A stretch of DNA of 64,000 bases from Chara braunii (lineage: Eukaryota > Plantae > Charophyceae): positions 1,874,317 through 1,938,316 of the forward strand of contig BFEA01000020.1 of NCBI GenBank assembly GCA_003427395.1, in the 5' to 3' direction. The notes beneath the pieces were generated by a model. The model did no database searches, was not told the DNA's origin, and saw only the letters and a list, made by a program, of their open reading frames with translations. Made by a program: the position numbers and the translations under genes. Shown in pieces: positions 1-64,000 of this stretch. Each line of letters starts with the position of its first letter. Position 1 is the stretch's first letter.

Positions 1-1066
1 GTGACAGGGATCCCCACGACTGCCCAGCCCCCACGAGGCCGTGGGCTCCAAAAAAAAAAAAAAATGGGGCTTTTTGGGCCCCACTTCTAGGAAACAACGA
101 GCGGAGAATCTCCGCCGCTTATCTTCGCAGATCAGCGGCAAACGACCGCCGTGCGTGTTTTCTTAAAAATTGGGGGGCCACCAGGCCCCACATTTTGATT
201 TGGCATAGTGTGGTCCGACAGACCACGGACCAGTTATCATTGGCATGACATACTGGTCCATCCTCAGCCACGAAGGAATTACTATGGAAGAGCAGTGGCC
301 CTCCTGAGGTTATATGCTTCTGCAACATCACTAAGCTCTGGGGAAAGAGTTATGGGTTTGGGTTTCGGCTCTGTCTGAGGTGCAAGCCCAAGAATGGACC
401 TAAGCTATATTTTTCTGTCAATCTAAAGAAATGCACATGGCTCCACTACATGTATCTGGACAGACTAGCAGGCGAGATACTTTCGGACTGAGGACACTGA
501 TGACCCAGCGTATTTAAAACACAAAAACAACAGAAAACGCTCTGTATTTAAAACAAAAAAGACAAACAAAAAACGCTTTGCCTGCACGAGCTGAAACCTA
601 CACCCCTAACTTTTCGGCCATCGAGCTATACTCTGGAATTCGAAAAAGGTATAAGTTTTGGCAAAGATCCACTTCTATTGCATCTCATTCAGGCTGCAGG
701 ACTCCGACGGTCGTTGGCATAGTCCAGAGTGCCTTCTGCCACTGAATTGAAGTTCGTGGGCCACGGGGGGTCGGATAAGTAATATTGCTTACTCGACCCC
801 TCGCTCTAAAAGTGACACCTCCGTGAATATCCCAATAATATCCCCACCTACCCCTGGGGCACCCCCAAAAAAAATTGAACCTTAAAAATTTTATTACGGA
901 TTTCGACAGCTCTTGAAGAGCGCAGTCAGAATCCGCCAAAAAAAAAAAAAAAAAGAGAATTAGGCTTTATTTTTTTAAAACCGGTTTCCTGGTTCACCCC
1001 CCCGGGGCTGGTTCGGCTTCGGTTCAACCGAGCAAGTTGAACCGTCCGGTTGCCGGCCCAGCCTTG
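1..1066. mobile_element. Right end of a probable non-autonomous DNA transposon (hAT/MITE-like) inserted into the Gypsy A integrase
   Basis: Integrase homology stops abruptly near 1067 (after HYGWQIR). The sequence ends ...CCCAGCCTTG (reverse complement CAAGGCTGG) with clustered subterminal AACCG/CGGTT motifs at 978-1051 and poly-A runs. The left end lies outside the window. Confidence 0.5.
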
Positions 1067-1069
1067 TAG

Positions 1070-4000
1070 GAGAGCGGATTTACGGATCTGCCAACCGTAA
1101 TGCAACCTGTTGGGTGTCATGCCGGTGGTAGAATGGACGAAGTTGTTGTACAACCCCTTAACGGAATACAGCTCTTCATCCCATGTTTCCTGATCCGGAA
1201 TAATCAAGGCGTGGAGAAGGATCTCCTCAGCCAAACCATTGGCTTCGGGGTGTCGGTCAGATGTTATGCACAACCTGATCCCTAGTTGACACGCGAAGTC
1301 CTTCCATTCAGTACTAATGAAGCGCGAATCCCTATCGCTCACAAGAGTCTTCAGGGTTCCGAACTGCAGAATGTACTTCTGTTTGAACTCACGGATCACT
1401 AATTCTGTTGGAGCGTGAGGTGGCAAAGGGATCAGATTAAGGAACTTAGAGAATCGGTCAACAATCACCATGACTTGTGAGTAGCCGTTCTTACTTACTT
1501 TCCCCATGTCAGTGAAGTCGATGGAGACGGACTCCCCGAGACCATCGGGAATGGGAAGGGGTGTGGGTAGCCCCATGGGCTTTTGTCTGCATGGTTTGAT
1601 TCGTTGCCAGACTTGACATTCAGCCACAAACTTTTCAGCAGTCCCTTTCATGCCAGGCCAATCAAACTGTCTCAGCAGATTTGCGTACGTCTTTGCCATG
1701 CCGAAGTGTTCGCTCCGGCCATGAGCCAAATCCAGAAAGTGTGTGCGGAGAGGCTCATGGTTGGGCACACATAAGCGGTTGTGGTTCCCGTAGCGATGGA
1801 AATCAGTCCTCCATACTCGTGAAAATCAGGCTGACTGCTAGGGTCAGCCCGCAACCGCTCAAGGATGGGACTAAGCTCTGGATCCTTGGTTGTGTGCTCT
1901 ACGAGCTCCTCCTTCAGTTTCTTCCGGAGGTCATAGACTTTCACAAGGCAAGTCATGTACACGGGGTGGCGAGACAAAGCATCAACTACTCGGTTATAAC
2001 AACCCTTTTTGTGCCTTAATTCGAAGTCGTAAATGTCAATTTCATGTAACCAGCAAAGCAAGGTAGGGGACAGGGCAGGTTGCTGTTTGATCCACTTCAG
2101 ACTCTCATGATCCGAGAATACTTTGAAGTGGCGTCCCAACATATAGTGTTTCCAGTGGTCCAACGCCATACGCAAAGCATAAAGCTCGCGCATGTAGGTG
2201 GAAGTGGCGACCTTTTCGCTGGGCGTGTGTTTGTTGTAGTATTCGAGCAGCCACAAGCCATCGTTGTCATCTTGCTGCAGCACTGCGCCGATTCCATACC
2301 GACTTGCATCCGTAGTAACTACGAATGTCAGTTTGGGATCTGCAATGCGGAGTACTGGGTAACTTACCAAGGCTTCTTTCAAAGCTTGAAAGGAATTCGT
2401 GCAAGTGGTGTCCCAAGAATAGGGAACATTTTTACTTGTCAATCGTGACAATGGATGAGCAACAATGGAGAAGTGGGGCACAAACTCTCGATAGTGTGAC
2501 GCGACACCAAGAAAAGAGCGCAGTTCGCGAACGTTCACGGGCTGAGGCCAATTGCATATGACCTCAACCTTGGTTGCCTCAGGTTCTAGGCCTGCAGCAG
2601 ACAACCGATGTCCAAGATAGATGACGCTATTCTTCCCAAATTCAGATTTCTCTAGGTTGAGATGAAGTTGCGTCTTCTTGAGGATAGTGAGCACTTCCTC
2701 GAGGTGCTTGAGGTGTTCCTCCATGGATTTGCTGAAGATTAGTATATCATCGAGGCATACCACCACGAACCGACCAATCTGTTCGCGGAGGACCTTGTCC
2801 ATGAGGCTTTGGAAGGTGGCCGGTGCGTTCGTGAGACCGAAGGGCATTACGGTAAACTCATAAAGCCCATTGCGTGTTTTGAACACAATCTTGTGCTGGT
2901 CCGCAAGATCAACTTCAATCTGGTGGTAGCCAGACTTGAGATCGATCTTGGAAAAGACCTTGCACCCACTTGCGGCATCAAGCAAGTCATCTATGCGGGG
3001 CAATGGATAGACGTTTTTTCTTGTGATGCGGTTTAGACCGCGATAGTTAATACATATGCGAAGCTTGCCTCCTTTCTTCGGAACAAATAAAATAGGAGCA
3101 CCAAATTCAGACTCGCTAGGCTTGATCCACCCTTTGTCAATCATTTCATCAATCTGTCGTCGGAGTTCCTCCAACTCGCCGGGTCCCATTCAGTATACGC
3201 AGCCCTTTGGAGGAACAACACCCTTGACCAACTCGATGGTGTGTCGGACCGATCGCATGGGGACTGCACGTGGCTCGACCAGAACTTCTGGGAACCGATC
3301 GAGTAGGTTTTGGATGTTTGGTGGAACCGGTGGGGGAGGAGGATCAGCAAAGGGATCACCTAGGTCAGGTCGCAAGTCGCAAATAGAGGCAACCGAATCT
3401 GAAGTAGGGTCATTTGGACTAGTAGAAGGTAGAGAAGTAGAGGTGCTAGAAGTACAATCACTAGCGGAAGTAGTAGTGGTATTAACCACAACAGTAGATG
3501 GCACATGGGTAGGACGACCAAAGGCAACATAAAATTGTTCGTCCTCTTTGTGCTTGCGACATTTCTTCCAGAACTTCATAGCATTCAAAAAAGTCACTGG
3601 GGACTCGTGCTTCTCATCCAAGAGGACGGGAATCTCGTTCCCTTGAGCATCTTTGACCATGAAAAGCGACTCCTTCCAATTGGTCCATTCGCATTGGGAC
3701 TGCAGCCAGCCCAAGCCAAGGACAGCGTCGAAGGGGCACTTGTCAAGGACATAGAAGTTCAACGCGTGGGTGACAGTTTTGTCCTTGTCAAAGGTAGTGT
3801 GCACACCTTTGACTGCATGCGTAGAAGAGACAACTTCTTTGTTGCCAACTTGGGTTCGACAAGGGTTCTTCAAGGCCACTTGCTTCATTCCCAAGCCCAC
3901 TTTGCGTATCCCATGAGGTGATATAAAGTTAGCCGTAGCACCACAGTCAATCAAGACACGGTGATAGCGGTGGTTTATGAGAAGTTTGAAGAAGATCAAC

Positions 4001-4113
4001 TTCACTGTCCCTTGGGCACGCTGCTGTTTCATCTCAGCCCAATGCTCCGAGTGGTAGTGGAAGTCGACCGTCCCAAACTCCTCCCAAGGCTCGACATACA
4101 AAACATTACACAC
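1070..4113 (-). pseudogene. pol: pol of Gypsy A: protease, RT, RNase H, integrase
   Basis: Protease LIDCGATANFI. RT motifs YPLPRIDDLLD, KIDLKSGYHQI, MPFGLTNAPATFQ and CLDD (mutated YLDD). RNase H TTDASRYGIGAVL. Integrase H..HFG..C and IVDRFSK/SDRD. In-frame TGA at 3190 and a frameshift near 1800. Confidence 0.95.
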
Positions 4114-4211
4114 TTCAGCCTTGGTTTCAGCAGATGATTGGGCTTCAAGGGAGGACTGCTGATTTGCATCGGATTCAGTCTCCCTTGCTGTAGAGTGTGC
4201 TGAAATCGACT

Positions 4212-5800
4212 CTACGCCCGGGTCTGGTTTCCCTGCAGCCTATAGCAATCCTGTACCTTATGATTCGGTTTCTGGCAATGCAGGCATACCCCCTTCTTGA
4301 GTCTACCCGGCCAATCATTCTCAGTGATCCGGAGACCGACCCACGGTTTAGTGGCCGCATCCTCCGACTTTGCTGGGATTTTGACTCCCTTGGGAAGTTG
4401 GACGTAGTTATTCCCTGCATTCCAATTCGGTCCCCTTGCATTGGCAGTCTTTTTAAAGGCATTAAATTTTTCCTCTTCTTGGTTTACATCAGATTCATGG
4501 GCTGAAGAACAGGCTGTATCAGTGTCCTGTTCTTGGTTGTCACCAAGAGTGGGGTCATCTGCATCGGCCTCCTCTTCAACCTCCAACAGGTCATGCACAA
4601 CAAAACGACTGTTGCCTTTGAACCGTCTGCCGCCCATGGGCTGTTTGCTGCCTGCTGTGGAGACGAGGTCTATCGCCTCGAGACTAACTATGTCCTTCAT
4701 CAGAGTGAACCAGTCAGTGTACCCAATGAAGTCCCTGCATAGGCGATTTGTGAAACTGGTGGGAACCGCGCCTTTGACCACATCCAAGCAAGATTGATCA
4801 GTTAGTTCTAATCCGGGTGTAGCAAACATCTTGCTGCGGTAAGTCTGGAGGCTTTTCATGGAGCCCATCCACTTGCTGCGTTTGATTTTATCAAGTTGGC
4901 TTCTTGTCCTTGCTGCAGCATGTGGATCCATATATTGCGCAATGAGGAGTTCCTCGAGGGAGGCAACCGGGGTGGCCTTAAGCCACCTTGTTAGTTCTAT
5001 TTTGGGAACCCCAGCTCGCGTAGCTTGGACTTCTAGGCAGCCCCACACAACCGGCTCGAGATTCATTCCCATAATCACGGACTGGGTCTTGGGTTGAGTC
5101 CCTAGAACTCCGAAGTATGCCCTCATGGAGCTGATCCAGGATTCAATGTCCTCTTTGCCGTCATACTTAGACAGTATTTGCACCGCCTTTCGGCCCACAT
5201 AGGGACCGGCGTAGCTGGGCCCAACACCTGCTGGTTCAGATCTTGGGGCTGCAGCAGTTGCAGATTTCCTGCCCCGTTGCTTGTCACAACAACAGCGGAA
5301 TCTGCACCTGTTGCAGGTCCCGAGGGGTTTGCCATCACACTAAAGGAAGAAGTAGAAGAAGATACGGTAAGAGGGGCAAGGTTAGTTACAATTGCAGCTC
5401 TGGAACCAGGGGGCAGAGGAAGAGGATTGGTCGCTTGGGCTTGTCGCAGTGCAACAACCTCTACTATCAAGTCACGGTACTTGTCGGTCATCTCAGTCAG
5501 ATCCTCCTGAAGTGTCCGCAATTTTGCGAAGACGTCGGCGATCTGAGTGGTATGATCTTAAAGGCTCATGACTTTGACGATAGCGGTGAGTATGGACTGC
5601 AGTTGTTCCCCACACTGCTCTTTGGTCAGCGAGGGGACAGTTTCCAAGATGGCCTCCTGACTTTTCAGCAGCAATTCCTTCCTCTCGTTCTTGTTCCCTT
5701 TTGATGGCACTATCTAGGAGTGCTTGCAGATACGGTTTCTCTGCATCCCTGGTTGCATCTAACAGGGTCTTCCATTGGACTGAGGTTAGTTGTGGATGGG
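4212..5800 (-). pseudogene. gag: gag of Gypsy A (frameshifted)
   Basis: ORFs 5123-5521 and 4212-5198. Capsid-like KYDGKEDIESWISSM and C-terminal zinc knuckle CLHCQKPNHKVQDC. The upstream limit is approximate. Confidence 0.85.
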
Positions 5801-7326
5801 CCATTTTCGGACCGTTGTCGTCGGCAGGTGGATCGGAGAGACGCCAATCAGCAAAAGAATCAATCAGACTCTCAAGAGGTACACTCCCCTTTTCGCTTGG
5901 ACGAACACTTCGTTTCCTAGTCCTTGCCCACCCCAGACGATCACTCTCCCTCTCTTCCTTTTCTCTCTCCCTCCTCTCTCTCTCTTCTTTCTGGTTGCGA
6001 GTCTCCACGGACATCGGAAATGGACTCAGAGAAACAAACTGAAAAGCTCAGAGAAGAGAAGGTAGAACTCCGAGCCCGAGCAGCATTTGAACTTAGAGAG
6101 CAACAAACCAAAGAAAAGCAAACAAATTCACATGAGAGGTCTGATCCAGCGACCCAGTCTGATCAGACTGCATACGAGGTCCTCTCGAGTCCATTCTGAC
6201 CAGCTCCGTGATTGTGTAGCAAATCAAACAACGAGTGACTAAATGCAACAATGGAGAATTGAGTGGTGTACAGGGTGCGAGTCAAGCCACGGACGATGTA
6301 ATCCAAAAGCATGCAAAACGTCTCAGTCGAGATCCCCTTGGCAGTGGGTGTCCTAATCCAAGAAGAATGAACTTCGTATCTCAGTCAGGAAGACAATGGA
6401 CTGATGCCTAGCAGATTTGGGTCCAAAGGGCTCTTCTTGTTTGGGCCCGGTCCCACTGGTCCCAGAGGTCCCATGTAGGCCGCGACCAGGTCCCAACCAA
6501 GAGGAGTCCCACATGGACTCAGTTCAGTTTTTACCGCACTAAAAAACGAAATTTCAACTTCCGGCAGAATCTACACACGACAACCGTTCAGAGATGAAAA
6601 GACAAAGCATTGTAGAAAGACTCGGCATTCAGATCAAGATACTTTATTTTCCATCCATCCGGTGAGTAGGTAGCTCACATGCATTCAATCACACAACCAA
6701 GACCACAGAGGAGTAGGAAAAGAAACCCAGAGTAAACCCAGCAGGACAATCCATACCATGCACACATACATGGGCATCCCGTAGGTGCACGACACTTACC
6801 TGAGTGGCCTTGAGCTTCGAGATGAATAGAACTCACCCCCCTCTCACGTGATCCTCCTGACCCCTCTAACGCTACCCCTACACTAGTGTCCTATCTCCTA
6901 GGAGGGTCTGACTCCAACACCAAAGTGCAACGTCGGATCCCCCGTCGATGCTGAAGAACAAAGTAGCAACTTGCAGCCCGTAGATGCTGAGTGGCCGCTG
7001 ACCCTCAAGCTCGCCTACTTCAGGGCAGCCCTTAAGTTGCCAAGTGTCTCCCTTGAATCAGATTCCAGGTGCGAGTGCCTCTCACTGTCGCCTCTCTCAA
7101 ATTGCCGCATGAAGTCTCCTCGAAATGTCTCGCCACCCTAATCTCACTCTCAAGCAACCTGGTTAGGCTTAATGTCGACCCCACATGACCGAACCAGGCG
7201 GGGGCAGCTTCCCTTAGCCACGCTGGACCACTTCCCTTACATCCAACCCTAACCCTAAGTGTTGCCCTCAACCACTTAGGTTAGGGTCAGGGCAGCAAAG
7301 TCAACTCTCACCAGCAAGTAGAATCT

Positions 7327-7338
7327 GCTCTGATACCA
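7327..7338 (-). promoter_or_regulatory. Primer-binding site (tRNA-iMet)
   Basis: Minus strand TGGTATCAGAGC, 1 nt after the LTR end ...TCATAACA. Confidence 0.9.
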
Positions 7339-7339
7339 A

Positions 7340-8708
7340 TGTTATGATCCTGGCCAATTTCGAGATACACATTCATCAGATAGTACAATGCTGTCCAATT
7401 GCAGAAAGAAATGAACGAACTTGAGAGGAGAGAAAAGGTCAGAAGAAGAAGAAGAAGTAAGAAAGAAGAAGAAGATGATGTACACCAGCACAGACAAACG
7501 ATAAAGCTCTTCTTCTTCGCTCAACCCTCNNNNNNNNNNNNNNNNNNNNNNNNNNNNNNNNNNNNNNNNNNNNNNNNNNNNNNNNNNNNNNNNNNNNNNN
7601 NNNNNNNNNNNNNNNNNNNNNNNNNNNNNNNNNNNNNNNNNNNNNNNNNNNNNNNNNNNNNNNNNNNNNNNNNNNNNNNNNNNNNNNNNNNNNNNNNNNN
7701 NNNNNNNNNNNNNNNNNNNNNNNNNNNNNNNNNNNNNNNNNNNNNNNNNNNNNNNNNNNNNNNNNNNNNNNNNNNNNNNNNNNNNNNNNNNNNNNNNNNN
7801 NNNNNNNNNCAGATGCCCAAAGGACAACCCAAAGCAGCTATGACTGCTCTAGCTCAGGCCGCCATGCCTGACCCTGCCTCTAAGCTTCTTGGTGTAGCTC
7901 TCCCCAGTTGGGAACTCCCTGCTGCAGCGCCCACCAAGGTGATGAAGATGGATGCCACCATAGCCAGGTAAGTACCCCTGGCGCTCCTCCCCCTTCCTGT
8001 CCTTCTTCCTCCTTCGTGTCCTTCTCCTTCCCCCAGCAGCGCTGCTCGGGATAGCGCTGCTCCAGCCGGCGCTCCAACCAGTGTGTCGCCAAACTTGCAC
8101 ACCAAGGTTGAGACCGGGCTTTTTGCCCGGCTGGGAGATATAGCGGCCTGCTTGCCTCTTCGGGCGGTGACTTCCAGGCCGCTCGGCCTTCCAAGCAACC
8201 GGTACCTCCTCCCTTTCGAAGGGAAACATCATTGCAGACTCTGATATTGCCCGTACAGGCCCTAGACCCAGACTGGTTGAACTGGTACCCCCCTAGACCT
8301 ATCCTACAACTACTGGGCCTCTAAAAATGCCACTTTTGTCTTCTTCTGCTCGGCCTCCAGTAGCCGCACATCTACCTCTTCAAGGTGTGGTACCGGCCTA
8401 CCCGCTACTTGAGTGTTTTTCCCGCTGCAATCCCTGAATGTCACGGCCACATGTAAGTACCGGCCCTGAGGGCCCAATGAACGAGCTAGTGCCCTTGCGG
8501 GCCACACACACACTCAAGCCAACCAGCACTCAGACAGGCACGGCCACACACCCACTCAAGCCAACCAGCACTCAGACAGACATGCAGTCCAGCAACCATG
8601 CACACACAGACTTAGTAGCAGGCGGGAAACTCAGCAAGGCATTCAGTCTATGGGCAAAACTCGGAAATCAGCCGTGTGTTTCAGTCCATGTTTGGACGGG
8701 TCATCACA
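7340..8708 (-). repeat. 5' LTR of Gypsy A (LTR family A)
   Basis: Minus-strand termini TGTGATGA...TCATAACA next to the PBS. Homologous to 21060-23307 (inverted) and to about 56820-57087. Contains an N gap. Confidence 0.85.
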
Positions 8709-8938
8709 TTATAGTTTTGCACATTTGGTGGGTAGTGGAGGGAAGCCCTGAAAATCATGTGGTGAGTTTGGCCTGCCACTGCCCAGATCATCATGTGCTC
8801 AGTGGTCCCAGAACTACTGAAACGCGGACCTTAATGTGAATCTACACCATATATAGTTGGCGTGCTGCTGCTCATTTCAATGTGTTTGAGAACAACCTCT
8901 TTCAGGACAAGGACCTTGCTAATTATCTGCAGTGGCCG

Positions 8939-8976
8939 CAGGGGGTTTCTGATCAATGTCGAAGGGCTATTTGTTT

Positions 8977-9022
<46 letters not shown>

Positions 9023-9201
9023 GTGCGCGCGCGCGTGTGCTGAGTTTTCACATATCCCAGCCGCTGTTCTTTTTTCTTTTTCTTTCTCGTGCACAGGGGG
9101 GTCACGCGCAGCGCACTGCGGCCCGGACCGCATGGCGCACCGCACACTTGCCCCGCAGATATGCGTTTTTCTCTCCTTTTTTTTTTTTAACACACCCCCT
9201 G
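8939..9201. mobile_element. Small MITE-like element with CAGGGGGT terminal inverted repeats
   Basis: CAGGGGGT at 8939 and ACCCCCTG at 9194-9201, with internal (CT)n and T tracts. The flanks share only CAGTG (imperfect TSD). Confidence 0.5.
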
Positions 9202-9755
9202 CAGTGCTAGTGGTACTGGTAGAAGCAGATACCAGTAGCACCCGGGAGAGGCTCCATCTATTGGTGGGGAACATCACCTGCTGGAAAACGGGTCCAGCAT
9301 CCCATATACAGAGTGAATCTAGAAGATCTGGAAAATACCAGGAAGGGAGGTAAAGGGCAGCATGCCAGCATTGATTACTCTGGAAACCAGCGGATTGACT
9401 GTGCAGGTTTGTAAGAAAAGGATTTAAGAAAAGGAGTCCCCAAATACCCTGACCCACATACCAGGGAAAACAATGGATAAGCATTTCCGGGGGGCACCAG
9501 GAGAACAGCATTACAGAGACATCTCTTCAGCCCTGATCCGGTTGCCAGATTAAACACTTCTTCCTGATGTGACTGCGCTGCCTACTCTAAATCTGAAGAA
9601 AACCACCCATGGCACAGACTCGCAAGGACTCGGAGCTGTTGCAGGGTGGCACCGGAGGTGATTCTTGACCGACGGGCAGGGGGGTTTTCAGAATAGAGTC
9701 TCGACTTAGGATAGTGGGTGAGGGGGGAAGGGGTCCGGGAAATCACAAGGGGCTC

Positions 9756-12700
9756 TCATAGCGAACGAGGGCTCAAAATTAGTCCAATCATTAAACTCCA
9801 GGCGGTAGTCCCTGGGGGGCCCCTGTCCAGCCCTGGTCTGTCCTCTTGGTTGATCCCCTCCCCACTGTACCTTAGATACCCATCCCCCCCGTCCCCCCCA
9901 AGCCAGTCTGTACAAAAGGCCGTGAGGGCCCGCTTAATATCCCGGTCCGTTTGAAAGGTATCCATCTGTTTTTTCAAGTCATACCATCTACGCAGCAGTT
10001 CCACCTGGACCTGTTCCTTGATCTGTTCTATGAATTCCCCGTCCGCCACTCTAACTTTTTCCGGGTTGAGAAGGCAACGCTGCCACCACAGGGCCCAGAG
10101 GACTGTTCTTCTTCCAAGACTGAACCAGTTTCTGGTAAAGGAGGGTGTGGTAGCCATTTCAGGACAGTGTCCAGTCAGAATTGCTCGCCAAGACCATGGC
10201 CAAGGTGTATCCGGCATCATCTTGCGCCACAGTCTGTCCCACAAGCACCACGTCAGTACGCCCACCGGACACTGCATGAAGATGTGTTCGATGGTCTCAT
10301 TCCATTTTCGTGAGGGGAAGGCCGTGAGGCACCATTGACACCAGGGTAGTGCAACACCTTTCTGCTCCAGATGAGTGTGGTCGATTAACCAGGCGTTTGT
10401 GGGGAGGCAGCGATGGGCGATCAGCCACTGTAATGAAGTAAATTTAGACGACTGGGCTTTATTTTAACTCAACCATTTGATGGGCGTGACGAGGGCCCGG
10501 TCCACATTAAGATGTATGGCCCACCTGTCGTTTATCTGATCCCTCAATTGCCTCTTTAGGCGGACCATCTTGTATGTGGTTTTGACCGACAAATTCTGAA
10601 GGTAGATCTCCTTGGTTGGCCCATTCGTTGGTCTGCCTGCAGGCCCAGTCACCGGTTTCCTGGCAAGCTGCCATTTCCATTCTAAGGGGTCCAAAGCCAG
10701 CTCCTGAACGGGGGACTGGGGCTGAAAAACAAAAAGATCAGTGTCATCTCCTAGCACCCGTACACGGAAGACCTCCTCCCTGTCCCGCCATTCGAAAGGA
10801 TTGCGGGAGCCCCTCAGCTGGTTTGTCGGCCCAATTGAATAGTATTCCACCAGTACGTCTGTGTCTCGAAGTTGGTGGACGCTGCCAATCATGTGCGGCT
10901 TCCCCCGCAGGCCAACCCAATCACCCTCCCGGAGGGTAGGACCCCGTCGCAGTATTCTATACCATGCCAGTGGGATAGCGTCAGTGATCATGTCCAGGTG
11001 ATTGTCTATGTGGTGGCAGTATCGGAGTTCGTCCCGTAGTTGCACTGCTGTCTTCCAATCTTTTCTTCCGGCGGGGCCAAACGGCCTATATGTTCCAGGG
11101 TCAGAATCCGCCAGGGGCAGTGAGTGAAAAAAAACAGTTTTTTTTTATCCATTGGAGGCGGAGGGCCCGTACTTGCGTTTGGTGGTCAATGATACCCAAG
11201 CCTCCCCCTTTCTTTGGTTGAGTCATCGAATCCCATGCTACCCGGTTGAGCACGTTTGCCCAGTCGTCATCACCCCGCCACAAAAAAAGTTGCTACCCTG
11301 GCCCTGAGAGTCTGATATGCAATCTTGCTTAGTGGCCAGAGGACCGATTTGTACCACAATGTGGCAAAAACTACGTTGTTGATCGCTAGTGCTCGTCCCA
11401 AAAGCAAGGTGTGTTTGTTTCGCCATTTGGACATCTTGGCCAGGGCTGGTGCACTGATCCATTCCTCATTTAAAGGTGGCCGTCCGCAAGCCGACATGGA
11501 CACCCCCAGGATCCGCAACGGGGCTTCCAAAGGAAGCCATCGTATGTGGGGAGTGTCAGGTGGTCTCCCCCCTTGATGGTGGATCCACCACCCTTGGGTC
11601 TTGCTTCCCCAATTTACGGCCATGTCCGAGACATTTGCAAAGCGTTTCATCAACCGTCTCACTTCTTCCATATTTCCTTGTGTGGTGTCGACCATGATGG
11701 TTAGGTCATCCGCAAACAGTGAGCATATTGGTATGGCTTCCTCCAGGATCCGAGATATGTTTATTCTAGATAGATCCTTATTTGCCCTCAGGTTGGCGGT
11801 TAGAGCCTCCATAACGATAAGAAAAAGAAAGGGCGCAATAGGATCTCCCTAACGCACCGACCTTTCCAATTTTATTGGCGGAGCCAGGGACCCATTGATA
11901 TGTACCCTTGTGGTGGCATTCTGGTGTAGTATCCTTATCCAACGACGAAAGACCGGTCCGAAGCCCAATTTTTCTAGGCACTTCTCCAAAAATAGCCAAT
12001 CTACGCGATTATAGGCTTTTTCAATATCGATGAAGATAAAGGTCGCGTTTTTCTTCGATTGACGAGTTAGCTGCACCATTTCGTGAATTAAAAGGATATT
12101 TTCGTGAATATGTATGTGTTGCATGAAGCCCGTCTGAGATGGGTGTATCAGCTCCTCTAGAACTGGGATCATTCGGTTTGCCAATGCTTTTGCCACCATC
12201 TTATAGGTAACCATCAAAAGGGTGATGGGGCGGTAGTTCCGAAGGTTCATTTTATCTCCTTTTTTGTAGAGGAGAGACGACACCCCTTGGCCAACCAATT
12301 CCCCCATATCTCTTGAACGCCATACTTCTGCGTAATAATCTATTAAATCCGAACTCAACTGGTTCCATGTTGTTTCCCAAAATTCCTTTGGGAGGCCATC
12401 TAGTCCAAGAGTTTTCTCCTCCTCCATTTGCAGCAAGGTCGTCCATATCTCTTCTTTTGAAAGGGGTGCCTCTAAGTTATCCCTTTGCTCCGGGGCGAGC
12501 GTTTTGGTCATCGGTTGCAGGAAATCCTCAATCTTTCGCAAACGGGGTTCTTCCTCAATGGGGGGAATATGTGAGGCAAACAAGTCTTTGAAAAAATCGC
12601 GGGCTATTTTGACGCAGCCAGCCGTGGTGAGGATGGGGTTCTCCTCTGTTCTCTCCAGGTCGTACAGGGCTTCTATTACATTGCGCTTAGATCTGGCTTG

Positions 12701-13923
12701 GGCAAGCCCAAAGAATTTGGAGTCCATCGTGCCTTCAGTAGAGTGTTGGGTTAGCTTCCCTCGGATTCTTGCACCTTGCCACCTATACTGAGCCTGTTGG
12801 AAAAGTTCAGCTTTAACCTTGTTAATGGATTGAATATGTTGCTCTGCCATAAGCGGGTTGTGTTGCCAGTCCAACTCGCGTTGTTTTAGCTCTTGGAGTT
12901 GCTGCATCAGGTCGATCTCATGTTGGTGTCGCTGTCTAGCGAATTGCTTAGAGAATTCGTCACATTTTTTGGCCAGAAAGAAGAGTCCATTGCTGAACCA
13001 TGCCCATACCTGGGCCAAATACTGCTGGAATGCGGTGAGCCGTAGCAAAGAAGTGTTTAGTTTATAGAAACCAGGCCCTTGGTCCGGCCTTTTCCTGAAA
13101 GTCAATGCCACCATGCACATCTTGTGGTCCAAACCCGGGTATGGGCTGGCGGGGAGGATGGCTGCCAAAGAGAGGTTTCCCGCTACTGCCTCCGATGCCA
13201 GAATCAAATCGATTCGTGACTTGGAGAGTCTGGCAGGATTGGTGTTACAGATACACGTGAAAGTGCGGTCAGTGGGAAATGTACGACGGAATGTGTCAAA
13301 GAGTGAGAGTGAATCGCACAAGTGGTTGATCATGGCCTCGTCCTCCTCTGAATTTCTTGCCATGGAGGGGGGGACTTGCCAACGGTCCAGCCAAGGTCAG
13401 GGGCCGCAGTGAAATCCCGTGCTAAGACCATCGGGATACCTTGTGGGATCTTTGCCTGGATCCTGCCGAAGAACTCCTCCCGCTCAGAAACCGTATTGGG
13501 GGCGTAGATACAAAAGATACAAATTACTTCTAATTCTAGCACCCCCAAAATTGAAACCCATCTCCGTTCTTCTGTATCCTGTTTCGAGTGCGGCACCTCC
13601 AGTCGGGAGTTCGGTGGGATCCAAATGGTTGTCCCCGATCTTGCGTGGCCAGGCACATGGGTGCGGTAAGCTTCAAAGGGCCAAACCACTTTGTGGGCTC
13701 TATGGTGTTCAGGGATGTCCATCAAGTGGGTTTCTTGGATGCAGATCGCGTCCGGCCAGGTACGCCCCCCGACCCCTCGAAGCAGATCCCAGATCGCCTG
13801 GGATTTGTCGGGATTAAGGGTGGCCAACCCGTTGACATTAGGGGATCTCAGGTCAAGGCCCACACTCCTAAGGGTGTTGAGCCAAGCTCGATTGCGTCCG
13901 TATAACGCTTCTATCCAATCCAT
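9756..13923 (-). pseudogene. LINE-1 ORF2 (APE endonuclease + reverse transcriptase), multiple frameshifts
   Basis: NVNGL, CIQETH, IYAPN, SRIDLIL, DHK, GLDGLP, NYRPITLL, QTGF, DIEKAYNRVDW, LFADD and KKGGGLGI motifs across ORFs 13330-13923, 11849-13363, 11270-11812, 11101-11283, 10464-11045 and 9756-10277. Confidence 0.92.
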
Positions 13924-14284
13924 TTTCGTCCAAACCCTCTAACCCTGATGTCCCCTACAAATGGTGTCAGCTATGTTGATCTCACACCACCCCATCGTTG
14001 ATGACATTTGTCCGAAGGAGGGAGCAAAGGCATACAAGAAGGTCAGTAAGAGACCAGATGCAGCTAGGTTTGACTTTCACTAGCTGCAGATCCAGTGAGG
14101 CGGTATGGATCATCCATATGAGGTCTGCCTCCTTTCTATCATCGAAGAGAATATAGAGGTCATTGTCTGCTATTCGGCATGAGCCTGAGCCAACTCTCAG
14201 CATGGACTTGGCTTCTACCTCATAGTGAGAAGTGATGAATTATTTGGCTTCTTTTAGACTAAAATCCCCTTTCCCTTCTGAGTC

Positions 14285-16680
14285 CTAATGCAGCCGCCAT
14301 CCGTGCAGTGTGACCTCCCCCCTTCCTTGGGCATGGTCACTCTGTTCAGCCGGGGAGAGGCCGATTTCCCATCTACCATTTTGTTTTCTTAATGGGATTG
14401 CTAGGCCTTTATTTCCAACAGGGAGGGGGCCGTGCGAGAGACCTTTATCAATCAGATGGCGTAAATGCGGTCTGCGGGCCAGCTCTGGATCCTCTGTATC
14501 TCTCGCCAGGGTAGGTATTCGTGACGGAGGGGGAGATGAAGGCAGGGTGGTGTTTGTGTGACACTGGGTTGAGGGGGGAGCAGGCAAGGTAGCTGAAGGT
14601 GTGGAGGGTGTCGGGACAAGGGGATGGGGTATCATCAGTGACTGGTCAAGGGCAGGGGGGGGGGGGGGGGGGGGTGGAGAAGAGGGAGTAGGGGGAGCGA
14701 GGGGAGGGGGCACACTTGTCGCTGGCTGAGATACAATCTCCGATGAAGAGGAAGGCCCATCTGATGAAGGGGGGGGAGGGTGGAGCTGGTTATGCACGAT
14801 GCACCACACGCGGTGCCAGGTTTCTTTTGGGTTTGCTGTGTGAGGCAGCCCGTGTTCCAAAACATGTCTTAGGCTCGGGCTGCCGTTTAGCAACGTGGCG
14901 AGATCTATGTATGCCTGGTCCCAAAACTCCACTGGCAAGTGGCTGTACAGGGTCTTGAAGCAATCGAAGAGCCATTCTGTCAGGGTCTTCATCCCGTCTC
15001 CTCCTCCCCCTTGTGATTCGGGGGGCGGGTCTGTCATGATGATGTCTGGGGGGAGAGCAGGGGGGGTTGGTGATTCTGGCGCCTCCAAGTCCATGGGTTG
15101 TGGTCCAAAAATCTGTTGGAAGGGATCCCCTTCCTGGGAGAAGCCGAAGGCTGACGTGGTCTCCCCTCGTTCCTTGTCTTTGTCATCCTTTTTCTGCGGT
15201 GCCGTCCCTACCCCCTCATGTTCCATCCTACCCCGTCTGTCTTGGTCCACCAGTGCGGTAACTTCCTTTGTCTGCTCCATGTTAGCCATGTTGGCCTGTC
15301 CCTGCCCTGTCAATGCTTCGAAACGGTTCGGATTCCGCACTCCATTCTTCTTTACAAGAGTACTACTTTTAGCCTGCTTGCCTTTCTGTGTCAGCGGTAT
15401 CCAGGTTGCAGGTAATTTTTTAGCAGAGGCGACCTTTGCCGATTTTTTAGGGGGGACTATTTGCCATATTTGTGTTGCATCTGCCTTCTCCACGTAGCGT
15501 TCGGAGCGCGGTTCTTGCAGTTCCCCGTGAGCCTTGGGGGCCGGGGGCTTTTGTTTCTCCCCCAGGTGCTCTTTGACGGAGTGTGGTGGTTTCCAATGAT
15601 TCGGTGGCCTGCTATCCAAGTTGACTGCCTCTTTCTTTTCCCATACCCACCCGACGTGACCCCTTTCTATTGCCTCGTTGACATAAACCCACCCTTCGTG
15701 TCCCGAATCTACCGTCCACCATTGTGTTGTTTTGAATGGGTCCCGAATGAGACGACCTGTAGCTTTGATGCGTTTTGTCAAATGGTGCAGACAGTCCGCT
15801 TCGGAGGCCCTGTGACCGTATGATTGACATTTGAAACACCAGGGGCGCATTTTGTGCGCAATGTGGATTTTGAAATCCTTGCCCCCAATCCTGAAGGGAT
15901 CACATCATCAATCTGAAAGACCTGTCCTACTGGCAGGGCCAAAACTATCATCAAATAATCGTCTCGCAGTGCCACGTACGTTGCCAGAGGATCGATAAAA
16001 TAAACTATATCATATTTTCGTGCGAGGTCTTGCACAAAAGCCGCCTGAATTTCGATCGGAATATGGCGGTATTCCACCCAGTAATAGTCTTCCATGAGCT
16101 GTTCTCGTTTTTCTTCTTTGCTTTGTTGTTTGTAAGGTGACCATAGGTAAATACGAACCTCCGAACGCCCACACCGCACATTCCACCAAGTGTCCATCAG
16201 ACGTTTGTCAGCATCAAACATGCATATTACTATAAAAACCGAAGGTGAGATCGGCTGGATCAGAAAGAAATCCCTTGCCCCTTCTTCACTTCCTTTGAGG
16301 GTTGCGAGTCTCTTTCTGATCCAACCAATTTTATCGTTGGACGACTTGTATGTGGCGTCGTCGTAGAACATCCAATTGCTAGTGTGACGGGTGTATAGCT
16401 CATCTCTTTCTTTGATCTTTGACATGGGGAGTGTCTTGACTTGCTGTTTTTTGCCCCCATAGTCTTCTGAGTTTGTGAGCAGTTTAGACAAGAAGAATGT
16501 GCTAGTAGTTGTGAGATTTTCGAGTGGAATCTGCCAGTTTTGTGCGCCAGACTCTCCTTCTCCTCGTGGGACAGATAAGGATTCCCCAGCATATACCCGT
16601 TTAACCTTGTCTGCCCATGAGGAGGAGGAAGTTGCTGTGTTGTTTCCGGATTCAATTCTTTCTTTTGTTAGCAGCATTTG
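14285..16680 (-). pseudogene. LINE-1 ORF1 (nucleic-acid-binding protein with CCHC-type knuckle), frameshift near 15850
   Basis: SWADKVK N-terminal motif, YWVEYRHIP, knuckle CFKCQSYGHRASEADC and a proline-rich C-terminus. Confidence 0.8.
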
Positions 16681-16960
16681 GGCGGGGCCTGGGAATTCTG
16701 AAAGGATTCGCGTTGCGAACACCCCAGTTCCAGTCCCAGAGTCCCAAAGTGTCCTGGTCCCAAACTGTCCCAGTAGTGTAGGTCGTACGGTCCCTAGGCT
16801 GAAGCGTCGTCGGTTGGAGAAGTCCAATCCAGTCCAGTCCAACAGTCCCAAGTCCAATTTTGCAGCATGTCCCAGGAAAGTCCGAAAAGTACCGGAGAGA
16901 CAAAATGTTTGCACCAGACAGGCCGCGGCCGACCGGTACCGGTCTGAACCAGGCCACGCC

Positions 16961-19438
16961 GAGTCAAGTCCTGTATTTAGCTGCTACAGTGCAGCGGCTC
17001 ATCACTTGTTCACTTTGTGAGATGCGGAAGCGCTGCTGCCGCTTGTGTGTTAAGGCAACTCGGGCACCTCGAGCCGAAGGAAGAAGAGCGTGCTCGAGTG
17101 TTACTCCATATCTAGGGAAGAATAGAGGTAGGGAGGAGGGCGGCCATAGCCGCCAAGGTTGAAGCTTACCTGAGTGGGTGGATCCAGGGTAACGATCTAG
17201 ACTAGAGAGAAGAGAGGGAGATAAGAGTGAGGTAGAGCGAGCCAACTCACAGAGAGAAGCCATAGCTGCCATTTGGTTGAGATCCGTGGGTGTGTGTGTG
17301 TGTGCGTGGCAAAGCCTCTAGAGACAAACATTTCTTGTATATTGATAGTAAATTTGGAGACGACATCTTCATGTGTTGATTGTAACTCGGTTTGGCTTCT
17401 CACGTGTGAACTCTCATGAGATTGTTCATTTATGTATCCGAGGTGGAACTTGACAAGTACTTGGTTCATTTCAGTGGTATCGGAGCTGGTTCCCCCTGCA
17501 TCCACTTAGAGTGAGGCGCTGGCAAGGAAGAAGGTCGGTGGGCGATTAAAAAAAAAAAAAAAAAAAAAAAGAGATTAGGGTTAACTGCAAGTGCCAAAGT
17601 AGCAGGGGCCGAATTTGAGGGGCATACCTACTATCGTGGAGCTTCACCGACGGAGCGCTGAAGACTAGTGAAGAGCTTCTTGCCCTGGCCTTGTCAATTC
17701 TGCATTTCTTTCTGTTGTGAATGGTACCTTCCCGAGTACTTTCCTGGAGACCTCTGCTGCAAGTCGATTGTTGTTGATGTCATCTCATCGTCGAGTCAGC
17801 AGTCGCACTTATTGTCGTCAATTTGTATTGGTGAGTCAGAGAACGATCTCTCCTGGAGGAAAGGCTCCTCCCTCTTGTGGGTGAAGTGGTTAGGGTTGTC
17901 GGGCTACCTGGGGGCATAGGTACGCATTGAGACACTAATCCCGTGAGAGTGAAAGTTTTGTGTGTGTTGTAGGTCGGTCTAGGGTAGGAACTCGCCAGCT
18001 GGATGTATCTTTCGACAAAGTACGAAGCACAGGCAAGAGTAGGAGACGCTCGTAAAACCACCTGTCTAGCCCTACGACCGGTACTGACCGGCGTGCGACT
18101 GAAAGCTGACAAGACGCAGTGAGGAGTAAGCCAGGGAGACGTAAGGTAAAGTAGGGGTGAGACGTAAGGTCCACCAGGGAAGGACGCCAGGGAGATCCCC
18201 AAGGACTGGTACTGACCTGCTGGCAGATCATCTGGTGGTAGTTATACTCGAACCTTGTGGTGAACAGCGAGGAATCTGTCTAAAGTGTTGAGAGCAATCC
18301 TTCATAATGGTGGGCACAATGTTCTGTTTGCGTCGTTAAATAATTCATGAGGTCTGTGTTGACTGCCCTTAAACTGCTGGTTCCCACCAGCTGTTAGGAG
18401 AGTTGTAGTGACAGACGTGCGAAGGGAAGTAGATGAGTCAGACCCTGACTTACATTAGGATTAGTATAAGTGTTGATTGCTACGTATTGAGGAGTAGGCC
18501 TAAGTGGTGAGGAGGTGGAGTCAATTTACATGTGCTGACCCTCGCCATGGACGACTACCCGATGTTCGGCTTCCTTGCCCCATCCGTGGAATTGGGGCCC
18601 ATACGTCATTTCTCTTCCCACTGGGGTTCGCCCAAACCTTCGAAATGCATGTCGTGAGCCGATCTTGAGCATCCACAGACCGTTGAACAGCAGGCTGAGA
18701 TTGATAGGAGGTTGGCAGAGAAGAAGGAGGAGGAGGAGGAGAAAAAGGAGGAGAAAAAAGAGAAGAAAGAGGAAGAGAAAGATAGACTGGAGAAGGACAA
18801 AAGGGAAAGAGACACTGGAGAAGGAGAGAAGGGAATTGGAGGAAAATTTAAAAATATTGGACCAGCATAAGCCCGAAGTTGAAGTAGTAGTAGTAGTAGT
18901 GGTAGTAGTAGTAGAAAAAGAAGAAGAAGAAGAAGAAGAAGAAGAAGAAGAAGAAGAAGAAGCGGAGGAGGAGGAAAGCTTGGAGAGAAGGAGAGGAGTA
19001 AGACCTAACGGAGCGGAGAGTAGCCAAGCCGGACAATTGAGGATCATTCAGCCAGACGATGAGGATTGGGTGGCGGAATTTGGATTCCATATTGAAATGT
19101 CGAATGAGTAAGAGAAGGAAAGGGAGGAGTTTGCAACAAGATTGGAGGCTGCCGCTGATGGTGAAGAAAGATACCTGCTGATTGCAGAAAGAAATAGTGT
19201 CCTCCACCAGCGACTGCTAACCTAGAAGACGAAGGAGTTTGATGAGAAGAGGAGGATGAAGGAGGAAGGGGAGAAACTCCAGCAGCAGTTGAGGAAGCAG
19301 CGAGGTAAGGAAGTGGAAGTTAAGGAAAGCCTGACCCTCGTAACTAACGCCCTGTTGCATACTGCCCGGGAGCTGACCGCTCTGCAGAAAACTGATGGAA
19401 AAATTGAATGCCACCAGGACGAGTTTCAGGGAACCTAA
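16961..19438 (+). mobile_element. LTR retrotransposon B, 5' remnant (LTR end, PBS, leader, start of gag-like coiled-coil ORF)
   Basis: LTR end ...TTCATTTCA (17473) followed by the PBS. Arg/Glu-rich coiled-coil ORFs at 18575-19111 and 19256-19438. Truncated by another LTR. Confidence 0.65.
17475..17486 (+). promoter_or_regulatory. Primer-binding site (tRNA-iMet-like, 1 mismatch)
   Basis: TGGTATCGGAGC directly after CA+G. Confidence 0.75.
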
Positions 19439-19439
19439 A

Positions 19440-20567
19440 ACTTCCTCTCTGCCTCCTCCCACAACATTGATGACCGGGTTATCGACTACGCCCATCAACG
19501 AGACACTTCTTTCACCCACTTTGGGGCACAACAAGGTGCAGAAGATAGCAGGGTGCTCAGCTTGCTTCTGCACTCGTTAATTGATTGACCCCTCAACACA
19601 CGCTTTGGCCGACACCTGAGCGTCGAATGCGATCCCACTTTCGGAACGGGTCGCATGGTTATGGGCACCACATAGTACTCCATCATTGCGACTGTTTGCG
19701 TATGCATGGCTAGTCAATATGAGGAAGCCCTACATCACCGCATTTTTATTCAAAGTCTCGCATGCGACGTATGCATGTGCATGCATTGAAATAGTTATGG
19801 GTTGAGCGGAAAAAAAAAGGGACTAGGCACGATTTGAACATGAGGTTAAAGTTTTTCTGTATCGCGTGGTTAGACTGGTTATCCTAGTCGACTGGCAAAG
19901 GATTGCGCTTGGGAGATCAGCGCCTCAAGCGTCGGTTCACGTATGGGTCTAATTCGAACGTTAACCACGCGTACCCCCTATGCTACAATGAACGAGAAAC
20001 ACCCTCTGTTGGGCCACCTCTGTGATCGCATACGAAAAACTTTCGTACGTGGTCCGGTAGCTCAACGGGGATACGCCCACTTAAGGGATGGTGATAGCTC
20101 CCACAGGTGGAGGTAAGTTGTACCTCACGTGACCCTATCCTGTCGTAGGGGTTCACAAAAGGTATGGCTGGCGCACTCGGCCGGAGCGGCACCGCTCCTT
20201 GAACGCTTTGCGTCGCAAACTGCCAAAATCCTGCGTGACGTGGTCGGGAGCGTGCGGGACCAATGCGCTCAACAACGCGCCCAACCACCCAACGCCCAAT
20301 GAGGTGTTCCCTACTTGCTGATAGGCTGAGAGGCCTGCTTCCACGTTGAGGGGAGAAGAGCCTAGAAGGCTCACTGAAGACTCTGCTGCTCGTGAGCAGG
20401 GCGTCCATAACCGTATGGTGCATGGTAACTGTCTGGCGCCCATAAGGGCTGGCAAAATTTTCAATATTTAGGCGACTTTGAGATACGTGGCCCGCCTTCA
20501 CTTAGGGCGAACACGATGCTTGCAAGGGTGCCCCCTTACAGGCATGTCAAGGACTCGTATCCTTGCA
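19440..20567 (-). repeat. LTR remnant (family C)
   Basis: About 20300-20567 matches about 47960-48208, which starts right after the chromovirus polypurine tract. About 19540-20288 matches 52351-53130 inverted. Minus-strand start is TGCAAGG. Confidence 0.7.
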
Positions 20568-21059
20568 CAATCTATAAAAAGAAAAGTAAAGGGCAGAAGG
20601 CAACATACCTAACACAAAAGGCTCCATCGGCAAGAAAGCACCGACTAGATTCCGCAATAGTCTGAAAACACTTAGAGAGCCTTCCGAGCCAGTCCACAAG
20701 CACAACAGCACTGGCAATCCTTTTCCTCCCAAACGACCCACTCACGCCACCACTATCTCTATCACTCTATGGCTAGACAGTGCCCATCTACTATCTAGCC
20801 TCTGGAATGTATAAAGTACCATAATCCCAAACATCACTAGATCTTCATGCGACACCAGGAGGGCTACTGCTTAAAACACCCTGGAAGTCCCCGTTTCTTC
20901 CATGTGCTCCAGAAGAGCAGCCCATGGAAATGCCAAACACGGCAGACACCCTCTGAGCCTCCTCACCAAGCTACTGTGGCCAAAACTCCAAGCACACATT
21001 CACAAAATCTCCACGTGACACCAGGAGCACTACTGCTTAAAACACCATTGAAGCACCAT

Positions 21060-23177
21060 TGTACTGACCTGACCAAACACGGACTGAGACACAGCTGATT
21101 TCTGAGTTTTGCTCATGGAATGAATGCCTTGGTGAGTTTCCTGCTTGTTACTGAGTTCTCTAAGTCTGTGTGTGTGCATGCTTGCTGGTCTGCATGTCTG
21201 TCTGAGTGCTTGTTGGCTTGAGTGTGTGTGTGACCCGCAAGAGCACTTGTTCGTTCAGTGGGCCCGAAGGGCTGGTACTTACCTGAGGCCATGACATTGA
21301 GGACTGCCGCAGGGGAAAACACTCGAGTGGCAGGGGAAGAGGCCCACGACACTTGAAGCAGCGGGAAAACACTCGAGTAGCAGGTAGGCCGGTACCACAC
21401 CAGGTAGAGTGAAACAGTTTTCACCTTTGGCAGTAGCCGATGCAGATCCCAGGGGTCGATCCCTTGACCTCAGCTTACCTGTGTACAGTATCTGCACAGN
21501 NNNNNNNNNNNNNNNNNNNNNNNNNNNNNNNNNNNNNNNNNNNNNNNNNNNNNNNNNNNNNNNNNNNNNNNNNNNNNNNNNNNNNNNNNNNNNNNNNNNN
21601 NNNNNNNNNNNNNNNNNNNNNNNNNNNNNNNNNNNNNNNNNNNNNNNNNNNNNNNNNNNNNNNNNNNNNNNNNNNNNNNNNNNNNNNNNNNNNNNNNNNN
21701 NNNNNNNNNNNNNNNNNNNNNNNNNNNNNNNNNNNNNNNNNNNNNNNNNNNNNNNNNNNNNNNNNNNNNNNNNNNNNNNNNNNNNNNNNNNNNNNNNNNN
21801 NNNNNNNNNNNNNNNNNNNNNNNNNNNNNNNNNNNNNNNNNNNNNNNNNNNNNNNNNNNNNNNNNNNNNNNNNNNNNNNNNNNNNNNNNNNNNNNNNNNN
21901 NNNNNNNNNNNNNNNNNNNNNNNNNNNNNNNNNNNNNNNNNNNNNNNNNNNNNNNNNNNNNNNNNNNNNNNNNNNNNNNNNNNNNNNNNNNNNNNNNNNN
22001 NNNNNNNNNNNNNNNNNNNNNNNNNNNNNNNNNNNNNNNNNNNNNNNNNNNNNNNNNNNNNNNNNNNNNNNNNNNNNNNNNNNNNNNNNTGTAGTTAGTA
22101 GTGAGTGTGTGTGTGTGCTCGAGTGTTAGAGTGATGCGTGTGGGATATCCAGGGTGATCCAGTGTATGTGAACAGTGAGATGTTTGGGCGCTGAGGTCGC
22201 CATAGCCAATTGGGAGTGAAATTCGTATCTGAAAACCATATCTCTGAGTTTTGAGTGGGCGCATGTCGCCAGTATGTTGCGTTACTGTTTACATGTGTGA
22301 AAAGTGTGTTTGAAAACGAGTCTGATTGCAAGAGGTAGATGTGCTGGGTACTCGAGGCCGAGCAGAAGAAGACAAAAGTTGGCATTTTAGAGGCCCAGTA
22401 GTTGTAGGCTAGGTCTAGGCGGGTACCAATCCAACCAGTCTGAGTCTAGGCCCTGTACGGGCAATATCAGAGTCTGCAAAGATGTTTCCCTCCGAAAGGA
22501 AGGAGGTACGGGTTGCTTGGAGGCCGTGCGGCCTACGAAGTCACTCGCCAAGAAGCAAGCGCCGCTATATCTCCAGGAGGAGCCAGTCGCTCCTCCTCAT
22601 TGGCGGTGTGCAAGTTTGGCGACACACTGGTTGGAGCGCTGGCTGGAGCAGCGCTAGTATCAGCTGTGCTGCTGGGGAAGGAGCAAGGACACGGAGGAGG
22701 AAGAAGACCAGGACTAGGAAGGGGCGCGCCAGAGGTACTTACCTGGCTATGGTGGTTGCCATCTTCATCACCTTGGTGGGCGCTGGAGCAGGAAGGCCCC
22801 GTTGGGGCAGAGCTACACCAAGAAGCTTTGAGGCAGAGTCAGGCATGGCGGCCTGAGCTAGAGCAGCCATAGCTGCTTTGTGTTGTCCTTTGGACAGCAG
22901 GGTGATGCCCCGGTAGTCCGCCATAGCCTCGGCCTATGAGAGAGAAGAGGGAGAGGGCGACCATGGCTATGGTGGACCTCAAGTGATACCTGCAGTAGAA
23001 GAGGGAATCGGACATTGATTCAGGATCAGCCATTCAACATTGTTATTATTATTCTTGTTTGAATAAGAGGGGAGAAGATAAGGAGGAGGAGAGTGGTTGG
23101 CGAAGAAGAAGAGCATTATCATTGGTCTATGCTGGTGTACATCATCTTCTTCTTCTTTCTTTCTTCTTCTTCTTCTT

Positions 23178-23209
<32 letters not shown>

Positions 23210-23307
23210 CCTCTCTCTACTCTCAAGTTCATTCATTTGGTTTTGCAATTGGACGGCATTGTACTTTCTGATGAATGTGTACTTCGAAATTGGCCAGGAT
23301 CATAACA
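21060..23307 (+). repeat. LTR of family A (solo LTR or collapsed assembly), opposite orientation to Gypsy A
   Basis: TGTACTGA...TCATAACA termini, with long reverse-complement similarity to 7340-8708. Spans an N gap and has no matching TSD. Confidence 0.8.
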
Positions 23308-23849
23308 CCTCCATCTTCCATGTGCTCCAAAAGGGCAGCCCGTGGGAGTGACACCCACAGCAAAGACTCTCTGAGCCTCCTCGTGAAGATATCGTGACCA
23401 TCACTCCAAACAAACATTCCCGCCCAAAAAAGTTGTGGCCACCCACAAACATGCCTTCATTAACAAAAAGCCCATGCTCTACAGCAGGGCAAAGAATTAG
23501 GCCATGTATGAATAAAGAACAACCAACAAATTATCCAACCAGCTCGCTAGTATACGCCTGATCCTAGCCGCCCAAACATGCCAAAACAGAGAGCTAGCAA
23601 GACCAGAGTGTGTGTTTTTCAACATCTCCAAACTCTCTCTCATTCCATCCACATACCATCGCAAACCATCCATAAACAAAAAAAAGTAAAGATGAGAAAC
23701 ATAATAGAAGGTTTAAGGTTTCCCACTATTGTGTGGTTGAGCGGGAACTGCCTATACACGCGTCTGCCGCCAAAGCGGCACACTTGCACAAATATAAATA
23801 GCTTTTTCAATCTCTAAAAACAAAAGTAAAGGGCAGAAGAGAGTGCGTG

Positions 23850-24543
23850 TGTGTGTGTGTGTTTTAGATTTTCCCCACAACAGCCCCGATTCCACCCAGG
23901 TGAATAGATTCAGAATCAAAGCAGTCTTTGTCCTATTGCAGACAATGAGAGCATTTGAGTTGTCCAATATATTAAAGCAATAATTAGACAGTTTCTTGGT
24001 TGTCCTTGAGGTACCCCTTTCATTGTTCTTGCAGCTCCCCTTTTACTGTGCCTCTTACGCACAAGGCTGCCCACATTGATTGTGGTTGAGCGGCAGCTGC
24101 CCACATTCCCGTGTGCCTTCAAGGCCCACTTGCACGTTATTTCAGGAGGCAGAGTAAAAGGGAAGGTATGCTCCTGTGCATCTCTTCGGAGCTTCATTCT
24201 CCTGTTCATTTCACTTCAGATCTTCAGCTTATACAGTCTTTGTGTCCATCCTTCATCTTCATACTTCCGTTCATTTCATTTCTGATCTTCATATCATCTA
24301 GTCTCTTAATGATGCTCATTTTTATGTATTTGTTAGTAGTACAAAGGGAGTGGAGGGGAGGGTGGAGGGTGGAGGGTAAGGGATAGAAGCCGGAGTTCTC
24401 TAGGAGTATGGGGCAGGGGAGGTAGGGGCAACGGGAAGGAAAGAAATATGTGGAGGGCAGGATAGAGTATGACATGCAAAGAGCAGGGGAGAAGTGTGTG
24501 TGTGCAGGTGTGCGTGTGTGTGTGTGTGCGTGTGTGCGTGTGC

Positions 24544-24609
<66 letters not shown>

Positions 24610-25575
24610 NNNNNNNNNNNNNNNNNNNNNNNNNNNNNNNNNNNNNNNNNNNNNNNNNNNNNNNNNNNNNNNNNNNNNNNNNNNNNNNNNNNNNNNNNNN
24701 NNNNNNNNNNNNNNNNNNNNNNNNNNNNNNNNNNNNNNNNNNNNNNNNNNNNNNNNNNNNNNNNNNNNNNNNNNNNNNNNNNNNNNNNNNNNNNNNNNNN
24801 NNNNNNNNNNNNNNNNNNNNNNNNNNNNNNNNNNNNNNNNNNNNNNNNNNNNNNNNNNNNNNNNNNNNNNNNNNNNNNNNNNNNNNNNNNNNNNNNNNNN
24901 NNNNNNNNNNNNNNNNNNNNNNNNNNNNNNNNNNNNNNNNNNNNNNNNNNNNNNNNNNNNNNNNNNNNNNNNNNNNNNNNNNNNNNNNNNNNNNNNNNNN
25001 NNNNNNNNNNNNNNNNNNNNNNNNNNNNNNNNNNNNNNNNNNNNNNNNNNNNNNNNNNNNNNNNNNNNNNNNNNNNNNNNNNNNNNNNNNNNNNNNNNNN
25101 NNNNNNNNNNNNNNNNNNNNNNNNNNNNNNNNNNNNNNNNNNNNNNNNNNNNNNNNNNNNNNNNNNNNNNNNNNNNNNNNNNNNNNNNNNNNNNNNNNNN
25201 NNNNNNNNNNNNNNNNNNNNNNNNNNNNNNNNNNNNNNNNNNNNNNNNNNNNNNNNNNNNNNNNNNNNNNNNNNNNNNNNNNNNNNNNNNNNNNNNNNNN
25301 NNNNNNNNNNNNNNNNNNNNNNNNNNNNNNNNNNNNNNNNNNNNNNNNNNNNNNNNNNNNNNNNNNNNNNNNNNNNNNNNNNNNNNNNNNNNNNNNNNNN
25401 NNNNNNNNNNNNNNNNNNNNNNNNNNNNNNNNNNNNNNNNNNNNNNNNNNNNNNNNNNNNNNNNNNNNNNNNNNNNNNNNNNNNNNNNNNNNNNNNNNNN
25501 NNNNNNNNNNNNNNNNNNNNNNNNNNNNNNNNNNNNNNNNNNNNNNNNNNNNNNNNNNNNNNNNNNNNNNNNNNN

Positions 25576-25645
<70 letters not shown>

Positions 25646-26127
25646 ATGACAGTTGGATCCAGACTCGACATTGGACTTCAGACATATCGAAGAGGGATTA
25701 TTTGGGATTTGAAACGAGACTTGGTGTTGACGACTTTTCCATCTCCCCCTTCCTCTTCTTCGTCTGATCCCCTCCTCTTCGTCTGTGTATGTCTGGACCT
25801 GGTGCCTCTTTCCTGTGTATAGCGCCAGGCTCCTTCACACCTTGGGATGGACATGATGCATGTTTGGTCTGCGTTTAAACATTGATTGGGCTAGTCATTT
25901 GCATTTTAGCATTCTGCTTCGCTATCTTGTGCTACGTGAATGAGGTCAGTCCCGGTCAGGTCAGGACTTGTATCTAAAGTCTTCCCTGCGCTATAAAGCA
26001 CCATTTTGTATGTATCGGAATGCGCATTGCTTGTTGAGATTCTACTTGCACTGCATTGTCCATTCAGTCCTTTTTATCACATTTTGGATCCTCGGTTATT
26101 ATGTACATCGCCCAACTGGGCATGTAA

Positions 26128-26176
<49 letters not shown>

Positions 26177-26660
26177 GGTGGGTGGGTGTGTGTGGGTGTG
26201 TTTTGAATTTTCACCACAACAGCCCCTATTCCACCCAGATGAGCAGATCCAAAATCAAAGCATATTCAATCCTATTACAGACAATGCAAGCCCTTGAGTT
26301 AAGACAGTCCAACAATGAAACAGTTTCACCTCTATAGCAAGCAACATGAAGTATAATAGAGGCATGTAAACCCCTTTCTTAATTGTGTTCACGGTTGCTT
26401 TCTTTGGGGTACCCCTTTCATTTGTTCTTGCAGCTCCCCTTTTACCGTGCCTCTCAGGTACACGGCTCGCCACGTTGATTGTGGTTGAGTGCGAGCTGCC
26501 CACATCACCGTCTGCCATAACGGCCTCGCCACGTTGATTGTGGTTGAGTGCGAGCTGCCCACATCCCCGTCTGCCATAACGGCCCACTTGCACACTATGA
26601 AAGAAGGCAGAGGCGGAGGTATATTCCTGTTCATTTCTTCTCAGATCTTCAACTTATATT
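23850..26660 (+). repeat. Two diverged copies (about 23850-24230 and 26130-26660) of a repeat starting after a (TG)n tract
   Basis: Shared CCACAACAGCCCC.ATTCCACCCAG and GATTGTGGTTGAG.G..AGCTGCCCACAT blocks. The second copy has an internal 59-bp tandem duplication at about 26462-26584. Confidence 0.7.
25576..25950 (-). mobile_element. 5'-truncated copy of the LINE-2 family 3' UTR ending in (CT)n
   Basis: The reverse complement aligns by eye with about 45190-45505. The (GA)n at 25576-25641 is the tail on the minus strand. Confidence 0.75.
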
Positions 26661-27446
26661 TTGTCTGTTCTTTACGAGTAATACACAAGAGAGGGAGGGA
26701 GGAAATGGGAGGTGTTCTCACAGGATTCTAAATAGTGACCGCCGGGGCAGACCACTCTAGAAGGGCACATGAGGCCAGTCAGTGTTAGGGTTGCATAAGA
26801 TTTTGAATTAAGGAGCAGTCGTTCCCTACTGTAAGTGCCTATGGCAAGTGGCCACCTCTACAGACCAGGCAGGATCGGTTTGGGTGTGGCCTGTGGAAGC
26901 ACCACATCCAATCCTCGCAGTCGCAGTTACTGCATCGAATGGCACGACGTAGACAGATGTCACAGGCTACGTGGCTCCTACATGCTAGGAACACAGAGGC
27001 ATGCCGACCACATTTGTAGAGGCCTTGCCGTTCGAGCCCGTCTTCAAATTGGACATGACATGTCAGGGTTCCGTACATGAGTGCAGTGTCGACTGTCATC
27101 ATACGTATGAAGACAAAAGCTTGCGTGCGCGCGCGTCTGTGTGTGTGTGTGTGTGTTTTGTGTGTGGTGTGAATCACTGAGGGTCAGGACCTACTGGTGC
27201 TATGTTCATGCTATGCAAGCACAAACCTGGCAGTATTACGGCCAGGTCCATGCTTTCCAGGAATGCACATAGCACCAATGGATTCTGCCCCTCAATCAGA
27301 CTTCTATCCAGTTAGGTTGCTAAAGGCTTAACAGAAACGAGAAGGAAAAAGTGGCCGTTGCGATGTGCATGACTCGATTCCACATGGTATGGTGCTAATA
27401 TGTCGATGTAAAGTTGCCAGCTGTCAAACCAACACTCATGAGACGT

Positions 27447-27520
27447 GTCGAGTCGAGAAAAAGTTGAGTCGAGTTGAGCCGAGCCGAGCTGAGTTCAGTC
27501 GAGTCAAGTTGAGTTGAGTT
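27447..27520. repeat. Degenerate pentanucleotide tandem repeat (GAGTY/GAGCC)n
   Basis: gagtcgagttgagccgagccgagctgagttcagtcgagtcaagttgagttgagtt. Confidence 0.8.
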
Positions 27521-27638
27521 GTTCCAGATGCTATGGTGCTGTCACGTGGATGCAAAAAAGTTGCAAACAGCTAGAGGAAGTGTCAGTCATCGAGTTGAAG
27601 AATAACAGATTTGGGGAAATGGGATGCAGGAACCATAC

Positions 27639-27692
27639 CTTTTTGTCATACATGTCCGGATAGCCGTAGTTGATTCGCCCTTGATTCTCCAC
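27639..27692 (-). CDS. Next exon of the same beta-galactosidase
   Basis: 54-nt phase-0 exon, CAG|...|GTATGG. Encodes VENQGRINYGYPDMYDKK, matching the GH35 LVEN(M/Q)GR(I/V)NYG motif. Joins the previous exon in frame across a 139-nt intron. Confidence 0.9.
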
Positions 27693-27831
27693 CTGTTCAG
27701 GTTCATGAATGGCAACAAAAACAAAAGAGGATAATAAGAATGCAAAGACTTCGTGAGGGTTTGTAAACAAGGGGCAAACTCGAACTTCAATCTTTGTATG
27801 TATGTGATCCAAGATGAGATAACAAACTTAC

Positions 27832-28050
27832 CAGGATGTTCAGAATCAAACCATCTGAATACTGTGGGACATTCAGCGGAACAAACAGAGTCACTTCTTT
27901 CTCTGGTCTTTGGATTGTCCCAAGGACCAGACGTCGCTTCTGACAAAGTTCCATGCTTCTGTTCCCATTCACCAGGAGTGGTTCTACGATTCCCCTGTGA
28001 TCGCCGCCATTCTTTACAGGCTCCACATAGACCTGTGCCCTGTCATGAAC
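27832..28050 (-). CDS. Exon of a GH35 beta-galactosidase (BGAL17/GLB1-like)
   Basis: 219-nt phase-0 exon with CAG| acceptor and |GTAAGT donor. Encodes VHDRAQVYV...GTIQR...LNIL, matching the GH35 HDRAQV motif. Confidence 0.88.
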
Positions 28051-31000
28051 CTGAGTCAACATGTCGTCAAACAGACGAGAGATTTGGTCACCAAGTCAGA
28101 TTAGATGCGACACAATTATATGGCCTAAACTTAAAAGACAAGGCAAACCCTGTTGCCATCAGAATCCCTGACTAAGAGAGCAGAAGTAAACAGAATAGCA
28201 AACAGCAAAGGAAGAGGAAGTCCACAATGAATGAAACTTGTCCTGGAAATCAATAAAAGAAGTGTAGAAAACACAGCAAGAAGACAGCCACCACAGTGAA
28301 AAGCAAGCAATTGTTTCAATTTGTTTCTCATTGTATTAGCTTCTCGTTTTCTTATGTTTCCTAACTTTCCTTTCTTTTCCTTCCCTTTCTTTCACCTCTT
28401 GTTGGCAATGAATTTTTGCCCATTAGCTAAAGACCAACCTACTTACACTGAACTCAGAGAAAGTGAGCAGTCGGATAGAAGTGCAGCATACGAAAATGAG
28501 TGTCCACTGTCAAATGCAAGGAAAATGAGCAATAGCGAAATGACAGAATTCCAAATTGCTCATTTTCGAGAGGGGCGAATACGCGTGTCGCCACGACACG
28601 CCACGCCTGAGGGCGCGGTCCCCCCCGAAGGACACAGCGGGCAAGCAAAGACAAGGGAGAAAAAGGAGAGAAGGAAGGACGGGACCCTAGAGGAAGAAAA
28701 GGAGAGGGGAAACGACCTACGAACAGGAAAAGACAAAGAGGCAAGGAGAGAGAAGGAAAGATGGGAGGTGTAACTCATTTCCAATCAAAGGAAAATGACA
28801 CCCGAGGCAAACAAAGTAACAACACGACGAAGAAGAGAAGACGCTGCAGCACCCACGCCTTCATCACAACCTACAAGGTTAAAGCGTCCCCTCGCGGAAA
28901 TCAAGGTAAGAACGAAAGGCCCTCTTCTCGAACCCCACCAGGCGCAAGGGACAAAGGACAGGGACAACGGCAAGACAGCGCAAGGACGGGAGAAAACCCA
29001 AGCCTTCAGGAGGAGGAGAGCGACAACCATCCGCGAAACCAAAGGACATTCGAAAGAAGCGAGTAATCGTACCAAGCCTCCAGACCAACTAGGGAAAAAT
29101 CTAGTGCGACAAGAACACGGTAGATCCGACACAGTGAGCGCTTATTTGCCATAGATAGAATTAAATTCGAGTCTGAACAGCCCCAGGACGGGCAATAGCA
29201 CCACTACTTTCAGGGAAACTAGGAACAAAGAGGAATAAGAATAACACAAACGAGACGCGACACCGAGCAATCAACAATCACTCACTCCACGACAAGAGAA
29301 AGAAGAAAAAGAACAAGAACGGACCTACGAAAAAGAGAAAAAACTCAAGCCACTAGTACCTAGAGCAGGAAAGCAGGGAAAGGGACAACTAATCAACAGA
29401 GGAAGGAACCCACCGTAGAACTAATCAACCCAAGACTAGGCTCGCAACGATATTATGCAGCAAATTTAACCAATTTATATTTATTACCTAATTCAATTGA
29501 CCATTACTTACAATAAGAAAGCCCACTATTCGTACCCCAATTTCAGGGATCGAATTCATCCGGCGGTAACTTTTAACCTTTTTCAATAGAACGCAGTATC
29601 CACATTTTTGCTCCTCACAATAGTTGTCTGGACTCGCCCGCGCTCTGTAAAGCACACAGTACTGACCCGATAAATCAACGATCTATGAAGCAAATGTAAT
29701 CAATTTATACTTATTAGTAGTTATGCAATGAACCCAGATCGTGAAGACACTTATCAACAATGCAAGCCCAGATAGATATCAACCTGCTGATGATTGTCAA
29801 TAATCATAATCGTGTCAGATAGAATGAGATGGGAGAAACATACACAGGCGAAAAAAGAAAGGAGGGATAATAGACTTAGAATGGAGAAGAAGACAATGCC
29901 CACTCCTGCTTCGGGCTCCCTCCTCGCTCGCCACCTCAATAATCAATAGTTCGAACACAAATCTGAAGTTCTATCTGAATGTGCCACGTGGCACGTCAAT
30001 CAGTCCTCATCAGCGAGCTGGGGCAATATCGACGTCGAAATAACCAGGTACGTATCTACGATTGCCCCACAGTCATGATCTCCTCCCGAGTGACGATGAA
30101 TCAGAACAGCAATACCAGTCATGTAGCCTCGCCACGTCAGCAACAGTATACGTGGCAGCGGCCACGTCAGCGGCGGGGCGTGGCAGCTGCCACGTCAGCA
30201 TGCCCAAAAGACAATTGCCAGCTAGCCACCATGCCGAGCCAGCAGGGCGTCGCAGCGTCGCACTAGCGTCGTAGTCGACGCGTGAAGTCAGCATTGACAC
30301 AAGACAGAATGTTCTCCAAGCCATGAGGTCCATGCTTATGTAGCATTGATGCGGGGTCTGGACCCCGGTTGCTGCTTCCCTCGGCCGTCGAGATCTCAAG
30401 GCAAATGACGGCCCAGATAGGCCTAAACTGAACTCCCTGTGGCCTTGATGCTGTCTGGGTACCTGCGCACAACAAGTGAGTGTATCCGACCAAGGGCCTC
30501 GGCGTGGTACCTTTGACAGGTGACTTAGACTGCTGACTTTCCGAGGGCAGTGCGTGGTCACACTGCCTGGCACAGGCCGAGTTTGGCCTGTGTAGTCTGG
30601 GCTCCGTTTGAGGCCCAGACTTCTGCAGAACACGGGTTACTGCAGTTATTACCTAATCCAATTAATGTTTATTTACAACAAGAGAGCTCAATATTTCAAG
30701 GATTGAATTCATCTAGTGGTAACCTTTTGCTTTCCAAATAGGGTACGTTATTTACTTTCCGCTCTTCACGATTCTGGTTCGGGCTCGGCAACTCACAGTC
30801 AATCACACAGCACTGGCCCGAGGAAGTCGAGCGAGGCTGTTTCGTTTCGCGCCCTTTGCCCCACCTTCATTAATTAAATTCCCTCTTCGCCCCACTGTCG
30901 ACCCCCCAACTAGTCATCGGTTCGGCTCAGCAGCAGATTACACTCCATCCTGAAACCAACCCCGATCCCCAAGTGGGGAGGGAAAACTCTGCCAAAGATT

Positions 31001-31239
31001 TCTGGAATAACAGGGCTTCCAAACCACCTCAGATTCACCCCAACCAGTCGAATTCCGTCTTCGCCCCACCCTCAACCCTCAACTAGTCATCTGATTGACT
31101 CATCTGCAACTCACAACCGGTCTGGACATCAACCCCCTGCCCCAAGGGGGGAGAGAGAACTCGGCCATTTTGCTCCATAACGTCTATCTAGACCGCAAAC
31201 GGGAGAGGGAAGCCGAGGATCGTCTAGAGGTCACAATGG

Positions 31240-33700
31240 TAGGGATGGGGATTGACACTCAAAATTGGTTATCAGAGCAAACCAAAACTGAATTAGTGAA
31301 AATAGTGAAGTTGGTGGAAGTAGAGAAGAACAGAAGAGAAGAAGCAGTGGTCTACTAATACCCGAAGGAACACATTCAGGAAACTGGACGAGTTTCATAA
31401 AAAGCACGCAGTGCTTTTCACCTTCTCCAGGAAAAGCTAAGAACTGAATCGCCCGGCCAAACTGAAGTGGTTGTGGGACAAGCTCAAAAGCTTGGAACCA
31501 ATGCAAGGAGCTGAACCAAAAATCTCCTTCCATCCCCGAACCAGGAAGGTGATCATGGTCATCTGCAGAGACCCATCTTACGCAGATTTCCTAAGGAACA
31601 AAACCTTCACATGCAATTCTTCAGTGGTTACGGTGCACCCTTGGAAACCGGACACCCCTTTCCAAATGACGCCCTCTCGCTACAAACAAGAACTCATGAA
31701 GAAATACTTCTGGGTACAATTCGACAACGTACATGAAGGCTTGCACGGGGGGATCAAGCAGCGCCTACAAATGGAATATGGCCAATTCAAAGTGATAGAC
31801 TGGATCATAGCAACGCCAAACTTCTTGGTCCCGCAACACAACACCATGACGTTTTGCCTGGATCTCAACAACGGTATACCTCCACAACTGCTTGAGTATT
31901 GGTACGTCGTTGCGAGGGGCAGGACCATCAAAGTCACAGTGTCCTCAAAAGCCGATCTGATGTGCTTCAAATGCAAGCAAAGAGGCCACACAAGAATTAA
32001 CCCCCGCTGTCTGAGAAACATAGAAACCGCCAAACCCAGAGCACTGAAACAGGCGAGCCTGGAGGAAGTAGAAGGGGAACCAGGCTTTTGGTATGTGAGA
32101 AACGCTCAATACATTGGCTGGGTGTTCAATGACAACCTACCCAACCCAGACTGGGTCTGGGTCTTGGAAGGTGAACCGACCCCTAGGTCGGACATCTACC
32201 CCCCCTCAGACAGCAAATGGCACACAATGAAAATTGAAAAGAAGTCGACAAAAATTTTCACAAGGGACCCAGTCCTAAACCTTGAAAGAATGCAAGAAGA
32301 ACATTGCCTCAAAGATCTGCTCATGGACCTGAATGAAACAGGCGAGATGGCAGAAAGAGAATTTATGGAGAAAGAGAAGAGAAGAACAAAAAGAAAAATG
32401 GGGACAGAAACAGGTGAAAACAATCTGCTGACCACCTACTCAAGGAGGGGACCACAAAAATCACGAACGCACCACCAAGAGGAAGCGGCAGGGATGGAAC
32501 CGGATAGCACCGGAACAATCCCAGGGGCAACCATTGCAGACCAACAAGCACCAGACGAAGACGACAAAGTAACAGTCGGAGAAAAAAGAAAGAACCCATA
32601 GGAACGAAAGAGATCAACAACCAAGAGGGTCCAGTTGGAGGATCCAAAAGAAGACAGGGCACAAAGCAGCGAAGAGGAGTGTGAACCATGGGGAGACGCG
32701 GCACTGGAGGAAATAAAGGAATACATACAAAAGGCCAAAAGAGAGAGAGACGCCAAATTCGAACTGCAAATGGCCTACTTCAGGGAAGAGGAAAAGCTCA
32801 AGCAGAAAGCAGGTTCAGGAGACTCCCCTCATACCCTTGACACCAAATCCGTATGCCTAGCTCAAGAAGGAAGAGGAGTTGACGGCCCTGTATGCAGAGC
32901 CATACTGCAAAGCCAAGAAGGACCAGACTCTGAATGATCAAGAACCTTGCACGAAGAAAGAAATCAATTGGGTGTCGAACATATACAGAATGCCAACACT
33001 CCCAGAAACCTACAATGGGAGAAAGAAGGACGAATCCCAAAAGAGAACACAGAAAAAAGAAGAGAGGAAATGAAAGAACAAACTGGGTCAAAGGGAGAAG
33101 GAGGAGAAAGAGAGGGCATCAACAACGAGGGAGACGAGAGAAAGCAGCTTGTTCTGCAGGCAGAAATACTGGATTCACAAGTGGAAAGACTAAGCCATCT
33201 CAACGACGAGCTCAACCTGAAAACCATAACAGTGGAAGGTCTGAATGACCAATCTCAGTTCGCTTTCTGGGAAAGAGCAAGACAAGTGCAGAACACTTCT
33301 ACCTTCGCGGACAGTGATCCCGGTCAAATGGGACGTAACCACGGGTGGCGGCTTCCCACAACTTCGCTTTACTGAAACTGGAAAGGGGCCAGAGCAGAGA
33401 CGAACTACTGTCCAAAGTCGTACCTAGTGCCAAACCTCTAGCAACAGGGCTGGCGGGAGAACCTCTCAAAGTGCAGGAGCTAGGAGAGGGGGGCGAGGCA
33501 AAGGAAGCGGCCAGTCTGGACACAAGGCCAATAGTAGCCCTGTATGACTCAGACAACCATGCTGGGAGAAGACGTTCAGTGGAGACCATGGTGGGAAATA
33601 GCACAACTTCCATTCACAGCGCTGGGATCAGAAACAACATGCAGCAAGCATGGCGACAACGCTGGCTGCAAGGATCTTCAGCAAGGGAGGCAAGGGCATG
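31240..33700 (+). pseudogene. LINE-2 ORF1
   Basis: VHPWKP, YFWVQFDNV and knuckle CFKCKQRGHTRINPRC. Homologous to LINE-1 ORF1. Several stops. Confidence 0.8.
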
Positions 33701-36700
33701 AGGAAGTCTCTAAAGGCAATAGGAGAGGACTCGGGGGAACCCTCGCTTAGCCAGGAACCCTTGCAACTCCCTACCCTCTCTTCCTAAGCTAACTGCAATG
33801 AAGAAAACCGATACACCATTAACCTGTCCAAATGCCTGAGGATAGACGGGCTCTAGATACCAGAACACCCAGAGCTCCAAGGGCCAGCAACAAGGACATG
33901 GGTGAGTTGGAAATCAGATCATGGAATGTTAGAGGGCTAGCAACCATCCTATCGACATCATCCAAGTGGCATAGCTTTGTGGACATGAGTGGGTGGCTTG
34001 ATAACCAACCTCCTGACATCCTCTGCATCCAACAAACACACCTGACTTCAACAACATAATACCAAAACATCCTTAAGGAAATCCTAAGAAGGCTAAGGAA
34101 CATCAAATACGCGATATGTGCAACTAGCCCCAACGTTGGTTCAACAGGAGTACTAACATTAGTACACGAAAAGTCGAGCGCTGCTTAATTCCTGCAAGTA
34201 GAAGGCACCACAAAGGATGAGCAGGAGCGAAGGTGGACAAGAATCGACTTCTCATACAGAGAAGAGGAGTTATCCTTAATCAACACATACGCACCAAACC
34301 AAAACTCACAAAGAAGGGTTTTTCTAGAATTAATAAAGCAAGAGTGTCCTAACCACAGACACCTAATCCTAGCAGGGGACTGGAACGCCACTCTAGAACC
34401 AACCATAGACAAAATCTCACACGCCAGAGATACCTCAGACGAATCGGAGGCCCAAGTAATGTTGGAATTTGTAACCCAAAAAAACCTAAAAGATCCATAC
34501 AGAATGCTTAATCCGACGACAAAGGACTTCACTTGCATCCGGAAATCAACTCAAGGCAGAACCTCGTTCTCAAGAATAGACCACTTCCTAATATCGGACT
34601 CACTAGAGGGGGCAGTAAAAAGCACAGGGATTTTTAAGATTCCCTATTACGGGGGATTTGATCACAACCAAATAGGGTTACATCTATCATTCTCAATGAA
34701 TAACATCCCAGGTAAAAGTTTTTTCAAGCTCAACAACTCACTAATCAAGCTAGATAACTTCAAGAGAGGAGTTAAGCAGGTATGGGAAACCCAAAGACTA
34801 GAGGCCACCAATACAGGATTTCTCAATAGCCTGCCAAAAGCAATACAAGAAGTTGGGAGATGGCTAAGCAAGGCATCAAGACTGGAAGCCAAAAAGAGGA
34901 AAGCAAAACAAGAATTGCTTGTAGCAGTAGTTGAGACTGTGAAATTCAACCTAATAGATAACCCACACTCGCCCATGTACGAAGAACTACTAGAACAAGC
35001 AAGGGAGGAGCTAAAAAAATGGGCAGACTGGAACAAACAGGGACTAGCCATTAGAGCAAGGGTGAAGGACTGGGAGAGCAACGAAAATATGTCTAAATTC
35101 TTTTTCCAAAAAATCAGGTCAAATTGTAGGAACAACAGAATCCTGGGCCTCAAAACTAACCAGGGCACAGTCATGACCACGCAAGAAGGCATCCTTAAAG
35201 TAGCCACATATTGCTAGCGCACACTATACACATCGAGGGCAGCAAAGCAGAACCAGGCAGAGGTACACTGCACAAGGGAAAAGTTTCTAAAACACCTGGA
35301 CGTGAGCATAAAACCGGAGGCCGCCAAAGTATTTAGACAAAGACCTCTCAAAACAAGAACTGTACGAAGCGCTGAGAAGCATGCAACCCAACAAAGTCCC
35401 AGGTAAGGACGATCTGACAAAGGAATTCTGGGTAGAAAACTGACACGTGATAGGAGAAGACCTCTTCAAGTTTTACCAAGAAGCTTTCCAAACAGGATCA
35501 TTAGGGGAAGAACTGAGCACAGGGGTAGTCACCCTCCTATATAAGAAAGGAGAAAGGGAAGATATCAGAAACTACAGACCCATTACTCTTCTATCAGTAG
35601 CCTACAAAATACTAGCGAAAACCCTAGCTAACCACATAAAGCATGTCACAGACAAGTGCTTTCACATAGATCAAACGGGCTTTATCCCGGGCAGATACAT
35701 ACTAGACAACGTAATATGCTTAAACGAGGCAACTAAGTTAATCAGGTACAAGAGAATGCAGGCAACCATACTTTTTTTCGATTTTGAAAAGGCCTATGAC
35801 CAAGTAAACTGGGACTTCCTACAACTCAGCATGGAACGAATGGGAGTAGGCCCAAAATTTAGAAGATGGGTAAAAGTCTTATACGAAGATGCAAGAGGGC
35901 TAGTACAAGTAAATGGACACCTATCCGACACCTACAAAATGACAAGATCAGTAAGACAAGGCGACCCACTAGCAAGGACCCAGCGATTAACAGATTGGTC
36001 CTCGATGGGACGAACCGAACCATTTCTTTCCCCACAGTCATGCTCTTTGCAGATGATCTTACAGTCTTAATCAGAGCTTGTCCTTTCAGTTCTTGACAAG
36101 AACGATTCAAGCTTTCCAGCTCGCCTCAGAAATGAAAATTAACTGGGGAAGAACGGTGGGATGGTAGGAATCTGATCAACCTCCCCCCCCGGAGACATCC
36201 CATACGCAAGGCCTGCAATGGATCAGCCCCGAAGAGCCCATGAGATTCCTAGGAATCTCAGTCTCAGCAGAAGGAACCAACGACATCATAGGACTGAACA
36301 TATTGGCCAAAATCATAAACAAGCTATTGGGTTGGCAGAAAGTCTACACCTCGCTCACGGGTAGAGCTCTAATGCTAAACACATCCATCTTCTCCATGGC
36401 ATGGTACACCGCATCGATATGGGACCCCCCCCCAACACTTCATTTCAACACCGAAGAAGAAAGCGGGGGCTTATCTCTGGACAGGTGATCCAGCCAAGGA
36501 TAGATACATCTTGAAGGTCGCTTGGAAATACATAACCAGATCAGTTAAAAAAGGAGGGATAGGCTTGATAAATCCGGTAAACAAGTACAAAGCTCTACAA
36601 ACTAAATGGATAGTAAGGGTAATCCTACACAAGGAACTACCATGGCACGACATGGCACTGTACCAGATTAGTAATCTGACACCCTTCAAAACGGACCCAC

Positions 36701-38581
36701 ACATAGAGGGGTACCACTGGTTAATGAACACAACATGGACACCATGAGTAGAAGGCAGAAGAGAACGCAAAAACCACCAAACAATTAAAAACTCCCCAAG
36801 CATGCATTGGAGAACCCTTATAACGCATTGGAGAGCATTCCCGAAAAAAGGTAGAAAACCAAAAACAAAAGAAGAAATCTTGAGGCAACCACTCTTCGGC
36901 AACCCCCTTCTACTGGATGGGAGAGACAAACCATGGACCTTAACAAGCAAAGGCAAAAAATGGAGAAAATGGGTCGAGAACGGAATATGGAAAGTATAAC
37001 ACATCTGGAAGGAAGAAGGAAAACGGTGGAAAACAACCTCAGAATTGAGGCAACATTTAAAGGGCTGCCACAATCTGGAAAAAAACTTCGAGGAAATGTT
37101 GGATAGCACGCCACTAGAATGGAGAGCCACACTAAAAGGAGAAATCAAATGGCAGAAAGGGGATTGGGCAACAGGCAGAACTCATACAACACCCTCGGTA
37201 GCACTCAAATTCACCAAGCGAATAGAGAATCAGAACAACATAGCAGAATTCAAGGTACACAAAATAGTGAACAAGCACAAATCAATAACAGAAGTTAAAG
37301 AAGAGATCATAACAACCCTAGAATTCAACTTAGAAAACATGAGAAAAGTCAGAGCATCGGGACTCAAGAGGAAAACAAGTCCCCCAGGGAGAGAAAACAG
37401 CCCCCAAAAATGGATAGTCTTCAGACTAGATAAAGGCATCAGAGAACTGGAAATAGACCCAACAGAATGGGGATGGTATGTTAAACAGGGGGGGGGGGGC
37501 AGAGCCAGAAAGTTAATTAGCTTACAAGACTATACAGTCAAGACAGGGTATAAGATAAGAAACAAGACAGTCGATCCGCGCACAACCATCTAAAAAAGAT
37601 GGATCAAACATCTAGGGGAAGAGCATGGATGGCCTACGCAAATTCCCTGGGATTACTATAACCAGGGGGATGGAAAGTCTCTTTGGGAACAGACAAGAAG
37701 CTGGTGTATGGCGTGAGGCTGATGGACGACGTGTCTATTTTTCTGGCTTATAACCAGGGGGATGGAAAGTCTATTGCCAAAGCCAATAGGATTAGAAGAT
37801 GTTTCGAAGGATGCTATCCTAAGTCACTTACCTTAAAAAGGACGGACGACAGTTCCGGATCGTGGGACTTTCTCGGGTGTGCAATGGAGGTGAAATCGAG
37901 TTTTCCTTTTTTGGGGTGTTTTGGTCTACCGATGAATTGATTTTCGGGACAGGGCAGGACTTCAGTTCGTGGTCCTGCAGAAGGCAAAAATTGGCGTCTA
38001 TCACGGGTTGGCTGTACCGTATAGACAGGAACATGACGGTTTGAGCCCGTATTCCACAGCAGGTTCTTACATTGAGAAAGGAATACAGGGCTAAGAGCTT
38101 TTGAGATCGGCTCTTCGCGAAGGCTCTTGAAAACTTCGCGCGGAATCGCGACTCAATTTGGCAATTGACCGCCAGCCTTCTCTGTTGTGACTCGGTATAG
38201 TTCGACTATATATAGAATTTTAGACTACGGTCTATTCCTCTTTCGACATGGCACTAGGTTTTGCGCCTGGTTTTTGGGAAGTGGAAGGCAGGTGAAGTGT
38301 AGGGAGAAGATGATGTGGAGAGCGTCGTTTTCGCGACCTCTTCGATTTTTACTTCTCTCTAACAAAGCTTTTGTCGCAGTTTCTTGGACTCTCGATCTTG
38401 CTGATCGTGTGTGTGTGAATTTTCACCCCTAGCTAAAGCCCTTGGTAACCTGTGGAGGGCAGACACTTCGCGTGGTGGTCAAGCTTATCGGAGTTGTTGT
38501 TGCGGAGGGCAGACACTTCGCATGGTGGTCAAGCTTATCGGAGTTGTTGCTGATTTTCAAGACCTTGCTGACGAGTACAAG

Positions 38582-39726
38582 ATGGCTTCAACAAGTCAAC
38601 AAGGCGGACACGACGGTGGGGGTGGGGAACCTCCATGACGAGGTCCTCCCATTTGCTACAGTTGTAAACAGCCGGGCCACTATGCTCGAGACTGTTGGTT
38701 ACATTGGAAGGACAAGTGTGAAGCTTTGGAAACTAAGACCGATACGGACTCGTGTCTACGGCAGCGAGGACGTTCCCCCTCTCCTGTGAGTCGACGGTGG
38801 GAGCCAGCTAAGAGGTCGCCTTCGGCGGATGACAAGCACCAAGGCACGGGGTCGGATAGTGTCAAGGATCTAGTGACCCTCTTGGTAGCAAAAGAGGAGG
38901 CTAAAGCTCATAAAAAGCAGGAGAAGGAGGAAAGGGAGCGTGAGGAACGAGAGAGACCGGAGAAGGAGGAAAAGAAGAAGCGTAAGGAGGAGAAACGTAA
39001 GAAGGAACAAGATGAGAATGATCCGCGCTTGGCCAAGATCATTGACATTCAATTTTCGAAAAGGTATGGACAGAAGTTGGAGCGAATGGAAGAGGTTGAG
39101 GGCTCACCGGAAAGCGGTAGGAACCGCAGTCGTAGAAGGCGGGAGCAGCGAAGAGCATGGAAGCTTCGACAATTTCGAGACAGGTATTACTCTTCCGAAG
39201 ACGAGCTATCCGAGATTAGCCATCGTACAGGGCACCTGACGATCGCGGACAAGCGCAAGAGGACAACTACTACGGAAGAGGAGGAGTCTAGCCCGGGGAA
39301 CACGCCAGTCGCGGACAATCGAGTGCGGAGAGGGCGTCCTCCCATGTCTACGAAGAAAATGAAGACAGGGTTAAAGCCCATTACTACGAGGAGCCTTCAA
39401 AGAAAGGAGCCATGGCGAGCTCGGGACCTTGCGCAAGGGAGAGGTTTGTGGAGGATACGATCAAGTATTTGGAAGGTTTGGATTATCGTGAAATCCAAAA
39501 AATGAGCAAGAGCGACGGGGTGTCGTATGTTCGAAAAGGGCAGGCGGTGGCGGCCCTGGCGGAGCACCGAGCAAGGATTGCTTGCGGGCACGAGAAGGAG
39601 AGGGTCGACTTACAATCCTACGCGTCCAAGGTGAAGGAGGAGCCGATTTCAACCTCGACTTCGGAAGAAAGTGAGTCGGAGGACGAAGAGACTACTGAGG
39701 GGTCAGAGAAAGAGGATTTGGACTGA
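38582..39726 (+). pseudogene. Upstream gag-like ORF of the Penelope-like element (CCHC knuckle, coiled coil, SAP-like motif)
   Basis: MASTSQQGG.., TGA at 38636, then CYSCKQPGHYARDC (38654-38695) in frame with ORF 38726-39505. A frameshift near 39400 leads into LDYREIQKMSKSDGVSYVRKGQAVAAL. Confidence 0.75.
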
Positions 39727-42700
39727 AGAAACTACAGTGATGAGGAGTTATGGGAATGCTGCAGAACTTTGCCGAATTTGCGTCGTCTGCACTCACCTGT
39801 ACAAGCGGATGTAGAAGCTCTGTTTAGATGGGTAGTCGTGGCCCTAACCTCACGTGGCTGCATTCCTTGGTTGGCTAAATTCGCGAATGACTTGGGTTAT
39901 CTCCTGGCAGGTAATCCGGATGCTTTCGACCAGCCAACTAGCTGTGTATACGTTGGTGTTTCACCATGGTCTAAAGCTACGTATGTAGGAAAGACTGAGA
40001 GGTCCTTGGACACTCGATGGATTGAACACAGGCAAAGGTCTCGTAGAAATGATGCACACACTTCTCATTTTCATCGTTGGATGGGTTGTGTAGGTATTCA
40101 TAGTTACGTGCTTATTCCTGTACGTCTGGATTGTGCCGATGCACTCATCATCCTGGAGAACTGGTACATTCGTACGTGGTCGCCTAGTTTGAATAGTAGG
40201 GGCTGCTTTCGCGGGAAACGCAAGAAGAAGAAGCAGACAAGAAAGGGGAGAAGAGGCAGGAAGGAGCGGAAAGGTAAGCATAGAGGGGGCAAGAAACACC
40301 ACCCTCGTGTGAGTAGAGAGGTGATTCGGGTAAGAAGGGGAGATTCGGCATGTTCCACGGTAAAAATTCTGCAAGTCCTCAGTGATGCTGAGAAGGACGG
40401 GGTACGTAAATTTGTTTTGAAATCGGAAGGGGGGGAGATATGGTGTGATAAATGGAAATTTGTGCGGGGTGTCTTTGGTAATTCTGATGTAGAAGTGGGT
40501 GGAGTGAGGCATCTTTTCAAGGAATGCAAGCGGGATGTTGAGGAAGGAAGAGACATTCGCTTTGTGCGCCTGAAAAGGAGAAAAAGGAAATCTAAGAGGC
40601 TCCGTGCTTTCCTGATATCTGTATTACGTCTTCCGAAAAAACGCGATACCTTGTTTCTTCAAGATTTGTGTTTTCTGTTTGAGTTGTTGTCGGCTGCGAA
40701 GGAATTTAGTAAGAAGGTTACTAGGGATTTTTTGAAGAGATTGTTATATGCGGCTATTAAACGTGGTTATGGTTTCAATATGTATGCCAGCTTGGTGGTT
40801 AGTGTAAGGTATGATGATCGTGTTAGTTTAGTCGGGGTAAGGCGTCTGTGCGATGAAAAAATCACGGACTTGGAATTCCCATCGTTTGTGAGAGACATTT
40901 TCAAGAGTAAGGTCAGGGTAATGTGGGCCAAAACCCCATCTATCGCTGATATGCTGTGCAACCATCGCAAGGCCGCCGTCAAGGACGTGCTGGCCTGCAC
41001 TTGCACTGATTATGACTTGCCCCGTTCGGATGGGCATGTGAAATGACGACTTAGTGAGATCCCAAGGGTTCCTTGTTCCATGCTGAACTCGAATAATATA
41101 CCTCGGGCAGAGAAAGTACGAAGGGCTGATTGTCTGGCCCAAGAGCTGGCAGATGGTTTTGCAAAGTGGAAACCTAGCCCGACGATCGCTGTGAATTTCA
41201 CTATGGAGAATGTCATCGAGTGCTTCAACCAGTAGGTGAAGAAAATAGGGGAAGTATCAATGGAGGTGTGGACTTTGAAGCGGACGTTTTCCGATCTGAT
41301 TTTTACCCCGGTGGATCGAAATCTGGGGGAAAACGTGCTCATGTGTCCTAAGATGTATCTTGAGGCTGTGAACGACCTGTCTGTGAGAAGCGAGGGGTAT
41401 GTTGTCATACAGAATAGTGAGAGCGATACTTGGAAGGAAGCAAGGCAGGATTTTAAAAGGACAGAACTGGAAGGAATGGGAGTGTGGAAAGCGAAAGGGA
41501 GTGTGGGATGTGCTTATGTCCTTCCGAAACAGAAAGACTTGTCCCGTTTTCGCCCAATATGCCCCACTTACAGTGAACCCACGAATCACATCTGCAGAAA
41601 GGTGGTGCGAGCTTTGAACCACCTTCTGAACCAACTACCCGAGAGAGTGCATTTCAATTTGAATGCGGTTAGTAGTTTGGGAGGCCGTTTGGAGGAAGCC
41701 AATGTTTGCATGAGGAAAAAGCTTATCGGGATGCTAAAGTGATGGCCGCATCTTACGATATTAAAGATATGTTCAGTAGGCTATCTCATAATGAGATACG
41801 TTTGTCTCTGGATTGGGTTCTTGATTGTTTTTGTGACGTGAAGCAGTGTTGCACACCCCGACGGTCCGCGGCCTTTGACTGGTCGGCTGCCGACCCGCCG
41901 ACCGATCGACTGGTCGGCACCTAGCAGTCGGGGATCGTCGGCACCCCGCACCTTTTTTTTTTGGGGGGGGGGATCCAGAACCCCTAATAACCCCACCCAC
42001 AGCCCCATAGCGGCCACCAATACCCGCATACACCAACCTAACACTCCCGAACCACACCCAACATCCTTATTAACGCCCCCAATATTCCCTATATCACCCC
42101 TACACTCCGCCTATACTCCAACCCATACCTGCGTCGCATCGCGTGCGTGCGAGCTCCGCACGCACGGCGCATAACGCACGTGTAAGCATGCGCGCGCACA
42201 TGATGCGACACACCCCACTAAATAGGGTATAAAAAAAAAATTGGAGAAGGCTGGCTGAGATAGCCAATGGCGCACCTCCCCACATAAAAAAACATAGGGC
42301 CCACGTATTCCTTTTTAAATAATCTTTTTCGCAGAGGACCCCAGCAGTACATATGCAAGAGTCCGAACATCTCAAGAGATTTTCAGCAAATTTCATATGA
42401 AAGAAGAGCAGGCCAGCAATATATGCTCTGGATCCGAAGTCAGGTCTGCTTTCGAGCAGTTATGGGTTACAAGTCACAACTACTTATCACCGTAGCTCTC
42501 TCTTTCGTTTGTTTCTTTTTCCTACGAGCAGTGGCCCTAAGGGCCTTGCTCCACTCGTCACCACTTGCACAAAAGACAAAACATATGGCGGCGTATGTGT
42601 TCCATGTTCTAGCAGAAGATTCATTCCTTTACTTTATTTCTTTTGTNNNNNNNNNNNNNNNNNNNNNNNNNNNNNNNNNNNNNNNNNNNNNNNNNNNNNN

Positions 42701-44090
42701 NNNNNNNNNNNNNNNNNNNNNNNNNNNNNNNNNNNNNNNNNNNNNNNNNNNNNNNNNNNNNNNNNNNNNNNNNNNNNNNNNNNNNNNNNNNNNNNNNNNN
42801 NNNNNNNNNNNNNNNNNNNNNNNNNNNNNNNNNNNNNNNNNNNNNNNNNNNNNNNNNNNNNNNNNNNNNNNNNNNNNNNNNNNNNNNNNNNNNNNNNNNN
42901 NNNNNNNNNNNNNNNNNNNNNNNNNNNNNNNNNNNNNNNNNNNNNNNNNNNNNNNNNNNNNNNNNNNNNNNNNNNNNNNNNNNNNNNNNNNNNNNNNNNN
43001 NNNNNNNNNNNNNNNNNNNNNNNNNNNNNNNNNNNNNNNNNNNNNNNNNNNNNNNNNNNNNNNNNNNNNNNNNNNNNNNNNNNNNNNNNNNNNNNNNNNN
43101 NNNNNNNNNNNNNNNNNNNNNNNNNNNNNNNNNNNNNNNNNNNNNNNNNNNNNNNNNNNNNNNNNNNNNNNNNNNNNNNNNNNNNNNNNNNNNNNNNNNN
43201 NNNNNNNNNNNNNNNNNNNNNNNNNNNNNNNNNNNNNNNNNNNNNNNNNNNNNNNNNNNNNNNNNNNNNNNNNNNNNNNNNNNNNNNNNNNNNNNNNNNN
43301 NNNNNNNNNNNNNNNNNNNNNNNNNNNNNNNNNNNNNNNNNNNNNNNNNNNNNNNNNNNNNNNNNNNNNNNNNNNNNNNNNNNNNNNNNNNNNNNNNNNN
43401 NNNNNNNNNNNNNNNNNNNNNNNNNNNNNNNNNNNNNNNNNNNNNNNNNNNNNNNNNNNNNNNNNNNNNNNNNNNNNNNNNNNNNNNNNNNNNNNNNNNN
43501 NNNNNNNNNNNNNNNNNNNNNNNNNNNNNNNNNNNNNNNNNNNNNNCAGACAAGAAGCTGGTGTATGGCGTGAGGCTGATGGACGACGTGTCTATTTTTC
43601 TGGCTTATAACCAGGGGGATGGAAAGTCTATTGCCAAAGCCCACAGGATTAGAAGACGTTTCGAAGGATGCTATCCTAAGTCACTTACCTTAAAAAAGGA
43701 CGGACGACAGTTCCGGATCGTGGGACTTTCTCGGGTGTGCAATGGAGGTGAAATCGAGTTTTCCTTTTTGGGGGTGTTTTCAAAGGACCAAGAGCCAGGA
43801 CACAATTTGGTCTACCGATGAATTGATTTTCAGGACAGGGCAGGACTTCAATTCGTGGTCCTGCAGAAGGCAAAAATTGGCGTCTATCACGGGTTGGCTG
43901 TACCGTATAGACAGGAACACGACGGTTCGAGCCCGTATTCCACAGTAGGTTCTTACATTGAGAAAGGAATACAGGGCTAAGAGCTTTTCAGATCGGCTCT
44001 TCGCGAAGGCTCTTGAAAACTTCGCACGGAATCGCGACTCAATTTGGCAATTGACCGCCAGCCTTCTCTGTTGTGACTCGGTATAGTTCG
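39727..44090 (+). pseudogene. GIY-YIG endonuclease + reverse transcriptase of the Penelope-like element
   Basis: CVYVG..YVGKT.R.L..R..EH..E..I......LN endonuclease, CTC..GH linker, PVDRN, YVLPK.K..RFRPI, YDIKDMF, RLMDD and DFLG. Interrupted by stops, a MITE and an N gap. Confidence 0.88.
41844..42646. mobile_element. MITE/hAT-like insertion in the Penelope RT (right end in gap)
   Basis: RT homology stops at CAGTGTTGC.., followed by clustered CCGAC/GTCGG subterminal motifs and noncoding sequence. Confidence 0.6.
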
Positions 44091-46025
44091 ACTATATATA
44101 GAATTTTAGACTACGGTCTAGTCCTCTTTCGACATGGCACCAGGTTTCGCGCCTGGTTTTTGGGAAGTGGAAGGCAGGTGAAGTGTAGGGAGAAGATGAG
44201 GTGGGGAGCGGAAGTTATTCTCGAGTTGTCGTTTTTGCGACCTCTTGGATTTTTACTTCTCTCTAACCAAGCTTTTGTCGCAGTTTCTTGGACTCTCGAT
44301 CTTGCTGATCGTGTGTGTGTGAATTTTCACCCCTACGCAAATTCCCTGGGATTACTATAACAACATCAGGCCCACCAGATTCAGAAGCTTACAATGGCTG
44401 ATTCTATACTGTGCGGTACCGGTCAACGAGTGGCTAGATAAACAAAGGAAAAACGAGCACAAAATAGAACAGTCGGCACTCTGCAAAATGTGCGACAAAA
44501 ACGAAGTCGAATCACTAATACACTATCTGATCAAATGCCACCACGCGGACACTTTATGGCAAGCGGTCAAGACAGCTTGGGCCAACATCTCCTCAAACCA
44601 GTTCCCGCTACAAGCTGACTACCTCCTTTCCGGGAGAGAGAGTAACACAAACCTAGACGAAGAGGAAAGGACCTTAGCAGACCTGTTGAGAAGAGCAGCA
44701 CTATGGGTCATATGGAGATCAAGATGCAAGGGGACACTGCGTAACCAAAAGACAACGGATGAGGAAGAGTGGAAGTAGACAAAGGAAATCGCAGAGACAA
44801 AAATACGGGCACAATTGAAAAGGGAAATAAAGAAACAGGAAAGGCTATAAGACCCCAGGAAAAGAAAGGCTAGCCAGAAAGCTTTCGAAGGAAATTGGGT
44901 ACTAAAAAAGAAAATAGTCAAAATGAAGAAAGGATACCTAAGCTTCACCGATTGGGACACCAGCCACCAAGACTCAGACCAAGGATCAGACAACTCACGG
45001 GACGAAGAGAGGGACATGGAAGGGGATCAATAAGAAATCAAGGAGGAAACAACCGCAGGCCCTAGGAAAACCACGAAAGAAAGCACCCCCAAAGGAAAAA
45101 AGGAAGATTAAACCGGACAAACCCAAACAGGGGAAGAAGGCACTCCATTGGCGCAATCAGGGCATGTCGCATACCGTAATGGTGCAGACCAGAACAAGAA
45201 CCGACCTCTCTCACATAGTACAGGATAGCGCAGCGGAAGGCTAAAATACCAATGATCAGACCAATCAATGTTGCAATGCAGACCAAACATACATCATCAT
45301 CATCGCAAGGTGTGAAGGGGCCTGCGCTACACACAGGAGGAATGCGCCAGGCCCAGATCATACATAGATGAAGAGGAGGGGGATCAGATGAAGAGGAAGG
45401 GAGGGATGAGGATGTCGCCAACACCAAGTCTTCGATATAGATCCCAAATAATCCCCATCCAATGTCGTTGTCCCAAAGTCGAGTCTGTATCCAAATGTCG
45501 TCAACATCCCAAAGTCACAAATCTCCCTCTCTCTCTCTATCTCTTGTAGTCTGCCGATACTCAGGAGTCAGGCAGCTGGAGGGGGAGGGAGAGATGGTGG
45601 ACTGGAGGAAGAAGAAAAAGAACTCTCTCGCTCTCTTTCTCCTGGTGCCCGGTACTAACCTGTGAGAAGTGGCACCTTGCTGCAGGTACCTCCAAGACGA
45701 AGCTGGAGCGATGGCATCACAGGTAAGCTCCCTGGCCTCCACCACTCTCCTCCCTCTCTAACGCTACTCCAAGCGCCCAGCGCTGAAGACTCCTATCTAC
45801 TACTACAGCAGCGCTCTGCAGAGTGCTGCTGCCGAATTCTGAAGACTACCGCCTGAACTGCCTGTGCCCTCCCGGGCGGACCAGCACTATATAGCGCTGG
45901 TCCGGCTGGGAGGCTGCTCTTGCCAATGTCGGATCGTGCCAGACCCTGGCGCCCAAGTTCAAAAAAAGGTTGTCTTGCACTTATCTCTGGTCTGGCGCCT
46001 AAGTTTCAGGAAAGGTCGACTTCAA

Positions 46026-46271
46026 ACCACCAGTACCTCTCCCTGCTTGAAGAATTCGACGCGGCCGTTAACGCGCCACGTCGCGCGGGGTACCCACCGG
46101 CGTGCGACCGGTAGTCCGGCCGTTAACGCGCCGCGTCGTGCGGGGTACCCACCAGCGTGCGACCGGTAGTCCCTAAAAAACGGGCCCCGAAAAAAAAAAA
46201 AAACGATGACGAAAATGAAAAGTAACAACCTAAAACAAACAGGCGCGGCAGGCCACGGGAAGGGGGAGAAG

Positions 46272-46305
<34 letters not shown>

Positions 46306-46831
46306 NNNNNNNNNNNNNNNNNNNNNNNNNNNNNNNNNNNNNNNNNNNNNNNNNNNNNNNNNNNNNNNNNNNNNNNNNNNNNNNNNNNNNNNNNNNNNNN
46401 NNNNNNNNNNNNNNNNNNNNNNNNNNNNNNNNNNNNNNNNNNNNNNNNNNNNNNNNNNNNNNNNNNNNNNNNNNNNNNNNNNNNNNNNNNNNNNNNNNNN
46501 NNNNNNNNNNNNNNNNNNNNNNNNNNNNNNNNNNNNNNNNNNNNNNNNNNNNNNNNNNNNNNNNNNNNNNNNNNNNNNNNNNNNNNNNNNNNNNNNNNNA
46601 GGAAGATTCATTCTCGTTGGAAAGTTCTGATTTCGTTGTTTTTTTTTTTCTGCAGAATGTTGTATGTTTTTTTTTTTTTTTTTTTTTTTTTTTTGTTTTT
46701 TTTTTTTTTTTTTTTTTTCCGTTGTGTCCTACCGGTTGTCCGAGGCTCGGCAATAAAGTCCGAGGCTCAGGAATGACCGGGCTACCGGTAGCCTGAGCCA
46801 TGGGCCTTAACAACCGGTAGGTACTGGTGGT
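46026..46831. mobile_element. Non-autonomous DNA transposon with 13-bp TIR ACCACCAGTACCT at a TTAA-like site
   Basis: TIRs at 46026-46038 and 46819-46831, flanked by TCAA and TTAA. Internal tandem duplicate of about 55 bp at 46063-46171. Contains an N gap. Confidence 0.75.
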
Positions 46832-47566
46832 TTAAGAGGGCCTAAAATTGGCCCTCATTCTTAGGCTGAAATGACACAGGGCTTGGAGGGCCCTTATTCC
46901 GCCTGGTCGGGCTTTGCAGGCCCGTGTGGTGAGAAGTATGCCACACGGCAGGAGGGAGCACAGACTCCCATAAAAAAGACAGGAAACATCTAGCAGACCA
47001 TGGAGATTTATTTCGAGATAAAAGAGCCAGGTTAGAAAAGCTGATCATCAAACAGAGAATATAAGGGCCAGAAGGAAGAGCGAAAGGGAGACTAGGGTTT
47101 AGGGTTTGACGCTTTACCTTCCACAAACACCGCTAAACAGCTCTCAGGACAGCGAAGCTAAAAAATCAAAACAGTGGTTAGGAGGCTAGGCTCTTAGCAA
47201 AGTCCACCGCATAGGGACCAATCAGCAGTTCTAGCAAGCAAGATCAATTCGACAGTCAAAGTACTGAGAGGAACAGCCGGGTAGGATCCTAAACAAACAG
47301 GACCGCTTTCCCTAAACAAGGGCTAGGAAAGACCAGCCGATAGGAAGAAGAACAAGGTAGCCCAGCCTAACTTAGGCAGGGGTAAGGAGCGGTATATCCT
47401 TCCTACGAGGAAGCAATCAATGCCGTCCTTCGGGCCTCCACACCATAAGGGGGAGGAGTGTGTGTGAGTAATCATTGTAACTTCTTCTGACTTGTCGGGG
47501 GAATAGGAACCCGACTGATGCTCCCCAGAATGGAAAAGGAGCCAGAACCCTAAGGTTTTGTTTAAA

Positions 47567-47613
<47 letters not shown>

Positions 47614-48279
47614 TAATAAAAATAATAAATTGCAAAATCACATTGAAAGCCCAATAATCGTAAGCTGTCCAGAGAGAAGAAATGCGCTGATTTTACCCTG
47701 AACAGAGAACCAAAGCAGCGAACTCAATTGTTAATGAGAGCATTCTCTTGCCGCCACCAACAATGTACACAAATGGTTAATGGGGACCCCCATTTTCAGG
47801 CCCTGGCATGGCAAATGGTCTGAAAATTAGGGTCTCCGTTAACCTTCTCTCTCGGCCTGGTGTCCCGTGTTTCCAGTAGCTTCATGTGGGGCCAGGGTGT
47901 CTGCTCCCAGGCCCGTTCAGACAGTGGCCTGGGCCCACAGTAGTTCGGCGCGCCCAACCACCTGCTCTCTGATTGGCCGGGAGGCCAGCTTCCAAGTAAA
48001 TAGCAGAAGAGCCTAGAAGGCTCACGGAAGATTCTGATGCTCGTGAGCAGGGCGTATGCAACCAACTGGCGCGTGGTAACCCACCAGGACTGCCAAATTT
48101 TGCAATATTTAGGCCTCTTCGAGATACAGGGCCCGCCTTCACTTAGGGCAGGCACGACTCGTGCTGCGGGGACCCTTTACGGGCATGCCGAGGCCCAAAA
48201 TCCTCGCACTCCCTTGTCCTTTACTTCGATAATCCTCTGAAGTCCTTTATCAGCAGGCTGCGTTCCCTTCAGTCTTCTT

Positions 48280-48480
48280 TCATATCCGGAAATAACCTAG
48301 GGAGCAGTCTTCATCAACTCTTCTCTTGTGAACCATCGATCTTCCTTTGGATCGACATGGTGTCTGAACCGCACTCGATACTGCATCTGCAGTTTCGGCC
48401 GTTGAGCCTTGCCTGGAGGCTTGGGAACCAGCATCACCTTGTGCTTGATGATGTCATCAATGTCAACGTTGGGGGCTCTC
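48280..48480 (-). pseudogene. Integrase C-terminal chromodomain
   Basis: DIDDIIKHK...QYRVRFRHH..KEDRWFTREEL...AP fits the chromodomain pattern (EKIL..../YLVKW/D.W...L). Confidence 0.8.
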
Positions 48481-48602
48481 CTTGAAGGCAACATGTCTGT
48501 TTCAGCAAAAGGAGCAAGTTTCGACGCATGGAAAACAGGGTGTGTGTGTAGGTGTCCAGGGATACGAATGACGTATGACGCTCTGTCCGGTTCATTACCA
48601 AC

Positions 48603-49748
48603 TGTTATGCACCCGATTGAACTTCAATCCACAACGAATTCACACGTTCCCATAAACGCATGCAATTGCAGAGTAGACTAGAAGGAGGAAAATCCACACA
48701 AAACCGGAGAGAAGATATGCACAGCGGAAACTCAAAATACACAGAGAATTGAAAATGAATTTCAATTCTTCAATTCTGCAATACCTCGTCCTTCTCCGAT
48801 CAATCCAGAGTACTGTTTTCCCAAGAATCCCAACCAGGTTATCAACACCCATGGACCAATTATTTACAAGATTTCATCGAAGTATCCAGGAGTCTTCTTC
48901 TTCCTCCCTCTTTCTCAAGCTCTAGCTATGGAGCCTGCGGGCCAACCTGGTAAGCCTGCCAATCGCCACACACCCTCCTGAATCCAGCACTTCTCTCTGC
49001 ACCACTCAAGAAGCCCACTGCAGATGAAGTCTCCACTCGGCAGGGGAGCGCAGCTCCCAGGATGATGAAGAAGAACAGCAACTCGATGAAGATGATGGCC
49101 GGCCACTTCGAAGCAGGCATAGAGAAGTTGCTTCGATGGCAGCTGTCGAAACCCCAACAGGACAGCAATGGAGGAAGCACCTCGCGGAGCAGGGCCTGAT
49201 GCCCCTGGGCCAATTCCGCACGAGCGAGGTAAGCCCAGCTATGGCCATCAGCTTCCCCTTCAATGAGGAAGACGAGCGAGCACGTTGAATTAGCGCAGCT
49301 CCAGCTGCGACCTCCAGCAGCACATCGTGGAAAAAAAATGACGAAACAGAACCGAGATTCCTCGGTCCCTGCCTACTTCTGCCGGACTTCCCTAGCCTCC
49401 ACACAGAAGCTACTTTCGACCTATCTGACCGTCCAAACAGCAAACATCTACGGCCTAATAGTCAAGATCTGCCTAAATGCATCTAGGTGGAAATGTGAGG
49501 TAAGGGGACCCAAGGTTAGGACACACAAAAGGAGGACCTACGGGCCTACCAGTTTTCAGAAGGCAGAAAAGGACAAAACGACAAGGCTAAGAGACTGCTA
49601 CCGGCAGACCTAGGGATCGAGCCCAACAAGGCTCAACACAGACAAACAAACACACACAACTCCAGTCACGGGATCAAATCCCGGAGAGCGCAAAACAGGC
49701 AACAGCGAATTAGTGTACAAACCGCATCTCACTGCGCAATTCATTGCA
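48603..49748. mobile_element. Solo LTR inserted in the chromovirus integrase
   Basis: TGTTA...TTGCA termini with CAAC duplicated on both sides. Removing it restores EVLDIVGNEP. Confidence 0.85.
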
Positions 49749-50523
49749 CAACTATGTCCAGTACTTCCTAAGGTCCGAAGTACTGTGGCATTAACTTTCT
49801 TCATATACCCAGTTCCTGTCCCAGTTCAGAAGATTTGACCCATGCTCTTTCACCTACCTGAAATGCAGATGGCCGCCTGTGCCTGTTCTCAGATGCTACC
49901 ATAGCATCTTGAGCCTTTCAAATCTTTTCTACAGCCTGCTGCAGCATCTGATCATACTTGACAGCGAATTCTATGCTGCCAGGTGCTGCTGTGGGCTGGT
50001 TCTCGGGCAGCAGAAAGTCAAGAGCAGATCTGGGCTTCCAACCATGTAACTGGTTGGGAGTCATGCCGGTAGTGCTGTATACAACATTGTTGTATAGGCT
50101 GGCAATGAGAGGTAATTTCTCATCCCTCTCATCCTGGCTCGACTTGATATAGTGTCGGAGTAGGTGCTGCACTACTCAGTTCATCTGCTCTGCTGGCCCA
50201 TTTTACTCAGGGTGATTCCCTGATGTCATCTGCAGCTGGTTTCCCATTTGTTGGGCCGTGTTTTGCCACAACTCACTGATGACACTAACGTCCCTATCAC
50301 TGACAATGGACTTGGGAAGACCAAAATCACGCACCCAAATATCCATAAACAACTTATTACATGATCGGTTTTAGTGGTCTCAGGCATGGCAATTAGTCTA
50401 GCGTACTTGGTAAATCTGTCCAAGATGATGAAGATGTGCCTTTTACCACTTTTGCTGGTCACGAGGGTATCCAGGAAATCCATGGACACGCTCTGACCTG
50501 GACCAGCAGGGATACTCAAGGGT

Positions 50524-50945
50524 TGTAACGAGATGTCGTTTCACCTCCTGTCCCCAATTAATTNGGTAATCTGCCTCTTTCAATTCAAACCTAGGTGAGC
50601 ATATCCACCACCCGGTAAGAGGCACCTCAGCGTACGATCGCGCGCTATCTATTGTCTGGGGGGTTGAGCAATTCCGAAAGATGCTTCNATTTACCATAAC
50701 CAGGTTCATCTTGTAAAACAATAGTGAACTCGAACAAGCATCTTGGGTAGTTTTTGCTAGCGATCGATATCCCCTCACTTGTCCTTTTCCGACATGCTAC
50801 TGTCCTGTCGAATTCGTAGTAAGTTGAATGTCCAAGGTGCAAAATTGACCGCACATGCTCTTGCTTGCTCCATTGGCGTGCATATATCGAAGTAGCCACC
50901 CTCCTTGAACATCTCTCATAATATGTTCTACACTGTAGAAAGCTA
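50524..50945. mobile_element. LTR-like fragment inserted in the integrase
   Basis: Starts TGTAACG and splits RTQAPLGL|PLSIPAGP. There is no CA end or TSD on the other side. Confidence 0.55.
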
Positions 50946-52350
50946 TTATAAGCCCAAGTGGTGCTTGTGTCCTTGGTTTGTCGTGCTGACAAACCTGACA
51001 TGTATCTACATACTTCTTTGCATCGTCCATCATCGCGGGCCACCAAAAACACTGCACTAAGTTTGCTGACGTTTTCTTGAAACCAAAGTGATTGGCTGCG
51101 TCATGACACTCACCTAAAAATAAACTACGCAAAGACTCTCTAGACGGTACACATAGTCCTTTATTACGTGCCTTCTCAAGGGACAACAACCCTCCACCGC
51201 TACAAACTCGTCTGATGTGGCCTTATTCTTGGCCTCGAGCTTGCGAATGTTTTCAGACATCAATGGATCCTCTCGAGAGGCTTCCACCATGGATCGAGTC
51301 ACATCGTCAGATGTCTCGAACTCGGTCACTAGCGCGCCCAAATAGTCCGCCTTCCTTGACAGTGCATCCACTACCTTATTGTACTCTCCCTTGAGGTGGT
51401 CAAACTTTAAGTCATACATATCTATGACTTCAATCCACTGCTTCATGCATTGAGAGAGCAGGTTGCGTCTTGATACAGCGAAGCGTCTCATGGTCAAACT
51501 TCACGTAGAAAAATCTTCCAAGGAGTTAGTGCCTCCAGTGAGTCAACGCTTTGTAGAAGGTATATAGCTCGTGGCCGTAGGTGGACTTAGCTAACTTTTG
51601 AGACGACATCTTCTTGATCATGTACTCAATCGGCCTTAACTTTTTCCCCTCTTGCTGTGTGAGGATCGCACCAATGCTATATTGACTGACATCCACGATC
51701 ACCACGAAAGGCTTATCCAGATCGGGAGGCTTTAAGACTTCATGGTGCGTGAGAGTAAACTTTGGTCTTTTGAAGGCTGCCTCGCACTCATCTTTCCACT
51801 CCCATGAGGTGTCAAGGAGCGCGAGGTCCGTTAGTGGGGAAGCTATGGTACTATAGTTCTTTACAAACGGGCAGTAATAGCCCGCCATCACCAAGAACGA
51901 CCTCACCTCAGTCACAGACTGTGGTCTAGGCCAGTCACGTATGCTGGCCACCTTGGCTCAATCCCTCCGCAGAAATCTCATGAACCAAGTACAAGATCTT
52001 GGTGCGACCCAATTCGTATTTCTCCAAGTTGATCTTGTACTGGTGTTGGCGCAGGAGACTCGGCATGATCTCAACGTGCTTAGTGTGCTCCTCAACATTC
52101 CTACTAAAGACAAGGATATCGTCGAGGTACATGATAATAAACTTGTCTAAGTAGTCCTGAAAGATCGTGTTCCAAGAGCATTGCATAGTCCGAAAGGCAT
52201 CATCGCAAACTCGTACAGACCATACGTGGTATAGAAAGCGGTTTTGTGTTGAACCTGATGGCTAATTGCAATCTGATGGTATCCAGACCTCAGATCCATC
52301 TCTGTGAAGTACCGACATCCCTACACCCGATCCAAGAGGTCATCGATACG

Positions 52351-53130
52351 TGGTAGGGGCTCTGCGTTGTCGAGCGCATCGGTCCCGCAGTGGGGGCCCC
52401 CCGGCTGCGTCACGCCGAAATTTGCAGGACTTCGTCGTAGAGCGTTGCCGCTCCGGCCGTGAGCGCCATCCATACCTCTCGCGAACCCCTACGACAGGAT
52501 AGGGCCACGCGAGGTACAACTTACCTCCACCTGTGGAAGTTGTCACCATCCCTTAGGTGGGCGTATCCGCATCGAGTTATCGAACCACATGCAAAGGTTT
52601 TTCGTATCGCAAAGGTGGCCCGACCGAGGGCGTTTCTCGTTTGCTGCAGCATAGGGGGTACGTGCGGTTAACGCCCGAATCAGACCCGTACGCGAACTGT
52701 CGCCCGAGGTGTTGATCTCCCGAACGCGATCCTACGTCGGTCAACTAGGACGGTCAAATCTAAGCACGCGACACATCTTACGAAAACAAATATTTGAACT
52801 TCACACATAAATCGCGCCTAGTCCCTTCTTCCACACTTGACCCATAACTTTTACTAAGTGGATCAGATGAGTATCGCACGCGAGGCTCTAAATAAATATC
52901 ACGGCGATGCAGGTTTAATCATATCGACTAACCATGCATGAATACGCAAGCAGTCGCAGTGATGGCATACTATGTGGTGCCCGTAATTACATGGCCCTCT
53001 ATGGTCTCAAGGGTCACTTTCGACACTCAAGTGTCGGCTGTCACGCGCCTTGAGAGATTAATCTCTCGACGCTAGATAATTGCCAAGGCGGTTGAGAGTC
53101 CTACCCTCTTCTGCACCCGGTGGAGAGTGG
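52351..53130 (+). repeat. Truncated LTR of family C
   Basis: Inverted homology to about 19540-20288. Abuts the truncated RT. Confidence 0.75.
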
Positions 53131-53420
53131 GTGGTAGACAGGCTCTGGCCCTTTGTGGCGGTCCACGCTTATGGCCTTGGGGACGAGCTCCATCATCAAG
53201 GGTCTGGAAAGAGGTCAAGGGGCTTGGCTTTGTCGGCCTTCAACGTCCAACTATGAAAATTCTAAAAAGTAAGGATAAAAAGGGATTTTTCTTTCCTCTC
53301 ATCTTCAAACTATTTAATCACTACGCATGGTCTCAATGGGCCATGCAAACATAAGAAACATAAATATAAAAGCTATGAGATAGGAGACGATCACTCTCAC
53401 AATCACAGTGTGACTTCCTT

Positions 53421-53423
<3 letters not shown>

Positions 53424-53487
<64 letters not shown>
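53424..53487. repeat. (TA)n microsatellite
   Basis: Direct observation. Other microsatellites: (GAA)n near 18916, (CTT)n near 23140, (TG)n near 24495 and (AAT)n near 47567. Confidence 0.95.
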
Positions 53488-53489
<2 letters not shown>

Positions 53490-53699
53490 TCATAGACAAA
53501 ATTAAGTCTGGATTTCAACTCACAGAATATATCTGCAATCACATCAAAGATCCACATTGACAGAGCACATACTACACGGGGTAAACTTCAACCACTCTCT
53601 GCGCTCACACCCCTTGGCCTTATCCACACAAGCCCCACCCTTTGTCCAACCCCCCAAAATAAAAACACTTAGTCCTTTTAAATTGTCATTTAATAAAAG

Positions 53700-56600
53700 T
53701 CCGGGTTAAAAAAACAAAAAAAACAAAGAAACATTTCATTCCACAGGCGCTAAGACCTTAGGTTGAGCAGTGAGAATGAATTAGAGTTGAGTCGGAAACC
53801 GACCTGTTATCAAAGGATAACAGAAGAATGATCCTTATTAGGATTAGGCCGAACGAGTCAAGCCTTCAATCGAATACGTAGATCTGCATCATAGTACAGG
53901 TCAAAAAAGGACCAAATACTATTTAAGATAGATGGAGGACAAGCTTCACCCCGTAGCCCAACTCCTTTACTAACCTTTACCTTACCTCTCTCAAAAGTTG
54001 TTGCAAATTTCTCCTAGTAGAAAAATAATCTAACTCTACAAATTTCAGAAAATTTTGGCAACACTTCCCCCAGGAAAAGTGTCTTTTCATAATTTCTATA
54101 AACTCAAAATGACTAACTCTTTTCAAATTTGTAAAAATTTCGGCAGCGCTTCCCGTAAGAAAAGGATGCTGCCAAAATTTATACAAAGCTGAAAATACAA
54201 AGAGCAAAACACAACTACAAACTTGGGACTAACCTTTTGACACTTACGTGGTAGTCAGAACTAGCGATGGTCTGCGATGGTCTACACGATCCTTCTTTTG
54301 AAGATGGGATCGTGAGCTAACACTAGTCCTAACTCCTAGTAAGATAAAAACTAACTTATCCCAAACTTCCCTTCCCACCATCCATTCGAGTCTATTTATG
54401 GTTCCCGCACTCGGCGAGCATCCAAACAACTAAAGCTATCAAGAGATGCCTCAAACGAGTGACCCCAATCAAACATGCATAATCAACATCTTTCTCAATC
54501 CCACATTTGCTTGAGCCAAGTAGTTCGTTGGTCTCTCAATTTTTTTAACCCTCTTTTATCCCCCTTCCCTATGGCATAAGATCAGACCGCCTCAACTAAG
54601 GAGTATGCCTGATCTGCCTAAGTAAGTGAATAGGGTACGTGAATAAGGTACGCACAACTGAATTGCCCCAACTTAGGGGTATGCCCAACTTACACGACGA
54701 AAAACGTATGTCCAGACTGCCCCAACTTAGAGGTATGCACGACCCAACATAAACTATGAACGTAAAGCATATGACCAGACCGCCCCAACTTAGGGGTACA
54801 CCCGACTTCTGCTTAACTGACGACATGAAGCATGAGAGTAGACTGCCCCAACTTAGGGGCATGCCTAGTCATCCTTAAACGAAAATTACGTACGACATAG
54901 GATTAAACTGCCCCAACTTAGGGGTATGCCTCAACTGCCTAAACAAATACAAACGATGAATGGTCAGACCGCCTTAAATCCGACCTACATAACATCAACG
55001 ACAAAAGGCATATCGCTAGGCTGCCCCAACTTAGAGGTACGCCTAGTTAGCCTAAACGATTTAAGATACATAAGGCAATGTGATCAGACCGCCCCAACTT
55101 AGGGGTATGCCTAATCTACCTAAACAAAGTTAAAAACGACATATGACTAAGCCGCCCCAACTTAGGGGTACGCTTAGCCTCCGTAACAACAATTTAAACA
55201 ACCATAAATACTTTGCACAAACTTTATAAATTTCTTTTCTTCTTAGGCAGATGATCAGACCTACCCAACTTAGGGAGACATTCAACTCTGCCTTAGTCAT
55301 GTTTTTAAAATAAGGAAATTGTATACTAACTCTCTGCCTTTTTCTGTTATCACGGGCATTGAACTGAACCAACCCAACTTAGGGGTACGTTCAGTCTGTC
55401 CGGGTTACCTTCACATTCTACTCTTTATTTGTTTTCCTTCTCTTTTTATTATACCTTACTTATTGACTGGACCTCCCAACTTAGGGTGCTAGTCTGTCAG
55501 ATGCATATAATATATATATCATTTTTTACACTTTGGATTACCGTTTAAGTTCATAGCTTATGGCTAGGTCGCCCCAACTTAGGGGTACACCTAGTCTCAT
55601 GTCGTTGTCCCCCTCAGAAGAAAACACACACAGAATTGGGTCTACGCAACTTAGAATATCCCCAATCTTGCGGCAGTAACCTAAAAGAAACATCAGGAAT
55701 CTGAGCCTCGTAACTTAGGGCGCTCGTCCTCCTGTTCAGAAACCCGAAAAGAAACAAGTGAATGGACCATCCAACTTAGGATAGGCCCAGTCCTTAAAGG
55801 TCATACATTCAGCCCAACATACAAAAATAAAACATAGCACTGGATCACTCAACTTAGATTGATCCATCTTTTGGTTGACCCGGTCAAACCCAAGCAAAAC
55901 ACCTTCCTCCCACCGTCCCCCATTTATTCTATATGAATTTCACACAAATAATCTAGATTATCATACGTACTTGTTAATTTAACCTTTCAAATCAAGTCCT
56001 GAAATTAAAACAAACAAAAATAACAACTCTCTTAAACATACCTTCGATCAGATATAGGGTACTATAGTTTAGTGGATGGGATCACACGTGTAAATTGGTC
56101 ATATACCTGAATGTTCCTTGCCTCCAGAACCCCGCTTGGGCTCCAGCAGAGCTCCCGCAAATCGGTGGGCTGACCTCTCACAAGGTCTTGATGCGGATTA
56201 AGGGTTGCAATCCTGCTTGTCGCCTTCCTCTCTGAACTAGTCAGACAAGACTTAGAGTAAGAAGGGCAGAAGAAAGAATCATTCTTGAGAGGGCCTTGAA
56301 ACCTTGATACACCTCAGGGCCTTAGATCCGAGAAGGGTGCACTCAGACTCGCGTGAGAGGGCCTTGAAACCTTGATACACCTCAGGGCCCCGCAATGGCG
56401 GTCAATCGTATGAAGATAGCCGAATTTCCACTACAAAGTAGCTTAGCCAGTGCTTTGAAAGTCCCCCTAGTTGCTGCAACGACCCTTCTGAAGAGACTAA
56501 CTTCTCCGTCGATTTGTGTCGTCGTTCCCTTAGACCAATGCGCAGGAACGCAGCTTAGAAAGGTCGTGTTCAAAAAGCGCACTCCCCCTGTTTCCTGTGC

Positions 56601-56800
56601 TCTACTTTCGACTATAGTTTCGACAGTGTCACACAACTGCAACAAATCTTCTAACATATTCCCCCTCAATGGCTGCTCAAAAAAATCTCAGTCAGCCAGT
56701 CCTCGTTCAAACAAGCAGCCATACACGACCACCCATAGAATCAAGAAGAGCTCTCAATCTGTCAATCTTGCTAGACAATTCACTCCATAAACTAGGATCG
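53700..56800 (-). mobile_element. Probable 3' portion of an Athila/Tat-like LTR retrotransposon (extra ORF remnant, hairpin array, PPT, LTR start)
   Basis: Minus strand GGGATTGAGAAAGA then TGTTGAT at 54488, and an unassigned ORF at 56382-56669. No pol is present, so the lineage is inferred. Confidence 0.4.
54579..55867. repeat. Array of 17 hairpin repeats plus 1 deleted unit, consensus GCCCC-AACTTA-GGGGTA, with variable spacers
   Basis: CAACTTAG-type cores at 54593, 54669, 54723, 54786, 54849, 54914, 55027, 55095, 55158, 55266, 55375, 55477, 55575, 55647, 55711, 55772 and 55850. Confidence 0.95.
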
Positions 56801-56819
56801 GCCATGCACCACCACCCCC

Positions 56820-57087
56820 TCCTGCTACTTGACTGTCTTTCCACTGCAACCCTCAATGTCATAGCCACAGGTAAGTATCGGTTGTTCGGGCCCTCTGAAC
56901 GAGCAAGTGCCCTTGCGGCTCACACACTTAAGTCGACAAGCACTCAGATAGGCACACATACCACTATGCACGCACACACAGACTTCGGAACTCAGCAACA
57001 TACTGAAAACGCGACAAGGCATATATTCCATGAGCAGAACTCTGAAATCAGTTGTGTGTTTCAGTCCGTGTTTGGCAAGTCATCACA
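56820..57087 (-). repeat. 5' end fragment of LTR family A
   Basis: Matches about 8400-8708 and ends ...GTCATCACA. Confidence 0.75.
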
Positions 57088-59206
57088 AATGCCTTGATTC
57101 TCCTGTACACAATCCTCTGTTTTTTTTATGACAGGTATGATGGCATGCAGCACCCTCGGGGATAAGTACGGCAGCAGCAGCAAGGACACCAACAGAGCTT
57201 GATCATCGAGTTTGCACTCGGATCGTCGTGAATGAGGGAGGCGACCACCAAGAAACCAGGCACGCTCCACTCCACCACCCACCAAATGTGCAAAATGGGA
57301 ATGAATCTCTCGTTAAGGCATGGGAAGATTCGTTGTTAATGGAGTCGCTGGCTGCACCGCCTGCTACTGGCAAAAATCAAAAGGACCTTCCGCTCGAACA
57401 TGGGAATGCACATTCAACTTTCTGGCAGTGGCAATTCCTGCGTACAGTCGGAATCCAGACGAGCCGCTTTCCTCCACTCCTTGCCACCTTTTTCTCCTTA
57501 CTCTCTCTCTCTCCCTGTGCAAATACGGTAGCAAATGGCTCTGTCCCCGACGATGGTGACCCTGATGATGGCGACTACAAGCAGCATAGTCACGACCGGC
57601 ACTGCCCAGCGACCACGAGCATAATCGAGAGCGCCGCAATCTCGATCAACAACCACGAAGGTAGTACAGCGGCTTCAAGCATGGCAGGCAAGATGAATGG
57701 CTTCGTGACTGCGATTGAGATTATGAGGAACCTCAACATACGATCACCTCGTTAGTCACCAGGACTTGCAAGATGAGAATGAATCTTCCGCTAGAACATG
57801 GGCAAATACATGCTATTTTAGATTGATAATTACTCTGCTTTGGCGTGCCGCCTGACCTTCGGTTCCTCCTACGTTCCCAGTGGTAAGTATTTTCCTTTCC
57901 CTCCCCTTTCTCTTCGGCCGGTTTCTACCCCTCACCGTCCAATGCACCCCGTCGACGCCTCGACCAGGTTCATTGTATCTCGCAGTAGGAGTAAACACGA
58001 GTGCAGCCCTTTAAAAATGGTCATGGCCTTCGACAAAACCAACGACCACGAACGGGCAAGGGTCACGAATCGGATAAGAACCAGATTGATGAAGATAGTG
58101 TCGCTGCGTGAAGATGACGACCAATACTGTGATGAAATGGAGAGCGACCAAACGAATCTCGATGAGGATGTCGTAGCAGCTATGACGATGAGCACTGCCT
58201 TGATTCAGACTGCAATGACCAACACAACGATCTAGTCGACCATGCATTCATGAGCGACGACAATCATGATGGTCATTTAGAGGAATACTTGGTCGATGAG
58301 CAGTACGGGGAAGACATCATGCCGATGGTCGAAATAGCAACTCCACCCCTCCCCCGCGTGGCTCCGACTTCTTCCCCATCCGTGTGCAGCCCAAATCGTC
58401 GTACTGCGCATATCACTACTCAGCTCCTAAAAGTAACTCCGCCGTTGGATTCGCCTGACCTCGAAACCCTCACTCCGCATCTTCCTTAGCTTGAATCCAT
58501 TGAGGATCAAGTAAGATACTAGCTTTCCCGCCTCTTCCATATTTGTCTCACGGCCCCTCCCCGCACCACCGTTCCGTACTAACCCCTAATCTACTAACCT
58601 AGCACTCAAACTAACCTCACCATTACACTCGCCCACCCTTAAAACCCCCGTCTACCATCTTACTTCGCTCGATTTCATTAAGAATCGAGCAAGACATCAT
58701 TTTTCTCCTTCCCACCATAGCGAACTTCACACCGTCCTCTGCGCAGTCCTTTTCCCTACTAACTCTCACACTGCACAACTAACGCAAAAACTAACAATAC
58801 CAGCACACTTGCCCTGCTTAAAAACCTCTATTTCGCCTCTTTCCTCGCTCAATTCCATCAAGGAATGAGCGAGATACAACTTCTTCACTCCCTTTCCTCC
58901 CTTTTCTGTGCTTGTACCCTGCGTGTCATCCCGTCCACGTTCACTTACCTTTTTCACCCCCGCCAGTCCTTCGGCTCCCTCGGTTAGCGCATCTAGCAGC
59001 TCGCAGCTCCCCACAATCGTGCACCGCGTCATCCGGCAGTCCCAGCTGCCTCGAAGGAGACTTCAGAGAGAACCGGTTACTAGACAGTTCGATTCGTCTT
59101 TCGCCCCTATACCCAAGTCCGACGAACGATTTGCACGTCAATATCGCTGCGAGCCTCTTGCTCCGCGCCCTTGGCTCTGGTCGGTGCGCAAATTGCGCAC
59201 TAACCC

Positions 59207-59424
59207 AAACACCACAAAGGGTGTCGATTAATGCAGACAGCAGGATGGTGGCCACGGGAGTTGAAACCCGCTAAGGAGTGAGTAACAACCCACTTGCCAA
59301 ATCAATCAGCCCGATGCCTCATCACGTAGGAGGGCGCGGGCCTGATGCAAATCCTGGTGATAGTAGAAAATATTCAAATGAGAACTTTGAAGACCGAAGT
59401 GGAGAGGGGTTCCATGTGACCAGC
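59207..59424 (+). pseudogene. Degenerate 26S/28S rRNA fragment with internal deletions
   Basis: AGACAGCAGGA.GGTGGCCA, CCGCTAAGGAGTG.GTAACAAC and AAATATTCAAATGAGAACTTTGAAG.CCGAAGTGGAGA..GGTTCCATGTGA are conserved eukaryotic LSU rRNA blocks. Confidence 0.88.
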
Positions 59425-59702
59425 TGTGCACAGTCTGCGCCCCTGCCATTGTGCCCTTTACCATTGTGCCCTGGTCGGCTCCACCCAGGCACAGTTCGCC
59501 ATTTTTCGGGTCCCATCGGGCATGCCCCCACTCAAAACTCTCACAGCAGATCGTGGACGGTGTGCCCGCAGAGGGTCCCCGCCAGTGGGCACGCTCACAC
59601 TCAAACCTCTCATAGCAGATCGTGGGTGGCGGCCCTGGGATATCATCATTGAACTTGACCGGCGACGGGCAATCCATAACTATTTTATTTTGTTCACCTG
59701 AT

Positions 59703-59770
59703 CACGGGTGGATTCGAACTCGGGTCTGAATTTCAACAGTTGATTGGGTGTGCCAACTGAGCTAGGACTG
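59703..59770 (-). other. tRNA-derived Pol III promoter (A and B boxes), SINE-like head
   Basis: Minus strand TAGCTCAGTTGG (59764-59753) and GTTCGAATCC (59719-59710). No complete cloverleaf. Confidence 0.6.
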
Positions 59771-60101
59771 ATTTCGGTGCAGGTACCGGGCCGCGTCCCA
59801 AGGTGGGACTTAAATAAATAAAAAGTTTAAACCAAAATAAAAATAATAATAAGGAAACAGGAGGAGGGACAAGAGGGGGAGGTCCGTTGGAACCTCATCC
59901 TTGGTCCCACCAATCGGTTCCACTGACAAGGCCGCAAGCAAAAACCGAAGGGGATGGTCTCGTCAGACCCTCAACCCTACGACTTTCTTCAAAGCTGCTC
60001 CAACGCTCGCTCGTTGCCAGTCATCGTTCTCGATCCCCCTACCCTGCAGCATGAAACTCTAATGACAAACCAACAGTGCTAGGGCCCAAGGATGAGACGG
60101 A

Positions 60102-61094
60102 CTACCGCAAAATTCAATATAAATTGGTGCCGCATGACACGCGGGCCTACCAAAATACCCCAAAGCCACTCCTTGGTCTACAGTCGTACCCACGACCGCC
60201 AAGCCCCACGCCTACCGCTCGGCGGCCCCACCCGTGTTTTTACCCCATCGTTCACTCCGTTTACCATACAAAGGCCGCAGTGCTGTCAAAGTCGGCCTTC
60301 GCATAAGCACATGTGCACCACAATCACATCCACAAGGAAGATCACCTTAGTCCTAGTTTAATCGAAGTCAAAAATTTTCCGGCGGTTGCACAGACTCTGT
60401 AATGTCAAATAAAAACGAAGTATCAAGCGAGTCTGAAAACTGCGTGCCCACCAACTCTCTACTTCGAGTCAATCACTCATTCAGTGTGAACAAAATACAA
60501 CCGCGACTCGCGCGGTGTACTCAAATTTCGGACAAAACTTATTTTCTGTCACTTGCAAAAACCAGGGCGGATACCCTTCTAAGGGTATTCGCACCGACAA
60601 CGCTCTTTCTACCGCAAAATTCAATATAAATTGGTGTCGCACGGCACGCAGGCCTACCAAAATACCCCAAAGCCACTCCTTGGTCTACAGTCGTACCCAC
60701 GACCGCCAAGCCCCACGCCTACCGCTCGGCGGCCCCGCCCGTGTTTTTACCCATCGTTCACTCCGTTACCATACAAAGGTCGCAGTGTTGTCAAAGCCGG
60801 CCTTTGCATAAGCGCACGCGCACCACGATTACATCCACAAGGAAGATCACCTTAGTTCTAGTTTAATCAAAGTCAAAAATTTTCTGGCGGTTGCGCAGGC
60901 TCTGTCATGTCAAATAAAAACGAAGTATCAAGCGAGCTTGAAAACTGCGCGCCCATGCACTCTCTATTTCAGTGTGAACAAAACACAACCGCGACTCGCG
61001 CAGTGTACTCAAATTTCGAACAAAACTTATTTTCTATCACTTGCAAAAACCAGCGCGGATACCCTTGTAAGGGTATTCACACCGACAACGCTCT
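60102..61094. repeat. Tandem duplication, period 507 bp
   Basis: CTACCGCAAAATTCAATATAAATTGGTG at 60102 and 60609, with colinear similarity throughout. Confidence 0.92.
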
Positions 61095-64000
61095 TAACGG
61101 TAATGGCATTTAGTCCCCTATAGACAGTGCACATCCTAAGGGTACCCCATTTCTTGGGAACAAACAATACATGTGCACGTAGGGGAACATACTAGGTTGA
61201 ATCCAACCCTTCTCTGTGAGGTCCTTTATTTGTCGGCGAGGCTCATCTAACTCCACAAAACATCTTGTAAATCCATCCTCTAGGCACTGTTGTCACTTGG
61301 GGATCCTCGGGGCCTAAGCCGGGGTTGGGGTTTGACCCTTCGGACCCCCGGCCAGGGGATCCCCAACCCCCGGACCCCTGGCCCGGGGATCCCTGAGCTG
61401 CCCCCCTCCAAATCACCCCCGCGGCCCCTCCCCTGCCCCNNNNNNNNNNNNNNNNNNNNNNNNNNNNNNNNNNNNNNNNNNNNNNNNNNNNNNNNNNNNN
61501 NNNNNNNNNNNNNNNNNNNNNNNNNNNNNNNNNNNNNNNNNNNNNNNNNNNNNNNNNNNNNNNNNNNNNNNNNNNNNNNNNNNNNNNNNNNNNNNNNNNN
61601 NNNNNNNNNNNNNNNNNNNNNNNNNNNNNNNNNNNNNNNNNNNNNNNNNNNNNNNNNNNNNNNNNNNNNNNNNNNNNNNNNNNNNNNNNNNNNNNNNNNN
61701 NNNNNNNNNNNNNNNNNNNNNNNNNNNNNNNNNNNNNNNNNNNNNNNNNNNNNNNNNNNNNNNNNNNNNNNNNNNNNNNNNNNNNNNNNNNNNNNNNNNN
61801 NNNNNNNNNNNNNNNNNNNNNNNNNNNNNNNNNNNNNNNNNNNNNNNNNNNNNNNNNNNNNNNNNNNNNNNNNNNNNNNNNNNNNNNNNNNNNNNNNNNN
61901 NNNNNNNNNNNNNNNNNNNNNNNNNNNNNNNNNNNNNNNNNNNNNNNNNNNNNNNNNNNNNNNNNNNNNNNNNNNNNNNNNNNNNNNNNNNNNNNNNNNN
62001 NNNNNNNNNNNNNNNNNNNNNNNNNNNNNNNNNNNNNGCCACCCTTGCATACACGCCCTCGGCCATCCCCACCCCCAGCCATCCCCGCCCCCGCACCAGC
62101 GGTGGGTGTGGCCACGGTGTCAGGCGGCCACAAGCAGTGTGCCGCCTGAAAGCTGGGGTTTTGGATCTTAGGTTCAAAGACAAGTCCGTGTTTTGACGGT
62201 ACTCCGGGTAGACCAGGCAACAAAATTAGGGGGGCTCAACGCACCCCTAATTTTGGGCACGCTGAACTTTTCAAGCAACCCTCAAAGACGACGGGATGAG
62301 TGACCGCACTAGGCGCGAGCTGGGCTGAAATGAAGCCTGAAACATTTAGTTAAAAATTAGTATCCAAATTAAAAATGGGAGAAAGAATTAAAGATAAAAG
62401 AAAAGAAGAGAAAAGTGAAATACTCATTGATTTATTTAAAATCTTCGATGATTAACTTTTGATATGAACACCCTAAATTATTGATTTTTCTGACAATAAA
62501 AATAGGAAAAGATGGGAGGAAAGCCGAGATTGTTAGCTGANTGGCGTAGTCTGGNTCCAAGTATCCGCGATCGGAATTACCCCGGATTAATCATTTATTC
62601 AAACTCTCATGATTCTAGCTATACTGTGATGATTGGGATTTGTACCCATGGCTTGCCTAAATCTCCCTAACTCCCCGTAACTAGCGTACTATAAGTGCAG
62701 GATGGACGGATGTGGGGCGTTACCGCTATGTTGTTCATGTGGATCGGGAGGCTCGATACTATTACGGGGTTCAGACATTGTATGGTATTTGGCGCATTTC
62801 ATGCACGGTATTGCCCCGACATCAATGTGGCACACGCCTGGGAGCCATCCTTTGGTTCCGTTTGGACGCGACAGTCTGGTTCGGGCAGGTTCGGAACTAT
62901 TACGGCGCCGTGGCATTCTTCGATATTCGACATGTTACAGGTTTGGAATTGGGTCAGCATCGACATGGTAAGATATTCTCAGGTTCGGTCCTGTTTCGGC
63001 ATTGGCATGGTACGGCTGTTTTTTTTTTCCTTTTCTTTCTCCCGGCCTGGCACTCCAGGCGGGTTTGAGGCTGCTGCAGTTCAAGCTGAGACGAAACAGC
63101 CACCCGAGCAGCATTGGAACAGGCTCCTATGAGTCGAAGGTATCCCTTGGCATGACGGAGTATGGGGCTCGGATCCACATCAAGGTTGGTGTGGTTCATT
63201 TGTTTGGGGCACAGTGTTGATCCCAACGGTACGATCACTGGGGCAGCACTGGTATGGCCACTGAGACCGAAACCTATGATGGCCGGTTGGGGTCGGTACA
63301 GCACATGGGGCTGCTTGAAGAGGGTTCTGATCTGATTCGGGGCTGCTGCGGGTCATAAAATTATGGTTTGGTCAGTGTGATATTATGACCAAAACTGCTA
63401 TGACTCGGCGCGGGCCACTGTGAATCAGACTTGCTACTTCGGAACGGTGACTGGTTCGGCGGTGACGCAGCTACGGTGGTTGATTCGGGAAGTGGTCTAA
63501 CAGACCCTAGCATTGTGACTCGAAGACCCAGGGCTGCTCACACTATTACCGGGACCACTTGCTTTGATATCTCATGGACAGACTTATGCCACCCTTGGCA
63601 CCAACCAGGGGAAAAATAGGACCTGGCTCGAAGGGCCTGGTAAGGATGGCACCGAGAGTACCGGACTTTTTTTTCTTTTTTTTAAGAAAAAGGGACCGAA
63701 GGACGCTGCGGAGATTGAGCTGTGAACGGCCAGCACCATTGGGGGATATAGTCTGGTCCAGCCGAGTGCAGGGGGGAGGTTTTTTTTTTGGGGGGGGAAC
63801 AGCGTGCTAGGCGTACACAGCCCACCACCGGACCGACTGGTGGGCGAGAGAGGGGAACACTTGTGCGCTGGAACGGACGGTGTGCCGGGCGTACCAAGCC
63901 CCCACCGGCACTCTGCGGAGCGCTGTGACTAGCTTGGGGCAAGGAAGAGGAGTGCTGGAGCAGTGCACAAGGGATGGTGTGTGTGACTGAAGGAGGGACC

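Follow-up and report, generated by a model that had tools for sequence, protein, structure and literature searches.

The tandem arrays in the 3′ regions of Ogre/Retand retrotransposons are of unknown origin and function, as stated in the accessible text of two papers (PMC11963269, PMC3305785), and the accessible text of the latter says the same of the minisatellites of soybean GmOgre (PMC3305785). Repeated motifs of another kind are the polypurine tracts (PPTs): ttgggg is the core of the Athila/FIDEL PPT as printed in the available part of PMC2844528, Athila and Calypso have an extra upstream PPT, and Sireviruses have multiple PPTs, according to the portions of the sources that are available (PMC2844528, PMC2829016). 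ATHILAfinder, in its available description, handles only LTR junction motifs (10.64898/2026.03.20.713144). Structured RNA export elements have been proven in the LTR retrotransposon MusD (the MTE) and in MLV, whose element consists of seven stem-loops over about 1400 nt (accessible part of PMC5767303). In the genome of Chara braunii, Gypsy elements predominate (accessible part of 10.1101/835561); the available text of a further paper reports non-chromoviruses to be absent from algae and describes an NCGN insertion preference for the non-chromovirus Phygy elements of the moss Physcomitrella (PMC6317226).

The window analysed here, 64,000 nucleotides of Chara braunii contig BFEA01000020.1 within which all positions below are counted, is a nest of transposable elements, with Ty3/gypsy gag-pol regions at 926-5339 and 48250-52350, LINE-type reverse transcriptases (RTs), microsatellites and gaps. 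The proteins closest to its first RT are CBR_g proteins of Chara braunii, with identities of up to 87%. The nest also contains fragments of eukaryotic LSU rRNA in opposite orientations (59073-59512), a minus-strand tract with tRNA-like A and B boxes that looks SINE-like by eye and in which ARAGORN calls no tRNA (59700-59770), and a unit of about 490 bp, from the break of a split RT gene, that is tandemly duplicated with 89.5% identity (60102-61095).

Structure and setting of the hairpin array

Seventeen hairpins and one unit without a core were delimited on the minus strand at 54580-55871 by alignment, folding and a covariance model. Read on that strand, a typical unit has an 8-bp outer stem, a 3x2 internal loop, a 4-bp inner stem and the loop UAAGUU closed by a C-G pair. 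A weaker third basal stem is present in some units; as a constant element it was dropped, since its fixed register is only 60% paired and it is absent from the RNAalifold consensus. The cores start, in plus-strand coordinates, at 54593, 54669, 54723, 54786, 54849, 54914, 55027, 55095, 55158, 55266, 55375, 55477, 55575, 55647, 55711, 55772 and 55850, and 15 of the 17 are exact copies of CAACTTAG. The whole 64-kb window has 16 exact occurrences of this sequence, of which one lies outside the array, where 1.98 would be expected (0 of 100 shuffles). Core spacings are 54-78 nt, with a block of 98-109 nt and with 113 nt across the core-less unit; the number of cores, the core-deleted unit and the spacings given in the preliminary description are all confirmed by the sequence and the covariance model, and the outer arms listed there are present. 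The model, which the 17 units fit by construction, being built from them, recovers exactly those 17 in the window and nothing else below E 1. A TRF run on the window did not report the array, and an Rfam scan placed no family on it.

The units at 54580-55287 (minus strand) form a regular block of tandem repeats of about 63 nt with homologous U-rich spacers, and are younger duplications. The core-less unit, at about 54945-54995 on the same strand, has kept its flanks and outer arms. The distal hairpins (55362-55871, minus strand) are individually diverged and have unrelated spacers and varying internal loops, with the loop itself retained. On the minus strand, twelve units share one geometry and can be aligned gap-free; folding these with RNAalifold, a check that the preliminary description had proposed, recovers the inner ten of the twelve pairs unaided. 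The five units with other internal loops (55477, 55647, 55711, 55772 and 55850) were left out of the pairing statistics given below, which refer to the 12 of equal geometry; all of them but 55711 form local minus-strand hairpins. A global fold predicts that four proximal units pair mutually, not locally. Three units at first described as weak in their outer stems (54669, 54786 and 54723) do form 7, 7 and 6 of their 8 outer pairs on the minus strand by way of G-U, but are still thermodynamically weak (z -0.6, -0.2 and +0.4, respectively).

The regular repeat-spacer appearance had invited comparison with CRISPR, or with a processing array cut at each hairpin to release the spacers as small guide RNAs, and the CCCC-AACTTA-GGGG hairpin recurs in a bacterial CRISPR repeat that is unrelated. 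The CRISPR reading fails because the spacers in the regular block share homology; they are moreover of low complexity, with one 13-nt match only elsewhere in the window, and the stems vary between repeats. As for the release of small RNAs, the stems are of about 12 bp, and no pile-ups of read starts or ends occur in the polyA libraries at their low depth. We regard an array of this type as highly improbable.

Following the minus strand, the array leads into a non-coding stretch of about 960 nt (53622-54579) and then into a polypurine run, AAGGCCAAGGGG, which stands directly before the LTR and by its sequence would serve as PPT (53610-53621). The 3′ LTR itself, 1242 bp long (52368-53609, minus strand), has inverted termini of the TG...CA type, TGTGAGCGCA at 53609 and TGCGCTCGACA at 52368, and its last 620 bp or so are of very high copy. 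Next to it is the target flank ACGC (52364-52367, minus strand), of the NCGN type, at which an interrupted chromovirus RT frame resumes (NAEPLPRIDD). A second, partial LTR copy, 74% identical, lies on the plus strand at 19659-20274; it ends in CAACA and is then followed by host-derived ACGC. That both LTR ends abut ACGC suggests a CG-centred (NCGN) insertion preference, two sites being a small sample. A reading of the 52364 junction as the TIR of a DNA transposon was discarded, since ACGC is host sequence in both LTR copies. At 61085-61253, where the split RT has its other half, the RT sequence ends in GCGT and an unrelated TGTCG start follows; GCGT differs from ACGC in two of four letters. 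A third LTR-like end, at 61085-61088, abuts GCGT, the complement of ACGC.

Upstream of the array is an ORF-like segment of high copy (56100-56523, minus strand) that carries stops and frameshifts, so that the array does sit between an ORF-like segment and a PPT/LTR, as had been described, the former being decayed. Protein searches with this segment yielded no homologue, three spurious repeat proteins and Atlas hits below 0.9. One minus-strand frame is free of stops in the loose-end cells at 56160 of three runs, and 3 of the 6 differences there are synonymous in it, a weak hint obtained by eye. The element can be traced only to about 56523, with other elements beyond, and its 3′ interior amounts to at least 2.9 kb and its non-coding 3′ region to at least 2.5 kb. 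No second full LTR was found upstream in the window, the gag-pol and 5′ LTR of the array element are absent from the 64 kb, and none of 123 proteins compared aligns to 52600-60900. The stretch 56108-56655 was rejected as a 5′ LTR of the array element, because it and the LTR at 52368-53609 do not match and because 56524-56697 is close to single copy.

Other signals were seen in the same region. On the minus strand at 56095-56110, at the end of the ORF-like segment and just upstream of the array, stands a splice-donor-like CAG|GTATAT; if this donor is used, the array would lie in an intron and be retained only on unspliced RNA. On the plus strand, several branch-point-like CTAAC/TACTAAC motifs, each followed by pyrimidine tracts and AG, were noted by eye at 53960-54150 and 55320-55350, and these antisense motifs could be the mark of an antisense spliced transcript as in Tat/Retand. 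Two related long hairpins of about 90 nt occupy 54022-54110 and 54106-54196; in the genomic run X1, depth in the bin 54022-54196 is 73,580, far above the values of about 650-5,400 in neighbouring bins, and the hairpin motif is therefore common to other families.

The array belongs to a dispersed multi-copy LTR retrotransposon family. In X1, dozens of distinct diverged contigs cover each array position (38-40 at 55448-55457, 59 at 55915), and depth runs into the hundreds or thousands where a single contig has about 8, depth not being a copy number. Contigs bridge the array upstream to 56232 and downstream to 54281, with an overlapping contig reaching 54136; the link between array and downstream region in other copies is provided by contigs 54281-54683 and 54136-54518. 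Among the 16 listed of about 39,000 contig pieces none bridges the array to the LTR, and the array-LTR link comes from this window. The degradation of units that had been described is partly private to this copy, as most contigs at 55710-55711 and 54602 restore the core or the inner pairing (294/359, 313/359 and 196/205 of X1 depth); this variant evidence comes from 40 of about 1580 rows, and loop invariance was read within this copy. The ATCC/GGAT inner pair noted earlier at 55769 is indeed present in this copy, but X1 depth there reads G (2805/2915), in reads that possibly derive from other units, and ATCC/GGAT may not be a family feature.

Loop conservation and stem pairing

Of the 136 positions that the 8-nt cores of the 17 units comprise, 134 are identical; in the outer stems, 60 of 192 positions differ from the column majority. 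A comparison with shuffled sequences, proposed in the preliminary description, gave a divided result. Pairing is found in 89.6% of 144 pair cells against 85.3% in the shuffles (1/500), and 13 cells are changed on both sides against 6.2 (0/500); pairs with double change (103/500) and further pair types (334/500), on the other hand, do not exceed the shuffles. Slid registers give 26-55% pairing. The left and right arms of the same unit pair better than swapped arms (p 0.003-0.004), and over all 17 units, in free register, this own-arm advantage has p 0.0004.

In the 12 regular units, which are related, the outer-stem covariation is entirely of the transition type, a pattern that ordinary deamination can mimic. 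Neutral decay was therefore simulated with and without CG/CHG hypermutation (CG x10 / CHG x5 deamination), taking three real units as ancestors, star and Yule trees and matched stem divergence, in 12 scenarios of 300 runs each. The observed array has 67 of 72 central cells paired, compared to simulation means of 45-51, and this value was reached in 0/3600 runs; a core with one change at most was also reached in 0/3600, the means being 24-31 changes. Seen as a neutral minisatellite, the array would have arisen from one palindromic unit and be decaying, its covariation a product of transitions and methylation-driven deamination. The transition-type covariation fits this explanation, as does the fact that tandem arrays whose function is stated to be unknown are common at the same position in Ogre and Retand, going by the available text. 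It does not fit that none of the simulations matches the pairing or the core conservation, nor that a nearly unchanged core stands among highly diverged spacers. We consider neutral decay very improbable, and it is already largely refuted. The initial proposal of a selected repeated structure, as opposed to neutral satellite decay, is thus supported by pairing, by core conservation and by the simulations of tandem-repeat decay. There is good support for selection, both on the sequence of the loop and on the pairing of the stems, and the array is real, selected and structurally clear.

Folding strand and proposed role

Several observations bear on the strand that folds. On the minus strand the central six pairs include 19 G-U against 2 A-C and the two basal pairs 5 G-U against 4 A-C; by distinct pair types the count is only 10 G-U against 5 A-C (p 0.30). 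Per-unit energies favour the minus strand in only 11 of 17 units (p 0.088), and the two strands have similar shuffle z-scores (-2.3 and -2.6). G and U are abundant on the minus strand, where the expected G-U share is 0.65; relative to this the G-U excess has p 0.008 over all columns and 0.08 without the shared G-U column; it was reached in up to 42 of 300 simulations when the ancestor already had G-U pairs. Across the family, substitutions are symmetric between the strands, with 225 C>T and 199 G>A, and 178 A>G and 209 T>C. All reads of RNA run X5 over 54610-56001 share the first-mate orientation that dominates over the minus-strand RT gene, with an array depth of only 0-3 and with reads that derive from other copies; run X6 has both orientations. 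The preliminary description had left the choice between RNA and ssDNA. As the folding molecule, sense RNA from the minus strand is preferred to plus-strand ssDNA, though not decisively, and computationally there is a conserved structure on the sense genomic RNA, for which the strand support is moderate.

These observations also bear on the possibility of a DNA-level site, at which an element-encoded anti-silencing or chromatin protein would bind the 8-mer in dsDNA or in ssDNA extruded as hairpins. In its favour, the copies of the core are clustered and hardly vary, and Retand antisense proteins, predicted to bind DNA, are encoded beside such arrays according to the accessible text of PMC11963269. 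Binding to dsDNA, however, would not preserve the complementarity of the arms amid sequence change, nor would it favour G-U over A-C on one strand, and we hold such a site to be improbable.

On balance, we lean towards a cis-acting multivalent RNA docking array that routes the genomic RNA to export and packaging. Since the array lies upstream of the PPT and LTR, it is present on the full-length RNA. From the fixed loop, the variable stems constrained by pairing, the 17 repeats and the loose spacers we infer the signature of a multivalent protein site; repeated protein-binding hairpins are familiar from MS2 operators and CsrB. The array would act on the full-length sense RNA of the element as a repeated site for one RNA-binding protein, for which the fixed C-UAAGUU-G tip on its variable stem would be the recognition site, the loop being read as sequence and the stem as shape. 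The partner may be a protein of the element itself, either Gag or whatever the extra ORF upstream encodes, or may be a host export factor, and once bound it would route the full-length RNA to nuclear export and packaging. The array may have grown by reverse-transcription slippage or unequal recombination, and more sites would give higher avidity. It counts against docking for packaging that known packaging signals are mostly at the 5′ end. As a structure, the array is well supported.

The fixed loop, the variable stems and the many copies also fit an RNA decoy or shield. As a decoy, the array would titrate a host protein that binds RNA or acts in silencing, in analogy to bacterial CsrB with its repeated loops; as a shield, it would guard the long 3′ UTR against decay, which very long 3′ UTRs do invite. 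Nevertheless, family transcripts are scarce in the polyA libraries examined, too few for a sponge acting in trans, and we know of no host partner for a decoy; this explanation seems to us unlikely.

Quite unlikely, in our estimation, are extra PPT-like or reverse-transcription signals, with a role in plus-strand priming, pausing or strand transfer. It is true that the minus-strand units contain TTGGGG, the printed core of an Athila-like PPT (available part of PMC2844528), and that in Sireviruses, as far as the accessible text goes, several copies of the PPT lie close together by the 3′ LTR, with the final copy on a stem-loop (PMC2829016). Yet the conserved part of the units is a pyrimidine-containing loop, the G run is buried in the stem, and the terminal PPT of the array element has a different sequence. 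This reading is weakened because the distal units 55647, 55772 and 55850 have lost the G run and retain the loop.

With its invariant loop, swappable stems and candidate folding strand, the array is a sharp, testable case. If the docking array is what we take it to be, it would show how a retrotransposon of the plant lineage marks its own genomic RNA, and such a natural array, together with its protein, would be a candidate for an MS2-like RNA tag.

Comparison with known systems

Searches of open-access full text found this array described nowhere, nor covarying hairpins with the same loop in such arrays, nor the motif in the context of a retrotransposon, nor any Athila element in Chara; none of four spellings of the motif occurs in four supplement files on Retand. 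A pattern scan for relatives gave 0 matches in viral contigs and 0 in genome contigs. Twelve metagenome loci were set aside as unrelated on inspection, being bacterial CRISPR or other repeats that share only the inner hairpin; their covariance scores are at most 22 bits against 25-48 for true units. The bacterial CRISPR repeat with the CCCC-AACTTA-GGGG hairpin has unrelated flanks and is a case of coincidence or convergence. With CRISPR arrays in general, the Chara array shares the repeat-spacer rhythm of about 63 nt and a palindromic repeat, and it differs in its variable stems, homologous spacers and eukaryotic retrotransposon context. Among the 40 of 78 ORFs of at least 150 aa that were scanned there are no cas-type domains; the domains found are of the retroelement type, plus one weak match to a replication factor.

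The likeness to the PPTs of Athila and Sireviruses, as the available text presents them, lies in a repeated G-rich motif upstream of the 3′ LTR, TTGGGG being present in most Chara units. Unlike those PPTs, Chara has 17 copies placed inside hairpins, the conserved part is a loop and not a purine run, and the terminal PPT differs. Besides the array units, TTGGGG is found at one place some 40 nt upstream of the PPT; the terminal tract, AAGGCCAAGGGG, does not have the ttgggg core of the Athila terminal PPT. The minus-strand unit resembles CTAAG(C/T)TTGGGG motifs that may be repeated in Athila-type 3′ regions. A wider conjecture, doubtful though worth stating, is that the supposedly functionless 3′ tandem repeats of plant Ty3/gypsy elements are in part multivalent RNA docking arrays, and that the Chara array represents an ancestral C-UAAG(Y)UU-G hairpin signal surviving as the TTGGGG of land-plant Athila, within a streptophyte-wide system like Rev/RRE or psi that would consist of identical loops in repeated copies.

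In the moss Phygy elements, as described in the accessible part of PMC6317226, the interior is short and coding over nearly its whole length, unlike the Chara element with at least 2.5 kb of non-coding 3′ region; the resemblance is in the insertion sites, 2 of 2 LTR ends of the array element's family abutting host-derived ACGC, in a small sample. The MusD MTE, MLV PTE and HIV RRE, in the available text of PMC5767303, are structured cis-acting parts of genomic RNA with multiple stem-loops and multivalent protein assembly, features that the Chara array shares or, for its function, would share. They are, however, single complex folds and not 17 hairpins with the same loop, and there is no similarity in sequence or Rfam family.

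Of the traits of the OTA non-chromoviruses (Athila, Tat and Ogre), the array element has the array, an LTR of 1242 bp (>1.2 kb) and a 3′ interior of at least 2.9 kb, while the putative extra ORF, for which the protein searches gave no homologue, has decayed; comparison with Ogre/Retand is limited in that the array element has no RT in the window for classification. Arrays at the 3′ end are an already known kind, and selection on hairpins was not found in print in open-access text: the available text presents the Ogre/Retand arrays simply as tandem repeats and mentions neither a conserved loop nor covarying stems, unlike what is seen in Chara. In the other respects given there the two are alike, as both lie between the coding region and the 3′ LTR within a long internal non-coding region, both have family-specific sequence and a function stated as unknown, and the size of the Chara unit falls within the reported 8-100 bp.
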